From positions 96,489-160,488 of the forward strand of contig DVML01000025.1 of the NCBI GenBank assembly GCA_018714965.1: a DNA stretch of 64,000 nucleotides, given 5' to 3'. The first letter of the stretch is position 1. Each line of letters opens with the position of its first letter. This DNA comes from Candidatus Fimihabitans intestinipullorum. Its GTDB lineage: Bacteria > Bacillota_I > Bacilli_A > RF39 > UBA660. Below are positions 1 through 64,000 of this stretch, one piece after another. The translations under genes were made by a program, and so were the position numbers. The notes under the pieces were generated by a model that was given only the letters and a program-made list of their open reading frames with translations, ran no database searches and was not told the origin of the DNA.

Positions 1-205
1 ATCAGAGAAACAAGATAGACATTACGGAACGGAAGCTATGAAAAGAATTATAGAATATGGATATAACGAATTAAAATTAAATGGGTTTGAGCTTAATGTA
101 TATAAGACAAATCCTCGGGCAATTCATTGTTATGAAAATGTTGGATTTGTCAATGTGGGTTCCGGTAAAGAAGATGATGATATTCATATGATGTTGAAAA
201 AATAA
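1..205 (+). CDS. GNAT-family N-acetyltransferase, 3' fragment (5' end outside window)
   Basis: Open frame from the window edge to TAA 203-205. The C-terminal sequence GFELNVYKTNPRAIHCYENVGFVNVG resembles a GNAT C-terminal region. Confidence 0.55.
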   Translation, partial: SEKQDRHYGTEAMKRIIEYGYNELKLNGFELNVYKTNPRAIHCYENVGFVNVGSGKEDDDIHMMLKK

Positions 206-299
206 AATTTCATGAAAACACAAATATGTGTTTTTTCATTTCCTTGACAAATATAAAAAATATGATATAATAATGTAATTTCATTAAGGAGGTGGTATT

Positions 300-842
300 G
301 TGTATACAATGTTAACATCCACGAAAAAGGGAAACAGATTAAAAAAAGGAGTTTGCTCTAATCGTTGGAATCATTTCGCATTACAATATATTGCTGCATA
401 TAATGAATTAGGACAGTTTGTTATAAGTCAACCATTCCATACACAGTCACCACAGATAAAATGTAGATGTCTTCACTGTTTAGAAGAGATTACATTTCAA
501 AAAGAAGAACTAGAGCAATTTCAACAAATATATATAGATCGAGTAATTGTTCCTGAAAATACGGCATTTAACCGAATCGATCGTTTTTATGAAAATATGA
601 AAATCATAGGCCAATTAGAATTACAACATGGTCTTACATATGAGACGATTCGTGAGTTAAAGGTTAGAAATCAGCAAATGGATATTCAAGAAAAAGCAGA
701 TATAGAGTTTATGAAAGATAGAAAAAAAGATGTCAGTGTTCCTGCTTATAAGACGGAACAAGAGATAGCAGAGGAAAGCAAACGATTATTAATTACGAAA
801 GAAAACTATAGTAAGAGAACAGGAAGCTATTACTCTTCATAA
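300..842 (+). CDS. hypothetical protein (180 aa)
   Basis: ORF with GTG 300 (ATG 309 is an alternative) just after AAGGAGGTGG. Contains a Cys cluster KCRCLHC. No family recognised. Confidence 0.45.
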   Translation: MYTMLTSTKKGNRLKKGVCSNRWNHFALQYIAAYNELGQFVISQPFHTQSPQIKCRCLHCLEEITFQKEELEQFQQIYIDRVIVPENTAFNRIDRFYENMKIIGQLELQHGLTYETIRELKVRNQQMDIQEKADIEFMKDRKKDVSVPAYKTEQEIAEESKRLLITKENYSKRTGSYYSS

Positions 843-858
843 AAGAAGGGGTGATAAA

Positions 859-1257
859 ATGAAGTTGAAAGATAAATTGATCGCTTTAAAGGATTCATTA
901 GTAAAAGAGGAGCAAGAAAAAGAAGTTGAACCAAATGATCTTCTTGCTTTTATTGGGGAATTTCCATCACCAGAGAGTAGTCGAAATCAAAAATACAGCT
1001 TATATCGATCTTTAGAAAACGGAGCTTCTGTTGTTTCTGAATTATATAACGTGGCAAAAGATAATACAGTAGAAAATCTGTTTCCGCACATTCTTTATCC
1101 TAGAGAAGATCGTGTTATGACTTTATGTGAATTTGAAAATTTGAGAGAGCATTATGAAAGTTTAAAACAACAGTTTCCAAAAATGACACAAAGTCAATTA
1201 TTTTTGGAGATGAAAAAATACCAAGGTATAAAGAAGCCTCAGCAGAAGTTACGATAA
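859..1257 (+). CDS. hypothetical protein (132 aa)
   Basis: ATG preceded by GAAGGGGTG. A hairpin plus T-run follows at about 1262-1285. No family recognised. Confidence 0.45.
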   Translation: MKLKDKLIALKDSLVKEEQEKEVEPNDLLAFIGEFPSPESSRNQKYSLYRSLENGASVVSELYNVAKDNTVENLFPHILYPREDRVMTLCEFENLREHYESLKQQFPKMTQSQLFLEMKKYQGIKKPQQKLR

Positions 1258-1456
1258 TCAAGGACTGTAGTACAGTTCTTTTTTTGCGAAAATTATTTTA
1301 AAATATGTCAGTTTTTCCTTGTTTCTACATATAATTTATGGTATATTAGTTATGGCTTTTTCAAATACACACGATATGGATTTTAATGCCGAGTGCCGAT
1401 TGGTGGTGTTGAAAGTTGAAATATCGGAGGAAAATAACAAAAGGAGGAAGAGAATA

Positions 1457-2503
1457 ATGGCAGTAGTGTCAATGAGTTATTTATTAGAAGCTGGTGTTCA
1501 TTTTGGACATCAAACAAAAAGATGGAACCCTAAGATGAAAGAGTACATCTTTACTTCAAGAGACGATATTTATATTATCGACTTACAAAAGACTGCAAAG
1601 AAAATCGAAGAAGCATATGCAGCTTTGAATGCGATTGCAGCAAATGGTGGAAAGGTTTTATTTGTAGGAACGAGAAAACAAGCACAAGAAGCTACAAAAG
1701 AAGAAGCAATTCGTTCAAATAGTTACTATGTAACAGAAAGATGGTTAGGGGGAACCTTAACAAACTTTAAAACGATTCGTAACAGAGTAAAACGTTTAGA
1801 AGAAATCGAAAAAATGGAACAAGACGGAACTTTCGAAGTATTACCAAAGAAAGAAGTTGTCGGACTTAGAAAAGAATACGATAAATTAAATAAAGTACTT
1901 TGCGGAATCCGCGATATGTACAAATTACCAGATGCGATGATTATTACAGATCCATCTAAAGAAGAAATTGCAATCAGAGAAGCAAGAAAGTTAAATATTC
2001 CAGTATTTGGAATTGTTGATACAAACTGTGACCCTGATATGGTTGACTATGTCATTCCAGGAAATGACGATGCAATTCGTGCAGTAAAATTAATTATCGG
2101 TGTTCTTGCAAATGCCATCGTAGAAGCAAATGGTGGTGAAATGGTTGACTATGTAAGTGCAGACAAGAAAGATGAAAACGGAAACGAAATCATGCAAAGA
2201 GCTGTAGAGTCTGTAAAGAAAAAAGAACCAAGAAGATTTGAAAAGAAAAACGACAAATTCAAAAGACCATTTAATAAAGATTTCAAAAAAGCAGAAAAAG
2301 TAGAAAAGAATACAAAAGACGAATCAGTTGAAGTAAAAAAAGAAGAGCCAAAGAAGGAAGAAGTAAAAGCTGTAGAAAAAGCCGAAGATAACAAAGATTT
2401 ATCAAAGATGACAGTAGCAGAGCTTCGTGAAATGGCAAAAGCAAAAGAAATCAAAGGATACTCAACAATGAAAAAAGCTGAATTATTAGAAGCTTTAAAA
2501 TAG
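1457..2503 (+). CDS. rpsB: 30S ribosomal protein S2 with long K/E-rich C-terminal extension
   Basis: N-terminus [27 protein letters not shown] is the S2 signature. ATG 1457 follows AAGGAGGAAG. The track start at 1319 is a spurious upstream extension. Confidence 0.97.
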
Positions 2504-2555
2504 ATGGAAAAGATGATTTTTAAATCATCTTTCATTTTAGAAAAGGAGAGTTATT

Positions 2556-3416
2556 ATGATAAGTGCTAGTTTAGTAAAAGAACTAAGAGAGAAAACAGGA
2601 GCAGGAATGCTCGACTGTAAAAAGGCATTAGAAGCAAATAATGGAGATATGGATGCTTCTATCGATTGGTTAAGAGAAAAGGGAATTTCAAAGGCTGCAA
2701 AGAAAGCTGATCGTATTGCTGCAGAAGGACTTGCTGCGATTAAAATCGACGGGAATACTGCTGCAATCGTAGAAGTAAATTCCGAGACAGACTTTGTTGC
2801 AAAGAATCCAGAATTCCAAGAGTTAGTAGATGCCATTTTAGATGTCGTTGTTAAAAATGATGTCAAAACAGTAGAAGAAGCACTTGCTTGCGACGGTTTA
2901 AATGATTTAGTCGTTGCAAAGACTTCAAAAATTGGAGAAAAATTAAGCTTTAGAAGATTTGAAAAAGTCACAAAAACTGATGATCAAGCATTTGGATCAT
3001 ACATCCATATGGGTGGAAAGATTGCAGTATTAACTGTACTGAATGGAGCATCTGAAGAAGTTGCTCGCGACGTTGCAATGCACGCAGCTGCAATGCGTCC
3101 AACTTATGTAAAAAAAGAAGACGTGCCTGCTGACGAGTTAGAAAGAGAACGTACTGTATTAAAAGAACAAGCAATGAACGAAGGAAAACCTGCTGAAATC
3201 GCTGAAAAGATGGTAGCTGGAAGAATTCAAAAATACTACAAAGAAATTTGCTTAGAAGAACAACCATTCGTAAAAGATGGAGACGTTACAGTTGGTAAGT
3301 TTGTTTCTAACAATGGTGGAACAATCGATCAGATGATCCGTTACGAAGTTGGAGAAGGAATGGAAAAAAGAGAAGAAAATTTCGCTGAAGAAGTAATGAA
3401 ACAAATGCAACAATAA
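2556..3416 (+). CDS. tsf: translation elongation factor Ts
   Basis: N-terminus [20 protein letters not shown] followed by an EF-Ts core. Lies directly after rpsB, as is usual. Confidence 0.97.
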
Positions 3417-3424
3417 AATGAAAA

Positions 3425-3450
3425 ATGCAGGTTTATCCTGCATTTTTTTT
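3425..3450. terminator. bidirectional intrinsic terminator shared by tsf and the convergent TPR-like gene
   Basis: Stem ATGCAGG 3425-3431 / CCTGCAT 3437-3443, followed by a T-run and preceded by an A-run. The stop codon of the minus-strand gene lies in the loop. Confidence 0.8.
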
Positions 3451-4869
3451 GCTTTCTTTTTTTAATTGTCTCATTAAATAATCATATTTTTTCTTTTGTT
3501 TTGGTAGAGGTGGCAATCCTTTTAGATTAGAGGGTTCTTCTGGTAGTAAGAAATCGTATTGATTTTCACCTGTAGGTTTTGTTTGCCAATAAATCTTTTG
3601 TGTTTGTTGATCGTGTAATATTTGAAAATAATTTCCTATATTAAGATAATTTTCAATCATAATACTTTCTTCTAAATAGGTTTGAAATACTTTTGAAAAT
3701 TTTCCTTTTTGATGAATGGCTAATTGAAAAACTTCTTTTCTATTTTGTCCACCTTTTTGGATATATTCTGTTAATGTTTCTTCCATTTTTTGCCTGTTGT
3801 GATGGCGATAATACATTTTAGCAAGCAGTAGGTAAAAATCTACTTCTCCTGTTGCCTGTATGAATTCTTCTACAGCTACTTCTGCTTCTTTTAAACTTAA
3901 TGTGGTAAGATATTCTTGATAATACCAAATTTGGTCCATTTTATTGATATCATCTGGATTGTGTTTTTTTAATTCGTCTTCTAAATAGAGAACGACTGCT
4001 TGTTCTTTTTTCGAAGTGGGGATTTCTTTTAAATAAGATAAAATGGTTTTTGCAGATGTGATATTAACATTTTGAATGAGTTGGTAACAATCTTGTAAAA
4101 TATATCGAATATGATCTGGATAGCAATTGATCTCTCGCTTCATTGAAATTAAGTATGTTTCTATATTATTGTTGAATAATGCTTTTTGTCTTTCCTCTTG
4201 AAATTCATTTGAAAGAGTAAGAGAATGATCTTGAATTGCTGTTTTTAAATCTTCGAACATGATATTATAAAAAAGTTGATGATTCAAATGGAATTGTTCT
4301 TCACATTCTTTTAGATAATAGTGAAATTTTTTAAAATTTAACTCTTTTAATGATTTTTGTAATATTCGAATATGATTTAAAATATCTCGACCGTTTTTAG
4401 CGTATCTTGTATCAAATGTTCCTACAAAAGGACTATCTGAGACTGGTTTTGCTTTTGGGAATTGTTCGTTTTGTTGAATATAGATGAGATGTATAAGTAA
4501 TGCTTCATCTAACGAAAAATCATAAGGGATTGATTGCTTTTTTAATTTTTCTTTATGTTTTTTAAGTGCTCCCCATGCGTGTACATAATCGTGCTTTTGA
4601 ACGCTGATAGAGTAGGCATTGAAATAAGCGTGAGCACCAGGTTCCTTTTTGTTTTTCTTTGTAATGATAAAATGATTTTTCAAAGCTTGCTTTGCTATAG
4701 TAGGATTCCCAACTTTTAAATAATAATCCGATAATAATAGCCAAGTATAAGATCTCTTTTTATTTCTGTTAATATAATCAAAAAATATTTCTGCAATATC
4801 TTCAGGAATATATTCTAATTTTAATATCTCTTTTGCTTCTCTTTGAGAGTTACACGATTCTATTTTCAT
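3433..4869 (-). CDS. TPR-like helical repeat protein, paralog 1 (478 aa)
   Basis: Aligns from MKIESCNS with the neighbouring paralog (MRIESCNS), so the start is set at ATG 4869, downstream of AGGAGG. All-alpha TPR-like segments such as WLLLSDYYLKVGNPTIAKQALKNHF. Confidence 0.75.
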   Translation of the reverse strand: MKIESCNSQREAKEILKLEYIPEDIAEIFFDYINRNKKRSYTWLLLSDYYLKVGNPTIAKQALKNHFIITKKNKKEPGAHAYFNAYSISVQKHDYVHAWGALKKHKEKLKKQSIPYDFSLDEALLIHLIYIQQNEQFPKAKPVSDSPFVGTFDTRYAKNGRDILNHIRILQKSLKELNFKKFHYYLKECEEQFHLNHQLFYNIMFEDLKTAIQDHSLTLSNEFQEERQKALFNNNIETYLISMKREINCYPDHIRYILQDCYQLIQNVNITSAKTILSYLKEIPTSKKEQAVVLYLEDELKKHNPDDINKMDQIWYYQEYLTTLSLKEAEVAVEEFIQATGEVDFYLLLAKMYYRHHNRQKMEETLTEYIQKGGQNRKEVFQLAIHQKGKFSKVFQTYLEESIMIENYLNIGNYFQILHDQQTQKIYWQTKPTGENQYDFLLPEEPSNLKGLPPLPKQKKKYDYLMRQLKKESKKNAG

Positions 4870-4950
4870 AATTACCTCCTTGCGCATGTAATAGTATAAC
4901 ACAACCTTTATAAATTTGATCTCTTTTTTATGAAAAAAACAAGCTAGTCG

Positions 4951-6420
4951 TTATTGTTTCTTTGCTTGTTCTTTTTTTAATTGGTTTAATAGTTTGTCAT
5001 ATTTTTTTACTTTGTGTTGTGATGGGTGGAATTCTTTGTAGGGCTTTCCGTTAGACCAATAAGCAAAATCATTACTTAAATATTCGCCAGAAGGTTTGAT
5101 ATAAGGAGAGAACATATCTGTATTATTGGCATTTGTTAAAACTTTAGAGAAATGATCTCCTCGTTGTAAGTAATTTTCAACGTGTGTAGCTTCTATTAAG
5201 AACTTCCAGATTTGCTTTGGAATATAACCTTTATAACGTCCTATGACACCTAATTGAACGACTCGATAGTAATCGATTCCACCTTGTTTAATATAATCTA
5301 TCAATAGTTTGTCGACTTGATTTTGATCTTCGGCTTTTCTTTTGTAATTTTCAGCTAAGAATAGGAGAAATTTGATTTCACCTGTTTCTTGATATCCTTG
5401 CTCACATAATATATTCGCTTCATCTAGTAAGTTTTCTTTCCATGCTTTTGTAATTGCAGCTTCTATAATTCTTGATCTCTCTTTCATCTCTTTACTTTGC
5501 GTCGTTTTTTCTAGAATGTAAATTGCTTTATTGCGTAAATAGCGAATGACATCTTTTATGCTTTTATCACTTGTCGTTTGTTGAAGATAGTTTAGTACTT
5601 GGTTTGAAAGATGGATATTCATATTATTTAATAGTTGATCGCAATCTTGTAAGAGACTTCGATAGTCATTAGGATAACAGTGATGTTCTTTTTGGATACA
5701 AGCTAGGTAGCGAGCATTATTTTGATCGATGAGTGCGACTTCTTTTTCTCTTCGAAATGTAGCTTTTACGGTATCGTAATGATTTTGAATCGTATCTATC
5801 AATTCATCTATCATTGCACAGTAGCTAGGATAAAACTGTAAATTACAGATCTCTTTACATTCTCTTAAGTAGTAGCGCATTTTTGGAAAGTTAAACTCTG
5901 TCAATGCTTGTGTCATAATATCAAAATTCTTCTTTACCTTTTGATATGTTGGATTTGTAGAAGTATTGACTGTACCAATATACGGACTAGATGTAAGCTT
6001 TGGATCGACTAATTTTTGTTGCTCTTTTAAAAATAATAATGTACATAGTAATGATTCATCAAATGAAAAGTCGTAAGGAATGTGCTTTTGATCTAATGCT
6101 TTTTTTAAGTGTTGTAAAGCGTTCCAAGCATTTTTACTTTCGTTACGTAACACACTGATTTGATATGCATTCGCATATGCCCGAACACCAGGGGATACGT
6201 TGTTTTGTTTGGCAATGAGAAATGCATTTTTTAACGATTTCTTTGCCATAGTAAGATTGTTAAATTTAATATAGTAATCAGATAGTAAGATCCAAGTATA
6301 TTGGCGATCTAAGTTTTGGTTTGCGTATTCGAAAAATAGATCGACGAGTGGTTGAGGAATGTATTCCAATCTTAATATTTGTTTTGCTTCTTCTTCGGAA
6401 TTACATGATTCAATTCGCAT
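4951..6420 (-). CDS. TPR-like helical repeat protein, paralog 2 (489 aa)
   Basis: Co-linear similarity to paralog 1 over the whole length, including the shared C-terminal KKYDxLxxQLKKE tail. Confidence 0.75.
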   Translation of the reverse strand: MRIESCNSEEEAKQILRLEYIPQPLVDLFFEYANQNLDRQYTWILLSDYYIKFNNLTMAKKSLKNAFLIAKQNNVSPGVRAYANAYQISVLRNESKNAWNALQHLKKALDQKHIPYDFSFDESLLCTLLFLKEQQKLVDPKLTSSPYIGTVNTSTNPTYQKVKKNFDIMTQALTEFNFPKMRYYLRECKEICNLQFYPSYCAMIDELIDTIQNHYDTVKATFRREKEVALIDQNNARYLACIQKEHHCYPNDYRSLLQDCDQLLNNMNIHLSNQVLNYLQQTTSDKSIKDVIRYLRNKAIYILEKTTQSKEMKERSRIIEAAITKAWKENLLDEANILCEQGYQETGEIKFLLFLAENYKRKAEDQNQVDKLLIDYIKQGGIDYYRVVQLGVIGRYKGYIPKQIWKFLIEATHVENYLQRGDHFSKVLTNANNTDMFSPYIKPSGEYLSNDFAYWSNGKPYKEFHPSQHKVKKYDKLLNQLKKEQAKKQ

Positions 6421-7690
6421 GTTTTACCTCCTTTGTTATGATATATTGTTTTGGCATTTCACGGTTGTCTTTGTTTTCTTCTAAAGAACAAATCGCATCA
6501 ATTTCATTTTGAAGTAGTTCTTTTTTCTTTTTACTTGTTTCTAATTGATAGCAGTAATAACGATATTCAAGTGCATGCAATGAAACAAAGTTGCTTGCTA
6601 CTTCAGATTGTTCTATTTCATGTTGATATTGTTTGAATTGATCGATATCATTAGAGAGGTAACTTAACTTTAGTAAATACCAGAGTAGATGAGGTGATTT
6701 TGTCTTGTGATAAGCGAATGTGGCATCGCTAAAAATTTGATCAAGATCTGTTTGTTTCACAAAATCTCGTTCGATTCGATTACCGTATGCGACAGCAAGT
6801 TCGTTATCCTTGTTGCGAAGATAAGATAGAGCTTGTTTCTTTTGCTTCAGATGTTTGACTAAAAATTCGTTTGGAATCTCATCTAGAAGCGTATTATTTT
6901 TCATAGAACCACTTTCGATCAAGTAGTTGCAACTTCGAGCAAATTCAATGGTATCCGATGGAATTTTAGATAGCGTCTCTTGAAGTGATTGTCTATCTCC
7001 ATGATATTGATATAGTTTTCGATTATTTTCTAAGTCTCTTTGATAGATAAGAACTTGAATTTGTTGAACGAGTTTCATTTCACTTGAAATGTCGATTGGA
7101 AGATGTTTTTTTCTTATGTATTCATTCGCGTTTGAAAGAATAGTGTAAGCATTTCCCCAATCTCTTTCTTCGACAAAGTCACAGTAAGTATCCCACATGA
7201 TTTGTAGAGGAGCATCTTTCATGTCTCTTCTATATTTGATTTCAATTGGGATAGAGTCCCATTTTCTTGGATATATCTTCATTTTATGAATCAATGACAA
7301 TAAAGTAAATGTCGATTCGAAGTGGTTGTTGATGTTCTTTCTCTCTAAAATTTGAACGTGTCGTTTTAGATGAGAGTAGGCATCCTCATATTTTTCTTCG
7401 ATGACATCAATTTTGAATAATTGATAGAATGTACCAGCTGAGTATGGATATATCATTTGTGCTTTTTCCAAATACTTTCGCGCTTTGGTATAATCGTTTC
7501 TTCTAAGATACAATCGTCCTAATAGGTCGTATGCTTGATTTGTCTTATCACCGTTTTGTCGATTGTAGAGATGGAGTTTTTCCTCTATGTCGTTTAATGT
7601 CTCTTCACTTGTATTTTCATTTAAGATGAGATTACGACATTGTTGAATAAACTTTAATGTTTCTTTTTGATTCCATGTTTTTGTTTTCAT
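6410..7690 (-). CDS. TPR-like helical repeat protein, divergent paralog 3 (426 aa)
   Basis: TPR-like consensus AYDLLGRLYLRRNDYTKARKYLEKAQMIYP. RBS GGGAGGCAAA. Overlaps paralog 2 by 11 nt. Confidence 0.7.
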   Translation of the reverse strand: MKTKTWNQKETLKFIQQCRNLILNENTSEETLNDIEEKLHLYNRQNGDKTNQAYDLLGRLYLRRNDYTKARKYLEKAQMIYPYSAGTFYQLFKIDVIEEKYEDAYSHLKRHVQILERKNINNHFESTFTLLSLIHKMKIYPRKWDSIPIEIKYRRDMKDAPLQIMWDTYCDFVEERDWGNAYTILSNANEYIRKKHLPIDISSEMKLVQQIQVLIYQRDLENNRKLYQYHGDRQSLQETLSKIPSDTIEFARSCNYLIESGSMKNNTLLDEIPNEFLVKHLKQKKQALSYLRNKDNELAVAYGNRIERDFVKQTDLDQIFSDATFAYHKTKSPHLLWYLLKLSYLSNDIDQFKQYQHEIEQSEVASNFVSLHALEYRYYCYQLETSKKKKELLQNEIDAICSLEENKDNREMPKQYIITKEVKHAN

Positions 7691-7711
7691 TTTGCCTCCC
7701 AGTAATGTTTA

Positions 7712-8308
7712 TTATAGTACGTCGCTGATAAAAATACTATCTTTTTTTTCAATTTTAATTGTTTTCGGTTTTAATGACTGTAGAATAGATTCGCTTGACT
7801 CTATTGGTAGATCGATTTGGTATCGGATCGCTTCACCGAAATTTTTTTCTTTTATTATAACATTTTTTAATAGGTGATCGATATCTTTTAATTGTTCGTA
7901 CGAGAAAGAAATTTCGTATCGATTTCCAGGAATCAGAGATACTGGAATTATATTTTCTAGCGCAGTTGTCATTGCTTTTGTGTAAGCTCGAACGAGTCCT
8001 CCAGCGCCTAATTTGATTCCACCAAAGTAGCGTACTACGATCGCTAAAATGTGTTGATAGTCTTGCATTTTCAGCACATTCAACATCGGCATACCTGCTG
8101 TTTTACTCGGTTCTCCATCGTCACTGCATCTTTCGTTTTGATCGAGAATGTATGCATAGCAATAATGAGTTGCATTTGGAAACTCTTTTTTTGCTTCTAA
8201 TAACGCTTCTTTTACTTCTTCGATATTATGGATGGGATAGAGAACTGTAATAAATTTTGATTTTTGAATTTCTAATTCTGATATAGATTTTTCTTTGATA
8301 CTTTTCAT
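7712..8308 (-). CDS. yigZ: YigZ / IMPACT-family (UPF0029) protein
   Basis: Motifs KSKFI, THYCYAY, DDGEPSKTAGMPML and RYFGGIKLGAGGLVRAYT are typical of the YigZ family. Confidence 0.8.
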   Translation of the reverse strand: MKSIKEKSISELEIQKSKFITVLYPIHNIEEVKEALLEAKKEFPNATHYCYAYILDQNERCSDDGEPSKTAGMPMLNVLKMQDYQHILAIVVRYFGGIKLGAGGLVRAYTKAMTTALENIIPVSLIPGNRYEISFSYEQLKDIDHLLKNVIIKEKNFGEAIRYQIDLPIESSESILQSLKPKTIKIEKKDSIFISDVL

Positions 8309-8387
8309 GTCATCACCATTTTTATTGTAACCTATATTTCATCCTTTGACAATTTTTTTTCATATGATAGAATGGAGATATAAAGGT

Positions 8388-8945
8388 ATGGTGGTTGGGG
8401 TGCATAAATTAGAACAAAGAACGTTTATCGATAAGAAAACATATGAAAATATCGTACAATTTTTAGAGGAACATGCGACAGTAAAAGAATCAAAACGACA
8501 GATTATTTATAAATATCGATGTACTTATGATTTTCGTGCGTTGGTAGAAAAAGATCGAATGGTTTTACGTATGAGAAAGGGAAATGTCGATGAAGATATT
8601 CTCGTTGCGGTATCGTATGAGGATCATGAAAAGATGCTCGATATTTTAAGGCTATTAGGACATACACTTGATACAAAGTGGTATCGCCTGCGTAAGCTAT
8701 TTACGTATCAAGATTTAGAGATTACGCTCGATAAGACATTCCGCTATGGATATGTTATAAGTGTATCGATCGAATTGCCAAGAGATCAGGTTAAGGACGG
8801 TACTGAAAAGTTATATCACTTTTTTGAACAGTTCCACATCGTGTTAACGTCACCAGAACAGTTTTATCAGCAGTATCATCACTATCTAACGAATTGGTAT
8901 GAATATACGAAAGATATCGATGATTCTACCTTTTTTGAGAAGTAG
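8388..8945 (+). CDS. CYTH-like domain protein (tentative)
   Basis: The pattern LEQRTF...LRMRKG...LGHTLDTKWYRLRKLFTYQDLEITLDKTFRYGYVISVSIEL matches the CYTH beta-barrel layout. ATG 8388 follows GGAGA; the track start at 8346 is TTG. Confidence 0.45.
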   Translation: MVVGVHKLEQRTFIDKKTYENIVQFLEEHATVKESKRQIIYKYRCTYDFRALVEKDRMVLRMRKGNVDEDILVAVSYEDHEKMLDILRLLGHTLDTKWYRLRKLFTYQDLEITLDKTFRYGYVISVSIELPRDQVKDGTEKLYHFFEQFHIVLTSPEQFYQQYHHYLTNWYEYTKDIDDSTFFEK

Positions 8946-9008
8946 CGTGTGCAACTTCTTTTTTTATTACAAATTTGTTATAATATAGGCACGTAGGGGA
9001 TGGTATGT

Positions 9009-10784
9009 ATGAAACAAAAATTATCACTCGTGCCACAAAAACCAGGATGTTATCTCATGAAAAACAAAGATGGAGTGATCATCTATGTTGGTAAGGCAAA
9101 GAAGTTAAAAAATAGATTAAGTTCTTATTTTCGCGGAACTCATACTGGAAAGACAGCTCGTCTGGTAAGCGAGATTGCCGATTTTGAATATATGGTTGTC
9201 GGAAGTGAGACAGAAGCATTTATTTTAGAGTTAAATTTAATTAAAAAATACGATCCAAAATATAATATCTTATTGCGAGATGATAAAAGCTATCCGTATA
9301 TCGAACTTACGGAGGAAGCGGTACCTAGACTCTTGGTCGTACGTAATATCAATCGTAAGAAAAATCGTCATACGAAATTATATGGACCATATCCAAACGT
9401 GAGTGCGGCTCGCTCTGTTGTCAATTTATTGAATCGAATGTATCCTTTGAGAAAGTGTCGAACATTTCAGAAAAAGCCATGTCTTTACTATCATATAGGG
9501 CAATGTTTAGGATATTGTACGTATCAAGTGTCCAAAGATAAAATTGACGAAATGGTCAGAGATATCCAAAGATTCTTAAAGGGAGATCATACGTTAATTA
9601 CGGAGAAGATCAAGTCGGAAATGCTTGCGGAAAGTATGAAAATGAATTACGAGAAAGCTCAGGAATTAAAAGAACTTCTCTCTTATATTGAAACGACACT
9701 TTCAAAACAGAAAGTGGAAATTCAAGACGATGTCGATCGAGATATTTTTGGATATTACGAAGAAAAAGGATATTTATCTATTCAATGTTTCTTTGTAAGA
9801 GGAGGAAAGATTTTAGAAAGACATAGTCATATCTTTCCAATTGTCGATGAAGTAGGAGAGGAACTTACACGGTACATTGCTAAATTCTACGAGAAAAACG
9901 TATTATTACCTAAAGAAATTTTAGTGCCAGATCAAGTCGATACGGAACTATTGGAGTCTGTGTTAGGAGTTACGGTTCACGTTCCGATCCGTGGAGTAAA
10001 GAAAAACATGGTTTTAATGGCGTGCGATAATGCGAAGATTGCGATGAATGAAAAATTTGAATTAATCCAAAAGGATGAGGAAAGAACGACACTTGCTAAC
10101 CAAGAACTTCAAAATATCTTACACCTCGATCATTTGGATCGCATCGAACTATTTGACAATTCTAATTTGTTTGGATCTTACAACGTTTCTGGGATGGTCG
10201 TGTTTGTAGATGGAAAACCAAGTAAAAACGATTATCGGAAATTTAAAATTACCGTCGATCAAAACGATGATTATGGAACGATGCGCGAAGTAATTTATCG
10301 TAGGTATTTCCGTGTTTTAAAAGATGGGCTGACACGTCCAGATTTGATCATTGTCGATGGAGGAATCGGTCAGATGCATGTCGCTAGGGAAGTACTTGCT
10401 AGTTTAGGAATGAATATTCCTGTCGTAGGGCTTAAAAAGGATGATCACCATGCTACAAGTAAACTTCTGGCTTTCGACCCGATCGTGGAAATCGATATCA
10501 ATAAGCGAAGTAATCTCTTTTACTATTTAGAGCGAATGCAGGACGAAGTACATAATTATACAATTCATTATCACAAACAAATTCGTAGTAAAGGGGCATT
10601 AGAAAGCGTATTGGATCACGTAGAAGGAATCGGGGAAAAGAGAAAGAAAGAACTTCTAAAAAGATATCGAACGACGACGAAGTTGAAATCGCTCAGTGTC
10701 GATGAATTAAAAGAAATTTTACCAGAGAAAGTCGCTTTCAATCTATATGAATTTTTACAGGCGATGGACGAAGAAAAGAAATAG
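9009..10784 (+). CDS. uvrC: excinuclease ABC subunit C
   Basis: GIY-YIG N-terminus LVPQKPGCYLMKNKDGVIIYVGKAKKLKNRLSSYF and a C-terminal HhH region. The start could be 9000 or 9009. Confidence 0.95.
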   Translation: MKQKLSLVPQKPGCYLMKNKDGVIIYVGKAKKLKNRLSSYFRGTHTGKTARLVSEIADFEYMVVGSETEAFILELNLIKKYDPKYNILLRDDKSYPYIELTEEAVPRLLVVRNINRKKNRHTKLYGPYPNVSAARSVVNLLNRMYPLRKCRTFQKKPCLYYHIGQCLGYCTYQVSKDKIDEMVRDIQRFLKGDHTLITEKIKSEMLAESMKMNYEKAQELKELLSYIETTLSKQKVEIQDDVDRDIFGYYEEKGYLSIQCFFVRGGKILERHSHIFPIVDEVGEELTRYIAKFYEKNVLLPKEILVPDQVDTELLESVLGVTVHVPIRGVKKNMVLMACDNAKIAMNEKFELIQKDEERTTLANQELQNILHLDHLDRIELFDNSNLFGSYNVSGMVVFVDGKPSKNDYRKFKITVDQNDDYGTMREVIYRRYFRVLKDGLTRPDLIIVDGGIGQMHVAREVLASLGMNIPVVGLKKDDHHATSKLLAFDPIVEIDINKRSNLFYYLERMQDEVHNYTIHYHKQIRSKGALESVLDHVEGIGEKRKKELLKRYRTTTKLKSLSVDELKEILPEKVAFNLYEFLQAMDEEKK

Positions 10785-10859
10785 ATATTACCAAGGAATT
10801 TTTCTTGGTTTTTCTTTGGAATCAATGAATTTGTGGTACAATGGTAGTAGGTGAGAACA

Positions 10860-12656
10860 ATGTCGAAAATTAAAATTATGGATGAAATACTTGCAAATAA
10901 AATCGCAGCAGGTGAGGTTGTTGAACGAAGTGCATCTGTCGTCAAAGAGCTCGTTGAAAATAGTATCGATGCTGGGAGTACGGAGATCAAAGTAGAAGTG
11001 ATCGATGCTGGAACGAAAGAAGTCAAAGTAACAGATAATGGTGTTGGAATGGAAAAAGAAGATGCGATGCTTGCTTTTTCCCGGCATGCGACGAGTAAAC
11101 TTTTACGTGAGGAAGATTTATATCACATTGCAACATTAGGGTTCCGTGGAGAAGCGCTTCCATCGATTGCCAGTGTGAGCGAAATCACCTTAAAGACTTC
11201 AACAGGAGAAATTGGTACTGTCGTTGAATTAAGTGGAGGACATGTTACTTCTGTTACACGTGGAGATGCCCGCAAAGGAACGATTTTATCGGTTCGTAAC
11301 TTATTTTATAATACCCCTGCAAGATTAAAGCACATTAAAAGCTTACAAGCAGAACTTGCCGTTATGACAGATTATATGAATAAAATTGCGCTATCTCATC
11401 CGAAGGTCAAATTTACATTTTCCAATAATGGGCATATTATTTTAAAGACAGATGGATCAGGAGATATTTTAAAGACAATTCACAATATATATGGATTAGA
11501 AATCACAAAGAAAATGCTCTTTGTAGAAGGGGAAAATGATGATTACACAGTAGAAGGATATATTTCACTTCCAGAAGTACATCGTTCAACTAGAAATCAT
11601 ATGGTAACGCTCGTCAATGGGAGAGTCGTAAGAAACATGGAACTCAACCGTGTCATCAACGACGCTTATCATTCGTATAAACCAGATAATCGTTATCCAA
11701 TTGTCGTTTTGAATATCGAAGTAGATCCAAGCTTGATCGATGTAAATATTCACCCGACGAAGCAGGATATCAAATTTAGTAAACTCGATCAATTATCAAG
11801 TTTAATTACAGAAATGATCCGTACAAAGTTATCGAAGAGAACATTGATTCCTCATATTAAAGTAGAAGAAGAGGAAAAAGTAGTAAAAGAAAAGCCAAAA
11901 TACGAAACATTGACGCTTGATTTTGATATGCCAGTAAGTGAATCAGAAACGACGTATCAAGTGAACGATGACTTCATTTCCGCTCCAAAAGAAGAAGAGG
12001 AAAAGGAAGAAGAAAACGATGCAATTTTTACAGAAGATGTAGAAGAAAAGAAAGAACGTCTACCTATGATTTATCCAGTGGGTGTCGTACATGGAACTTA
12101 CGTTATCTGTCAAAATGAACTTGGTATGTACATGATGGACCAACACGCAGCCAAGGAACGCGTCAATTACGAAAAATTTAAACGTGAGATGGGAGAACCG
12201 AATCAGACTGCGATTGCGATGTTAATTCCTCTTACGATCGAACTATCGAATCAAGAATTTATGTTATTAAAACAACACATGGAAGTGTTGGAACGTTTAA
12301 AATTTAAAATCGAAGAATTTGGTGTAAATTCTATTATCGTAAAAGAACATCCGACTTGGTTACCGAATGGGTATGAAGAACAGGCAATTCGAAAAATTAT
12401 CGAAATCGTATTGCAGATCGGCGATAAATTTTCAATCGAGAAATTTAACGAACGCGTTGCGACGATGATGAGTTGTAAACTTGCAATTAAGGCAAACGAC
12501 TATGTATCGACGGAAGAATTAGAACAGTTGATTGCAGATTTACGCAATTGTGATAATCCTTTCCATTGTCCACATGGTCGTCCGACGATTATTTTTTACT
12601 CTAATTACGACTTAGAAAAATTATTTAAAAGAAGTGGGTTTGATCAATTAGTTTAA
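10860..12656 (+). CDS. mutL: DNA mismatch repair protein MutL
   Basis: N-terminus ANKIAAGEVVERSASVVKELVENSIDAG (GHKL ATPase) and C-terminal endonuclease region CPHGRP. Confidence 0.95.
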   Translation: MSKIKIMDEILANKIAAGEVVERSASVVKELVENSIDAGSTEIKVEVIDAGTKEVKVTDNGVGMEKEDAMLAFSRHATSKLLREEDLYHIATLGFRGEALPSIASVSEITLKTSTGEIGTVVELSGGHVTSVTRGDARKGTILSVRNLFYNTPARLKHIKSLQAELAVMTDYMNKIALSHPKVKFTFSNNGHIILKTDGSGDILKTIHNIYGLEITKKMLFVEGENDDYTVEGYISLPEVHRSTRNHMVTLVNGRVVRNMELNRVINDAYHSYKPDNRYPIVVLNIEVDPSLIDVNIHPTKQDIKFSKLDQLSSLITEMIRTKLSKRTLIPHIKVEEEEKVVKEKPKYETLTLDFDMPVSESETTYQVNDDFISAPKEEEEKEEENDAIFTEDVEEKKERLPMIYPVGVVHGTYVICQNELGMYMMDQHAAKERVNYEKFKREMGEPNQTAIAMLIPLTIELSNQEFMLLKQHMEVLERLKFKIEEFGVNSIIVKEHPTWLPNGYEEQAIRKIIEIVLQIGDKFSIEKFNERVATMMSCKLAIKANDYVSTEELEQLIADLRNCDNPFHCPHGRPTIIFYSNYDLEKLFKRSGFDQLV

Positions 12657-12712
12657 CTATTGTCTTTCTATTTGTCAGGTGTTATAATGATAAAGCTTGA
12701 AGGAGGTGCACC

Positions 12713-12928
12713 ATGAAGATAAAATTATTTGAAGCTGTTACAAACCGCATTCCGATGCTTTCTCATTTAACGACGATTCGAACTCCATTATCTATTGATG
12801 AGAAGATCAATATGAAACATGGGGGAAATGGATATCGTTCCATTTATGAACAGAGAAAAGAAGCTTCTAAGGCACGAAATGCATATGTAAAAACATATAT
12901 GACTCCAAATGGTAGAAGAGGAAGATAA
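12713..12928 (+). CDS. small hypothetical protein (71 aa)
   Basis: Strong RBS GAAGGAGGTG 6 nt before the ATG, with a terminator immediately downstream. No family recognised. Confidence 0.5.
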   Translation: MKIKLFEAVTNRIPMLSHLTTIRTPLSIDEKINMKHGGNGYRSIYEQRKEASKARNAYVKTYMTPNGRRGR

Positions 12929-12952
12929 AAAGCATCCTGAAGATGCTTTTTT
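12929..12952. terminator. bidirectional intrinsic terminator
   Basis: Stem AGCATC 12931-12936 / GATGCT 12942-12947, flanked by an A-run and a T-run. Confidence 0.75.
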
Positions 12953-13121
12953 ATTGTAATCTTTTCGTTAGTTCTAAATAGTGTTTGATATGTAAATGTG
13001 CCATTTGATGTAACAATAGTTTCATTTCTGGATCTTTGATTTTCGCTTCATAATCATAACATTTTTGAGCACATTCAAAATTCCAGTCTAACATATTTCC
13101 AATCTCTTTGATAGGATCCAT
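12951..13121 (-). CDS. small hypothetical protein (56 aa), absent from the ORF track
   Basis: My translation is MDPIKEIGNMLDWNFECAQKCYDYEAKIKDPEMKLLLHQMAHLHIKHYLELTKRLQ. The ATG at 13121 is preceded by AAAGGGGGG. The ORF ends at the shared terminator. Confidence 0.45.
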   Translation of the reverse strand: MDPIKEIGNMLDWNFECAQKCYDYEAKIKDPEMKLLLHQMAHLHIKHYLELTKRLQ

Positions 13122-13232
13122 TTGATTCCCCCTTTATTTTGTTATGAGAAAATGAATTTATTTTTATACAATAAAATCTACAAAAGATAAATGACATATG
13201 ATATAATATGGATATCGTGAGGAGGATGTTCT

Positions 13233-14918
13233 ATGAAATTAAAACATAGTTTTTTCTATACATTAAGAGAAGATGCAAAAGATGAGGAATCTAGAAGTGG
13301 TAATTTGTTGATTCGTGCTGGAATGATTAAAAAGACGAGCAATGGTATTTATATGACGATGCCAATGGGAAAGCAAGTCGTTAGTAAAATTGAAGCGATT
13401 GTACGAGAGGAAATGAATCGTACAGGAGCACAAGAATTACATATGCCTGCTTTGATTTTATCTGAAATCTATGAGAATTCTGGTAGAAGAGAAGCCTTTG
13501 GTGCAAATATGTTTGCTTTGAAGGATCGTTATCAAAAAAATTACGTATTAGGACCAACTCATGAAGAATTGTTTGCGATGGCAGGAATGATGCATGGTGC
13601 TTCCTATAAGGATTTCCCATATAATCTTTATCAGATTCAAACGAAATTTCGCGATGAGACTAGACCTCGCTTTGGTTTGATTCGTACGCGTGAATTTACG
13701 ATGAAAGATGCTTATTCTTATGATGTTGATTATGAAGGATTGGATGTTTCTTATCAGAAGATGTTCCAGGCATACCAAAAAGCATTTGATCGTATGGGAA
13801 TTACTTATAAAATCGTCAAAGCTGATACGGGAGCAATGGGTGGATTATTGAGTGAAGAATTTCAAGCGATTACACCGATAGGAGAAGATACTGTCGTATA
13901 TTGTAAACACTGTGATTTTGCAAGTAATTTAGAAATTACGCCAGTTGTATTAAAAGATGGTGAAGCGGCTGAAGAAAAGGAAATGAACACTGTAGCGACA
14001 CCGAATGCCAAAACAATAGAGGAAGTTGCAAACTATTTTGGAGCATCACCAGATCGTTTTGTAAAAACGCTGATTTATAAAGTTGATGGAAAACTTATGG
14101 CTTTCTTATTGCGAGGGGATCGCGAATTAAATGAGACAAAGGCAATGAAATTATGTCATGCGCAAGAAATTGAACTTGCATCTTTTGATGAGGTGAGAGA
14201 GGTAACAAAAGCAGAAGTCGGATTTGCAGGACCAGTAGGATTAACGATACCAATTATTATGGATCAAGAAGTTGCTCAAATGAAGAATTTTATTTGTGGT
14301 GCTAATAAAACAGATCATCATATCGAAAATGTAAATGTGAAAGATTTTAAAGCAACAATGACGGGAGATATTGCAGAAGTACATGTTGGAGATGTTTGTC
14401 CAGAGTGTGGAAAACCACTCTCATTTGAAAAAGCTATCGAAGTTGGAAATACGTTTAAATTAGGAACAAAATATGCTGAAAAGATGGGATTAAAATTTTT
14501 GGATAGAGAAAATAATCTACAACCTGTTGTAATGGGATCATACGGAATTGGACTTGAACGTTGTATGGCTGCAATCGTAGAACAAAATAATGATGAAGAT
14601 GGTATTATATGGCCAGTTTCTGTTGCACCATATCAGGTTGGTATTGTGTTAATTAACGAGAAAGATGACGTACAAGCTACAAAAGCAGAAGAGCTATATC
14701 AGATGTTGACTGATTTAGGATATGACGTTTTATTAGATGATCGTGATGAAAGACCAGGGGTCAAGTTTAAAGATATGGATTTAATTGGACTTCCAATTCG
14801 AATTACCATTGGAAAGAAGATTCATGACAATATGGTTGAATGGAAAAATAGAAAAACGAAAGAGTCTTTTGATTTATCATTTGACAAGGTAGAAAAAAAG
14901 ATCAAAGAATTGATCTAA
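13233..14918 (+). CDS. proS: prolyl-tRNA synthetase (bacterial type with editing insertion)
   Basis: 561 aa. Contains class II motifs (FRDETRPRFGLIRTREFTMKDAYS), an INS domain and a C-terminal anticodon-binding domain. Confidence 0.95.
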   Translation: MKLKHSFFYTLREDAKDEESRSGNLLIRAGMIKKTSNGIYMTMPMGKQVVSKIEAIVREEMNRTGAQELHMPALILSEIYENSGRREAFGANMFALKDRYQKNYVLGPTHEELFAMAGMMHGASYKDFPYNLYQIQTKFRDETRPRFGLIRTREFTMKDAYSYDVDYEGLDVSYQKMFQAYQKAFDRMGITYKIVKADTGAMGGLLSEEFQAITPIGEDTVVYCKHCDFASNLEITPVVLKDGEAAEEKEMNTVATPNAKTIEEVANYFGASPDRFVKTLIYKVDGKLMAFLLRGDRELNETKAMKLCHAQEIELASFDEVREVTKAEVGFAGPVGLTIPIIMDQEVAQMKNFICGANKTDHHIENVNVKDFKATMTGDIAEVHVGDVCPECGKPLSFEKAIEVGNTFKLGTKYAEKMGLKFLDRENNLQPVVMGSYGIGLERCMAAIVEQNNDEDGIIWPVSVAPYQVGIVLINEKDDVQATKAEELYQMLTDLGYDVLLDDRDERPGVKFKDMDLIGLPIRITIGKKIHDNMVEWKNRKTKESFDLSFDKVEKKIKELI

Positions 14919-14977
14919 GAAAGAAATTTCGACAAAAAAAGAACCGAGTAGATGGAATAATTGAGATAGGTGATAAA

Positions 14978-15439
14978 ATGAAAAAATATATTACTCCTAT
15001 CTTGTGTTCTATTTGTCTTGGTTTTTTCATGGGATTTTTCCTATGTAATCAATATGAAGGTAAGGTTGATTTAAAAACAGTATTTTCCGAGAGTGAACCA
15101 CTTTATTTTTTACAGAGTGGTGTCTATTCGAGTTTGGAAAGTATGCAGGAAAATGTTGCTAACTTAAGTAATTATATTTATACCGAGGAAGAGGGAAAGT
15201 ACTATGTTTATATTGGAATTACATCTTCTGAAGCAAACGTCGATAAATTAAAAGGAATTTATCAACAGATGGGGTATTCTATTTATAGCAAGCAACTAGA
15301 TGTGAGTAATGCTAACTTTATTACGTTCGTGAAAGAATGTGATCAAATGTTAACAGCAACGACAGAGCAGAATGCAATTTTAAAGATCGAACAAGAGGTG
15401 CTTGCAAGTTATGAAAAGATGGTGATTCAAAAACATTAA
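14978..15439 (+). CDS. membrane-anchored SPOR-like domain protein (tentative)
   Basis: N-terminal TM helix followed by YFLQSGVYSSLESMQENVANL...YYVYIGITSSEANVDKLKGIYQQMGY, which resembles a SPOR fold. Confidence 0.45.
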   Translation: MKKYITPILCSICLGFFMGFFLCNQYEGKVDLKTVFSESEPLYFLQSGVYSSLESMQENVANLSNYIYTEEEGKYYVYIGITSSEANVDKLKGIYQQMGYSIYSKQLDVSNANFITFVKECDQMLTATTEQNAILKIEQEVLASYEKMVIQKH

Positions 15440-16124
15440 AGTAACAAGATTACCTGAAGCAGAACGTCCGAGAGAACGATTGATTCGAGAAGGGGTAAAC
15501 TATTTAAATAACGAGGAATTACTTGCGATTCTTCTTCGAACAGGAACGAGAAAGTATCCTGTAAAACAACTCGCACAACTGGTTTTAAAAGAAGTGGGAT
15601 CGACAGAACATTGGAAGAATATTCCCTACGAACAATTACGAAAAATCGAAGGGATCGGACCTGCACATGCATGTAGTATTCTAGCTGCGATTGAATTTGG
15701 AAGGAGAATTTATGCTCCGGTATCAACATTACAGCAATTAAAAATTACAGGGACACAAACAGTTTATGAATATTATAAATATCGCTTAGGAGATGTGAAA
15801 CAGGAATATTTTTACTGTGTCTATCTAGATCAGCAAAAGAAAGTGATTCGAGATAAGCAATTGTTCGTTGGAACAGTCAATCGAAGTTTGGTCCATCCAC
15901 GCGAAATATTTAAAGAGGCTTACTTACTTTCTGCTTCCTTTTTAATTTGTATTCATAATCATCCGAGTGGAAATGTCGAACCATCAGAGGAAGATATTCG
16001 GTTGACGGAGCGATTGTTCGAAATAGGAATGATCCTTGGAATTGTGGTGCTAGATCATATGATAATTGGAAAATATGGTTATTATAGTTTTTATGAAAAT
16101 GGAAGAATTTCCCTTTCCAAGTAA
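15435..16124 (+). CDS. radC: RadC-family JAMM protein; the conserved N-terminus implies a non-canonical ATT start (track start is TTG 15480)
   Basis: ELLAILLRTGT and the JAMM motif HNHPSGNVEPSEEDI are present. The conserved LPEAERPRERL motif is encoded at 15450-15479, upstream of the first canonical start. Confidence 0.85.
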   Translation: MKVTRLPEAERPRERLIREGVNYLNNEELLAILLRTGTRKYPVKQLAQLVLKEVGSTEHWKNIPYEQLRKIEGIGPAHACSILAAIEFGRRIYAPVSTLQQLKITGTQTVYEYYKYRLGDVKQEYFYCVYLDQQKKVIRDKQLFVGTVNRSLVHPREIFKEAYLLSASFLICIHNHPSGNVEPSEEDIRLTERLFEIGMILGIVVLDHMIIGKYGYYSFYENGRISLSK

Positions 16125-16157
16125 AGGGAAATATATTATAATGAAATAGGTGATGTT

Positions 16158-17012
16158 ATGTACAATCAAAAAAAGATGGATAAAAAATATTTTATTTTAA
16201 TTGGTGCGATTGTTGCTGCTGTGCTTCTTGGTTTGATTGCACATATCGTAACGACGGATCGTACATTAACACCGATTGAAAAAGCGGTAAAGGATACGGT
16301 TTTACTCGTTCAAAAAGTAGCTTATCAACCGATCAAGTTCGTCAAGGATAAAGTTGTAGAATATCAGGAAAAACAAGATTTATATGAAAAATATAAAACA
16401 CTACAGAAGAAAGTAAAAGAAACGGATCTCATTCAAGCAGAGAAGGAAGAGTTAGAACATCAATTAAAGAGCATGAAAGAAACTTTAGAATTAAACAATA
16501 CTTTAGTAGAGACAGAGTATTTAAATGCGACTGTTGTAAATCGTAATTTAGGGTATTGGTACAATACGATTACGATCGATAAAGGAAGTCACAATGGGGT
16601 TGAAAAGGATATGCCAGTTATCGTAAGTGATGGTGTAATTGGAAAGGTAACGAAAGTATCTAATTTCAACAGTACAGTGAAACTTTTGACGAGTGAGGAC
16701 GTCAATAATAAAATATCAGTCAAAATTGCAGTTGGAGACAAGTATGTCTACGGACTTCTTTCTGGATATAAGAGAAAGGGAAACACATTTACCGTAGAAG
16801 GGATCGCTGATAATATTGAAATTCCTGCTGGATCTGTTGTCACGACAACGGGAATGGGAGACAATTTTCCAAGTGGAATTATGGTTGGAAAAGTAAAAAG
16901 AGTAAAGACGGATAATTTTGATTTAGCTAAAACTGTCGAGGTGACATCGAGTGTCGATTTTGACGATTTGAATTATGTGACAATTTTAAAACGAAAGGAA
17001 GCGAGTCAATAA
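16158..17012 (+). CDS. mreC: rod shape-determining protein MreC
   Basis: N-terminal TM helix, a coiled coil, and the MreC beta domain (GKVTKVSNFNSTVKLLTS, GMGDNFPSGIMVGKV). Confidence 0.9.
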   Translation: MYNQKKMDKKYFILIGAIVAAVLLGLIAHIVTTDRTLTPIEKAVKDTVLLVQKVAYQPIKFVKDKVVEYQEKQDLYEKYKTLQKKVKETDLIQAEKEELEHQLKSMKETLELNNTLVETEYLNATVVNRNLGYWYNTITIDKGSHNGVEKDMPVIVSDGVIGKVTKVSNFNSTVKLLTSEDVNNKISVKIAVGDKYVYGLLSGYKRKGNTFTVEGIADNIEIPAGSVVTTTGMGDNFPSGIMVGKVKRVKTDNFDLAKTVEVTSSVDFDDLNYVTILKRKEASQ

Positions 17013-17509
17013 TGCTTGTCGCCATTACTTTGATCGTTTCTTTTTGTCTGGATGGGATTGTAAGTAACTTTATTCCAATTCATAGTCAATTATTGATTCC
17101 GCTTTTAACTCTTATGTCACTACTAATTATCTATCCTTATTTTAATCATCATGAAGATGATTATTTAAAGGTTGCAGGTGTGCTAGGTCTTTGCTATGAT
17201 ATCGTATTTACCGATACGGTATTCTTGCATTGTGTTTTATTTTTACTCGTCGCACTTTTTATTCGTTTGTTAAACGAATGGTTTTCTAACAACATCGTCA
17301 GCATTGGTTTTATGGTGGTTCTCGTCATCGCATTTGATCGCATTTTAGAATATTCCATTTTATCACTCGTTGGTTTCTTTGCATTCGATGGAATGTATCT
17401 ATTACAGGGAATTTATTCTTCCATTTTACTCAATGTGATCTATGCGATTCTCTTATATGTTGTGACGGATAAAATTAGTAGAAAATTTCATATTCGAAAA
17501 ATCGATTAG
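17012..17509 (+). CDS. mreD: rod shape-determining protein MreD
   Basis: Polytopic 165-aa membrane protein whose start overlaps the mreC stop (ATGA-type coupling). Assignment rests on position. Confidence 0.75.
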   Translation: MLVAITLIVSFCLDGIVSNFIPIHSQLLIPLLTLMSLLIIYPYFNHHEDDYLKVAGVLGLCYDIVFTDTVFLHCVLFLLVALFIRLLNEWFSNNIVSIGFMVVLVIAFDRILEYSILSLVGFFAFDGMYLLQGIYSSILLNVIYAILLYVVTDKISRKFHIRKID

Positions 17510-17531
17510 AATGGAGATCCATTCTTTTTTT
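17509..17531 (+). terminator. intrinsic terminator after mreD
   Basis: Stem GAATGGA 17509-17515 / TCCATTC 17518-17524, followed by a T-run. Confidence 0.75.
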
Positions 17532-17580
17532 GTTGCATATCACTTGTCAGTAGTTCATATATTAAGATAGGTGAGATAAG

Positions 17581-18234
17581 ATGGACAAGGAAATTGAAAA
17601 GCTGAAAGCAGAAATGAAGAAGAAGAAACAGCGGACACCCGATGTGAATATGCGTGCTCACAAAAGAGAAGATTCTACAAAGTCCGCGATACTTCGCTAT
17701 GTTACAAATTATGCATTAAAGGTTTTATTGACGATCGCAATTACGCTGATTCTTTTTATCTCTTTAAAAAAGAATCGTGATTTTAAGACACAGTTTTATC
17801 ATCATGTATATGACACGAATTTTGATTTTGCAACTGTGAATCAGCTATATAAAAAATATGTCGGATCTGAACTTCCGTTTCAAGAGTTATTTATAAAAAA
17901 GGATAAAGAGGTATTCAATGAGAAGTTAACTTATGAAGAGTCACATATTTATAAAGACGGAGTAAAACTTACAGTTGCACCTTCCTATCTCGTTCCTGTA
18001 CAACAAAGCGGGATCGTCGTTTTTATAGGAGAGAAAGAAGGGTATGGAAACACGGTAATCATTCAGCAAGTGGATGGGGTAGACTTGTGGTATGGGAATG
18101 TCGATCATTTAAATATCAAATTATACGATTATGTCGAAAAGGGATCCTTACTCGGTGAAGCGAAAGATGAAACCTTATATCTCGTATATAAAAAGGAAGG
18201 AAAAGTGTTAGATTATAAAACTTATCTTTCATAA
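17581..18234 (+). CDS. SpoIVFA-like protein with degenerate M23/LytM domain
   Basis: TM helix plus a LytM-like C-terminus SGIVVFIGEKEGYGNTVIIQQVDGVDLWYGNVDHL in which the catalytic His residues are substituted. Lies immediately before the M50 protease, as in B. subtilis. Confidence 0.65.
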   Translation: MDKEIEKLKAEMKKKKQRTPDVNMRAHKREDSTKSAILRYVTNYALKVLLTIAITLILFISLKKNRDFKTQFYHHVYDTNFDFATVNQLYKKYVGSELPFQELFIKKDKEVFNEKLTYEESHIYKDGVKLTVAPSYLVPVQQSGIVVFIGEKEGYGNTVIIQQVDGVDLWYGNVDHLNIKLYDYVEKGSLLGEAKDETLYLVYKKEGKVLDYKTYLS

Positions 18235-18970
18235 GTTATACTTTCATCCACTTTTTTATATCGTTGGTTTTATCATGATGCTGTTGGGACGTTTTTCCTT
18301 TTTCTTTTGGTTTACGCTTTTACTTCTCGTTCATGAATTCGGTCACGCTTTTGTTGCGTATCTCTATCGTTGGAAGATCACATCGATTACGATTTATCCT
18401 TTTGGAGGAATGACGAGGTTTTCCGAGCAACTCAATCGACCAATTGTCGAAGAGTTTTTGATATTGATCGCAGGCCCTATCGCGCAACAACTAGGTTACT
18501 TTCTTTTTCCTTTTTTGGGGGCACCTTCTATTGCTTTAATACACTATGCACTTTTGTGTTTTAATTTACTTCCTATCGTTCCGTTAGATGGTTCAAAATT
18601 AGTAGAAATCATCCTTCAATTGTTTGTTCCGTATCGTTCTTCTAAATATGGAGTTTTCTTTGTGTCTTTTGTAATGGGAAGTATTCTTTGGTATGTTTCT
18701 CTTTTTTTTCATAATCTTCTTGGAATTGTTTTATGCAGCTATCTTACGGTACAGATCGTGACGTATTTTCGCAACATCGATCGCACGACGTTAAAGTTTT
18801 TATTAGAGCGATATTTATATTCTTATCATTTTCGCAAAAAACAAGTGATAAATGGAGGAGATATTAGGAAAATGTATCGAGAGAGAAGCCATATATTTTA
18901 TATCGATCAAACGTATCATACAGAGCGAGAAATTTTAAGGAAAACGTTTGACTTATCAAGGAGTTTGTGA
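18212..18970 (+). CDS. M50 site-2 metalloprotease, SpoIVFB-like; conserved first TM helix lies upstream of ATG 18275
   Basis: HEFGH and NLLPIVPLDGSKL motifs are present. The upstream in-frame sequence KLIFHKLYFHPLFLYIVGFI resembles the SpoIVFB N-terminus. Confidence 0.8.
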   Translation: MIKLIFHKLYFHPLFYIVGFIMMLLGRFSFFFWFTLLLLVHEFGHAFVAYLYRWKITSITIYPFGGMTRFSEQLNRPIVEEFLILIAGPIAQQLGYFLFPFLGAPSIALIHYALLCFNLLPIVPLDGSKLVEIILQLFVPYRSSKYGVFFVSFVMGSILWYVSLFFHNLLGIVLCSYLTVQIVTYFRNIDRTTLKFLLERYLYSYHFRKKQVINGGDIRKMYRERSHIFYIDQTYHTEREILRKTFDLSRSL

Positions 18971-18977
18971 TAAAATT
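18948..18977 (+). promoter_or_regulatory. sigma-A-type promoter of the rplU operon
   Basis: TTGACT 18948-18953, an 18-nt spacer including the TGa extension, then TAAAAT 18972-18977. Confidence 0.55.
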
Positions 18978-18983
18978 CTATAT

Positions 18984-19081
18984 TGTGTAGTACCTCATGT
19001 TGCTACAACCGCACGAACCAGGTTATAAACACGTTAGTGTGCCTGATAGGCGAGTCTTAGAAAATAAAGAAGGAGGTCAAT
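18984..19081 (+). promoter_or_regulatory. candidate L21 (rplU) leader RNA
   Basis: About 100-nt GC-richer 5' UTR with helices such as TGTAG/CTACA and GCAC/GTGC. Occupies the same position as the Firmicute L21 leader. Not verified against a model. Confidence 0.3.
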
Positions 19082-19381
19082 ATGAAAGCAGTTATTGAAA
19101 CTGGTGGAAAGCAATATTTAGTAGAAAAAGGTAGTGTTATCTACGTTGAAAAAATGGATGCTGAGCCAGGAAAGAAAGTAAATTTCAATGTACTTATGGT
19201 AGATGGAACTGTTGGTCATCCATATGTTACAAATGCAGAAGTAACTGGTGAAGTTGTAAAACACGGAAAACAAAAGAAAGTTGTTGTTTACAAATACAAC
19301 GCTAAGAAAAAATACCGTAGAAGACAAGGACACCGTCAACCATATACAAAAATTGAAATTAAATCTGTAACGACAAAATAG
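19082..19381 (+). CDS. rplU: 50S ribosomal protein L21
   Basis: N-terminus [24 protein letters not shown] and C-terminal [15 protein letters not shown]. Confidence 0.97.
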
Positions 19382-19382
19382 T

Positions 19383-19703
19383 ATGATACAGATTCATATC
19401 AAAGAGACGGAAAAAGAAGTAAAAGAAATTACGATTTCAGGACATGCTGGATATAGTCATGCAGGGAATGATATCGTATGTGCTGCAGTAAGCAGTATCG
19501 TGATTACTTCGATCAATGCAATTTTGAGATTGGATCAAGATGCGATTCAATATGAAGAAGATGAAGGTTTTATTTCAATTAACGTATTGAAGCACGATAA
19601 AGTAACGGTTACACTCATTACGAATTTAATCGAATTACTGATCGAATTACAAAACGATTATAAAAAGTATATAAAAATTAATAAGGAGGTGTCCTCATGT
19701 TAA
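19383..19703 (+). CDS. prp: ribosomal-processing cysteine protease Prp
   Basis: [20 protein letters not shown] His/Cys dyad. Located between rplU and rpmA. Confidence 0.9.
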
Positions 19704-19990
19704 AGTTATTACAATTGAATATTCAATTATTTGCACATAAAAAAGGGCAAGGTTCTACGCAAAACGGACGTGACAGTATCTCTAAACGTTTAGGAGCAAA
19801 AGCTGCTGATGGAGAATACGTAACAGGTGGATCTATTTTATATCGTCAACGTGGAACGAAAATTTACCCAGGAAAGAACGTAGGTATCGGAAGTGATGAT
19901 ACATTGTATGCAAAAATTTCTGGATATGTCAAATTTGAACGTGTTGGAAAAGATAGAAAACAAGTTAGTGTTTATCCTGAAAGAGGATAA
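19697..19990 (+). CDS. rpmA: 50S ribosomal protein L27 with cleavable N-terminal extension
   Basis: The [20 protein letters not shown] propeptide ends in the Prp cleavage motif F|A. The L27 core follows. Confidence 0.95.
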
Positions 19991-20054
19991 TTTGTATGAA
20001 AAAGGTACGAAAGTGCCTTTTTTTGATATAATGAAGTTATCGTAGGGTGATAAA

Positions 20055-20534
20055 ATGAAAAAACTATTATTGATAATTGATTTACAAGATGCTTTTTTAA
20101 ATGAAGCAACAGCCTTTGTCTCTAGAAAGATCGATGATTTGATACAGTCTGGGAAATTTGATGATGTTTTGTTTACGAGGTTTGTCAATACAGAAAATAG
20201 TGTCTACGAAAAGGAATTATTCTATGAAGGTTGTAAAAAGGAAGATGGAAAGATCGTAATCGATACACATGGGTTTTCTGTAATAGATAAAACACAATAT
20301 TCTGCCTATACTCCGGCATTGCTTAATTACATAAAAGACAAACAAATCGATCAGATTTATCTTTGTGGACTTGATACTGATTGTTGTGTTCTCATAACTG
20401 CGATAGACTTGTTTGAACATGGCTATGATATCTATGTGTTGCAGGATTTTTGTGCAAGTTCTGGTGGAGAGACAATGCATCAAGCTGGCCTTATGATTGG
20501 AAGAAGAAACATTGGAAAAAATCGAGTCGTATAG
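20055..20534 (+). CDS. isochorismatase-family cysteine hydrolase
   Basis: LLIIDLQDAF near the N-terminus and LCGLDTDCCVLITAIDLFEHGYDIYVL carrying the catalytic Cys. Confidence 0.8.
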   Translation: MKKLLLIIDLQDAFLNEATAFVSRKIDDLIQSGKFDDVLFTRFVNTENSVYEKELFYEGCKKEDGKIVIDTHGFSVIDKTQYSAYTPALLNYIKDKQIDQIYLCGLDTDCCVLITAIDLFEHGYDIYVLQDFCASSGGETMHQAGLMIGRRNIGKNRVV

Positions 20535-20589
20535 GCTGGTAATTTTATCAAACTAGTGTATAATAGAAGAGAAAAAAAGAGGTGATACT

Positions 20590-21864
20590 ATGTTTATAGA
20601 TGAAGTGACAATGGATTTAATCGCTGGTCGCGGTGGAGATGGTTGCATGGCATTCAGACGAGAAAAATACGTCGAAATGGGTGGCCCTTTCGGTGGGAAT
20701 GGCGGAAAGGGTGCAAGTATTATTTTCGAAGCCGATGAGGGATTAAATACACTGATCGATTTACGATATAAAAAATTAATAAAAGCTCCAAAAGGGGAGA
20801 ATGGTCAAGGGAAAAACTGTCATGGGAAGAATAGCCCTGACGTAATTGTAAAAGTTCCAATCGGTACTGTTGTGACAGATGTTGATACAAATTTAATTGT
20901 AGCTGATTTAACGAAGCATGGAGAAAGAGCAGTCGTTGCCCGTGGTGGACGTGGTGGAAGAGGAAATACAGCGTTTGCGACACGTCAAAATCCAGCTCCT
21001 AATTTTGCTGAAAATGGAGAACCAGGAGAAGAAAAACAAGTAAAAGTAGAATTAAAGTTACTTGCTGATGTTGGACTTGTCGGATTACCAAGCGTTGGAA
21101 AATCGACGATTATCTCAAAAATTTCTGCATCAAAACCAAAGATTGCAGCATATCATTTTACGACGTTGAGACCCAATTTGGGAGTTGTTCGTGCGAGTGA
21201 TGGAAGAAGCTTTGTCGTTGCCGATTTACCAGGGCTCATCAAGGGTGCTTCTTTAGGGGAAGGACTTGGAGATCGATTTTTAAAACATATCGAGAGGACG
21301 CGAGTGATTGCACACGTCATCGATATGAGTGGGTTTGAGGGAAGAGATCCGTACGATGATTATGTTACGATCAATGAAGAGTTAAAGAACTTTAATGAAT
21401 CTCTTATAAAGAAACCACAAATTGTCGTAGCAAATAAGATGGATGCTCCGGAGGCGAAAGAACATTTGCAAGCATTTAAAAAGAAAGTTACGGATGTTCC
21501 TGTATATGAAATTTCTGCACTAGAAAATAAAGGATTGCAACAAGTTGTCGATGCACTTGCGGATAAATTAGATACGATTGCGAAAAAGCCTCTCTATGAA
21601 GAAGAACGTTTCGAAAGCCACGTTGTTTATAAATTTAAGAAAGAACAACCATTTACAGTGACAAATGAAAATGGAACTTGGGTGATTCGCGGAGATGAAG
21701 TAGAAAAATTATTCCGCATGTCTCGACTCAATACAGAAGAAGCGTTCTTACGTTTTTCAAATCAGTTAAAGAAACTTGGAATAGAGGATAAACTAAGAGA
21801 ACTTGGTGCTCAAGATGGAGATAACGTTCGAATTTTAGATTACGAGTTTGATTATCGTTTATAG
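20590..21864 (+). CDS. obg: GTPase Obg/CgtA
   Basis: Glycine-rich Obg fold (AGRGGDGCMAFRREKY), G1 motif GLPSVGKST, and a C-terminal OCT domain. Confidence 0.96.
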   Translation: MFIDEVTMDLIAGRGGDGCMAFRREKYVEMGGPFGGNGGKGASIIFEADEGLNTLIDLRYKKLIKAPKGENGQGKNCHGKNSPDVIVKVPIGTVVTDVDTNLIVADLTKHGERAVVARGGRGGRGNTAFATRQNPAPNFAENGEPGEEKQVKVELKLLADVGLVGLPSVGKSTIISKISASKPKIAAYHFTTLRPNLGVVRASDGRSFVVADLPGLIKGASLGEGLGDRFLKHIERTRVIAHVIDMSGFEGRDPYDDYVTINEELKNFNESLIKKPQIVVANKMDAPEAKEHLQAFKKKVTDVPVYEISALENKGLQQVVDALADKLDTIAKKPLYEEERFESHVVYKFKKEQPFTVTNENGTWVIRGDEVEKLFRMSRLNTEEAFLRFSNQLKKLGIEDKLRELGAQDGDNVRILDYEFDYRL

Positions 21865-21865
21865 G

Positions 21866-21890
21866 GAAACAGAGATCTGTTTCTCTTTTT
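21866..21890 (+). terminator. intrinsic terminator after obg
   Basis: Stem GAAACAG 21866-21872 / CTGTTTC 21877-21883, followed by a T-rich tail. Confidence 0.75.
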
Positions 21891-21919
21891 GTGATATAAT
21901 GGGAATGTAAGGTGATCAT

Positions 21920-22696
21920 ATGAATATAATGATAGGAATTATAGTTCCGCTGATTGGAACGATGCTTGGGGCAGGGATGGTTTTTTTCATGAAGCATACG
22001 CTCCCCGAGAAACTAGAAAAATCGTTACTAGGCTTTGCATCAGGTGTTATGATTGCAGCTTCTGTCTGGTCTTTGTTAGTGCCGGCAATTGAAATGGCAG
22101 AAGAACAAGGACAAACTCCATGGATAGCACCTTCGATTGGTTTTTTGCTAGGAATCGGATTTCTATTGTTATTAGATGTAATAATTCCCCATTTACATCT
22201 TCATAGCAATGAACCAGAAGGTGTAAGAGCACGATTAAAAAAGTCTACGATGTTGCTTCTCGCCGTTACTCTGCACAATATTCCGGAAGGAATGGCAGTA
22301 GGAGTTGTCTTCGCAGGCTTTGCAGATTCTAACACGGGAATTACACTTGCAGGTGCCTTCGCTCTTTCGATTGGAATTGCTATTCAAAATTTTCCAGAAG
22401 GTGCAATCATTTCCATGCCACTTCGAAGTGAAGGGTTCACTAAGAAAAAAGCGTTCTTGCATGGGGCACTATCGGGAGTGGTCGAACCGATTGGAGCAGC
22501 AATTACGATTTTGTTGACGAGTCAAGTGCTTCCTATTTTACCTGTTTTATTATCGTTTGCGGCTGGAGCAATGATTTATGTGGTGGTAGAAGAATTGATT
22601 CCGGAATCTCATACAGGGGAACATTCTAATTTAGGTACGATTGGAGTGGCACTTGGTTTTGTATTGATGATGATTTTAGATATTGCATTAGGGTAG
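21920..22696 (+). CDS. zupT: ZIP-family divalent metal transporter (ZupT-like)
   Basis: 258-aa polytopic protein with HNIPEGMAVG and QNFPEGA motifs. Confidence 0.8.
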   Translation: MNIMIGIIVPLIGTMLGAGMVFFMKHTLPEKLEKSLLGFASGVMIAASVWSLLVPAIEMAEEQGQTPWIAPSIGFLLGIGFLLLLDVIIPHLHLHSNEPEGVRARLKKSTMLLLAVTLHNIPEGMAVGVVFAGFADSNTGITLAGAFALSIGIAIQNFPEGAIISMPLRSEGFTKKKAFLHGALSGVVEPIGAAITILLTSQVLPILPVLLSFAAGAMIYVVVEELIPESHTGEHSNLGTIGVALGFVLMMILDIALG

Positions 22697-22704
22697 GTGA
22701 AAAA

Positions 22705-23415
22705 ATGGATACGTTGGAAGAAATGATACGAAAGAGTAATTATATTGTTTTCTTTGGAGGGGCTGGTGTATCTACGGAAAGCGGGATCCCAGATTTTCGT
22801 GGTGCGAAAGGATTGTATCAAAATCGTGAGTTTCCAGCAGAGATTATGCTTTCTCACACGTTTTACGAAGAACATCCAGAAGAGTTTCAAGAATTTTATT
22901 TAAAACACTTAGTGTATCCGAAGGCAGAGCCAAACTTAGCTCATCAAGCATTAGCACACTTAGAAAAAATTGGAAAGTTAAAAGCTGTGGTTACGCAAAA
23001 TATCGATGGGTTACATCAGAAAGCCGGAAGTAAAAATGTCTTAGAACTCCATGGGAGTATTCATAGAAATACATGTCAAAGCTGCGGTAGGAAATATTCT
23101 TTAGAGGACATTTTAGAAAAACATCGCGATTTTAAATGTTCCTGCGGTGGTAGAATTAAACCAGATGTCGTCTTGTATGAAGAACCACTTGATAACGATG
23201 TGTTTGAAGCGGCAATACAAGCGATTTCACATTGTGATATGTTTATCATTGGTGGAACTTCTTTGGCTGTTTATCCGGCTGCAAATTTAGTTCATTATTT
23301 CAAAGGGAAACATTTGGTTTTGATCAATCAAACGGAAACTCCGTATGACCATTTGGCAGACTTAGTCATTCATGCTTCTATTGCAGATGTGCTTTCTAAA
23401 TGGGTTGAAAAGTAA
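22705..23415 (+). CDS. cobB: NAD-dependent protein deacylase (Sir2 family)
   Basis: GAGVSTESGIPDFRG, QNIDGLH, and a zinc ribbon CQSCG...CSCGG. Confidence 0.9.
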   Translation: MDTLEEMIRKSNYIVFFGGAGVSTESGIPDFRGAKGLYQNREFPAEIMLSHTFYEEHPEEFQEFYLKHLVYPKAEPNLAHQALAHLEKIGKLKAVVTQNIDGLHQKAGSKNVLELHGSIHRNTCQSCGRKYSLEDILEKHRDFKCSCGGRIKPDVVLYEEPLDNDVFEAAIQAISHCDMFIIGGTSLAVYPAANLVHYFKGKHLVLINQTETPYDHLADLVIHASIADVLSKWVEK

Positions 23416-23668
23416 GGTTCAATTTAGGTTGAATCTTTTTTTGTGGGGCGATTCCATAATTTCCCACATTCTTTTTAAATTTTTACCATAATTTTTCTTT
23501 AGAATGTAAGTATCGGAGGTGATAAAAAACAGTGAAAATAAAATAACATGACAGAAGCAACAATAAAATGAAAATATAAAAATACACTCCTAAACACGAC
23601 AGAAGGGATGGTGATAATGAGTAGAAATGAAAATAGAATAGTGATATACTATTAAACGAGGTGTTATT

Positions 23669-24328
23669 ATGTATAAGATTTGCTTAGTAGAAGATGAAGA
23701 AAATTTAAATCAATTAATCAAATCCTATTTAACCCGCGCAGGCTATGAAGTGGTTAACTTCTTGAATGGAGAAGACGCGATGAATTATATAGGAAATGAA
23801 GTTCATTTATGGATTTTAGACATTATGTTGGGTGATCAAATTAGTGGATATGATATTATTAAAAAAATCAGGGAAGAGTCGAAAGATGTTCCAGTTATAT
23901 TCACATCTGCACGTGATCAAGATCTAGATAAAATCATCGGTTTAGAGCTTGGAAGCGATGATTATGTAACCAAACCTTACTCTCCTAAAGAACTCGTGTT
24001 ACGTGTGAACAACATGATGAAGCGTGTTTACGATAATCATCCATCGGATAAAGTCACATATGAAGATTACGAAATTAATTTATCGAAACGAATGGTATAT
24101 CAGCAGGGAAAAGAGATTAATTTAACAACGTTAGAGTTTGATTTATTACTTTTATTTATCAATCATAAAAATAAATCATTTAGTCGAGATGACATATTGA
24201 AAAATGTTTGGGGCGAAGATTATTTTGGAAGTGATCGTGTCGTAGATGATCTAGTCAGACGTTTACGAAAGAAAATGCCGAATCTTCACATTAATACTCT
24301 CTACGGATTTGGGTATCGACTTATATGA
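23669..24328 (+). CDS. OmpR-family response regulator
   Basis: Receiver domain (LDIMLGD phospho-Asp region) plus a winged-helix C-terminus ending in GFGYRL. Confidence 0.9.
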   Translation: MYKICLVEDEENLNQLIKSYLTRAGYEVVNFLNGEDAMNYIGNEVHLWILDIMLGDQISGYDIIKKIREESKDVPVIFTSARDQDLDKIIGLELGSDDYVTKPYSPKELVLRVNNMMKRVYDNHPSDKVTYEDYEINLSKRMVYQQGKEINLTTLEFDLLLLFINHKNKSFSRDDILKNVWGEDYFGSDRVVDDLVRRLRKKMPNLHINTLYGFGYRLI

Positions 24329-25608
24329 GAGCTTCGAAACCTACAAAGAACCTAAAGCAAACATTGAGTCATCAATTGATTTCAATTGGGTTTATTATAT
24401 GTATGATTATATTTATGTCGCTCGGTATTTTACTCCCACGTACTTTGATGCCGGTTTATGAAAACAACATTTATCAATATTTAAAACAACCTTTGGAATT
24501 GATCGATTATGAGATCGATAGTAGCCAGGTTAATAGTACGGTTGCATACCTCTACGTAACGGGAGATAATGAGATTATTGCGAGTGACAATTTATCTAAA
24601 GTGATCTCTGCTAATCCAGAGCAAGTCTTAAGATTTATAGATAAAGATTACGGAAAATTTAAATTCTTAGGTGCTACATATTATTACAATACCTCATATA
24701 ATCAATATGTAACTAAGATTTCAATTACTGATGATAGTTATATTTTGCAAATGAAGAAAGATATCTTATATACGATATTTCCTATCATCTTAATTACAGT
24801 TCTTTTAATTGCCGCACTGTTGATCTTTTGGTCGAGACGACTAGTGTTAAAAATTGAGCATTTAAAGGAAAAAGTAGATAACTTATCAAATGATAATTAT
24901 AAAGACGGATATCGTTATGGTGACGATGATGAATTGATGGCACTTTCTAACGCCATTGACAATATGCACTTAAAATTAAAAGAAGAAGAAGAATATAAAA
25001 ACCAAATGTACCAAAACATATCGCATGATTTTAAAACTCCTCTCACAGTCATAAAATCGTATATCGAAGCGATAGAAGATGGGGTACAAGCACCTGCCGA
25101 TGGGTTTGAAATCATTAAACAGCAGGTGGATAAATTAGAACTCAAAGTACACTCCTTACTATACTTGAATAAGTTAAACTATATCAAAGATTCAAAAAAT
25201 TATAAAGAAGAGCATATTGATATTGTGAAAGTGATTCGAAAATCAGTTGATAAGTTCAAAGTGATTGCACCACAGCTCTCTTGGAAAATAGAATTGAAAG
25301 ACAAGAACACAATCTATCGCGGAAGTGAGGATATGTGGGAAGCTGTGATTGACAATATGCTTCAAAATTTTATACGCTATGCAGAACACGAGGTTAAAAT
25401 TACGTTAAAGAAAAACACACTGCAACTATATAACGATGGTCCTAATATCGATCCAAATATTTTAAATGATATCTTTACCCCTTATAAAAAAGGTATCAAT
25501 GGGCAATTCGGGTTAGGGTTGTCGATCGTCAAAAAAACTCTCGCCTTGTGTAATTATGAAATTAGCGTAAAGAACGAAAAGAAAGGTGTCAGTTTTATGA
25601 TTAAATAG
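24325..25608 (+). CDS. sensor histidine kinase
   Basis: Two TM helices, H-box ISHDFKTPLT, and N/G boxes (NMLQNFIRY, GLGLSIVK). Overlaps the regulator gene by 4 nt. Confidence 0.9.
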   Translation: MRASKPTKNLKQTLSHQLISIGFIICMIIFMSLGILLPRTLMPVYENNIYQYLKQPLELIDYEIDSSQVNSTVAYLYVTGDNEIIASDNLSKVISANPEQVLRFIDKDYGKFKFLGATYYYNTSYNQYVTKISITDDSYILQMKKDILYTIFPIILITVLLIAALLIFWSRRLVLKIEHLKEKVDNLSNDNYKDGYRYGDDDELMALSNAIDNMHLKLKEEEEYKNQMYQNISHDFKTPLTVIKSYIEAIEDGVQAPADGFEIIKQQVDKLELKVHSLLYLNKLNYIKDSKNYKEEHIDIVKVIRKSVDKFKVIAPQLSWKIELKDKNTIYRGSEDMWEAVIDNMLQNFIRYAEHEVKITLKKNTLQLYNDGPNIDPNILNDIFTPYKKGINGQFGLGLSIVKKTLALCNYEISVKNEKKGVSFMIK

Positions 25609-25612
25609 AAAA

Positions 25613-25643
25613 AAGGTCAGGTCTAAGGGTTTGACCTTTTTTT
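25613..25643 (+). terminator. intrinsic terminator after the kinase gene
   Basis: Stem AAGGTCA 25613-25619 / TGACCTT 25632-25638, followed by a T-run. Confidence 0.75.
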
Positions 25644-25677
25644 CATGTCTTTATGATATAATAGTCATGGTGATCAT

Positions 25678-26823
25678 ATGGGAAAAATATTGGATTATGA
25701 AGAAATGTTGCAGCATTTAGATCAATTAGATCCGAAAGTTATTCGAAAAATGCAACCGATTGGGTATACAACATATGGCTATCCACTTCTGCACTATACT
25801 TATGGTACTGGGAATGCCCATGTTATTTTAACGGCAGGAACCCATGCGACAGAATTGATTGGAAATTGTTTTTTAATTCATTTTATGGAGCAACTATCAA
25901 ATGGGACGATCGATTTAGATCCTTCGAAAGTGACGCTTCATTTCTTGCCAATTTTAAATCCAGAGGGAACGATTATTGTAACGAGTGCGATTCGTGCTTT
26001 GATTCCGCGGAATACAAGCGAAGTAACAGAACAATTCTTAGCAACGACATATTATGGAAATTGTAAAATTGATGATACTGGAGATACATCGTTATGTTTG
26101 GATATGTTTTCACGTGCTACATGGGATGCGATCGACGAAAAACACGCCAAGTTAAAAGCGCACTTGCAATGGTTAGATGATCGTTATCATTATCCCAAAG
26201 GAGTTATGATTGTGTGGAGTAGTAATGGAAACGGAGTAGATCTGAATTCAAATGTAACACCTACAAAATATTTGAAAGATACACTGGAGGGTAGGAAGAT
26301 ATTTGGAGAAGGACATCGTCGTCTTTTATGTCTTACGGAGCCGGGTCCATATGGTTGTCCGACAAAGAATGAAGACTTTCAATTAGAGGAAGAAAATAGA
26401 GCGTTACTTCATTTTTACGATACTTGTATTCATTCTCATCACGTAGTTGGAAGCATTATATATCACGCTTGTGGTGGGCAAGTTATCTATTTGGATGATA
26501 TTGGTGTATCACCTTGGAAAGATCAACTAGAACCGGTGGAAATTGACTATAATCAGATGCTCGCAAAAGTATATGCAGATGAAACCAAATACCAAGTAAA
26601 ATCTAATACAAGCTATACGACGATGGATGCAAGAATTAAGTCTATGCTTTCAGGAACGCTTTTGGTAGAATTAACTCCGATGAGAGGAACACCTCTAGGA
26701 CAATTTGTAAATTCAGAGTTAGGACTGTATGATGAAACGATGGAGAAGAATACGAAAGCTGTCACTGAAACTGTAAAGAAAATGTATTTACATGCGCCAA
26801 GTCGATGTAAAAAAGATGTATAG
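25678..26823 (+). CDS. M14-family zinc carboxypeptidase-like protein
   Basis: GTHATE (HxxE zinc motif) and PILNPEG are typical of M14 gamma-D-glutamyl-diamino-acid peptidases. Confidence 0.65.
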   Translation: MGKILDYEEMLQHLDQLDPKVIRKMQPIGYTTYGYPLLHYTYGTGNAHVILTAGTHATELIGNCFLIHFMEQLSNGTIDLDPSKVTLHFLPILNPEGTIIVTSAIRALIPRNTSEVTEQFLATTYYGNCKIDDTGDTSLCLDMFSRATWDAIDEKHAKLKAHLQWLDDRYHYPKGVMIVWSSNGNGVDLNSNVTPTKYLKDTLEGRKIFGEGHRRLLCLTEPGPYGCPTKNEDFQLEEENRALLHFYDTCIHSHHVVGSIIYHACGGQVIYLDDIGVSPWKDQLEPVEIDYNQMLAKVYADETKYQVKSNTSYTTMDARIKSMLSGTLLVELTPMRGTPLGQFVNSELGLYDETMEKNTKAVTETVKKMYLHAPSRCKKDV

Positions 26824-26899
26824 AGACTACAAAAGTAATTGAGTCTCTTTTCATTTGGTTGAAAACTATGTATAATGAAATTAGATTGGAGGGGTGGCC

Positions 26900-28177
26900 G
26901 TGTTTTTTACGAAAATACCTAGTTTCAAAAAAGCAACAGAGAAGAAAAAAATCAAGATTGCGCAAAGGCCAAATTATGTTTATATCCCACTTGTCAATCA
27001 GGATGACGAGAATATCACACGTCTTGTAAAAAAGGGAGATTATATATATAAAGGACAGTCTGTCGGAAGAAGAAAAGGAAATTTACGCATTCCAATTCCT
27101 TCTAGCGTGAGTGGAACTGTGATAGGCTTTGAAGAACATACTTATCTGAATGGAAAAAAAGTAAAGTGTGTCGTGATTGAAAATGATTTTAAAGAAAAAA
27201 CAGAACGTCGGTTGGGTGTAAAAAAAGATTTAACCAAGTTTACCAAAGAGGAATTTATAGAACGTTTGCAAGAGATGGGAATCGTAGGAATGGGTGGTAC
27301 TGGATTTCCAACGTATGTCAAATATAATACGAATAAAAAGATTCATACGTTGATTATCAACGCAGTAGAATGTGAACCATATATTACTGCTGATTTTGCC
27401 TTATTAAAAGAGCATGTAGAAGAAATTTTGGAAGCAATCGATGCCGTGATGGAGATATGTCACATCGACGAAACTTTGATTGCTGTTAAAAAAGGAAATA
27501 CAGAATTGATCGAATTATTGTCTAACTTTGTTGGAACCTATCTAAAAATCAAAATTGCTCCTGTTTCAAATGGATATCCATCTGGATGGGAGAAGGGGCT
27601 TGTATATCAACTCAAACGAGTTAGTTATCAGGTGACTTCTGTAGAACGTGGTATTATTGTAAGCAATGTTTCTACGATGTATGCGATTTATGAAGCATTG
27701 AAGTACCATGCACCACTTACAGAGAGGGTTGTTACCTTTACGGGAGAAATGTTGAAAGATCCACAAAACATCCAAGTAAAAATAGGAACGAAAGTAAGCG
27801 ATGTGATCGAAACGATCGGTGGATATCATAAAGGTGAAGATCTTTATTTTGTGGCTGGTGGGCCTATGATGGGAAAGTCTTTGCCAGATGATGATTTGGT
27901 TGTAAGTGCTAATTTAAATTGCGTGTTAGTCCTTCCAAAGCAAAAAGAGTTGGAAGCGACGACTTGTATTCGTTGTGGCAAATGTGTAGAACATTGTCCT
28001 GCAAAGTTGAGTCCGGTTCTCATTGCACGAGCGAAAGGAGATATTAAGAAATTACAGAAGCTACAAGCGGATCGTTGTATCGAATGTGGTTTATGTTCTT
28101 ACATTTGTCCTGCTCGTATCAACGTGAGAGAAAAAGTAGTCGAAGCAAAAAAAATGTTAGAAGAAAGTAGTGAGTAA
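26900..28177 (+). CDS. rnfC: RnfC-like electron transport subunit (NADH-binding, 2x[4Fe-4S])
   Basis: GMGGTGFPT, CIRCGKCVEHCP and CIECGLCSYICP. GTG 26900 lies 7 nt after GGAGG; the track start GTG 26894 is an alternative. Confidence 0.85.
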   Translation: MFFTKIPSFKKATEKKKIKIAQRPNYVYIPLVNQDDENITRLVKKGDYIYKGQSVGRRKGNLRIPIPSSVSGTVIGFEEHTYLNGKKVKCVVIENDFKEKTERRLGVKKDLTKFTKEEFIERLQEMGIVGMGGTGFPTYVKYNTNKKIHTLIINAVECEPYITADFALLKEHVEEILEAIDAVMEICHIDETLIAVKKGNTELIELLSNFVGTYLKIKIAPVSNGYPSGWEKGLVYQLKRVSYQVTSVERGIIVSNVSTMYAIYEALKYHAPLTERVVTFTGEMLKDPQNIQVKIGTKVSDVIETIGGYHKGEDLYFVAGGPMMGKSLPDDDLVVSANLNCVLVLPKQKELEATTCIRCGKCVEHCPAKLSPVLIARAKGDIKKLQKLQADRCIECGLCSYICPARINVREKVVEAKKMLEESSE

Positions 28178-28178
28178 A

Positions 28179-29666
28179 ATGAAGAAATTTCATATCAATC
28201 GTAGCACTCATATTCATGCGGAACAATCGACAAGTCAACTTGTGCAACATTATTTGATTGCACTTTTACCTCTTGTCTTATTCGCATTTTTCAAAAATGG
28301 AGTATTCCCATACATCAAGGGACTTTCGGGTATATATGACTTGTTCTTACCTCTCTTGGTGATTGGAGTGAGTGTTCTAGGATCATTTTTATCAGAATTA
28401 GGATATTTATGGATCAGACAAAAAATAAAGAAAGAACCGTTTTCGTTCTCTCAGTTTTTAAAATATACTTACTTTTATTTGCCGGGAATTGTCTTGGCCT
28501 TACTTCTACCGTTACATACACCTCTTTATTTAGTACTGCTTTCAAGTGTAGTTGCAACACTGGTTGGCAAGATGGCATTTGGTGGATTCGGAAAAAATAC
28601 GTTTCATCCATCTTTGATTGGTTATGTTTTCATAACGATTCTTTTCGGAAGTATTATAGCATCTAATGGTGGAAGCTTTAGCTCATTAGAAGCGTCGAAC
28701 GGATTTACACAAACGCCAATGGAAATGATGCTTGCAACTGATGGTATCGGAAACTATCAGGTGTTTGTAGCTCCGTTTACTCGCATGTTAAATTTTGTGA
28801 TTGGTATGGTACCAGGAGGTCTCGGAACGACGAGTGCAATTTTGTGTTTGTTAGGTTTTATCTACCTCGTGGTAAATAGGGCGATCAAGTGGAAAATCCC
28901 ATTGTTTTATATTGGTACAGTGTTTGTCATATCTTACATGATTGGGGCTTATCAAAGTCTTGGTTTATGGTATTCGTTTTATCAAGTGATGATAGGAGGC
29001 CTTATGTTTGGCGCAATTTATGTTGCAACAGACCCTGTCACATCACCAACTACACCGATTGGTCAAATTTTATATGGAATCACATTAGGTATTTTAACTG
29101 TCATTTTCCGGTTTTTATTTCCAATTGAATTAGGAGTTGCTTTAAGTATTTTACTTTTAAATGCGTTTGTCTTTGCTTTTGATATGATCGGAAGTAGGGC
29201 AAGATTCCAATTCAATGTAGCTATGTTGCCGTTTTGTATCGCATGGACATGTATCTTGTTATTAGGAGTATATATTGGAACGACATATCCAACTACACCT
29301 ATTCCAATAGTAGAAGAAGAAACAGTGCAACCGCCTACGGAAGAGGAAATTGTGCCGCAAGAGTATCAAATTGTGAGTGATCAAATCCAAGCTCCATATC
29401 ATATTTACGAAGTTTTAGATAGTACGAGTTCGGGAAATTATACGTTACAAATTTATACGTTAGATCATATGATCTCGTCTATTACACTGACGAGTCACAC
29501 AGAGACAGAGGAGACATATCAGGCATTTATGAACAGTAATTATCTTGGCCAGATTATTGTCAACCAAGCACATCTAGATCAATTACAACCGATCCCAGAT
29601 ATGGAACTATCCAGTGCAATCAAAGATACGGTACAACAGTTTTATCAAGCGTTACAACAAATATAA
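28179..29666 (+). CDS. rnfD: RnfD-like membrane subunit fused to an extra TM helix and an RnfG/FMN_bind-like C-terminal domain
   Basis: NQR2/RnfD core with YVATDPVTSP and GFTQTPME. About 150 extra C-terminal residues. GTG 28170 is an alternative start. Confidence 0.8.
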   Translation: MKKFHINRSTHIHAEQSTSQLVQHYLIALLPLVLFAFFKNGVFPYIKGLSGIYDLFLPLLVIGVSVLGSFLSELGYLWIRQKIKKEPFSFSQFLKYTYFYLPGIVLALLLPLHTPLYLVLLSSVVATLVGKMAFGGFGKNTFHPSLIGYVFITILFGSIIASNGGSFSSLEASNGFTQTPMEMMLATDGIGNYQVFVAPFTRMLNFVIGMVPGGLGTTSAILCLLGFIYLVVNRAIKWKIPLFYIGTVFVISYMIGAYQSLGLWYSFYQVMIGGLMFGAIYVATDPVTSPTTPIGQILYGITLGILTVIFRFLFPIELGVALSILLLNAFVFAFDMIGSRARFQFNVAMLPFCIAWTCILLLGVYIGTTYPTTPIPIVEEETVQPPTEEEIVPQEYQIVSDQIQAPYHIYEVLDSTSSGNYTLQIYTLDHMISSITLTSHTETEETYQAFMNSNYLGQIIVNQAHLDQLQPIPDMELSSAIKDTVQQFYQALQQI

Positions 29667-29700
29667 AAAAAGTTGGACTTTTCCAACTTTTTCTTTTTTA
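29665..29700. terminator. bidirectional intrinsic terminator (rnfD / rpmB)
   Basis: Stem AGTTGGA 29671-29677 / TCCAACT 29682-29688, with an A-run upstream and a T-run downstream. Confidence 0.8.
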
Positions 29701-29880
29701 TTAAGCATTTTTTGAAGCTTTGTTTAATGTTCTAAGCTCTCTAGCAGTCATTCTTACTGACTCTCCGTTATCTAATGTAACTTTTTGTAAGTTAGGTTTT
29801 TGCACACGTCTTGTTGCATTACATGCGTGTGATCTTCTATTTCCTGCTAATGGTTTTTTTGAAGTTATTTTCTTTGCCAT
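29701..29880 (-). CDS. rpmB: 50S ribosomal protein L28, absent from the ORF track (59 aa)
   Basis: My translation is MAKKITSKKPLAGNRRSHACNATRRVQKPNLQKVTLDNGESVRMTARELRTLNKASKNA. It carries the L28 motif GNxRSHAxNxTxRxxxPNLQK. RBS AAGGAGGATAGT. Confidence 0.9.
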   Translation of the reverse strand: MAKKITSKKPLAGNRRSHACNATRRVQKPNLQKVTLDNGESVRMTARELRTLNKASKNA

Positions 29881-29969
29881 ACTATCCTCCTTATACTGAT
29901 TCTCTTATTTTTGGTTTTTTCCCTATGCCTTACCACTTTATCATAAATGACAGGGAAAGTCAATCTAAA

Positions 29970-30836
29970 TTAGTCATATAACTCGTTTTTTAATAATTCT
30001 AAGTTTTCATACATCAATGTAATGTAGTCTTTCTTTTCGTTCCTCTGTTCCTCTGTTAGATTGGAAATACTATGGAAGGTCTGGAGTTGAACTCCGGTTT
30101 GTTTTTGTAAACGTGTAATCGTATTATTGACTTGTTCGTTATCCATCGTAAAAATGTAGTTAATTGTTTCATTTTGAATCATCGTTCTAACATCGGCGAC
30201 AGTCTTATCGGTTAGATTGCTATTTTCTTCCAATGAAATTACGGTAAATCCATATTTTTCTAAAAACTTGAATGCGTCGTTTGATACGACGATGACAGGA
30301 TTGTCAGAACTTTCACTAATTAATTTTAGTTCTGCATCTAAGTTGGATACTTCGATACGGAGTTCGTTGTAACGATCTTCGATTTCATTTTTTAAATAGT
30401 GATTATTAATATATTCTTTTAATCCATTTCGAATATTTTGCGCTAGCATCAAGAAGTTAGATGGATCGAGCCATAATTCTTCCATTTCGTGATTATATTC
30501 CATCGTGAGTGTCGTATCGATGATCTTGATATTTTTATTTTCGTTGACCATCGGTATGACGTAGTCTTTTTCTTTAGAAAGTCCGTTGAAGATAAACATA
30601 CTTGCTTTACTATAATCCTTGATCTGTTTGTTTGTCAGATTATAGTTTTCCACGTCGACACCATCCGGATAGATACTTTTGACAGTGCTATGGTCACCAT
30701 ATAATTTTTGTGTAATATATTCAACTGGGTAAGTCGTCGTGTAAATTTCAATTCCTTCTAAGTCATCTCGTTTTAAACATCCGGTTGCAAAACTTGATAC
30801 AACGATCGCTAATAATAGTATTCCTAATTTTTTCAT
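29970..30836 (-). CDS. ZnuA/TroA-family metal-binding lipoprotein (orphan, no ABC partner genes adjacent)
   Basis: Lipobox LLAIVVSSFATGC and cluster-9 SBP-like sequence (TTYPVEYITQKL, MFIFNGL). ATG 30836 follows AAAGGAGAATAAT. Confidence 0.7.
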   Translation of the reverse strand: MKKLGILLLAIVVSSFATGCLKRDDLEGIEIYTTTYPVEYITQKLYGDHSTVKSIYPDGVDVENYNLTNKQIKDYSKASMFIFNGLSKEKDYVIPMVNENKNIKIIDTTLTMEYNHEMEELWLDPSNFLMLAQNIRNGLKEYINNHYLKNEIEDRYNELRIEVSNLDAELKLISESSDNPVIVVSNDAFKFLEKYGFTVISLEENSNLTDKTVADVRTMIQNETINYIFTMDNEQVNNTITRLQKQTGVQLQTFHSISNLTEEQRNEKKDYITLMYENLELLKNELYD

Positions 30837-30837
30837 A

Positions 30838-31062
30838 TTATTCTCCTTTTTTTGGCACGGGATCATATCCGCTCGTTCCCCATGGGTTACATTTTAAAAT
30901 TCTTTTGATTGCAAGAATGCTTCCTTTCCATGCTCCGTAAACTTGAATGGCTTCTTTTGCATAGTTGGAGCAAGTTGGAACATGCCTGCAATTTAAATGG
31001 AATTGACCTGGTATTCTTTGATATAAATCAATTCCATGTAGTAAGATATTTTTCATACGCAT
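30838..31062 (-). CDS. yidD: membrane protein insertion efficiency factor YidD
   Basis: [37 protein letters not shown] is the YidD signature. The exact start is uncertain (31056, 31062 or 31065). Confidence 0.85.
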
Positions 31063-31175
31063 CACATATCTATTATACTAAAAAGGAGGGACATTGTAAA
31101 TGTTCCTATTTTGTTTTTTGTATCATCTAGAAGCATTTAAAAAAATATGGTAGAATGTTAGTAGGATGTGAAAGT

Positions 31176-32381
31176 ATGAATGATCAGTTGACAAGTAATG
31201 CGAAACGATTGATGTTGATTCATAATTCAAATGGAGTTCTTCGCATCATGATTTCGACATTCTTAAGTATTTTTTTATTTCAAAAAGCTGGGTATGAACC
31301 ACTTGTGATTTTTAATGTTATTTTGTATTGCGTCATGCCTCTTTCTTTTTATATTTTATCGAAATACGTGAATCAAAAAAGACTCCTCGACGTTTACCGG
31401 ATCGGAATATTCTTTTGTTTTTTATTTTCGATTTTTCTCGTTGTGTTTCAAAAAGAGTTAGCAAGCCATATCGTCTTTGTTGCAATTTTATATGGAATTT
31501 CAAGTGGTCTTTATTGGTATGCCTACGATATATCTACGTATCATTTTAACAATCTAGATCAGAGAATTCGGTATCTCGGATATTCGAAAGCGATCGATAA
31601 GGTAGTGAATATTATTACACCGATTACTTTAGGTAGTTTGATTACTATGGGTTCTTATCACTACGTATTTATCATTATGACGATATTGACAGCATTTTTA
31701 TTTTTGCTATCGTTATCTCTTCATATGCCAACTTCGAATATCAAAAAAGTTCAATTAAAAGAATACGAGAAAAAAGTTAGAGATAGCAAAGACTTGAAAC
31801 GATTATATCGAATCGCTTTCGTAGAGGGGTTTAGTGGGAAAGCACTTACGGATATGGTATTTCCAATTTTAATATTTCTCGCATTTCAAAGTGAATTTTC
31901 CCTAGGGTCTTTGAATTCTATTTTTGCTATGATTTCAGCGATCGTTTCATATATCTTAGGAAAGAAAATACTAGGAGATAAGATGATGAAGATGACGGCT
32001 TTTTCTCTCATTGGACTCGCATGTAGTTCCATCATTTACTTGTTTACACTTAGTCCGACGACAGTGATCCTTTATAATATTTGTTATTATTTACTAAATC
32101 CGTTAAGAGAATATGGATATTCTCATTATGCTTATAATATGATCGACATAGAAAATCTAAGCTCCTATAGTACAGAACACTTCGTCTTACGTGAGTTTGT
32201 TTTAGATATGGGAAGAGTCTGTTCCTTCTTGATTGTTTTTTTCGTTTTAGTGTTCGCACAGGATCAAGCGATTTATTATCAGTTGTTAGTATGCATTTTA
32301 ACAGTGCCAACTCTTGCCATTTTGTATGATTTAGTAAAAGTGGAAGCACACGTACAAGAAGTATTGAAAAAAAGAAAGTAG
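31176..32381 (+). CDS. MFS-type polytopic membrane transporter (tentative)
   Basis: About 400 aa with roughly 11-12 hydrophobic helices. No specific motif recognised. The start could be 31155 or 31176. Confidence 0.5.
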   Translation: MNDQLTSNAKRLMLIHNSNGVLRIMISTFLSIFLFQKAGYEPLVIFNVILYCVMPLSFYILSKYVNQKRLLDVYRIGIFFCFLFSIFLVVFQKELASHIVFVAILYGISSGLYWYAYDISTYHFNNLDQRIRYLGYSKAIDKVVNIITPITLGSLITMGSYHYVFIIMTILTAFLFLLSLSLHMPTSNIKKVQLKEYEKKVRDSKDLKRLYRIAFVEGFSGKALTDMVFPILIFLAFQSEFSLGSLNSIFAMISAIVSYILGKKILGDKMMKMTAFSLIGLACSSIIYLFTLSPTTVILYNICYYLLNPLREYGYSHYAYNMIDIENLSSYSTEHFVLREFVLDMGRVCSFLIVFFVLVFAQDQAIYYQLLVCILTVPTLAILYDLVKVEAHVQEVLKKRK

Positions 32382-32430
32382 CAATTTAGACAAAGGGAAT
32401 AGAATATGATAGAATGGGTACGGTGATCTT

Positions 32431-33120
32431 ATGAAGATATTAGATAAATTAAAGATACAAACGGACAACGAACAACTTTATCGAACTGCTTTTACGCATA
32501 CTTCTTATGCGAATGAAGAAAATGTCGAAAGTTACGAAAGACTTGAGTATTTGGGAGATGCAGTATTAGAAGTTATCATGAGTGAATATTTATATCTACA
32601 TACTTCTTATGAGGAAGGGGTTATGACGAAGATGAGAAGTCAGTATGTATGTGAGAATGCTCTATACGAATATTCTCTTCGTCTCGGACTTAACGAAGAA
32701 CTTCTCTTAGGAAAAGGAGAGTTAGAACATGGTGGAAAGTATCGTAAGGCGATCGTCGCTGATATATTTGAGGCATTTACAGGAGCGCTTTATTTAGATC
32801 AAGGATTAGAGGTTGCAAAAAAGTTTATCTACGATACAGTGGTACCGATGATCGAAGATGAGAAAATCGATTTTTTCGATGATTATAAATCATTATTACA
32901 AGAGCAAGTGCAGACGACAAAGAAGAGTTTGCAATATCAAATTGTTCATGAAGAGGGGCCAGCTCACAATAAGATTTTCACAGTCGTAGTCAAGATCGAT
33001 GGGATTACTTACGGGCGCGGAACCGCGCATAGCAAAAAAGAAGCGGAGCAGGAAGCAGCGCGTGATGCTCTTAAAAAAAGTGTTGCGAAAGTAGAGACAA
33101 ATGGTTGTCAAACAGAGTAA
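32431..33120 (+). CDS. rnc: ribonuclease III
   Basis: ERLEYLGDAVLE signature plus a C-terminal dsRBD (KDYKSLLQE...HSKKEAEQEAARDALKK). Confidence 0.95.
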   Translation: MKILDKLKIQTDNEQLYRTAFTHTSYANEENVESYERLEYLGDAVLEVIMSEYLYLHTSYEEGVMTKMRSQYVCENALYEYSLRLGLNEELLLGKGELEHGGKYRKAIVADIFEAFTGALYLDQGLEVAKKFIYDTVVPMIEDEKIDFFDDYKSLLQEQVQTTKKSLQYQIVHEEGPAHNKIFTVVVKIDGITYGRGTAHSKKEAEQEAARDALKKSVAKVETNGCQTE

Positions 33121-33158
33121 AAGATAGTATGATATTATGGGACTAGGAGGTGTACAAC

Positions 33159-33875
33159 ATGGGAAGAGCATACGAAGTAAGAAAGGCAAGTATTCAAAAA
33201 ACTGGTGCAGCAAAAGCAAAGTTATATTCTATGTATGCACGTGAAATTTATCAAGCAGCTAAGAATGGTGGTACGGAAGAAGCAAGTAATGCAGTATTAA
33301 AACGTTTGGTGGAAAGAGCGAAAAAAGAGCAAGTTCCATCTGATATTATCAAACGTGCAATCGACAAGGTAAATAGTGGTGTCGATGAGAGTTATACGAG
33401 TGCTAGATACGAATTATTTGGACCAAGTGGATCTACTTTGATCGTAGATTGTTTGACGGATAATGTAAATCGAAGTGTATCAAATTTACGTGCCGCAATT
33501 AACAAAACGTCTGCTAAGATGGGTGCGATCGGAAGTGTCGCATATATGTATGATCATCTATGTATGGTTGGCGTAAAAGGTATGAACGAAGAAGAAGTGA
33601 TGGATGCTTTGATCGCGGCAGATATCGATGTTGAAGATATCGAAGTAGAAGGTGACGAGATTATCATCTATGGAAATCCATCTGATTTATATGCTATCAA
33701 AGAGGCAATCACGAAAGCGAAACCAGGAATCGAGTTTGCTTTAGATGAAATAGCAATGTTGCCAAAAGATAAAGTCGTATTACAAGGAGACGACTTGGCT
33801 GATTTTAATAAATTACTTACTTTATTAGACGATATTGAGGATGTACAACATGTATATCATAATGTAGAAAAATAA
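33159..33875 (+). CDS. yebC: YebC/PmpR-family transcriptional regulator
   Basis: The N-terminus MGRAYEVRKASIQKTGAAKAKLYS is typical. ATG 33159 follows AGGAGG. Confidence 0.9.
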   Translation: MGRAYEVRKASIQKTGAAKAKLYSMYAREIYQAAKNGGTEEASNAVLKRLVERAKKEQVPSDIIKRAIDKVNSGVDESYTSARYELFGPSGSTLIVDCLTDNVNRSVSNLRAAINKTSAKMGAIGSVAYMYDHLCMVGVKGMNEEEVMDALIAADIDVEDIEVEGDEIIIYGNPSDLYAIKEAITKAKPGIEFALDEIAMLPKDKVVLQGDDLADFNKLLTLLDDIEDVQHVYHNVEK

Positions 33876-33972
33876 GAAATGGTAAAAATTTCCATTTCTC
33901 GTTTTTCGAACAAAACTTATGGACGAAAGTCTGAAAAAATGGTATACTGACAGTAGCGATGGAGGTAGTATT

Positions 33973-34206
33973 ATGTATCGTAAATTAAAAGAATTAAGAA
34001 AAAAGAAAAAATATACAACACAGATTATGGCAGAGAGGCTTGGAATTAGCAAACCATTCTACTGTCAAATCGAAAATGGAACAAGAAGGCTTTCTTATCG
34101 TATGGCGGTAAAGATTGCCGACATATTTAACAAAAGACCAGATACTTTATTCTATGAGGATCAAAAAGAACTCTTAGAAGCAGAGTTAAAAGAAGACGAA
34201 AAATAA
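33973..34206 (+). CDS. XRE-family helix-turn-helix regulator (77 aa)
   Basis: KYTTQIMAERLGISKPFYCQIENGTRRLS. ATG 33973 follows GGAGGT. Confidence 0.8.
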   Translation: MYRKLKELRKKKKYTTQIMAERLGISKPFYCQIENGTRRLSYRMAVKIADIFNKRPDTLFYEDQKELLEAELKEDEK

Positions 34207-34265
34207 CATTTCGTCTTTTTCATTTATTTTATTTGTGGTAAACTATAATTTAAAGAGGTGAAGTT

Positions 34266-35555
34266 ATGGCGAGTACGAGTTTATTACCTGCAGATACGTA
34301 TATTGTAGCGAATCAAACGATTTTGAACGATCAAGATCGGAAGTTACTCATTACACTTTATCAGCCCATTATTGGAACCTCTGCTATTAGTTTATATTTT
34401 ACATTGTGGTCTTATTTAGATAAGTTGGAGATTTGTTCCTGCGAATGGACACACCATCATTTGATGACAAATATGGGGTGTCGTCTTTCTGAAATTATGG
34501 AAGCAAGGGAAAAATTAGAGGCGATTGGACTTTTGAAGACATATGTGAAAAGAGATTCTGTGAATCATTATGTCTATCAGTTATATTCTCCTTTATCTCC
34601 TGCAGAATTTTTTAATAACCCAATTTTAAGTACGACATTATACAATAATGTAGGAATGAAAGAATATGATAAGATTGTAGAATATTTTAAAGTTCCTAAA
34701 CTTAATTTAAAAGAGTATGAGGATGTTACACACTTATTTAGCGATGTGTTTGAATCTGTCACGTCGAGTCCGATGGATCACTTAGTATCGGATATTAAAA
34801 AGAGAAATAAGAGAAATTTAGATTTTATCGCTAAGATAGATTTACCGAGTATTCTATCTATGATTCCTGATGAGGTGTTGAATCCTCGAAGCATTACAAA
34901 AGATACGAAAGATCTTTTATATAAATTATCTTTTATCTATGATTTATCGGATGATGAGATGAGTGACCTAATTCGCAATTCGATCAGCGAAAGACATACG
35001 ATCGATAAACAGTTAATTCGCAAGAATGCTCGTAAATATTATCAATTTGAAAACGATGGAAAGCTACCAAGCTTCGTCTATAAGACACAACCTGAATATT
35101 TACGAAAACCGATTGGTGATACGTCCAACAAGGCAAAGATTATCTATCAATTTGAAACGATAACACCATATGATTTCTTATGCCGTAAGAATCATGGAGC
35201 ACGTCCAAGCAAGACAGATTTAGCCACACTCGAATATTTAATGGTCGATATGGGGTTGAAACCAGGAGTCGTCAATGTACTCGTCGATTATGTATTAAAG
35301 ATTAACCAGAATAAATTGACGAAATCTTTTATGATCGCGATAGCAACACAGTGGGTGCGTAGTCATGTTGAGACGGTAGAAGATGCGATGGCGATCGCAC
35401 AAAAAGAACAACGCAGCAAGAAATCTTATCAGAAGAAAACTGGGGCGAAGAAAGTATCGGAAAAGCCGGTATGGTTCGATGAGACGATTGAAAAGTCAAA
35501 TTTGAGTACAGAAGAAGAACAAGAGATGAAAGAAATTCTAATGCAGTATAAGTAG
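34266..35555 (+). CDS. dnaB: replication initiation and membrane attachment protein (Firmicute DnaB helicase-loading factor, not the replicative helicase)
   Basis: DnaB_2/DnaD-like repeats. 429 aa. Lies immediately upstream of dnaI, as in Bacillus. Confidence 0.8.
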   Translation: MASTSLLPADTYIVANQTILNDQDRKLLITLYQPIIGTSAISLYFTLWSYLDKLEICSCEWTHHHLMTNMGCRLSEIMEAREKLEAIGLLKTYVKRDSVNHYVYQLYSPLSPAEFFNNPILSTTLYNNVGMKEYDKIVEYFKVPKLNLKEYEDVTHLFSDVFESVTSSPMDHLVSDIKKRNKRNLDFIAKIDLPSILSMIPDEVLNPRSITKDTKDLLYKLSFIYDLSDDEMSDLIRNSISERHTIDKQLIRKNARKYYQFENDGKLPSFVYKTQPEYLRKPIGDTSNKAKIIYQFETITPYDFLCRKNHGARPSKTDLATLEYLMVDMGLKPGVVNVLVDYVLKINQNKLTKSFMIAIATQWVRSHVETVEDAMAIAQKEQRSKKSYQKKTGAKKVSEKPVWFDETIEKSNLSTEEEQEMKEILMQYK

Positions 35556-35563
35556 GTGAAAGT

Positions 35564-36481
35564 ATGAAGACAGTAAAAGAAAGTTTAAAGAGTGCTGGAT
35601 TTCGCAATATGGATAATGTTCTTTTAAATGAATTTCAGAATGCCTGTAAAGATCCATATTTTAAGAAGCTCGTAACAGCATTAAAGATGGATCCACATGT
35701 ACTTATGAAGTATACATCTTCCTTAGAAGATAGTGCGAAAGAGTGTCGGAATTGTGATGGATGTAAGGGGTTGATAGAGTGCAAAAACCAAGTAGAAGGG
35801 TATCGTTATTTACCTAAAGTCAAAGGAGAAATTCTTGAATTCGACTATCGGGCTTGCCCTTTTCAAGAAAAGAGAAGAAGAGAAGATCTATGCCTTAAAA
35901 ATATCGAGACGTTTGGAATTTCTAGTGACATTCGTGCTGCCAAAATGAAAGATATCTATGGGGATGATAAGAATAGATTACCTATCATGAAGTGGATGAA
36001 TCACTTTATTAAAAATTATAAGAAGAATCCTCATCAAAAAGGACTTTACTTACATGGTAGTTTTGGTAGTGGTAAATCGTATTTGATCGCCGCGATGTTT
36101 CATGAGCTTGCAAAGCAAAACGTCAAGAGTGCGATCGTGTTTTGGCCAGAATTTTTAAGAGAGTTAAAGAGTTCATTTGGAGCTGATTTTAAAGATAAAT
36201 TTCACATTGTCCAAACTGCACCATTGTTACTGATCGATGACATTGGGGCAGAAAGTACGACGGTATGGGGAAGAGATGAGATCTTGTGTACGATACTTCA
36301 ATATCGAATGCAGGAAAAATTACCGACATTTTTCACTTCCAATTTAGATTTATCGTTATTGGAAGCACATTTGAGCGTGAGTAAAGAAAAGATTGATGAA
36401 GTGAAGGCACGTCGCATTATGAAAAGAATAGAGCAGTTAACAGATACGTTGGAGTTGGTGAGTGTTAATCTGAGAAAGTAG
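35564..36481 (+). CDS. dnaI: primosomal helicase loader DnaI
   Basis: N-terminal Cys-rich zinc module (CRNCDGCKGLIEC), Walker A GSFGSGKSYL and Walker B LLIDDIG. Confidence 0.9.
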   Translation: MKTVKESLKSAGFRNMDNVLLNEFQNACKDPYFKKLVTALKMDPHVLMKYTSSLEDSAKECRNCDGCKGLIECKNQVEGYRYLPKVKGEILEFDYRACPFQEKRRREDLCLKNIETFGISSDIRAAKMKDIYGDDKNRLPIMKWMNHFIKNYKKNPHQKGLYLHGSFGSGKSYLIAAMFHELAKQNVKSAIVFWPEFLRELKSSFGADFKDKFHIVQTAPLLLIDDIGAESTTVWGRDEILCTILQYRMQEKLPTFFTSNLDLSLLEAHLSVSKEKIDEVKARRIMKRIEQLTDTLELVSVNLRK

Positions 36482-36490
36482 GGAAGTCAC

Positions 36491-38197
36491 ATGGATGAAG
36501 TATATGAAATGTATCGATGGAAGCATTGGATGAACGAGCGAAAATTTTCAAGTTTAGAGGATTTGTTACGGGAGTCTCCTATTTCTTATGAGACGATATT
36601 GTCCTATGGAAAAGAAATTTTCTTTCTCGAACAGTACGATTTAGATCGTTCTTTTCAAGAGTGTCCGGTCTATTGGGAAAATTTACAACAAATTTCGTTT
36701 GAAGAGGTTGAACCCGGATTGGAAGAAGCAAAGAGAAGATGGAAAGTTTTTCAAGATTATGGGCACATTCTAACGATGGATGATATGATCGAAATGGTAA
36801 AAAGTGAACATGAACGAAAACAGTTGATTTCTCTTTTGAAAAAGGAACCTTCTTTGTTGTATATGCAAAAAGATGGAGAAACTTTTTTAGAACATATTAT
36901 AGTTGAGTATATTACTTCTATTAAAGGAGGCCACTTAGATTTAGCGCATCTTCATTTAAAGCAGATGATAAAAACTTTTGTCGAACTGTTCGAAGACTAT
37001 ACCATGGAAGTTCCACGACACTTTTTGCCTGATTTATGGACGGCTAAAAAAAGGTATCAGCGTAGAGGAAATACAATTCGAATCAATGGGAAGAATGAGC
37101 CTATGTTTGAACTTTATCGACAAGTGCGAGAATCGTGCGACTATTTAACATCGCTTCCTCAAATGATCGAGCACTATCAACTTTATGAACGCTGGAAACA
37201 AGAGGAGCTGGAGAATCATCTCTCGTCGATAGAAGTTCCTGTATTACCTTCGCAAGAAGAACCAATTATTCTTACGGTAGATGCTCATAGAGAATCTTTA
37301 TTAGACGATGCGTTTGCACTTGAAACAAACGATAAAAAAGAGACGATTTTACGTGTTTATATCGCTGATATAACACCTTATTTAAAAAAGTCATATCGCC
37401 TTTTAAAACATTCTTTAGAATGGAATCGTACGATATATTTACAGAGTGGGCAAAATAAATTGGTATTTCCACTGCTACCTGTTGACTTTTGCGAGGAACA
37501 TATTTCGCTACGAGAAGGAAAAGAAAGAAATGTTTTATGCGCGACATTTACGTTTGATCAAGATGCAAATTTAAAGGATGTCACATACGATCGAAGACAA
37601 ATCACGGTTACAAAAAATTTAACTGTAGAGGATACGGAAGATGTACTAGAACATGGGGGAGAGTATCAGGATCTTTTAACAAAAGCAGTGGCATTGTCAG
37701 AAAAATTAGAGAGCAAACATAAGAAGCGGAATATCTATCAGGAGAGATATTCGATTTCGAGAAGCGAAAAGTTACCTTCTCAAAAATTCATTCGCGAGTT
37801 TGCTGTATATGTTAATTCGAAAGCGACAGAATTGATGAAAGCGTGTCTCTATCAAAACAATACAGATGTTTATAGTTCGAAAACGGTTCGACCAAATGTT
37901 CGAAGAGAGATGGATCGTTTCTATGTCTCTACACAATCTCTTGAAAATAAAGGGTTACAGTTGCAAAAGTACGCTACTGTCACAAATCCTATGAGAAATG
38001 CGATTTCGATGATTTCTTCTTATTTGTTAAAAGAACAAGCTATCGATCATTGTGATAAAGAGACATTGCGATTTTATCAGGAGATTCTTCCTTATTTTGC
38101 ATCGCATTTGAACATGTCTCGTAAAAAGGAAAATGATATTAAGACGCATTATCGAAAAATCATGTATCGTAGTTCACAAAACAAAAGAAATGCATAA
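36491..38197 (+). CDS. divergent RNB (RNase II/R-like) domain protein lacking recognisable CSD/S1 domains
   Basis: Ordered degenerate RNB motifs: LLDDAFAL, VYIADITPY...WNRTIYL, FPLLP...ISLREGKERN, YATVTNPMRNAISMISSYLL. Confidence 0.6.
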   Translation: MDEVYEMYRWKHWMNERKFSSLEDLLRESPISYETILSYGKEIFFLEQYDLDRSFQECPVYWENLQQISFEEVEPGLEEAKRRWKVFQDYGHILTMDDMIEMVKSEHERKQLISLLKKEPSLLYMQKDGETFLEHIIVEYITSIKGGHLDLAHLHLKQMIKTFVELFEDYTMEVPRHFLPDLWTAKKRYQRRGNTIRINGKNEPMFELYRQVRESCDYLTSLPQMIEHYQLYERWKQEELENHLSSIEVPVLPSQEEPIILTVDAHRESLLDDAFALETNDKKETILRVYIADITPYLKKSYRLLKHSLEWNRTIYLQSGQNKLVFPLLPVDFCEEHISLREGKERNVLCATFTFDQDANLKDVTYDRRQITVTKNLTVEDTEDVLEHGGEYQDLLTKAVALSEKLESKHKKRNIYQERYSISRSEKLPSQKFIREFAVYVNSKATELMKACLYQNNTDVYSSKTVRPNVRREMDRFYVSTQSLENKGLQLQKYATVTNPMRNAISMISSYLLKEQAIDHCDKETLRFYQEILPYFASHLNMSRKKENDIKTHYRKIMYRSSQNKRNA

Positions 38198-38210
38198 GAT
38201 ATAGTAGAAT

Positions 38211-38238
38211 TTGACAATTCTTTTGGTTTTGATATAAT
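38211..38238 (+). promoter_or_regulatory. near-consensus sigma-A promoter driving the large ncRNA
   Basis: TTGACA 38211-38216, a 16-nt spacer, then extended -10 TGaTATAAT 38230-38238. Confidence 0.75.
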
Positions 38239-38244
38239 TATCTT

Positions 38245-38841
38245 GTTTATGAAATGGCGCATTATTCTAGTCAATTTCATTTATTATGAAGGCGGGGCTA
38301 AAAATTCGCTAAAGAGCATATCTGTGAAACCTCTTGTGCTTGCTTCATACGCCCAGTTTGGGGTGAGTGCTGGTGGGAAAGGATATTGGGCGCCTGTAAT
38401 GGCATACAGTTCCGACCCAATATCTGTGGAGACCTAATCTTGTTATCTGCCTACACACAGCGATTGTTGATGGACAGATGACGACTTAGGATGAAACCTA
38501 CTATGTGGCTAGCGTTACGAGTAGTGTAGCTTGTCTTGCGTGAGTATCGGGGATGATTGACAACCGAAATAGTTTATGGCCAAAATTACTTCGGCATCGC
38601 AATTTGAAACGATACTTGCAAAAAAGAATTAATAATAAATAATTGTCGAGGAAAACTCCTAGAGTGTAGCTTAATATAGGATTGCAGTGTGCACTAAGTG
38701 GCAATCAAGTCATGTATTCGGTGACGGTACATCTATTTCTTTCAAGGGGAACCGCTTCTCTGGTAACGGAAAGTAGAAATAGGGGAAATCCTACTTGACC
38801 TAAAGGCGCAAAGTTTACTATATTAACTGCCGTTTTTTTTT
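38245..38841 (+). ncRNA. large structured non-coding RNA candidate (about 600 nt), OLE-like by size and context
   Basis: Has its own promoter, no credible ORF, visibly higher GC than other spacers, multiple helices, and ends in a T9 run 21 nt before the next ATG. Confidence 0.6.
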
Positions 38842-38862
38842 GAATTGAATTTAGGAGAAAGT

Positions 38863-39450
38863 ATGAATCAGAAACAGAAAGAATTTGTGAAACGATTAAA
38901 ATCGAATAAGAAGAAAAAAGTGGTTACGAATATGGGATGGGTTTTAGCAATTACCATCATGGCGTTTTTTATTTCGATTATATTCTCTTTTATCTCCGAG
39001 AGTATTTTACCGAATGTTCCTGTATTGATTGGTGTAATCGTTTTAATCGTGTTTATCTTGATCGGAGTACTATTCGATATGATCGGTGTTGCAGTGACGG
39101 CGGCAGATGAAAAACCATTTCATTCGATGAGTGCACAAAAGGTACGAGGAGCGCGTGTAGCGATTACTTTAAAACGGAATGCAGATAAAGTAGGTTCGTT
39201 TTGTAACGACGTGATCGGAGATATTTGTGGAATCATCTCCGGATCTGCAGGTGTCATGGTAGCCCTCTCTCTTTCGGAATCATTCGGAGTTGAGCAAGTG
39301 ATATTATCCTTGTTAGTAACAGGACTTACTGCAGCTTTTACAATAGGAGGAAAGGCACTTGGAAAAGGAGTTGCCATAGCAAAAGCAAATATGATTTTAT
39401 ATGAGTGTTCAAAAGTGATCTCGTATTTTTATCGGCCAAAGCGATCGTAA
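38863..39450 (+). CDS. 4-TM DUF21/CNNM-like membrane protein (OapA-like by context)
   Basis: 195 aa. Basic N-terminus, four hydrophobic helices, loop AADEKPFHSMSAQKVRGARVAITLKRNADKV, and a DVIGD motif. RBS AGGAGA. Confidence 0.75.
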   Translation: MNQKQKEFVKRLKSNKKKKVVTNMGWVLAITIMAFFISIIFSFISESILPNVPVLIGVIVLIVFILIGVLFDMIGVAVTAADEKPFHSMSAQKVRGARVAITLKRNADKVGSFCNDVIGDICGIISGSAGVMVALSLSESFGVEQVILSLLVTGLTAAFTIGGKALGKGVAIAKANMILYECSKVISYFYRPKRS

Positions 39451-39461
39451 TCGCTTTTTTT
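39440..39461 (+). terminator. intrinsic terminator after the membrane protein gene
   Basis: Stem AGCGAT 39440-39445 / ATCGCT 39450-39455, followed by a T-run. Confidence 0.75.
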
Positions 39462-39538
39462 AATGCATTAAATGAATTGTGTGACATAAGTTAAAAGTAT
39501 GGTAAAATGATGCTTTATCGATCAAAGGAGATGGCGAG

Positions 39539-40246
39539 ATGAACGAACAAGATTTTTTATTGAGAATCATCACTTGTTTCGCGCTTAGCTTTTGTATTGG
39601 TTTAGAAAGACAATGGCGTCGTCGAACGATTGGTCTTCGAACGAACGTGCTTGTTTCTATAGGTGCCTTTTTGTTTGTCGCAACAGGAATCGGTAGTACG
39701 GGTGATGTGACGAGAATTCCAGCCCAAGTTGTATCGGGAATTGGATTTTTAGGTGCAGGTGTTATTTTAAGAGATGGTGCGAATATCAAAGGACTCAATA
39801 CGGCTGCCACACTCTGGTGTAATGCGGCGATTGGAGTTATGACGGCAACAGGATTATTGTTAGAAGCAGCAATTGGAACAGTGTTCATTTTGATATCTAA
39901 TATCGCACTTCGCTTTATTGGGCGTAAGATGATGAAAAAGCAAGTGACGAAAGAAGAGTATACCTTAAAAATAGTTTGTGTAGAAGAAAAAGAGGTAATT
40001 TTACGTGCATTGTTATTACAACTATTTAATGCTGAACATATCACGCTTACCGATTTAGAAAGTCGAACGATCGAAAATGAAGTTGTTAAAATTTATGCGA
40101 CTGTCCACGTCGTAGGAGGAACAAATCATACGATCGAGCAATTGGTGAATCGCATTAGTATGGAACCAGGTGTCACGAATATAGGATGGAAAAAACTAGA
40201 ACAAAAAACGAAGGAAGAGATCGAGGAAGAAGAGGAAGAGAATTAA
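39539..40246 (+). CDS. mgtC: MgtC/SapB-family protein
   Basis: GLERQWRRRTIGLRTN, GIGFLGAGVILRDG and GLNTAATLWCNAAIGV, plus a C-terminal ACT-like domain and an acidic tail. Confidence 0.9.
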   Translation: MNEQDFLLRIITCFALSFCIGLERQWRRRTIGLRTNVLVSIGAFLFVATGIGSTGDVTRIPAQVVSGIGFLGAGVILRDGANIKGLNTAATLWCNAAIGVMTATGLLLEAAIGTVFILISNIALRFIGRKMMKKQVTKEEYTLKIVCVEEKEVILRALLLQLFNAEHITLTDLESRTIENEVVKIYATVHVVGGTNHTIEQLVNRISMEPGVTNIGWKKLEQKTKEEIEEEEEEN

Positions 40247-40327
40247 CATAAAACGAAAATTTTATGTTTTTTTCGTTGCAACCTAGATTATTTTTGTCGA
40301 TTTGTGTATAATGAAGTTGGTGATAAG

Positions 40328-41041
40328 ATGCAAAGATATTTCGCGCGCGAAAAACATGAAACGACATTTCGATTGAACGAGGATGATTTGTATCATATTA
40401 CAGTAGTCATGCGTATGAAACCTGGAGATGAAATCGAAGTGGTTTACAATCAAAGTGTATATTTGTGTTGTATAGAAAATGTAAACAAAGAGGTCGTGGT
40501 TCGCATGAAAAAAGAATACCAACAAGAAAAAGAACGAATTCCTCATGTTATTTTTTGCATTCCTTTTTTGAAGGAACAAAAGATGGATTATATCTTACAA
40601 AAAGCGACGGAACTCGGTGTGAGTGAAATCGTACCAACCGTTTTAAATCGTAGTATTATCAAGCTAGATGACGCAAAATTTCAAAAGAAAAAGGTACGTT
40701 GGCAGAAAATTTGCAAAGAGGCGAGCGAACAGTCGATGCGCAATATGATTCCTGTTATACGAGATCGAATGACACTGTCCGAAGTGGCTTTACTGGATGG
40801 AGTTAAGATCGTTTGCAGTACGAGAGAAAAAGAAAAAAGCTTGAAAAAACTTTTACAAACCGTTGGTGATTGTGATACACTGGTAATAGTGATTGGTCCA
40901 GAAGGTGGACTAGAAGAAGAAGAGGAGAACTTTTTAGTGGATGCTGGTTTTTCATCTGTTACTCTTGGAAATCGAATTTTACGAGTGGAGACGGTTCCTC
41001 TTTATGTGCTGAGTGCTATAAATTATAATTATATGGAGTGA
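40328..41041 (+). CDS. rsmE: 16S rRNA (uracil1498-N3)-methyltransferase RsmE
   Basis: N-terminus MQRYF, PUA-like N-terminal domain, and SPOUT C-terminus (IGPEGGLEEEE, LGNRILRVETV). Confidence 0.9.
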   Translation: MQRYFAREKHETTFRLNEDDLYHITVVMRMKPGDEIEVVYNQSVYLCCIENVNKEVVVRMKKEYQQEKERIPHVIFCIPFLKEQKMDYILQKATELGVSEIVPTVLNRSIIKLDDAKFQKKKVRWQKICKEASEQSMRNMIPVIRDRMTLSEVALLDGVKIVCSTREKEKSLKKLLQTVGDCDTLVIVIGPEGGLEEEEENFLVDAGFSSVTLGNRILRVETVPLYVLSAINYNYME

Positions 41042-41045
41042 TACT

Positions 41046-41801
41046 ATGTTGGACTTATTAAATGAATTTGTAAATAATAACGTGTTATATTATGGAACTT
41101 TATTTGTCCTTAGTATCATTTTTGTATTTCTTATTTGTTATGCGATGTGGTCACATTATAAAGTGAAGTTAATCGCTGAGATGAAAGCAAATACAGAATC
41201 CTTAGATAAAGAAGAAACGCCTCAAGTAGTAGAAGAAGTCGAACATCAAGAAGACGAAAAGACAACCGAGGCAACACTAAAAATAGAGAATTTACTCGAT
41301 CAGATGAAAGTGGATTTAGAGGCACAAAAACAAGAAGCGATCGATCACTTTGAAAATCAACAAGAAGAAAATTCGATCATTAGCTATCAAGAATTGAAAA
41401 AGTTGGCACAAGATCGTGGACTTGTAATCGACGATGAAGAAGCACCTTTGGTAACAACTTCAGAACTTTTGAATCGTCGTGCGGAAGTTTCTCCAATCGC
41501 AGAATCCACTTCTGTAAAAGAAGAGGTAAAAGAAGCGCTTATGCGTCCAAAAGAGGCACCACATCATAGAGAATATAAAAGAACACAATTTATTTCACCG
41601 GTATATGGTTTAATGGATGATGAATCTCATCCGGTAAAACCAGTATCGTCAAAATCTCAAGTAGAGGTATCTACTTATCATGAGGAGACTTCTCATGGAG
41701 ATGCACATAAGCCTAAGATTAACGTGCAAGCGTTAGAAGATGAGAATCGTCATTTGGATGAATTCTTACAATCCTTGAAAGAATTTAGAAATAATTTATA
41801 A
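41046..41801 (+). CDS. membrane-anchored acidic hypothetical protein (251 aa)
   Basis: Single N-terminal TM helix followed by an E/Q-rich low-complexity region. No family recognised. Confidence 0.5.
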   Translation: MLDLLNEFVNNNVLYYGTLFVLSIIFVFLICYAMWSHYKVKLIAEMKANTESLDKEETPQVVEEVEHQEDEKTTEATLKIENLLDQMKVDLEAQKQEAIDHFENQQEENSIISYQELKKLAQDRGLVIDDEEAPLVTTSELLNRRAEVSPIAESTSVKEEVKEALMRPKEAPHHREYKRTQFISPVYGLMDDESHPVKPVSSKSQVEVSTYHEETSHGDAHKPKINVQALEDENRHLDEFLQSLKEFRNNL

Positions 41802-41838
41802 TAAGCCTATGGCTTATTTTTCATATGGAGGTGATAAA

Positions 41839-43140
41839 ATGAGATTTAGTATTGATACATTAGGATGTAAGGTAAATACTTACGAATCGAACGTGATCAT
41901 CGACTTATTCGAAAGTCATGGATACGAACAAGTGAAAGAGAATGCGGATGTTGCGATTATCAATACATGTACAGTAACGAATACAGCAGATCGTAAGTCT
42001 GTTAAGATGATTCATCAAGCAGTTCATCGAAATCCCGATGCGATCGTCGTTGTCGTTGGATGTTTAACGCAAGTAAAAAGCGACATGGTTCGTAGGATCG
42101 ATGGCGTTGACATCGTGTTAGGAAATATTGGAAAAAGTAAGATTTTAGACTACGTAGAGCAGTATCGACGTCAACCACGACAGATTGTCGATGTTCCATC
42201 CATTGAGAATGTTCCATTTGAAACGATGGCATTACGTCATTTTAATCGAACGAGAGCATTTGTTAAAATTCAAGATGGATGTAACAATTTTTGTTCTTAC
42301 TGTATTATTCCATATACGAGAGGAAATGTTCGTAGTAAACAACCTCTCGATGTCCTTCGAGAGATCGATACATTGGTTGCAGACGGACATCAAGAGATCG
42401 TCTTAACGGGAATTCATACAGGTCATTACGGAACCGAGTTAGATGACTATCATTTTTCGGATTTATTGCGCGATATTTTAACTAAGACAGATGTGAAACG
42501 TCTTAGAATTTCTTCGATTGAAATGAACGAGATTACAGATGAGGTTTTACATTTGATGGAGAAGTATCCAGTTTTAGTAGATCATATGCACATTCCATTA
42601 CAAAGTGGAAGCGATGCGATTTTAAAGAAGATGAATCGTAAGTATGATAAAAAAGAGTTTATCGATAAGATCGATGCGATTAAAAAAGTGCGACCTGAAA
42701 TGTCGATTACGACAGATGTGATCGTCGGATTTCCAGGAGAAACGGAAGTGGAGTTTGAAGAGACGATCGAGACGATCAAGCGTATTGGGTTTACCAAAAT
42801 TCACGTCTTTCCATATTCCAGAAGAGAAGGAACTCCTGCTGATTTGATGGAACAAGTGGATGATAAAATAAAAAAAGAACGTGTACATCGTTTGATGGCA
42901 ATATCGAAAGAATTAGAACAAGCATATATGCATCGCTTTTTAAATAGAGAGATTGAATGGATTCCAGAAATGTTAAAAGGAGATACATTGATTGGACATA
43001 CTGGAAATTATTTATTGATTAAAGCAAAAGGGGACGCGAGTCTACTTCACCAGTCTATCAAATCGACGATTACAGAAGTTACTGATACTTGTTGTTTGGC
43101 TCGTATCGATACGGAGGAATATTCAAGGAGCCTTTGTTGA
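41839..43140 (+). CDS. mtaB: tRNA threonylcarbamoyladenosine methylthiotransferase MtaB (radical SAM)
   Basis: The UPF0004 N-terminus, CNNFCSYCIIP radical-SAM cluster and TRAM domain support the call. Follows rsmE, as in Bacillus yqeU-yqeV. Confidence 0.9.
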   Translation: MRFSIDTLGCKVNTYESNVIIDLFESHGYEQVKENADVAIINTCTVTNTADRKSVKMIHQAVHRNPDAIVVVVGCLTQVKSDMVRRIDGVDIVLGNIGKSKILDYVEQYRRQPRQIVDVPSIENVPFETMALRHFNRTRAFVKIQDGCNNFCSYCIIPYTRGNVRSKQPLDVLREIDTLVADGHQEIVLTGIHTGHYGTELDDYHFSDLLRDILTKTDVKRLRISSIEMNEITDEVLHLMEKYPVLVDHMHIPLQSGSDAILKKMNRKYDKKEFIDKIDAIKKVRPEMSITTDVIVGFPGETEVEFEETIETIKRIGFTKIHVFPYSRREGTPADLMEQVDDKIKKERVHRLMAISKELEQAYMHRFLNREIEWIPEMLKGDTLIGHTGNYLLIKAKGDASLLHQSIKSTITEVTDTCCLARIDTEEYSRSLC

Positions 43141-43190
43141 CTTGAAATGAGATTCTCTATATAATATGGATGTGAAACGGGGCGATACCA

Positions 43191-44147
43191 TTGAAGAAAA
43201 AAGATAAAATTTCAATCATTGTTCCTTGCTATAACGAGGAACAAACATTACCTATTTTTTACGATGAAATTACGAAAGTTGCAAAGGGAATGAAGTCGGT
43301 CGATTTTGAATTTCTATTTGTCAACGACGGGAGTAAAGATCAAACGTTAGATATTTTAAGAGAACTTTCTTCTAGAGATAAACGTGTGAGATATATTTCC
43401 TTTTCTAGAAACTTTGGAAAAGAAGCAGGAATGTACGCAGGATTAGAAAATGCGACAGGAGATTACATTGCTATCATGGATGCGGATTTACAAGATCCAC
43501 CAAGCATGATCGATGTGATGTATCGTCATATCGTAGAAGATGGATACGATTGTGTAGCGTTATGTAGTCCTAATCATAAAGGATATAGCAAAGTTCGCAA
43601 GTTCTTTACCGATTGTTGGTATAAACTAATTGGAGCAATCTCTTCAACTCCACAAGTACCAGGTGCGAGAGATTTCCGATTGATGAAGCGAAAAATGGTT
43701 GATGCGATCGTCAACATGAAGGAATATAACCGTTATTCGAAAGGGATTTTCAGTTTTGTTGGATTTCATACAAAGTGGATTGTATACGAAGCACCTGAGA
43801 GAGTAGCGGGAACTTCAAAATTTAACTTTTGGAAATTATTCCGCTATGCATTAGAGGGAATTTTAGCGTTTTCAACGATGCCACTTGTGATTTCTGCAGT
43901 GATCGGATTGATCTTCTGTCTCATTGCTTTTATCGCGGTTGTTATCATCATTGGAAAAACAATTATTTTTGGAGATCCCGTTGGTGGATGGCCTAGTCTT
44001 GCATGTATGATTATGTTCGTAAGTGGAGTGCAATTATTCTTCTTGGGAATTATCGGTATGTATTTATCTAAACTATATTTAGAAGTAAAGAAAAGACCGA
44101 TTTATATTATCGGAGAAACAGAGAAAACGCAGAAGGAAAAAAAGTAG
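43191..44147 (+). CDS. family-2 glycosyltransferase with two C-terminal TM helices (GtrB/CsbB-like polyprenol-phosphate glycosyltransferase)
   Basis: ISIIVPCYNEE, DGSKD and DADLQDPP motifs. TTG start. Confidence 0.85.
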   Translation: MKKKDKISIIVPCYNEEQTLPIFYDEITKVAKGMKSVDFEFLFVNDGSKDQTLDILRELSSRDKRVRYISFSRNFGKEAGMYAGLENATGDYIAIMDADLQDPPSMIDVMYRHIVEDGYDCVALCSPNHKGYSKVRKFFTDCWYKLIGAISSTPQVPGARDFRLMKRKMVDAIVNMKEYNRYSKGIFSFVGFHTKWIVYEAPERVAGTSKFNFWKLFRYALEGILAFSTMPLVISAVIGLIFCLIAFIAVVIIIGKTIIFGDPVGGWPSLACMIMFVSGVQLFFLGIIGMYLSKLYLEVKKRPIYIIGETEKTQKEKK

Positions 44148-44202
44148 AAAGTCAGTCGAAGTGATTGACTTTCTTTTTATTCTTCGTTATACTTATGTTG
44201 GA

Positions 44203-44221
44203 AGTAGTAATAGTTACTACT
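44203..44221. promoter_or_regulatory. perfect 8-3-8 palindrome, candidate PerR/Fur-family operator
   Basis: AGTAGTAA-TAG-TTACTACT lies 13 nt upstream of the perR ATG, overlapping the RBS region. Confidence 0.4.
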
Positions 44222-44234
44222 TTAGGGGTGGCAT

Positions 44235-44636
44235 ATGAAGTATTCAGTTCAAAGACAGACGATCTTAGAAGATGTAAAGGAACGTCATGATCATCCGACA
44301 GCTGAGATGATCTATGCATCCGTTCAACGGAAAGTGCCGAACATTAGTCTAGGAACAGTCTATCGTAATCTTAATCAGTTGGTAGAACATGGTATCATCA
44401 AAAAAATAGCAACGATGCAAGGTGGAGATCGATTCGATTATAAAATGGAAGATCATGCGCATGTACATTGTACAGTATGTAATCAGCTATTTGATTTGCC
44501 GTATGAATCACTTCACGCAATTGATCGGACGATCGAAGATGAGACAGGATATCACGTTTTATCTTACGATATCGTCTTTCGCGGAATATGTCATGAATGT
44601 CAAAAGAAAAGAGAAGGAGAAGAGTTATGGAATTAA
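44235..44636 (+). CDS. perR: Fur-family peroxide-responsive repressor (PerR-like)
   Basis: Winged helix ([12 protein letters not shown]), [10 protein letters not shown] and CHEC. Lies upstream of rubrerythrin. Confidence 0.8.
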
Positions 44637-45166
44637 AAGGATCTAAGACAGAACAAAACTTAATGACAGCGTTTGCTGGAGAAAGCCAAGCAACAAACAA
44701 GTATACTTACTGGGCAAGCAAAGCAAAAAAAGAAGGGTTTGAACAAATTGCAGCCATCTTTACAGAGACAGCTGGGAACGAGAGAGAGCATGCTAAATTA
44801 TGGTTTAAATTATTAGAAGGTGGAGCAATCAAATCAACAGAAGAAAATTTAAAAGCTGCTGCTGAAGGAGAAAACTACGAGTGGACAGATATGTATGCAA
44901 CGATGGCAAAAGAAGCAAAAGAAGAAGGATTCGATCATATCGCATTCCTATTTGAAGGCGTTGCAGCAATCGAAAAGCGTCATGAGGAAAGATATAAAGC
45001 ATTACTTGCTAATGTAAAAGAAGAAAACGTATTCAAGAAAGAAGCTCCACAAATGTGGATTTGTAGAAACTGTGGACACGTACATTACGGAGAAGAAGCT
45101 CCAGAAGTATGTCCAGTATGCGCACATCCAAGAGCTTACTTTGAGATTTTAAAAGAAAATTATTAA
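44627..45166 (+). CDS. rbr: rubrerythrin
   Basis: Diiron four-helix bundle ([21 protein letters not shown]) plus a rubredoxin tail CRNCGH...CPVCAHP. ATG 44627 follows GAAGGAG. Confidence 0.93.
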
Positions 45167-45209
45167 TAGAAAAGGGAATGATCCCTTTTTCTTTGAAGGA
45201 GATAGAAGT

Positions 45210-45584
45210 ATGGTAAAATTTTATCGATGCAATCATTGTGGGAATATTGTCATGATGGTACATGATTCAAAAGTTCCTATGATGTGTTGTGGTGAAAAAA
45301 TGACTGAACTTGTTGCTGGAAGTACAGATGCTGCAGTAGAAAAACACGTACCGGTTGTAGATATCAAAAGTAACTCTGTAGAGGTAAGTGTAGGAAGTGT
45401 TATGCATCCCATGGAAGAAGAACACTATATTATGTGGATCTATTTAGAGACAAATCGCGGTGGACAAATAAAATATTTGAATCCAGGAGAAGATGCGATG
45501 GCAACATTCTTATTAAATGATGAAAAGCCAAAGGTTGTTTATGCATATTGTAATTTACATGGTCTTTGGAAGAAAGAAATATAA
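45210..45584 (+). CDS. dfx: desulfoferrodoxin (superoxide reductase)
   Basis: N-terminal CNHCGN...CCGE desulforedoxin-like site plus centre II ligands (EKHVPV, HPMEEEHYI, CNLHGLW). Confidence 0.9.
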   Translation: MVKFYRCNHCGNIVMMVHDSKVPMMCCGEKMTELVAGSTDAAVEKHVPVVDIKSNSVEVSVGSVMHPMEEEHYIMWIYLETNRGGQIKYLNPGEDAMATFLLNDEKPKVVYAYCNLHGLWKKEI

Positions 45585-45761
45585 GATACCTCGGTATCTT
45601 TTTTTCTTGGTTGGATATTTTAATTATAGGGACTAGGATCTAAAATATATCAATTATTTTCTGTAACCTTTATTTAGAAAATGAAATAATTTAATGAAAA
45701 ATACACAAATTTATTAGAATAATCAAGCTTCCTTTCATATACTAAGTTGAGGAGGGATAAA

Positions 45762-46618
<857 letters not shown>

Positions 46619-46620
46619 TT

Positions 46621-46744
46621 AGCGCCAGAACCAAAGGGTTGACGAGGTTAGTAGTTATCGAAATTTCGGCGGATGCTGCTACGGACGTGTATTCGTAAGA
46701 ATTATGACAAACTTCCAAATCAAGATGGGAACAAAACATAATTC
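46621..46744 (+). ncRNA. glmS ribozyme: glmS ribozyme (GlcN6P-dependent self-cleaving riboswitch)
   Basis: AGCGCCAGAAC...GACGAGG...UUAUCGAAAUUUCGGCGGAUG core, P2.1 UAGUAG/CUGCUA, and P4 GAATTATG 46699-46706 / CATAATTC 46737-46744. Lies directly upstream of glmS. Confidence 0.9.
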
Positions 46745-46772
46745 ATGCACATTTTTTAAAGAAGGGATTTAT

Positions 46773-48551
46773 ATGTGTGGAATTATTGGATATGTAGGAA
46801 AGAAGGAAAAGACACTTTCTGTTTTATTGGATGGCTTAACAAATTTAGAGTATAGAGGATATGATTCAGCTGGTATTGCTTATTTTGATTCAGGACAGAT
46901 TGAAGTTGTAAAGCAAACAGGAAAAATTTTGGCATTGGAGAACAAGATAAAAAAGCAGATTGATACATATTGTGGGATTGGTCATACGAGATGGGCAACA
47001 CATGGAAAACCGACCGTTTTAAATGCGCATCCTCATCGTCACGGAAAGTTTGTGCTTGTCCATAATGGAATTATCGAAAATGCCGATGAATTAAAGATGC
47101 GGTTGCTAGAAGAAGGATATGCGTTTTATTCGGATACTGATACAGAAGTTGCAGTTGCTTTGTTAGATTCTATCTATCGAAGGCGTTGCGATGTTCTTGT
47201 GTCAATTCATGAGCTGATGGAATTGTTAGAAGGTTCGTATGCTTTTGAAATTTTATGTGAAGATTATCCGAATGATATTTATGTTGCTAAAAATGCTAGT
47301 CCGCTTATTATCGGGATAGGATCACAAGAAATGTATGTAGCAAGTGATGTACCTGCAATTTTACAGGAAACTTCAAAGTATATGATTTTAGAGGATATGG
47401 AATATGGTAAGATTGAAAAGAATGGAGTTCATGTTTACAATATGAAGCAAGAAGAAATTCCGAAAGCAATCTTAGAATTTGAGGGAAGCATGGATAGTGC
47501 TAAGAAAAACGGATATGCTCACTTTATGTTAAAAGAGATGATGGAAGAACCAGAAATTTTGAAAACCTTATTTCATTCTTATCGGAAAGATCCGGAGAGA
47601 TGGAAAAGCAATCTTCCGGACTTGAAAAAGTATAGAGAGATTGATATTGTCGCATGTGGAAGTGCCTATCATGCAGGGATGATAGGGAAGTACTATTTAG
47701 AAACTTATGTAGGAATTCCTGTCACGGTATCTCTCGCAAGTGAGTATCGTTATCAGACGTTGTTTTCTCGCCGGGACAAATTAGTCATCTTCGTCTCTCA
47801 ATCAGGGGAGACAGCTGATACGCTTGCTTGTTTAAAACTCGTGAAAGATCATGGTATGGATACACTTGCAATTGTCAATGTTGTGGGAAGTTCTATTGCA
47901 CGTGCTGCTGATTATGTTTTATATACGAAGGCAGGATACGAGCTTGCAGTCGCAACTACGAAGGCGTATATTGCGCAAGTGGCGGCATTTCTTTTCATTG
48001 CACTTGCTTTTGGAAAGGTAAAATTAGAACAATTTGATATCGAAAATTTATATGACATTCAAAAGAAGCTTTTAGAAAACCATTATTCAGAAATTATAAA
48101 CTATTTAGCGAATGCTTCGCGTATCTTCTTTATTGGGCGACAGGTCGATTATGCAATTGCGATGGAAGCATCTCTAAAACTAAAAGAGATTTCTTATTTA
48201 ATGAGCGATGCTTATGCGGCGGGTGAATTGAAGCATGGTACTATTTCTTTAATCGAAGAGGGAACGCCGGTAGTAGCGATTGTGACAGATCCAAAAGTTG
48301 CGGAAAAAACAATCAGCAATATCAAAGAAGTAAAAGCTCGTGGTGCTTACGTTGTCTTGGTGATTTCTTCCGATTTAGATGACTCGTTTGATTGGTGCGA
48401 TCAAAAAATCGTAATTCCGGAAGTTTCAAGTATTTTGATGCCGCTTGTTACGATATTACCGTTACAAATGCTTGCATACGATATCGCACTGAACAAAGGC
48501 TGTGATATCGATCAACCTCGTAATCTCGCTAAATCAGTTACAGTAGAATAA
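46773..48551 (+). CDS. glmS: glutamine--fructose-6-phosphate aminotransferase
   Basis: The protein begins with the MCGIIGYVG Ntn N-terminus, carries two SIS domains and ends in C-terminal KSVTVE. The track start at 46704 lies inside the ribozyme. Confidence 0.97.
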   Translation: MCGIIGYVGKKEKTLSVLLDGLTNLEYRGYDSAGIAYFDSGQIEVVKQTGKILALENKIKKQIDTYCGIGHTRWATHGKPTVLNAHPHRHGKFVLVHNGIIENADELKMRLLEEGYAFYSDTDTEVAVALLDSIYRRRCDVLVSIHELMELLEGSYAFEILCEDYPNDIYVAKNASPLIIGIGSQEMYVASDVPAILQETSKYMILEDMEYGKIEKNGVHVYNMKQEEIPKAILEFEGSMDSAKKNGYAHFMLKEMMEEPEILKTLFHSYRKDPERWKSNLPDLKKYREIDIVACGSAYHAGMIGKYYLETYVGIPVTVSLASEYRYQTLFSRRDKLVIFVSQSGETADTLACLKLVKDHGMDTLAIVNVVGSSIARAADYVLYTKAGYELAVATTKAYIAQVAAFLFIALAFGKVKLEQFDIENLYDIQKKLLENHYSEIINYLANASRIFFIGRQVDYAIAMEASLKLKEISYLMSDAYAAGELKHGTISLIEEGTPVVAIVTDPKVAEKTISNIKEVKARGAYVVLVISSDLDDSFDWCDQKIVIPEVSSILMPLVTILPLQMLAYDIALNKGCDIDQPRNLAKSVTVE

Positions 48552-48561
48552 AAGAGAAAAG

Positions 48562-49011
48562 TTATTTTAAGCTTTTCTCTTTGTTTTTCATTTTTGCTTT
48601 AATTTCATCGCTATCGTAAGTGATATTTTTCTCTCCCAAGGTATATACGAGAATACGGTTGAGTTCCTCTTCTAAATTGGAAAAAGAAATTCCCGTATCT
48701 GCTTCGAAGGTTTCAATAGAAGAGTGTTCGTATTCTTTTGGAATGTGTTTAATCCAAAAGTCCCAAATCATCTTCATAATCAGATCTTCACGATTTCTAG
48801 GAATATCTAATGAAAGAATACTTGAAAGATGGTGGGTTAAATATGTCAATTGAAATTTCATTCTAATATTTTTTCGCGCATATAAATTTAAAAAATACAT
48901 TGGCATATATTGCTTTTCTAGATATATACTTTCATATATAACATAAATTTCTTTGATGTTGTTTGGATATAAAGAAAAAATTTGATGTTCTCGATTTAAA
49001 GTATAAGCCAT
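48562..49011 (-). CDS. hypothetical protein (149 aa)
   Basis: ORF with RBS AGGAAAGGAG upstream, convergent with glmS. No family recognised. Confidence 0.5.
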   Translation of the reverse strand: MAYTLNREHQIFSLYPNNIKEIYVIYESIYLEKQYMPMYFLNLYARKNIRMKFQLTYLTHHLSSILSLDIPRNREDLIMKMIWDFWIKHIPKEYEHSSIETFEADTGISFSNLEEELNRILVYTLGEKNITYDSDEIKAKMKNKEKSLK

Positions 49012-49173
49012 AGAATTTCTCCTTTCCTATATCGTGTTATTCCAGTATATTTTATCATGATTTTTCGATGTTGAACAGAGTTGACAAAAATTTACAAAAA
49101 CCGATATTTCTAGATTGTCAGACTTTATTTGGAGTGTTATAATAAAACTATAGAATAGTAGGAGGAAAGAAAT

Positions 49174-49971
49174 ATGAAGAAAATCGCTTTATTGTTAATT
49201 CCATTTGCCGTATTCTTTATTGGAATGCACGGAGCCAAAGCTGCTGAGTACAAAATTATCGTTCGCAATGAAGAGTATGAGACAGACGAGACGGTAGGAG
49301 GAAGTGTATTTAAACTAGAAAATGAGAGTGGAACATTTTCACAAACATGGACTTCTACAGGAGAAAAGACGTTTACAGTAACAGAACCTGGGAAGTATAC
49401 TTTGACAGAGTTAAAACCAGCTGATGGATATATTCCTGTTCCAAGTCAGACTTTGGAAGTGCCTGGAGACCTTGGAAATACAGTAAATTTTTTAACAGCA
49501 CATGATTATACCAAATCAGAATTTATTATCAAGGATAAAAATGGAGTTCCAATTGTAGGAACAGAGTTTGCCATCTACGATTCAGAAGGACATGAATGGG
49601 CAAGATGGACACAGACGACGGAAAAACACACAGTTGTAAAATTGCCATATGGTGAATTCACTTTGAAGGTATTAAGCATTCCAGAGGGATATGCGTATCC
49701 ACCAGATACAGTATTTGAAATTGACGAAAAATGTATCGATCCAAAAGAGATTGTCGTAGTACCACCAGAAGAACCAACTCCAACACCTACGCCAACTCCG
49801 GGTGAACCAACACCTACACCAGGTGAACCAACACCGACTCCAGAGGAACCAGAAAAAATTACAGATGTTCCAAATACAAGTAGTGCACAATCTATGATTT
49901 TATATGGAATCGGAGCTGTTATCACATTGTGTGGTGCCGGAATGATCTATAAACATGCAAAACAAAACTAA
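49174..49971 (+). CDS. cell-wall-anchored surface protein with two Cna-B/SpaA-type domains and a non-canonical VPNTS sorting signal
   Basis: Signal peptide ending AKA|AEY, motifs GGSVFKL...GKYTLTELKPADGY and GTEFAIY...GEFTLKVLSIPEGY, a PT-rich linker, then VPNTS, a hydrophobic helix and KHAKQN. Confidence 0.8.
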   Translation: MKKIALLLIPFAVFFIGMHGAKAAEYKIIVRNEEYETDETVGGSVFKLENESGTFSQTWTSTGEKTFTVTEPGKYTLTELKPADGYIPVPSQTLEVPGDLGNTVNFLTAHDYTKSEFIIKDKNGVPIVGTEFAIYDSEGHEWARWTQTTEKHTVVKLPYGEFTLKVLSIPEGYAYPPDTVFEIDEKCIDPKEIVVVPPEEPTPTPTPTPGEPTPTPGEPTPTPEEPEKITDVPNTSSAQSMILYGIGAVITLCGAGMIYKHAKQN

Positions 49972-50632
49972 AAAAAATAAGCTCAAGAATAGCCAATTGA
50001 TACAAATTGGCTTTTTGCTCATATTGGTGGGAATTGGAGTTGTCTGCATTCAACCTTTCCAAGCAAGAAAATTAAAAGCTATCGACACGATGAATCAGAA
50101 AATCTTAGAAAGAGAAACAGATGATGAAAATTCACAGTCCGAAGAAATCGTATCCGATGTTCCGACAGAGAATATCGTAGAAAGTACTGCTGATATTCAG
50201 GAAACCCATGAGGAAAGTTCTGAGAAAGTATCGTATGCAGGTATTTTAGAAATTCCTTCGATTCATTTAAAGAGAGGTTTTGTTTCCAAAGGATCTTCAC
50301 AGAATAAAGTGAGCAGAAATATCACGATTTTAAAAGAATCATCTATGCCAGATGCTGAAAATGGTAATTTCATTTTGGCGGCTCATTCTGGTACGGCAGC
50401 AATCTCGTACTTTAAGAATTTGGAAAAGGTAAAAGTTGGAGATCTTGTATATGTTACATATCGTGGTAAGAAATATACTTATCAAATAGATCATCAATAC
50501 CGTGTTCCTAAGACTGGTGAATTAAATATCTATCGTGATCGCTCTAAAAGGACGATAACCTTAATTACTTGTGCATCTGATAACGATGTTGAACAAGTTG
50601 TCATGATCGGTTATAATACTAGTGTAGAGTAA
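49955..50632 (+). CDS. sortase-family transpeptidase (atypical)
   Basis: N-terminal anchor, LAAHSG His motif and TLITC Cys motif. Overlaps the substrate gene by 17 nt. Confidence 0.8.
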   Translation: MQNKTKKNKLKNSQLIQIGFLLILVGIGVVCIQPFQARKLKAIDTMNQKILERETDDENSQSEEIVSDVPTENIVESTADIQETHEESSEKVSYAGILEIPSIHLKRGFVSKGSSQNKVSRNITILKESSMPDAENGNFILAAHSGTAAISYFKNLEKVKVGDLVYVTYRGKKYTYQIDHQYRVPKTGELNIYRDRSKRTITLITCASDNDVEQVVMIGYNTSVE

Positions 50633-50653
50633 AAGATAAAGGGGGGAGAGAAT

Positions 50654-51700
50654 ATGAATCTATCGTTTTTCGAACGACTTTTCGTCGTATTTGAATTATG
50701 TATCTCTTCTCCTTTTCTCGTGTGTTTATTTTTATTATTTTGTGGACTGAGTGTGATATTATTTTTAAAAATTTACCGGTCCCAGAAGATTTATACATAT
50801 TTAATTCCGATCGTATGTGTTGTTTGTTTTCTTTTTATTTTAATTTGTTATTTTCCAGCAATACAGGAAAGCTTCAACTATGCAATCGATGATATCTTTT
50901 TAAAAGTATATTTTCCAAGTATTACATTTTACTTTGCGATTTTAATTACGAGTATTATTGCGCTCATTGTATCATTGATATCATCTAAACTTTCGAGAAC
51001 CTCTAAAACGATTCATATTATATTCTTTATAGTGAATCAATTTTTATTCTGCGTGTTCCTATCTATATTAAGTACGGAAAATTTCGATGTTACAAGTTGG
51101 AGCGATTTATATCAGACGAAGGAAATGTTATCTGTACTAGAAACTTCTACTATCACGCTTGTTTTATGGGGGCTTTCATTATCTATTTGTTATGTGCTTG
51201 CAAAGATAAAAGAAAAGACAGAACCAAAGGAAGAAAAAGTGTATATCGAAGAAGAAACCTATCAAAAACAGGTTGCAGAATTTCAAGAGAAAATTGCAAA
51301 GTTAGAAGAATCTTTATCACGTACAGTGATCGATGACGAAAAAGTAAAACAAGAATTTTCCATATTAGAAAACCGCTGCGAGAATCTAGAAAAATTATTA
51401 CAGCGTAAGGATCAATATTATATGGAACAGATCAACCAATTAAAGCAAAATGATGTCGATACGAAGGTGGAAGGATGGCTTCATAAAATAGAACAATTCG
51501 TTATCGATAAGGCGGATGAGACAGATCAAAAAATTGCAAAGTTAGAAAAAGATGTACTTGTCAATGTGCCAGAAATGAAGGAAAAATTGACAGAGTTAAA
51601 TCAACTACTAGGTTCGTTTCAAACTGAATTAGAACCATATGAAGATTCGAAAGATAACGACGTTGAGATTATTGATTTTGATGAAGAAACATTTGATTAA
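50654..51700 (+). CDS. polytopic membrane protein with C-terminal coiled coil (hypothetical)
   Basis: About 6 TM helices followed by an E/K-rich heptad-like region. RBS AAAGGGGGGAGAG. Confidence 0.55.
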   Translation: MNLSFFERLFVVFELCISSPFLVCLFLLFCGLSVILFLKIYRSQKIYTYLIPIVCVVCFLFILICYFPAIQESFNYAIDDIFLKVYFPSITFYFAILITSIIALIVSLISSKLSRTSKTIHIIFFIVNQFLFCVFLSILSTENFDVTSWSDLYQTKEMLSVLETSTITLVLWGLSLSICYVLAKIKEKTEPKEEKVYIEEETYQKQVAEFQEKIAKLEESLSRTVIDDEKVKQEFSILENRCENLEKLLQRKDQYYMEQINQLKQNDVDTKVEGWLHKIEQFVIDKADETDQKIAKLEKDVLVNVPEMKEKLTELNQLLGSFQTELEPYEDSKDNDVEIIDFDEETFD

Positions 51701-51767
51701 ATCAAATGTTTTTTGTTGACAATAGAAAGATATTATATATAATATCTACATTGAAAGGAATTTTTAT

Positions 51768-52670
51768 ATGAAAAAAATTATAGCACATAAAGGAGGAGCA
51801 TATTTATATCCAGAAAATAGTAGGGATGCGATTCTTCAATCTTATGATGATTTTACTTGTGATGGTACTGAAATAGATGTACGTATGACGAAAGATCGCG
51901 TATTAGTTATAATGCATGATATAGATACTTTTCGTTCTGGGGATAAATTAAAACTTATTCGTAATCACACCTATGACGAACTAAAAAATATATTAGTACG
52001 TCCACACCGGATCGATTGGTATTTACAGTATTATGAAAATCTTACTTCTCGAGATTCTATACACGACAGATATAATTTGCAACTATTATCTAGTGTGAAA
52101 CACAAGAGATCCAATCTTATAACGCTAAAAGAAGCTTTAATGATGCTTCCACAAAATCATGAATTAGTTGTAGAGTATAAAGGTGCAAATGAAGATTATG
52201 ATGCCTATGAAACTTATCAGCGTATTTTGTTTGAGACAATTGCTCCGTATTCTTATAAGAACGTAAAAGTAAAAGGATATGATGCGCGGATTGGAATGTA
52301 TTTAAAGAAAAAGTTAGGTAATGTCGCTGTAGGAACATTAGTGAATCGCAAAACAATTACGAATATAGATTACCCGTTTGACTTTGTTTCTATTCAAAAC
52401 CGCTTGTTATTGAAGCAAAAGGAACTTTATCAAAAATGTGTTTCATATCATAATTGTTCCAGAGATTTGTATGTATGGACTTTGGATCGCTATCAAGATT
52501 TTTTGTCCTGTTCTCGTTTTTTCGAAAAGTATCAAACGATGCCTAATATCATTACTAATAATCCGAGAGTTATGTATAAGTTGATGAGGTTGCACGATAT
52601 ATTTGGAAATCAGTTTGAAGAACAGACAAAAAAAGTAGAAATGCAGAAAATATTAAAGTATCCAATGTAG
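51768..52670 (+). CDS. glycerophosphodiester phosphodiesterase-family protein
   Basis: IAHKGG...PENS and EIDVRMTKDRVLVIMHD motifs of the GDPD fold. Confidence 0.65.
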   Translation: MKKIIAHKGGAYLYPENSRDAILQSYDDFTCDGTEIDVRMTKDRVLVIMHDIDTFRSGDKLKLIRNHTYDELKNILVRPHRIDWYLQYYENLTSRDSIHDRYNLQLLSSVKHKRSNLITLKEALMMLPQNHELVVEYKGANEDYDAYETYQRILFETIAPYSYKNVKVKGYDARIGMYLKKKLGNVAVGTLVNRKTITNIDYPFDFVSIQNRLLLKQKELYQKCVSYHNCSRDLYVWTLDRYQDFLSCSRFFEKYQTMPNIITNNPRVMYKLMRLHDIFGNQFEEQTKKVEMQKILKYPM

Positions 52671-52763
52671 ATAGTGATTACGATGATTGAAAACTGCTTG
52701 TGTGCAGTTTTTTATTGTACTCTCGTCGGTGATATAGTATAATCAATGTGGGGGAAAGAAAGT

Positions 52764-53663
52764 ATGTTGAAAGTAGAAAATGTAACAAAATATTATGGTG
52801 ACTTTTTAGCAGTAGATCACTTGAGCTTTGAAGTAAGACCGGGTGAAATTTTCGGCTTGCTTGGAGTCAATGGGGCAGGAAAGACAACGACATTCCGTAT
52901 GATCATGGGGTTACTTGATATGACGGAGGGCTCTATTACACTAGATGGGAAAAAGATAGATTATGATATTACCGATCAAATTGGATTTTTGACGGAAGAA
53001 AGAAGCCTCCTTACAAAGATGACCGTAAAAGAGCAATGTCTATTTTATGGAACGCTAAAAGGGATGAGCGAAGAGAAGATCTTGTCTCGCTTGGATGAAT
53101 TATTGGAACGTTTTGAAGTTCCAGAATATAAAGATAAGAAGATTAAAGAATTATCGAAGGGAAATCAACAAAAAATACAGTTTATTACGGCGATTTTAAA
53201 TGAACCTAGGTTGCTCATTTTAGATGAACCTTTCTCTGGATTAGATCCATTTAACGTAGAAATATTTAAAAAAGAAATTTTATCGCTTGCGGAAAAGGGG
53301 AGTATGATTATTTTTTCATCTCATCGTATGGAACATGTCGAGTTGTTCTGCAAAAAATTGGTAATTATGTTACATGGAAAACCAGTGATTGCCGGATATT
53401 TAAAAGATATCAAAGAACAATATCGTAAGAAGAACATCTTTGTTAAAGGGGACGTCACTCCAAAAGATTTTGAATCGATTCCAGGTGTGGTCGAAGTGAT
53501 TGAGCACGCGGATGAATTAGAAGTAAAAATTGAAAGTGAAGATGTCGTAGATAAGGTATTTCGAACGGTCAGTAAAAAGAAGCATGTTACAAAGTTTGTA
53601 GTAGAAGAACCAACATTGAATGAGATCTTTGTTTCTAAAGTAGGTGAGAGTTATGAAAAGTAA
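52764..53663 (+). CDS. ABC transporter ATP-binding protein (NatA-like)
   Basis: Walker A GVNGAGKTT, signature LSKGNQQK, and Walker B LLILDEP. Confidence 0.92.
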   Translation: MLKVENVTKYYGDFLAVDHLSFEVRPGEIFGLLGVNGAGKTTTFRMIMGLLDMTEGSITLDGKKIDYDITDQIGFLTEERSLLTKMTVKEQCLFYGTLKGMSEEKILSRLDELLERFEVPEYKDKKIKELSKGNQQKIQFITAILNEPRLLILDEPFSGLDPFNVEIFKKEILSLAEKGSMIIFSSHRMEHVELFCKKLVIMLHGKPVIAGYLKDIKEQYRKKNIFVKGDVTPKDFESIPGVVEVIEHADELEVKIESEDVVDKVFRTVSKKKHVTKFVVEEPTLNEIFVSKVGESYEK

Positions 53664-54996
53664 TCAAAGTAAAAAGTTGTGGTACTTGGTTGGCGTCAGT
53701 CTAAAAAGAAAAGTGAAAACTAAATGGTTTGTTATTGCCAATATTTTACTTGCGGCTATGATTATAGGTGTTATGAATATCGATACGATTATTACTGCAT
53801 TTGGTGGTGATTTTAACGAAAAGACGACAGTTTATGTTTTAGATGAGACCGATGAAAGTTACGAGTTATTTCAGTCTCAAATGGGGGTTATAGATCAAGC
53901 AACAGAAGAGGTACAAAGTGATGAAGAAGAACCGGAATATATAGTAAAAAAATATCAAAAATCAGAAAAAGAATTAAAACAGGAAATTAAAGACGACAAT
54001 AAAAAAATAGGTGTCATCATATCTCCTTCTGAACAAAATGTCGTAGATGTTACGTTGATTAGCAATGAATTTTTAGAAATGTTAGAAACTCAGAGAATTA
54101 CATCAGCAATCAATAATACAAAGACAGCACTCGCAATTTCAAAATCTTCTATTTCAGAAGAAGAACTAGCAGCGATCTATGATCCAGTTAAAATCAATCG
54201 AATCTATTTAGATGAATCGAAAACAGAAGAGGACGAGTCATCTCAAATGATTATGGGAATGGTGTTTCCAATCATTATTTTACCATTTTTCATGTTGACA
54301 CTATTCTTAGTTCAAATGATAGGAGCGGAGGTCAATGATGAAAAGACGACAAGGGGAATGGAGATTATCATCGCAAATGTTTCTCCATCGACACATTTCT
54401 TTTCAAAGGTGATTGCTGGAAACACTTTCGTCATCATGCAAGGAATCTTATTGGTTGCTTATGCAGGGGTCGGATTTATCACGAGAATGGTGATTGGTGG
54501 AGATCAAATCATAGGTAGATTTGGAGATGAAATTGGATCAGTTGTTTCCAATGTTATGGGTAGTGGAATTGGACAGTCTCTTATCTATATCATTCCTCTT
54601 ACCTTAATTTTGATGATTCTTACATTTATTGCTTATTCGCTTTTAGCTGGAATTTTAGCAAGTATGACAACGAATATCGAAGATTTTCAACAATTGCAAA
54701 CGCCAATTGTAATTATATCGTTAGTAGGATATTACTTAGCTACGCTTTCTAGTATGTTCGGAGGATCTCTTTTCATCAAGATATTCTCTTATATACCATT
54801 TATTTCAGCTATTTTATCACCATCTTTATTACTTGTAGGAGAAATAGGAATTATTGATATTATAATCTCTATTGTGCTCGTGGTGATTACAAATTTCTTA
54901 TTAGTTAAATATGGATTAAAAATATATAAAGTAGGAATCTTAAATTATTCTTCTAAAGGATTATGGAGGAAGATGTTTAAAGCTTTAAGGGACTAA
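53653..54996 (+). CDS. ABC-2-type permease (NatB-like)
   Basis: N-terminal TM helix, a large extracytoplasmic loop, and 5-6 C-terminal TM helices. Overlaps the ATPase gene by 11 nt. Confidence 0.8.
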   Translation: MKSNQSKKLWYLVGVSLKRKVKTKWFVIANILLAAMIIGVMNIDTIITAFGGDFNEKTTVYVLDETDESYELFQSQMGVIDQATEEVQSDEEEPEYIVKKYQKSEKELKQEIKDDNKKIGVIISPSEQNVVDVTLISNEFLEMLETQRITSAINNTKTALAISKSSISEEELAAIYDPVKINRIYLDESKTEEDESSQMIMGMVFPIIILPFFMLTLFLVQMIGAEVNDEKTTRGMEIIIANVSPSTHFFSKVIAGNTFVIMQGILLVAYAGVGFITRMVIGGDQIIGRFGDEIGSVVSNVMGSGIGQSLIYIIPLTLILMILTFIAYSLLAGILASMTTNIEDFQQLQTPIVIISLVGYYLATLSSMFGGSLFIKIFSYIPFISAILSPSLLLVGEIGIIDIIISIVLVVITNFLLVKYGLKIYKVGILNYSSKGLWRKMFKALRD

Positions 54997-55047
54997 TGTC
55001 CTTTTTTCTTTGCAAATTTATAAAAATGTGTTAAAATGGTATTGCAT

Positions 55048-55133
55048 GCAAGGGTGGTGGAATGGTAGACACGCTACTTTGAGGGGGTAGTGGACTTACG
55101 TCTGTGCGAGTTCAAATCTCGTCTCTTGCACCA
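55048..55133 (+). tRNA. tRNA-Leu (anticodon GAG), CCA encoded
   Basis: Hand-folded cloverleaf: acceptor GCAAGGG/CTCTTGC, anticodon stem CTACT/GGTAG with loop TTGAGGG, long variable arm, and T-arm GCGAG-TTCAAAT-CTCGT. Confidence 0.9.
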
Positions 55134-55170
55134 TTAGAAAATTAGTCGAACTAATCGACTTTTATATATA
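55125..55170 (+). repeat. direct repeat copy 1 (tRNA-Leu 3' end plus downstream hairpin), att-like
   Basis: The core CTTGCACCAT is identical to 56989-56998. The following ~35 nt match the second copy at roughly three quarters of positions. Confidence 0.7.
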
Positions 55171-55225
55171 AAGGTTAATTTCGGTTAACCTTTTTTTGCT
55201 TACCTGAAAGGAGTTCTAAACATTT

Positions 55226-55303
55226 ATGGAAAATGTAACAATGTATTGTAGAGTCTCAACGGAAGATCAAGTTTGTGGAAGTTATTTTTTAGGGGACTAT
55301 TAG
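55226..55303 (+). pseudogene. N-terminal stub of a serine recombinase (25 codons)
   Basis: MENVTMYCRVSTEDQ matches the catalytic YxRVSTxxQ motif. The frame stops at TAG 55301. RBS AAAGGAG. Confidence 0.6.
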
Positions 55304-55589
55304 AAAAGTTAAGAAATATTTTTAAAGAAGAATTTATTTAATCATCTCACTAAGGTCATTAAAAATTTTAAAATAGGATGAAAATTATAAGTTTTAATCA
55401 TTATTTATCCTTAATATCAAACTATGAAGTGGTGTTGCGGTGCCGCTTTCTATATAGTATTTACATCTTATAAAAATTGCTATAATATCGCATAAACTAT
55501 AGGATGTACTGTCCGAATGTAGTACAATAAATATATAAATTATTTTATATGGGAGATTTTATGAAAACATTTTTTTAGGAAAAGAATGT

Positions 55590-55952
55590 GTGGCATTATT
55601 ACTGATTAAATCAAAAAATCATTTTTTTCAAGAAAGCTTTATTACAGTATCTGAACTTAATCGATTTGACCGTTTTTTACAACAAGAATTTAATAATCGT
55701 AATCTAGATGTTGTGATTACTTCCAATACATTAAATAGTGAAGGTTTTAATATAATGGGTGAAGTTATTATGACTTCTGATGCTTGTTGTTTCAATTTGG
55801 ATATGCTTCCGGTAAATATATTAACAGTTCTATATGATTCTAATTTAATTGTAGGTTTTTTGATGCAGTTTGAAAGTGGAAAATTAGAAACACTAGAAAG
55901 AAAAAAAGAAGCAGTTCCTAAACTATGTAAAAAAGTAGTGTCTAGTAGTTAA
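55590..55952 (+). CDS. hypothetical protein (120 aa), islet cargo
   Basis: ORF with a GTG start and a weak RBS. No family recognised; the start is uncertain. Confidence 0.35.
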   Translation: MALLLIKSKNHFFQESFITVSELNRFDRFLQQEFNNRNLDVVITSNTLNSEGFNIMGEVIMTSDACCFNLDMLPVNILTVLYDSNLIVGFLMQFESGKLETLERKKEAVPKLCKKVVSSS

Positions 55953-56073
55953 GCACTATAAATTTATATTAGTTAGTGGTTATTACTATCAATTTAGCAA
56001 AGTCACGATTTGATAGAGAAAAGAATGATTTGAAATGGAAATATGATACAATGAATATGAGAGGAGTTAAACT

Positions 56074-56925
56074 ATGGAAAATAATAAATTTAATGAAAAT
56101 GATCAAGATGATCAAGTTGCAAAATTTTTAGCAAAATTTGATAGGATTAAAACATCTGAAGAAATTGAAAAAGAAAAAGAAGAATACAAAAAAGAAATTT
56201 TATCTAAAGGATTTCTTCCAATAAATGATGAATTGAATGAAACTATGAATAGTTCGATGGAAGTTGTTGAAAAAAATCCTAGAACATTTATAATTGAGGA
56301 ATGTGTTCCTGCATGTAAAGAGTTATGGGAAAAAAACATTTATACATTTATGGTTAGTAATCATTTAAACGAGGGAGTTTGTTGGATAGAAGTTATTTTG
56401 GATAATTTATCAGATGAAAATAAAAGGATTTTTGCTCAATTAGAAGGAGAAGATATAATCAAATTTTCTTACCATGAAGGATGTGTTAACTTTGGAGTAA
56501 AATGTGTTGGAGCCCAAGCCCAAGCAAGATTGTTAGAATTAGCTCAAAAATTTCAAATGCAAGATGTTCCATATGGAGAAGCATATATTACATTGCCAGA
56601 ATACCTAATAAGCTGTGGTTGTTACGATGAGGTTGAAAATCCTAATTATGTTCCAATGACTGAACCTTGGAATATGGATTTACCAATGGATCAGATAGCA
56701 GATTATCTAATTAAATATGATGAATGGAAAGATTCAGATAAGAGTAAAAAAACTCATAAAGTATTTAATCAAACAAAAATGGCTAAACCATTAGAAGAAT
56801 ATTTTGATGGTACTGGTGTTGTTTATGATGGTGACAGAGTATATTTGAGCGATTATCATTACAAAAAACACATGAATTATGTTAATAGTTTAGAAAAAAC
56901 GCAAGGTTCCAAACACAAAAATTAG
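56074..56925 (+). CDS. hypothetical protein (283 aa), islet cargo
   Basis: Good RBS GAGAGGAG. Acidic N-terminus and several Cys pairs (CVPAC, CGC). No family recognised. Confidence 0.55.
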   Translation: MENNKFNENDQDDQVAKFLAKFDRIKTSEEIEKEKEEYKKEILSKGFLPINDELNETMNSSMEVVEKNPRTFIIEECVPACKELWEKNIYTFMVSNHLNEGVCWIEVILDNLSDENKRIFAQLEGEDIIKFSYHEGCVNFGVKCVGAQAQARLLELAQKFQMQDVPYGEAYITLPEYLISCGCYDEVENPNYVPMTEPWNMDLPMDQIADYLIKYDEWKDSDKSKKTHKVFNQTKMAKPLEEYFDGTGVVYDGDRVYLSDYHYKKHMNYVNSLEKTQGSKHKN

Positions 56926-56988
56926 ATAAAGTTACCAGATTTTTATATATCAATCGTCTTTGAGAGAATGTTATAGATTACTACGATA

Positions 56989-57033
56989 CTTGCACCATAG
57001 GGGAATTAGTCAGACTAGACGACTTTAAATATA
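56989..57033 (+). repeat. direct repeat copy 2 (duplicated tRNA-Leu 3' end plus hairpin), att-like
   Basis: CTTGCACCAT is followed by a hairpin and terminator with the same architecture as the sequence downstream of the tRNA. Confidence 0.7.
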
Positions 57034-57209
57034 GAATCAATCAGAAATGATTGATTATTTTTTACAAAAAGATTGTACAAGCGATTTAATATTACTGTCA
57101 AAATATATAAGAGGGTTAATTATTAGTTCAAAACAAAATATAGTATTATGATTCATTTGCACGTCGAAAATATTTAAAGTGATGTTATAATATATTCAGG
57201 TGGTAAATA

Positions 57210-58220
57210 ATGATTGATAATTATTTAAATCTATTTATCGATAATGATTATCCTAATTTTATAGATAAATATTTAAATACAAAAACATTAAATAGAATTA
57301 AAAATGTTACTTACTTTTGTGGCTGCGATTATACTAAGTTATATAGTCCATTATTTTTATATACTAGATTTGATCATAGCTTAGTTGTTGCACATATGAC
57401 ATGGCATTTTACTCATGATAAGATACAAACGATTGCTGCTCTTTTGCATGATGTTGGAACACCTTGTTTTGCACATTGTATAGACTATGTTTTTGGTGAT
57501 TATATAAATCAGGAATCTTCTGAAAAAGAGATTATAGATGTTATAAAGTATGATAAGGAATTGCTGTCTTATTTAAATGAAGATGGTATTACTTTAAATA
57601 ATTTAACTAAATTAGAAAAATTTCCTATACTAGAAAACAGTTCTCCTCAATTATGTACTGATCGATTAGATGGTGTGCTTTCTACTTGTTATATTTGGCT
57701 TCATACCCATTCGTTAGATCAAATTAAAAATGTATATGACAATTTGATAGTCTTAACAAACGAATATGGTAATCCAGAGCTTGGTTTTAAAAATCAGGAT
57801 ATAGCAGATTGCTTTGTATCGATGGTTGCTGTTTATGCAAAAGAATTGCAAAAAAATGAAGATAAATATGTTATGAAATATGTTTCGGAAGTTGTAAAGT
57901 TGGCTGTTGCTCAAAAACTTATAACTTTAAATGATTTATATGAAAAACAAGAAAAGGATATTGTAAATATTTTTGCTAATAATTTTTCTTCATGGAATCT
58001 TTTTGCGAGTGCAACAACAGTGACTAGAACAGAGGCTAAACCTACAGGTTTTTATATATCTTTTTGTGCTAAAAAAAGGAATACAATTCCACTAGTGAAT
58101 AGTTCTAATCATATTAATAGAATTGACAAAGTTTCAAAGAAAGCTAAGAGAATATATTCTGAATTAGAAAATTATCAAGATACTAAATTTGCATATGTTA
58201 AAACATTAAAACGGTTGTAG
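57210..58220 (+). CDS. HD-domain metal-dependent phosphohydrolase (COG1078-like)
   Basis: LNRIKNV...RFDHSLVVAHM...LLHDVGTPCFAH resembles dNTPase-type HD proteins. The gene is very AT-rich. Confidence 0.7.
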   Translation: MIDNYLNLFIDNDYPNFIDKYLNTKTLNRIKNVTYFCGCDYTKLYSPLFLYTRFDHSLVVAHMTWHFTHDKIQTIAALLHDVGTPCFAHCIDYVFGDYINQESSEKEIIDVIKYDKELLSYLNEDGITLNNLTKLEKFPILENSSPQLCTDRLDGVLSTCYIWLHTHSLDQIKNVYDNLIVLTNEYGNPELGFKNQDIADCFVSMVAVYAKELQKNEDKYVMKYVSEVVKLAVAQKLITLNDLYEKQEKDIVNIFANNFSSWNLFASATTVTRTEAKPTGFYISFCAKKRNTIPLVNSSNHINRIDKVSKKAKRIYSELENYQDTKFAYVKTLKRL

Positions 58221-58238
58221 ATGATTTTCCAATCGAAA

Positions 58239-58281
58239 TTAGCACTCACCACTTGACATTGCTAATATAGAGTGCTATAAT
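58239..58281 (+). promoter_or_regulatory. hsp20 promoter embedded in a CIRCE-like inverted repeat
   Basis: TTAGCACTC 58239-58247 and GAGTGCTAT 58270-58278 flank TTGACA 58253-58258. A 17-nt spacer leads to TATAAT 58276-58281. Confidence 0.6.
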
Positions 58282-58378
58282 GAAAATGTAGGAGATAGGG
58301 AATCTCCTCACAGGTATTATATATTATAATTATGTGCTACCTAAGGCAACACATAAAAGGGGAAAGGAAGTAGATAAT

Positions 58379-58801
58379 ATGATGATGGTACCTAGAAGAA
58401 ATGAGTTTGATTTGTTGGAAGATATGTTTCGTGATCCATTCTTTCATCACAACGAAAGCAAAGTGATGAAAACTGATATTAAAGAGAATAAGGATTCTTA
58501 TTCTATCGAAGTGGATTTACCTGGATACGACAAGAACGATATCAAGGTAGATGTTGAAGATGGATATTTGACGATTCATGCTTCTATGAACAAAGATAAC
58601 GAAGAGAAGGAAGATGGAAAATTCGTCCGTCGAGAAAGATATTTCGGAGAATGTTCACGTAGTTTTTATGTAGGAGATAATATCGAAACAGAAGATGTCA
58701 AAGCTTCATTTAAGAACGGAACATTGAAACTTGAAATTCCTAAGAAAGAAGAAACGAAGGAACTTCCAGAGAAGAAATATGTAGAAATCGAAGGAGAATA
58801 A
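58379..58801 (+). CDS. Hsp20/alpha-crystallin small heat-shock protein
   Basis: Alpha-crystallin domain DIKENKDSYSIEVDLPGYDKNDIKV...FKNGTLKLEIPK. ATG 58379 follows GGAAAGGAAG. Confidence 0.92.
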   Translation: MMMVPRRNEFDLLEDMFRDPFFHHNESKVMKTDIKENKDSYSIEVDLPGYDKNDIKVDVEDGYLTIHASMNKDNEEKEDGKFVRRERYFGECSRSFYVGDNIETEDVKASFKNGTLKLEIPKKEETKELPEKKYVEIEGE

Positions 58802-58895
58802 GTAGTATAGAAAAAGGTGCTTCAAGCATCTTTTTTTGTCGTTGAAAAATGAAATGATATATGATATACTTATAAATAGAATAGGTGGGATGGCA

Positions 58896-59432
58896 ATGAA
58901 GGTACTAATTGCAAGTGACATTCATGGTTCATTTTATTATGCGAAAGAATTAGCAACTGCAATCAAAAAGGAAAAACCGGATAAAATTGTATTACTGGGG
59001 GATTTATATTATCATGGTGTACGTAATCCACTACCTAAAGATTATGCACCAAAGAAAGTAGCAAATTTACTCAATACTTTCAGATCGAAGTTAGAAGTTG
59101 TAAAGGGAAATTGTGATTCAGAGGTAGACGAGATGGTATCTGAATTTCCGTTTTATAGTTCTATTACGATGAATTTTGCTGGAAAACGAATATTTTTTAC
59201 ACATGGACATCACTATGATATGAAAAGACTTCCGAATAAGAAAATAGATATTATGATATACGGACATGTACATACCGGCTGGATCAAAGAACAGAATGAA
59301 ATCATCTTTGCAAACCCTGGAAGTGTTTCTCTTCCAAAACAGGAGTCTGAACGTAGTTATCTCGTTTTAACTGAGAAGTCGTTGATGTTAAAGTCATTAG
59401 AAGGGCGTGTATTACAGACGAAATTTCTTTAA
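58896..59432 (+). CDS. YfcE/MJ0936-family metallophosphoesterase
   Basis: SDIHG, GDLYYHG, GNCD and HGH motifs. ATG 58890 is an alternative start. Confidence 0.85.
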   Translation: MKVLIASDIHGSFYYAKELATAIKKEKPDKIVLLGDLYYHGVRNPLPKDYAPKKVANLLNTFRSKLEVVKGNCDSEVDEMVSEFPFYSSITMNFAGKRIFFTHGHHYDMKRLPNKKIDIMIYGHVHTGWIKEQNEIIFANPGSVSLPKQESERSYLVLTEKSLMLKSLEGRVLQTKFL

Positions 59433-59457
59433 ATCACTTCGGTGATTTTTCTTTTTT
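59431..59457 (+). terminator. intrinsic terminator
   Basis: Stem AAATCAC 59431-59437 / GTGATTT 59442-59448, followed by a T-run. Confidence 0.75.
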
Positions 59458-59504
59458 TATCTTAATTTATTTATGTTATAATAATGTTAGATAGGAGTGG
59501 GGTT

Positions 59505-60173
59505 ATGACGATATTGCTAGGATATTCTCTTACTTTTTTGTATATTTTCTTAGTGATGGGATTGACTGCACTAGTTTCGAAACGGTTTCATACTAATAAA
59601 GAAATTTCTAGAAAGATGATCCATATTGGAGTATCTTTCAGTTTCTTTATCATTTATTATTTTTTAGGGAATACTTGGTATGCATGTATTCCACCGTTCC
59701 TTTTTATTATATTAAACTATATATCTTATAAAAAAGGATTATTTCAAATAATGGAACGTAGCGGTAAAGAAGAGACGCCAGGTACTGTTTATTATGCACT
59801 CAGTATGTTTTTACTAGCTGTCATATCTTTGATGAACGAAACCTTCTTGTGCTCTTTTGGAATTGGTTTTTTCTGTATGGCACTAGGAGATGGGGTTGCC
59901 CCTATCATAGGAAAGAAGATTTCTTCATATCGATTTTCTAATGGGAAGACAATCGTCGGTAGTATTTGCATGTGTCTAATTTCTATGTTTGTAGCACTAT
60001 TTTTCTGTTATTTTTATTCTTATCCTATTTATATTTCGTTTGTATGTATGGTAGGAATTGCGAGTATGATCTTAGAATGGTTAGGAACGAAGGGCCTAGA
60101 TAATTTACTTGTTCCAATTGGGGTTTCCTTCATTAGTTATGGAGGGATGTTGATGTATGGAATTATTGTTTAG
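59505..60173 (+). CDS. CTP-dependent polyprenol/phytol/dolichol kinase-family membrane protein (CdsA superfamily)
   Basis: Polytopic protein. RKMIHIG and GDGVAPIIGKK resemble the phytol/dolichol kinase motif GDxxAxxxG. ATG 59505 follows AGGAGTGGGG. Confidence 0.7.
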   Translation: MTILLGYSLTFLYIFLVMGLTALVSKRFHTNKEISRKMIHIGVSFSFFIIYYFLGNTWYACIPPFLFIILNYISYKKGLFQIMERSGKEETPGTVYYALSMFLLAVISLMNETFLCSFGIGFFCMALGDGVAPIIGKKISSYRFSNGKTIVGSICMCLISMFVALFFCYFYSYPIYISFVCMVGIASMILEWLGTKGLDNLLVPIGVSFISYGGMLMYGIIV

Positions 60174-60942
60174 TCTAGGGTTGAGTGCATTCCTTGCACT
60201 TGTGGCAATTTATAAAAAAGCGTTGACTTATTTTGCAACTTTGATAGCATTCTTATCTTCTGTCGTTATTACTTATTGCGGTGGAATTCCTGCTTTTTTG
60301 GTTTTGGCGATGACTTTTATCGGTACGTTGGTTGCAGATAAAGTTTCCATCAGGAGAAAAGAAAAGATATTTGATTCTACTAACGAAAAACATGGTAGAC
60401 GAGATACGATCCAGATTCTTTGTAATGTGGGTGTAGCAACGGGTGCTATTTTACTATATGGAATTTTCAAAGATGAAAAATTCTTTTGGGTGTATGCATC
60501 TGTCATGGCATCATCATTAGCCGATAGTATGGCAAGTGAAATTGGCGTCTTAACAAAAGGAAAAACGTTTGATTTACGAACTGGTAAAGTAGTAGAAAGA
60601 GGTCTGTCTGGTGGTGTTTCTGTTTTAGGACTGCAAGCTTCTTTTGTTGGAGCACTTACTATTGCTCTGATTACAATGAGTTTCGATTTTTCTATCCTAG
60701 GTTTAGGTATTGTTACATTTTGTGGATGGTTTGGAGCTTTTATAGATAGTTTATTGGGGGCTTTATTCCAAGTAAAGTATCGCTGTCTTATATGTCAAAA
60801 GTTGACGGAGAAGCGTATACATTGTAAGCATGAAACAATATATCAAAGTGGAATTCGTTGGTTAAATAACGATGCTGTGAATTTATGTAATAATATCATA
60901 ACGTTTTTCATTTCGTTGTCGATATTAATTTTTCTATATTAA
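60157..60942 (+). CDS. DUF92 / TMEM19 / VTE6-family integral membrane protein
   Basis: SSLADSMASEIGVL (ADxxASExG) and GGVSVLG motifs. C-terminal CxxC...C. Overlaps the upstream kinase-like gene by 17 nt. Confidence 0.7.
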   Translation: MELLFSLGLSAFLALVAIYKKALTYFATLIAFLSSVVITYCGGIPAFLVLAMTFIGTLVADKVSIRRKEKIFDSTNEKHGRRDTIQILCNVGVATGAILLYGIFKDEKFFWVYASVMASSLADSMASEIGVLTKGKTFDLRTGKVVERGLSGGVSVLGLQASFVGALTIALITMSFDFSILGLGIVTFCGWFGAFIDSLLGALFQVKYRCLICQKLTEKRIHCKHETIYQSGIRWLNNDAVNLCNNIITFFISLSILIFLY

Positions 60943-60963
60943 ATAATAGATCGGAGTGGTTGT

Positions 60964-61782
60964 ATGTTAGAGGTTTTGCCATATTCTGTAGAAACTTTGA
61001 TACTTTTATTCTTCATTTATTCTTTTTGTGGATGGTGTATGGAATCGTTTTTGCAGTTAATTGAAAAAAGAAAATTTATTAATCGCGGTTTTTTTATAGG
61101 GCCATATTGTCCTATCTATGGGAGTGGTGGGATTCTTATGACTATTTTTTTGAGAGAGTTGGAATCTTCTCCATTTCAGTTACTTTTAGCTTCTACTTTA
61201 CTATGTACGGGATTAGAGTATGTAACGAGCTATTTGATGGAGAAGCTATTTAAAGCACGTTGGTGGGATTATTCTCATAAATTATTTCATTTGAATGGAC
61301 GAGTGTGTTTAGAAAATGCGATTTTGTTTGGGTTTGCAGGTGTTTTATTAATTCGTTATATCAATCCATTATTGTTGAGTGTCACAAATGCGATTCCTGG
61401 AAATCTTAAAATATGGTTATCAGGATTACTTGTCGGAATTTTTCTTTTAGATAATATCGTTTCATTTGCAATTATTGGAAGTTTTAGAAAGACTGTTGCA
61501 CGTACGGCGGAGGATAATACAGAAGAGATTACGCAACGCGTCAAAGCCGTGACGGACGAGTTAAAAGTAGGAGTGCATGAAAAAGCGACGACTGCTATTA
61601 CGGTCATCACAAAATTAATTGCTGATGCTCGAAAAGAATCGACGAAAAAGATTAAGACGATGTTTGAAAAAAGTCCTTATTTATATCGCCGATTATTACA
61701 AGCATATCCCAACTTAGAAATCAGAGGGGTTTCATTTCGTAAAATAAAAAAAGAAATTTTAAAAAAGATCAAGGGAAATTAA
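60964..61782 (+). CDS. DUF1113 / CmpB-like membrane protein (so-called type IV putative ABC permease)
   Basis: FFIYSFCGWCMESF...RGFFIGPYCPIYGSGG is typical of that family. Confidence 0.6.
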   Translation: MLEVLPYSVETLILLFFIYSFCGWCMESFLQLIEKRKFINRGFFIGPYCPIYGSGGILMTIFLRELESSPFQLLLASTLLCTGLEYVTSYLMEKLFKARWWDYSHKLFHLNGRVCLENAILFGFAGVLLIRYINPLLLSVTNAIPGNLKIWLSGLLVGIFLLDNIVSFAIIGSFRKTVARTAEDNTEEITQRVKAVTDELKVGVHEKATTAITVITKLIADARKESTKKIKTMFEKSPYLYRRLLQAYPNLEIRGVSFRKIKKEILKKIKGN

Positions 61783-61874
61783 TATTCTAATTATAAAGGC
61801 ATATTAACTATGCTTTTTTTCTGTACTTATACAATAGAGTATGATATGATATGAAATACTTTGGAGGGGATTAT

Positions 61875-62675
61875 ATGTCACAAAGGGAAGCACTTGATTA
61901 TTTGTTTCGAGTAATGAGAGAGGAAAATGAGACTTTTGGAAATGTTACGAGAAAGCAAATTTATCATAAGATTCGATACGATGGACTTCGAGATTGTAAA
62001 CCGGGAGAAATTTTGCGGAAGGAAGAAAATGTACGTCTTAAAAATTTAAAGAAAATGAGATCGGAACAGGTCGAAATATTTTTTGATCAAGAGATAGAAA
62101 ACTGCATGATTCCAGTGCAGGAACGGAAGAAGCATAGGGTGTTTTCGATTGTTTCAAAAGAAACTATGCAATCGATAGACGATCCGTGTCGACTTTATTT
62201 TTCTGTACGCACAGGTTCATATGGGGAATTCTATGAAGGAATATTTCGCTATATCACAGAACATTGTCTAAATATCCAGGGGATGTTGAGTCAATATTAT
62301 CAAAATGACGCGGTTGTTCTTATTTGTGATCAACGAGATGTAAGCGAAATTTCTCGCTATGTGCAGCAAGAATACTCTGATTGCCTTTCTGAGATTACAC
62401 CATTCATTCCGTCGCTGAATGGAATAGGGTATATAAGAGGAAATTATGACTACATGAGAGAAATAGCCGGAATGATATATACTTACATACAGTTTTTAAA
62501 ATCGAAAAGAATTTCGAGTCGATATATAAACGTAGATTATTTTTACGAGTTTTTAAAGCGGATTGCAGCTCAAAAAAGTTCTGTTGATCCGTGTATATCT
62601 GATATGTTTTTCGCATTTGAAATGATTGTGCTTGGAACTTTTGAGAAGAAGAAAGCAAAACAATTTTTTTACTAA
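61875..62675 (+). CDS. hypothetical protein (266 aa)
   Basis: ATG 61875 follows GGAGGGG. No family recognised. Confidence 0.5.
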   Translation: MSQREALDYLFRVMREENETFGNVTRKQIYHKIRYDGLRDCKPGEILRKEENVRLKNLKKMRSEQVEIFFDQEIENCMIPVQERKKHRVFSIVSKETMQSIDDPCRLYFSVRTGSYGEFYEGIFRYITEHCLNIQGMLSQYYQNDAVVLICDQRDVSEISRYVQQEYSDCLSEITPFIPSLNGIGYIRGNYDYMREIAGMIYTYIQFLKSKRISSRYINVDYFYEFLKRIAAQKSSVDPCISDMFFAFEMIVLGTFEKKKAKQFFY

Positions 62676-62746
62676 AATCATTTTTTTCATTAAAGTGTTG
62701 GAAACAACACTTTTTCATGTTATACTGTATCAAGGTAGGTGATGAC

Positions 62747-63901
62747 ATGCAAGAAGCATTATCGCAAATGGTTCATATAAATTTTATATTAGTGTTTCTG
62801 GAGGGAATGTTTTCGTTTTTTTCACCTTGTATTTTTCCGTTGATTCCACTTTATTTGAGTTATCTATCTGGCAATGAAAATAAAAAAGGAACTTATATAA
62901 TACGTACGATTTTCTTTGTATTAGGAATTTCTTCCGCCTTTTTCTTGCTTGGCTTATCGATGTTGTGGCTTGGAAATTTTTTAAATTTAGAACAGTCTAT
63001 TTTACAGTTAATCGGTGGATGTATTATATTGTTATTCGGTTTTTTTCAATTAGATATTATTCACATTCCTTGGTTAAAACAAAATCATAATTTACAAGAT
63101 GCTTTAAAGTGGAAGAAAACAGGATATTTCAGTGCCTTTTTAATGGGATTTTGCTTTTCGTTTGCATGGAGTCCTTGTGTTGGACCCATGTTATCTTCAG
63201 TACTTTTACTAGCAGGGACGAGTAGCAGCGCGATTGTAGGAAATTTATATATTTTGATCTATGCACTTGGTTTTTTAATTCCTTTTTTAATCCTTGGCTT
63301 TTTTGCAACGCATTTGTTAGAATATTTTCGCAGAAAGCCTACGTTTTTTGATGGGGTTGTAAAATTAGGTGGGATTATTTTAATTGTAATTGGGGGTATG
63401 ATGATGGTGACCGCATGGAATAAAAAGCCATCGACTGTAGAAGATCATTATTTGAATCGGAATGTGGAAGTCTTCGAACATGAATTTTCGTTGAAGGATA
63501 CGAAAGGAACGACGAGACATTTGGAAAATATGAAAGGTAGCGTTATCTTTTTGAATTTTCTAGATATGGAATGTATTCCTTGTAAAGAGGAAGTGAAAGA
63601 TATAGAAAAGTTGTATCGATCTTATGGACGCAATCAAAAAGATGTTAAAATATATGGTATCGTATCTTCTCCTACGTGGAAACAAGGAGAAAAGGATGTG
63701 AAGAAATTTCAGAAAGAACATCATCTTACTTTTCCGATTTTAATTGATGAACGTGGCAAAGTGACAGCAAATTATCAAGTGACAAGTTATCCGACAACTT
63801 ATATGGTTGACAAAAATGGCAAAATCTACGGTAAGATGATCGGAGCTCTTTCCTATGAAATGATGGGTGAAATGATAGAACAAACAAAAAAAGGAGACTA
63901 A
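62747..63901 (+). CDS. CcdA/DsbD-type thiol-disulfide transporter fused to a C-terminal TlpA/ResA-like thioredoxin domain
   Basis: FFSPCIFPLIP and WSPCVGP membrane Cys motifs, plus a periplasm-type Trx domain with CIPC. Confidence 0.8.
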   Translation: MQEALSQMVHINFILVFLEGMFSFFSPCIFPLIPLYLSYLSGNENKKGTYIIRTIFFVLGISSAFFLLGLSMLWLGNFLNLEQSILQLIGGCIILLFGFFQLDIIHIPWLKQNHNLQDALKWKKTGYFSAFLMGFCFSFAWSPCVGPMLSSVLLLAGTSSSAIVGNLYILIYALGFLIPFLILGFFATHLLEYFRRKPTFFDGVVKLGGIILIVIGGMMMVTAWNKKPSTVEDHYLNRNVEVFEHEFSLKDTKGTTRHLENMKGSVIFLNFLDMECIPCKEEVKDIEKLYRSYGRNQKDVKIYGIVSSPTWKQGEKDVKKFQKEHHLTFPILIDERGKVTANYQVTSYPTTYMVDKNGKIYGKMIGALSYEMMGEMIEQTKKGD

Positions 63902-64000
63902 CGAGGAGTTTCCTTTTTCTTTTGCATTTGATCATATTGTTTATAAAGATATTGCACGTGATTTTCTAAAAAGAAATAATGTAGAACATAAAAGATTAAA

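Follow-up and report, generated by a model that had tools for sequence, protein, structure and literature searches.

An ole-oapA locus with a full-length OLE RNA in an uncultured lineage of gut Bacilli

INTRODUCTION

OLE, an ornate, large, extremophilic RNA, reportedly goes back to Puerta-Fernandez et al. 2006. To our knowledge, it ranks among the largest non-coding RNAs of bacteria for which the field still has no known biochemical activity, and recent cryo-EM work is said to suggest that it spans the membrane. For an RNA that is large, of unknown function and suggested to cross the membrane, each correctly annotated copy is therefore of some comparative value.

About 25% of OLE nucleotides are more than 97% conserved, and partial binding sites of the protein OapA have been mapped to a pair of palindromes within P2 and P4a or close to them (PMC12265935). 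[quoted passage not shown] A DxxxD motif is strictly conserved in OapA (PMC11332333, PMC7936274), and about 55% of OLE hosts are without OapC (PMC11332333). The 'full-length' OLE type was described by Fernando and Breaker in 2024, as were the reduced 'variant 1' and 'variant 2' of the TANB77 and RF39 clades, in which P7, P8 and P9 are shortened or absent and the OapB site in P13 is lost (PMC11332333).

RESULTS

We analyzed a 64-kb window (the whole stretch of DNA under study), in which a spacer of 665 nt (38198-38862) lies between an RNB-like gene and an unnamed gene for a 195-aa membrane protein. An earlier note on this DNA favored an OLE RNA/OapA locus and proposed searching the spacer with the Rfam OLE model. 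Using cmscan, we found that 38238-38849 (+) matches RF01071 (OLE RNA) at 428.8 bits with an E-value of 1.4e-122, far above the gathering score of 50 bits, and that the match spans model positions 1-616 of 616. This end-to-end match, together with the OapA properties of the downstream protein described below, bears out the favored reading. We put at about 97% the probability that 38238-38849 (+) is the ole gene for a full-length OLE RNA and 38863-39450 is oapA:

38238..38849, + strand: ole, OLE RNA (RF01071), 612 nt, from cmscan, base pairs and covariation
38853..39450, + strand: oapA, with RBS AGGAG at 38853-38857, ATG at 38863 and stop at 39448-39450, 195 aa

The window copy has 153 of the 159 model base pairs, and 141 of these 153 (92%) are canonical. 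In our alignment A2, 108 of the 612 window positions fall in invariant columns and about 108 more in nearly invariant ones, and the window has the consensus base at both kinds of column. More than 100 invariant positions are common to this OLE and the OLEs of Virgibacillus, Anaerophilus and Clostridia. Related OLEs score 365-527 bits against RF01071, those of the same clade 365-437 bits. The window copy (about 429 bits) is thus typical of its clade, but it is AT-richer than the OLEs of cultured Bacillota (about 526 bits) and scores about 100 bits lower. The raised GC content remarked on earlier is real: the spacer has 39.2% G+C, the highest of the 26 window spacers of at least 60 nt, with 40.5% in the OLE part versus 34.5% in the whole window.

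Taking the Rfam structure as a guide, we located the following elements within the RNA. Names of stems marked as mapped are our own assignment.

38253..38274, + strand: conserved 5' segment AATGGCGCATTATTCTAGTCAA, whose columns are invariant or nearly so in alignment A2
38330..38376, + strand: long hairpin, model 93-139, 20 pairs, mapped to P5/P5.1
38381..38425, + strand: three-part hairpin, model 144-190, P6 region, 13 of 13 pairs canonical
38433..38490, + strand: hairpin with variable loop, model 198-255, mapped to P7
38498..38524, + strand: hairpin (helices 7-8), model 263-285, mapped to P8, 11 of 13 pairs canonical
38533..38628, + strand: long multi-part arm, the P9 arch, model 288-384, 30 of 35 pairs canonical
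38669..38828, + strand: 3' domain, P12-P15, model 436-595, closing helix 38669-38679/38818-38828

The long hairpin retains 19 of its 20 pairs, 18 of them standard (G-U included), and its loop CGCCCAG equals the consensus. The P7 hairpin has 15 canonical pairs out of 17, with 14 nt inserted in its loop compared with the model. The flanks of the k-turn region at the base of P5, the predicted OapC site, align to the RF01071 consensus. The window OLE lacks a small hairpin (model positions 424-435), a departure from described OLE RNA. As the loss is common to its gut-Bacilli relatives throughout, it is a lineage trait, not decay.

Motifs for protein and dimer contacts could also be placed. The 5' segment holds the palindrome CTAG at 38267-38270, and a second CTAG lies in conserved sequence at 38659-38662; by an equation of our own, we infer that the two may be the published palindromic OapA-binding sites. 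The palindrome GGCC at 38578-38581 occupies the end loop of the P9 arm, which corresponds to the dimer kissing loop L9.3. Among relatives this tetranucleotide varies, always as a palindrome (GGCC, GTAC, AGCT, GATC), and the GGCC found here has the palindromic character expected of the predicted kissing contact. In P13 (38712-38732; ATGTA-T-TCG GTGA CGG TACAT), T38717 is bulged and positions 38721-38724 form a GTGA loop, so that the predicted OapB site, a GNRA loop with a bulge, is intact. The 3' domain includes a second GNRA hairpin at 38754-38774, with the loop GTAA. Since the hairpins mapped to P7, P8 and P9 as well as P13 are all present, the window OLE belongs to the full-length type and is neither variant 1 nor variant 2.

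Several helices had been drawn by eye beforehand. The nested pair 38382-38390/38416-38424 enclosing 38394-38398/38405-38409 coincides with real consensus helices. The proposed AAGAG/CTCTT pairing is complementary, yet it is not an OLE helix, as the model pairs 38330-38334 with 38372-38376; likewise, in place of AAGTAG/CTACTT the model pairs ACTTGA (38793-38798) with TCAAGT (38705-38710). The direct repeat AGTGTAGCTT does occur at 38523 and 38663, against 0.06 matches expected by chance, and both copies fall in conserved OLE segments.

We then turned to covariation of the spacer in relatives, which the earlier note had also proposed as a check, using 72 related OLEs in an independent MAFFT alignment with the Rfam structure. 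The signal was strong across these 72 loci. Paired cells amounted to 86.8%, versus 71.2% after shuffling and 37-45% with the partners slid, and 122 of 153 pairs showed changes on both sides. The covariation score was 0.484, versus about 0.11, and none of 500 shuffles reached 0.484. Helix 2 (the 38330..38376 hairpin) was 91.7% paired, with both-side changes at 11 pairs. Helices 3-5 (the 38381..38425 hairpin) changed on both sides, as did 15 of the 17 pairs of helix 6 (the 38433..38490 hairpin). Helices 16-21 of the 3' domain were 92.7-99.7% paired, and every pair of helices 16, 19 and 20 changed on both sides. In strains L002 and L005, the aligned helices contained no helix-breaking substitutions.

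Upstream of ole lies a sigma-A type promoter, and the 3' end of the RNA and the end of oapA carry two further elements:

38211..38238, + strand: ole promoter of the sigma-A type, agreeing with the consensus at 12 of 12 positions
38833..38841, + strand: T9 run at the OLE 3' end, a weakly conserved U-run (RF01071 model 601-608)
39438..39467, + strand: terminator-like hairpin AAAGCGATCGTAATCGCTTT with T-run, overlapping the end of oapA

The promoter, described beforehand as near-perfect, consists of a -35 TTGACA (38211-38216), a 16-nt spacer and a -10 TATAAT (38233-38238), which a TG (38230-38231) precedes by two bases. Of 72 relatives, 59 (82%) have a promoter with 10 or more of the 12 consensus positions at the equivalent site ahead of OLE, versus 3.3% of random 72-nt windows. 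From the position of these boxes, the transcription start of ole would be near 38245. We found no convincing promoter belonging to oapA itself, whose ATG lies 13 nt past the end of the RF01071 match and 21 nt past the T9 run.

The T9 run is present as previously noted, and 43 of 79 relatives have a T-rich run at the corresponding position. The imperfect hairpin proposed to precede it did not hold up (-5.3 kcal/mol, z 0.14, no better than shuffled), and a terminator scan of 37900-39700 called no terminator at the run. With no significant hairpin from either the scan or folding, we rejected intrinsic termination at the 3' end of OLE, and a terminator or attenuator role of the T9 run is accordingly only putative. 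The sole terminator-like site within 37900-39700 is 39438..39467, where the ole-oapA unit probably ends.

The 195-aa protein has 7262 homologues, the nearest with 97% identity. The DVIGD motif pointed out earlier is a DxxxD motif at residues 116-120, within CNDVIGDICG, and neither D116 nor D120 varies among 34 sequences; the PM1 allele of OapA is mutated at this pair of Asp residues. The only domain match, CNNM (PF01595), was sub-threshold at 19.1 bits against a cut-off of 28.4 bits. The AF2 model (pLDDT 80.7) has four long helices (24-48, 54-80, 107-141 and 145-173). In Foldseek, the six best PDB matches were transmembrane domains of archaeal and bacterial CNNM/CorB/CorC proteins from the entries 7m1t, 7m1u, 7cff and 7cfg, with probabilities of 0.99-1.00 and TM scores of 0.46-0.56. 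7M1U is also among the top fold matches of Halalkalibacterium halodurans OapA (PMC11332333). Thus the CNNM/DUF21-like resemblance noticed earlier was correct and is itself a published property of OapA.

A phmmer search of PDB sequences for a solved OapA structure gave a weak CorB match alone (7m1t, E 0.15), and Pfam and NCBIfam hold no OapA model. Because no curated model exists, we made the assignment by published criteria, alignment and fold search rather than by a family HMM. The protein has every sequence- and fold-level property published for OapA: a gene directly 3' of ole, about 200 aa, four long hydrophobic helices, the strict DxxxD, weak CNNM similarity and a predicted fold that superposes on the CorB transmembrane domain. 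Compared by these criteria, no difference from OapA was detected.

With the CNNM/MpfA/CorB/CorC family (PF01595), the protein shares the transmembrane fold and the weak sequence similarity. In contrast to that family, it falls below the Pfam cut-off and has no CBS-pair or CorC/HlyC domains; it combines four helices, DxxxD and an RNA partner, whereas CNNM domains are without DxxxD and the CorB monomer, according to PMC11332333, has three helices. We regard it as a relative of the family, not a member. A CNNM/MpfA Mg2+ transporter was rejected as an identity on the same grounds, the sub-threshold score, the missing CBS/CorC domains and a length of just 195 aa.

OLE and an OapA homologue are neighbors, with OLE upstream, at 78 of the 84 related loci, and oapA is immediately 3' of ole in most of the 78 OLE-bearing loci. 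The Rfam model confirmed OLE in 16 of 20 loci. Six related loci have a gap of 0.4-2.4 kb between OLE and the OapA homologue downstream of it. For four OapA homologues no OLE lies within 3 kb, and a search of the OLE-less loci with a nhmmer profile for a hidden divergent copy found nothing.

The nearest contigs are gut MAGs labelled uncultured Bacilli, and the window codes for DnaB/DnaI-type primosome proteins, rubrerythrin and desulfoferrodoxin, in keeping with the usual OLE host, a Bacillota bacterium that is typically anaerobic or extremophilic. Neither OapB nor OapC (YbxF) was among the best 60 of 186 PDB matches of the small ORFs of the 64-kb window; these 60 were to L21, L27, desulfoferrodoxin and a PerR-type regulator.

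The neighbors are dnaB, dnaI and the RNB-like gene upstream and mgtC, rsmE and mtaB downstream. They differ from the OLE clusters in the literature, which contain isoprenoid and DNA-repair genes, and the 2025 OLE review does not name mgtC, rsmE or mtaB. Further, ole of H. halodurans sits inside a long polycistronic operon, whereas the window ole has a stand-alone promoter. DnaB, DnaI, RNB-like, MgtC, RsmE and MtaB adjoin OLE-OapA in species-level relatives alone (4-5 of 84 loci); they lend no support to a functional link with OLE-OapA.

DISCUSSION

The RNA resembles described OLE RNA in its length of about 612 nt, its match to the whole covariance model, its conserved single-stranded segments, its major stems P5-P10 and P12-P15 (by our mapping, all present), its P13 loop and bulge, its L9.3 palindrome, the oapA gene immediately downstream and its anaerobic Bacillota host. 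It is an ordinary copy of an already described class, and nothing argues against the OLE/oapA identification. As a fallback, the earlier note had given equal room to a large structured RNA of a class not yet described, which would be like OLE in size and context alone. That idea gained no support once tested; the full-length match at 428.8 bits and the invariant positions held in common with Virgibacillus, Anaerophilus and Clostridia OLEs exclude it, leaving a practically negligible chance. Nor do we see a spacer coding for small proteins as a credible account. The 64-aa sense ORF (38243-38437) and the 67-aa antisense ORF (38501-38704) listed beforehand are indeed present, and gene callers place a 62-aa gene inside OLE in the near-identical contigs L001-L003. 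Neither ORF is conserved or has a visible RBS, however, and although the nucleotides are highly conserved, the homologous segment is free of stops in just 7 of 72 relatives for the sense ORF and 15 of 72 for the antisense ORF. The region co-varies as RNA helices, and the called 62-aa gene has no Pfam match. The 62-64-aa 'hypothetical protein' called inside OLE is spurious.

A decaying, non-functional relic of OLE would fit the gap between 429 bits and the roughly 526 bits of cultured Bacillota and the absence of one small hairpin. We hold this to be highly improbable, given a score typical of the whole clade, 92% canonical pairs, intact motifs for protein and dimer contacts, a perfect promoter and an oapA with all its invariant residues. 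Somewhat less remote, though still very unlikely, is that the RNA acts chiefly in cis on oapA, as a leader or attenuator in which the U-run gates read-through, and not as a stable trans-acting RNA. The promoter stands at OLE with no convincing one at oapA, and a T9 run lies just before the oapA ATG, with T-rich runs in over half of the relatives scored. Against this, H. halodurans OLE is abundant, stable and membrane-localised and acts in an RNP (PMC12265935), the U-run has no significant hairpin before it, and in the six loci mentioned above OLE is separated from the OapA homologue by 0.4-2.4 kb. Leader and stable-RNA roles are compatible with each other.

For the full-length OLE RNA with its oapA, we propose that a dedicated strong sigma-A promoter at 38211-38238 would drive transcription of ole from a start near 38245, that part of the transcripts may continue past the U-run (38833-38841) into oapA, giving co-transcription, and that the unit would stop at the hairpin 39438-39457. 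The functional statements are transferred from experiments in Halalkalibacterium halodurans and Clostridium acetobutylicum. By analogy, dimers of OapA, the obligatory four-helix membrane partner, would anchor OLE to the cell membrane by binding it. The RNA itself would dimerise via conserved contacts that include the palindromic L9.3 kissing loop, GGCC here. Further partners may be OapB at the P13 GNRA loop and bulge, OapC at the k-turn, and bS21. The intact P13 site would predict OapB (YbzG) in this genome, and the published anticorrelation would predict few or no MpfA paralogues. The particle would aid tolerance of excess Mg2+, cold, short-chain alcohols and poor carbon sources. Given the distant kinship between OapA and the CNNM/MpfA Mg2+ transporters, a role in divalent-cation handling is the leading idea.

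We wondered whether this uncultured gut-Bacilli clade holds a natural series of increasingly reduced OLE systems, which we consider rather unlikely. Its points would be the hairpin at model 424-435, lost clade-wide, distal P9 with the kissing loop, lost in some members, and the four OapA homologues that have no OLE nearby (within 3 kb); distal P9 is missing in five relatives (L015, L025, L036, L038 and L065). The window OLE, with its dedicated strong promoter, would mark the full-length end of such a series. In a weaker version of the idea, the lineage-specific adjacency of oapA and mgtC may reflect a functional Mg2+ link.

Taken together, the unnamed 195-aa membrane protein should bear the name OapA. 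The window copy of OLE adds little by itself: it is a typical full-length member that the standard Rfam model finds, and its clade is already covered by a GTDB-wide survey. If the reduction series should exceed the published variants 1 and 2, it could help to show which parts of OLE, and which linkage between OLE and OapA, can be dispensed with.

An OLE RNA precedes oapA

We scanned the whole window against Rfam 15 and found a full-length match to the ornate, large, extremophilic (OLE) RNA (RF01071) at 38238-38849 on the forward strand. It covers the model from position 1 to the last, 616, and scores 428.8 bits (E 1.4e-122), where the gathering score is 50. The earlier note had put an OLE RNA with its membrane partner OapA first, and this match bears it out; its alternative of an undescribed RNA class is rejected by a match of this score over the whole model. 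What lies here is a known RNA-protein system that the standard model detects.

Of the 159 pairs in the Rfam consensus structure, 153 were present when it was projected onto the window, and 141 of these were canonical. Only one element was missing, a hairpin of 4 bp (model positions 424-435). The entire gut-Bacilli group lacks it, the window among them, but loci of Clostridia and Virgibacillus have it. Among the helices drawn by hand in the earlier note, the nested one (38382-38390/38416-38424 enclosing 38394-38398/38405-38409) belongs to the consensus structure, while AAGAG/CTCTT and AAGTAG/CTACTT do not, their 3' strands pairing elsewhere in the model. The 10-nt direct repeat was confirmed, with two copies where chance would give 0.06.

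Neither Pfam nor NCBIfam has a curated family for the 195-aa product (38863-39450). The sole family match was CNNM/DUF21 (PF01595), at 19.1 bits under a cut-off of 28.4; the CNNM model ranks OapA proteins as the next-best cluster behind MpfA, and a DxxxD motif sets them apart from CNNM domains (PMC11332333). The DVIGD motif noticed earlier proved invariant at both aspartates, D116 and D120 (CNDVIGDICG), in a 34-sequence alignment; the dominant-negative PM1 allele carries mutations in these two strictly conserved aspartates (PMC7936274). The AlphaFold2 model has four long helices (pLDDT 80.7), and its six best Foldseek PDB matches, including MtCorB (7m1t, 7m1u) and CorC (7cff, 7cfg), are all CNNM-type transmembrane domains (probability 0.99-1.00, TM 0.46-0.56); 7M1U was also reported among the top structure matches of H. 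halodurans OapA (PMC11332333). This protein is OapA, similar to the CNNM/MpfA transporters but outside that family, because its score is below threshold and it lacks CBS and CorC domains.

Conservation and covariation among relatives

The protein has 7262 homologues, the nearest being 97% identical and found on contigs of gut metagenomes that share this gene order. A scan at one genome per species gave 80 loci, mostly from uncultured gut "Bacilli" or "Tenericutes" MAGs, with a few Clostridia as well as Virgibacillus and Anaerophilus. Using the window RNA as nhmmer query, we found an OLE homologue upstream of the protein gene, usually abutting it, in 78 of 84 loci, and Rfam confirmed full-length OLE in 16 of the 20 loci tested (365-527 bits).

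For covariation, 72 of the related RNAs were aligned independently with MAFFT (alignment A2), and the Rfam structure was scored on the result. Paired cells amounted to 86.8%, compared with 71.2% after shuffling and 37-45% with partners slid; the covariation score was 0.484, compared with 0.193 and about 0.11, respectively. Both sides had changed in 122 of 153 pairs, and none of 500 shuffles reached any observed measure. Therefore, the OLE structure is under selection in this clade, beyond mere sequence match.

OLE and OapA are described as almost completely mutually inclusive. At four loci (L011, L035, L063, L067), OapA homologues 53-55% identical (at about 3001 in each) are closely hemmed by protein genes, and no OLE turned up in the 3 kb to each side by single-sequence nhmmer, profile nhmmer or the Rfam model. 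Their OLE may lie elsewhere in those genomes or be absent.

Functional motifs and reduced forms

The hairpin mapped to P13 (38712-38732) has the tetraloop GUGA and one bulged U; OapB binding requires these two features, a GNRA-type tetraloop and a bulge (PMC7936274). A second GNRA hairpin, with loop GUAA, lies at 38754-38774. The loop at the far end of the long P9 arm carries GGCC (38578-38581), a tetranucleotide that varies in relatives among the palindromes GGCC, GTAC, AGCT and GATC. The passage of PMC12286853 on the kissing loop between OLE molecules in the dimer has it switching among GGCC, GAUC and AGCU. GTAC, unnamed in that passage, occurs in about 15 relatives; being self-complementary, it is consistent with the kissing-loop model.

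Reduced OLE variants 1 and 2 were described for the TANB77 and RF39 gut lineages (PMC11332333). The hairpins mapped to P7, P8 and P9 are all present in the window RNA, which is therefore of the full-length type and neither of these variants; the mapping of P numbers onto Rfam positions is approximate, based on nucleotide numbers in PMC9723947 and PMC7936274. The distal P9 arm with its palindromic kissing loop is missing in L015, L025, L036, L038 and L065 (A2 columns about 430-490).

Promoter and 3' end of the RNA

The 568-aa RNB-like ORF stops at 38197, and 665 nt separate it from the ATG at 38863. As the earlier note had claimed, G+C is raised here: at 39.2%, it ranks first among the 26 spacers in the window that are 60 nt or longer, and the OLE part reaches 40.5% versus 34.5% for the whole window.

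Signals of the ole-oapA unit
38211-38238, + strand, sigma-70-type promoter (TTGACA, 16 nt, TATAAT; TG two bases 5' of the -10; 12/12)
38795-38824, + strand, promoter-like site inside 3' OLE (TTGACC, 18 nt, TATATT; 10/12)
38833-38841, + strand, T9 run at the spacer end, 21 nt 5' of the ATG
38853-38857, + strand, AGGAG ribosome-binding site before the ATG at 38863
39438-39457, + strand, terminator-like hairpin closing oapA, the probable end of the unit

The promoter had been called near-perfect and matches the consensus at all 12 positions. A match of at least 10/12 precedes OLE in 59 of 72 relatives (3.3% of random windows), and one of at least 11/12 in 69% (0.75%). ole has a dedicated strong promoter, kept across the clade. 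The -35 of the internal site falls within the invariant OLE segment CCUACUUGACCU, so this match is probably a coincidence; in principle, the site could give oapA an OLE-independent start.

The T9 run was found as described, and the U-run belongs to the consensus 3' end of the Rfam model. The imperfect hairpin proposed before it did not hold up: shuffled sequence folds equally well (z 0.14), and the terminator scan did not report it.

Neighbouring genes and other features

Genes and sites flanking the unit
dnaB, dnaI and the RNB-like gene, upstream
36491-38197, + strand, RNB-like gene (568 aa; partial RNB domain at residues 260-449, Pfam 85.8 bits)
39481-39508, + strand, promoter-like site in the oapA-mgtC spacer (GTGACA, 16 nt, TAAAAT; 10/12)
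39539-40246, + strand, mgtC (MgtC/SapB family, 117.6 bits), 88 nt after oapA
mgtC, rsmE, an unknown gene and mtaB, downstream

These genes accompany ole-oapA in species-level relatives only (4-5 of 84 loci). Since OLE is linked to Mg2+, the adjacency of mgtC is suggestive; confined to such relatives, it is not conserved evidence. The RNB-like gene, between dnaI and ole, is likewise found in species-level relatives only. Its product scores far under every NCBIfam RNase II/R cut-off (49-68 bits versus 369-642) and may represent an exoribonuclease-like protein that has diverged or degenerated.

Other features of the window
18997-19067, + strand, ribosomal protein L21 leader (RF00559, 53.3 bits)
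19082-19378, 19383-19700 and 19697-19987, rplU, a 106-aa ORF and rpmA, after the leader
44235-45581, + strand, oxidative-stress cluster (PerR/Fur-type regulator, rubrerythrin-like ORF, desulfoferrodoxin)
46610-46754, + strand, glmS ribozyme (RF00234, 71.4 bits)
12654-13232 (579 nt), 48549-49173 (625 nt) and 54994-56073 (1080 nt), other long spacers
55048-55133, tRNA-Leu(GAG), inside the 1080-nt spacer

PDB sequence matches confirmed L21 and L27. An ORF of roughly 600 aa downstream of the ribozyme, ending at 48548, is presumably glmS. The remainder of the three long spacers had no Rfam match at the gathering threshold. The oxidative-stress cluster, whose desulfoferrodoxin matches PDB 1dfx (E 9e-32), is typical for anaerobes and supports an anaerobic lifestyle of the host.

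Proposed working of the unit and its annotation

The analysis establishes the identity of RNA and protein, their conserved adjacency, the conserved structure and contact motifs, and the promoter of ole. Judging from sequence signals, transcription would start near 38245, pass partially through the U-run into oapA and terminate at the 39438-39457 hairpin. By analogy with experiments in other species (PMC12265935, PMC11332333, PMC9723947, PMC12286853), OapA would bind OLE and place it at the membrane. The RNA may dimerise and be bound by OapB, OapC and bS21, and the particle may help cells withstand excess Mg2+, cold, alcohols and poor carbon sources.

The spacer does contain the two ORFs that the earlier note judged not credible (64 aa, sense; 67 aa, antisense), but they are not conserved: the homologous segments are stop-free in 7 and 15 of 72 relatives, respectively. 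In near-identical public contigs, a 62-aa gene equivalent to window 38243-38437 is called within 5' OLE (L001, 5381-5569; L002, 5387-5575; L003, 5386-5574). This call is spurious, because it has no Pfam match and the ORF is not conserved. The practical value thus lies in annotation: a spurious 62-aa gene can be removed, and a 195-aa "hypothetical" protein can be named OapA.
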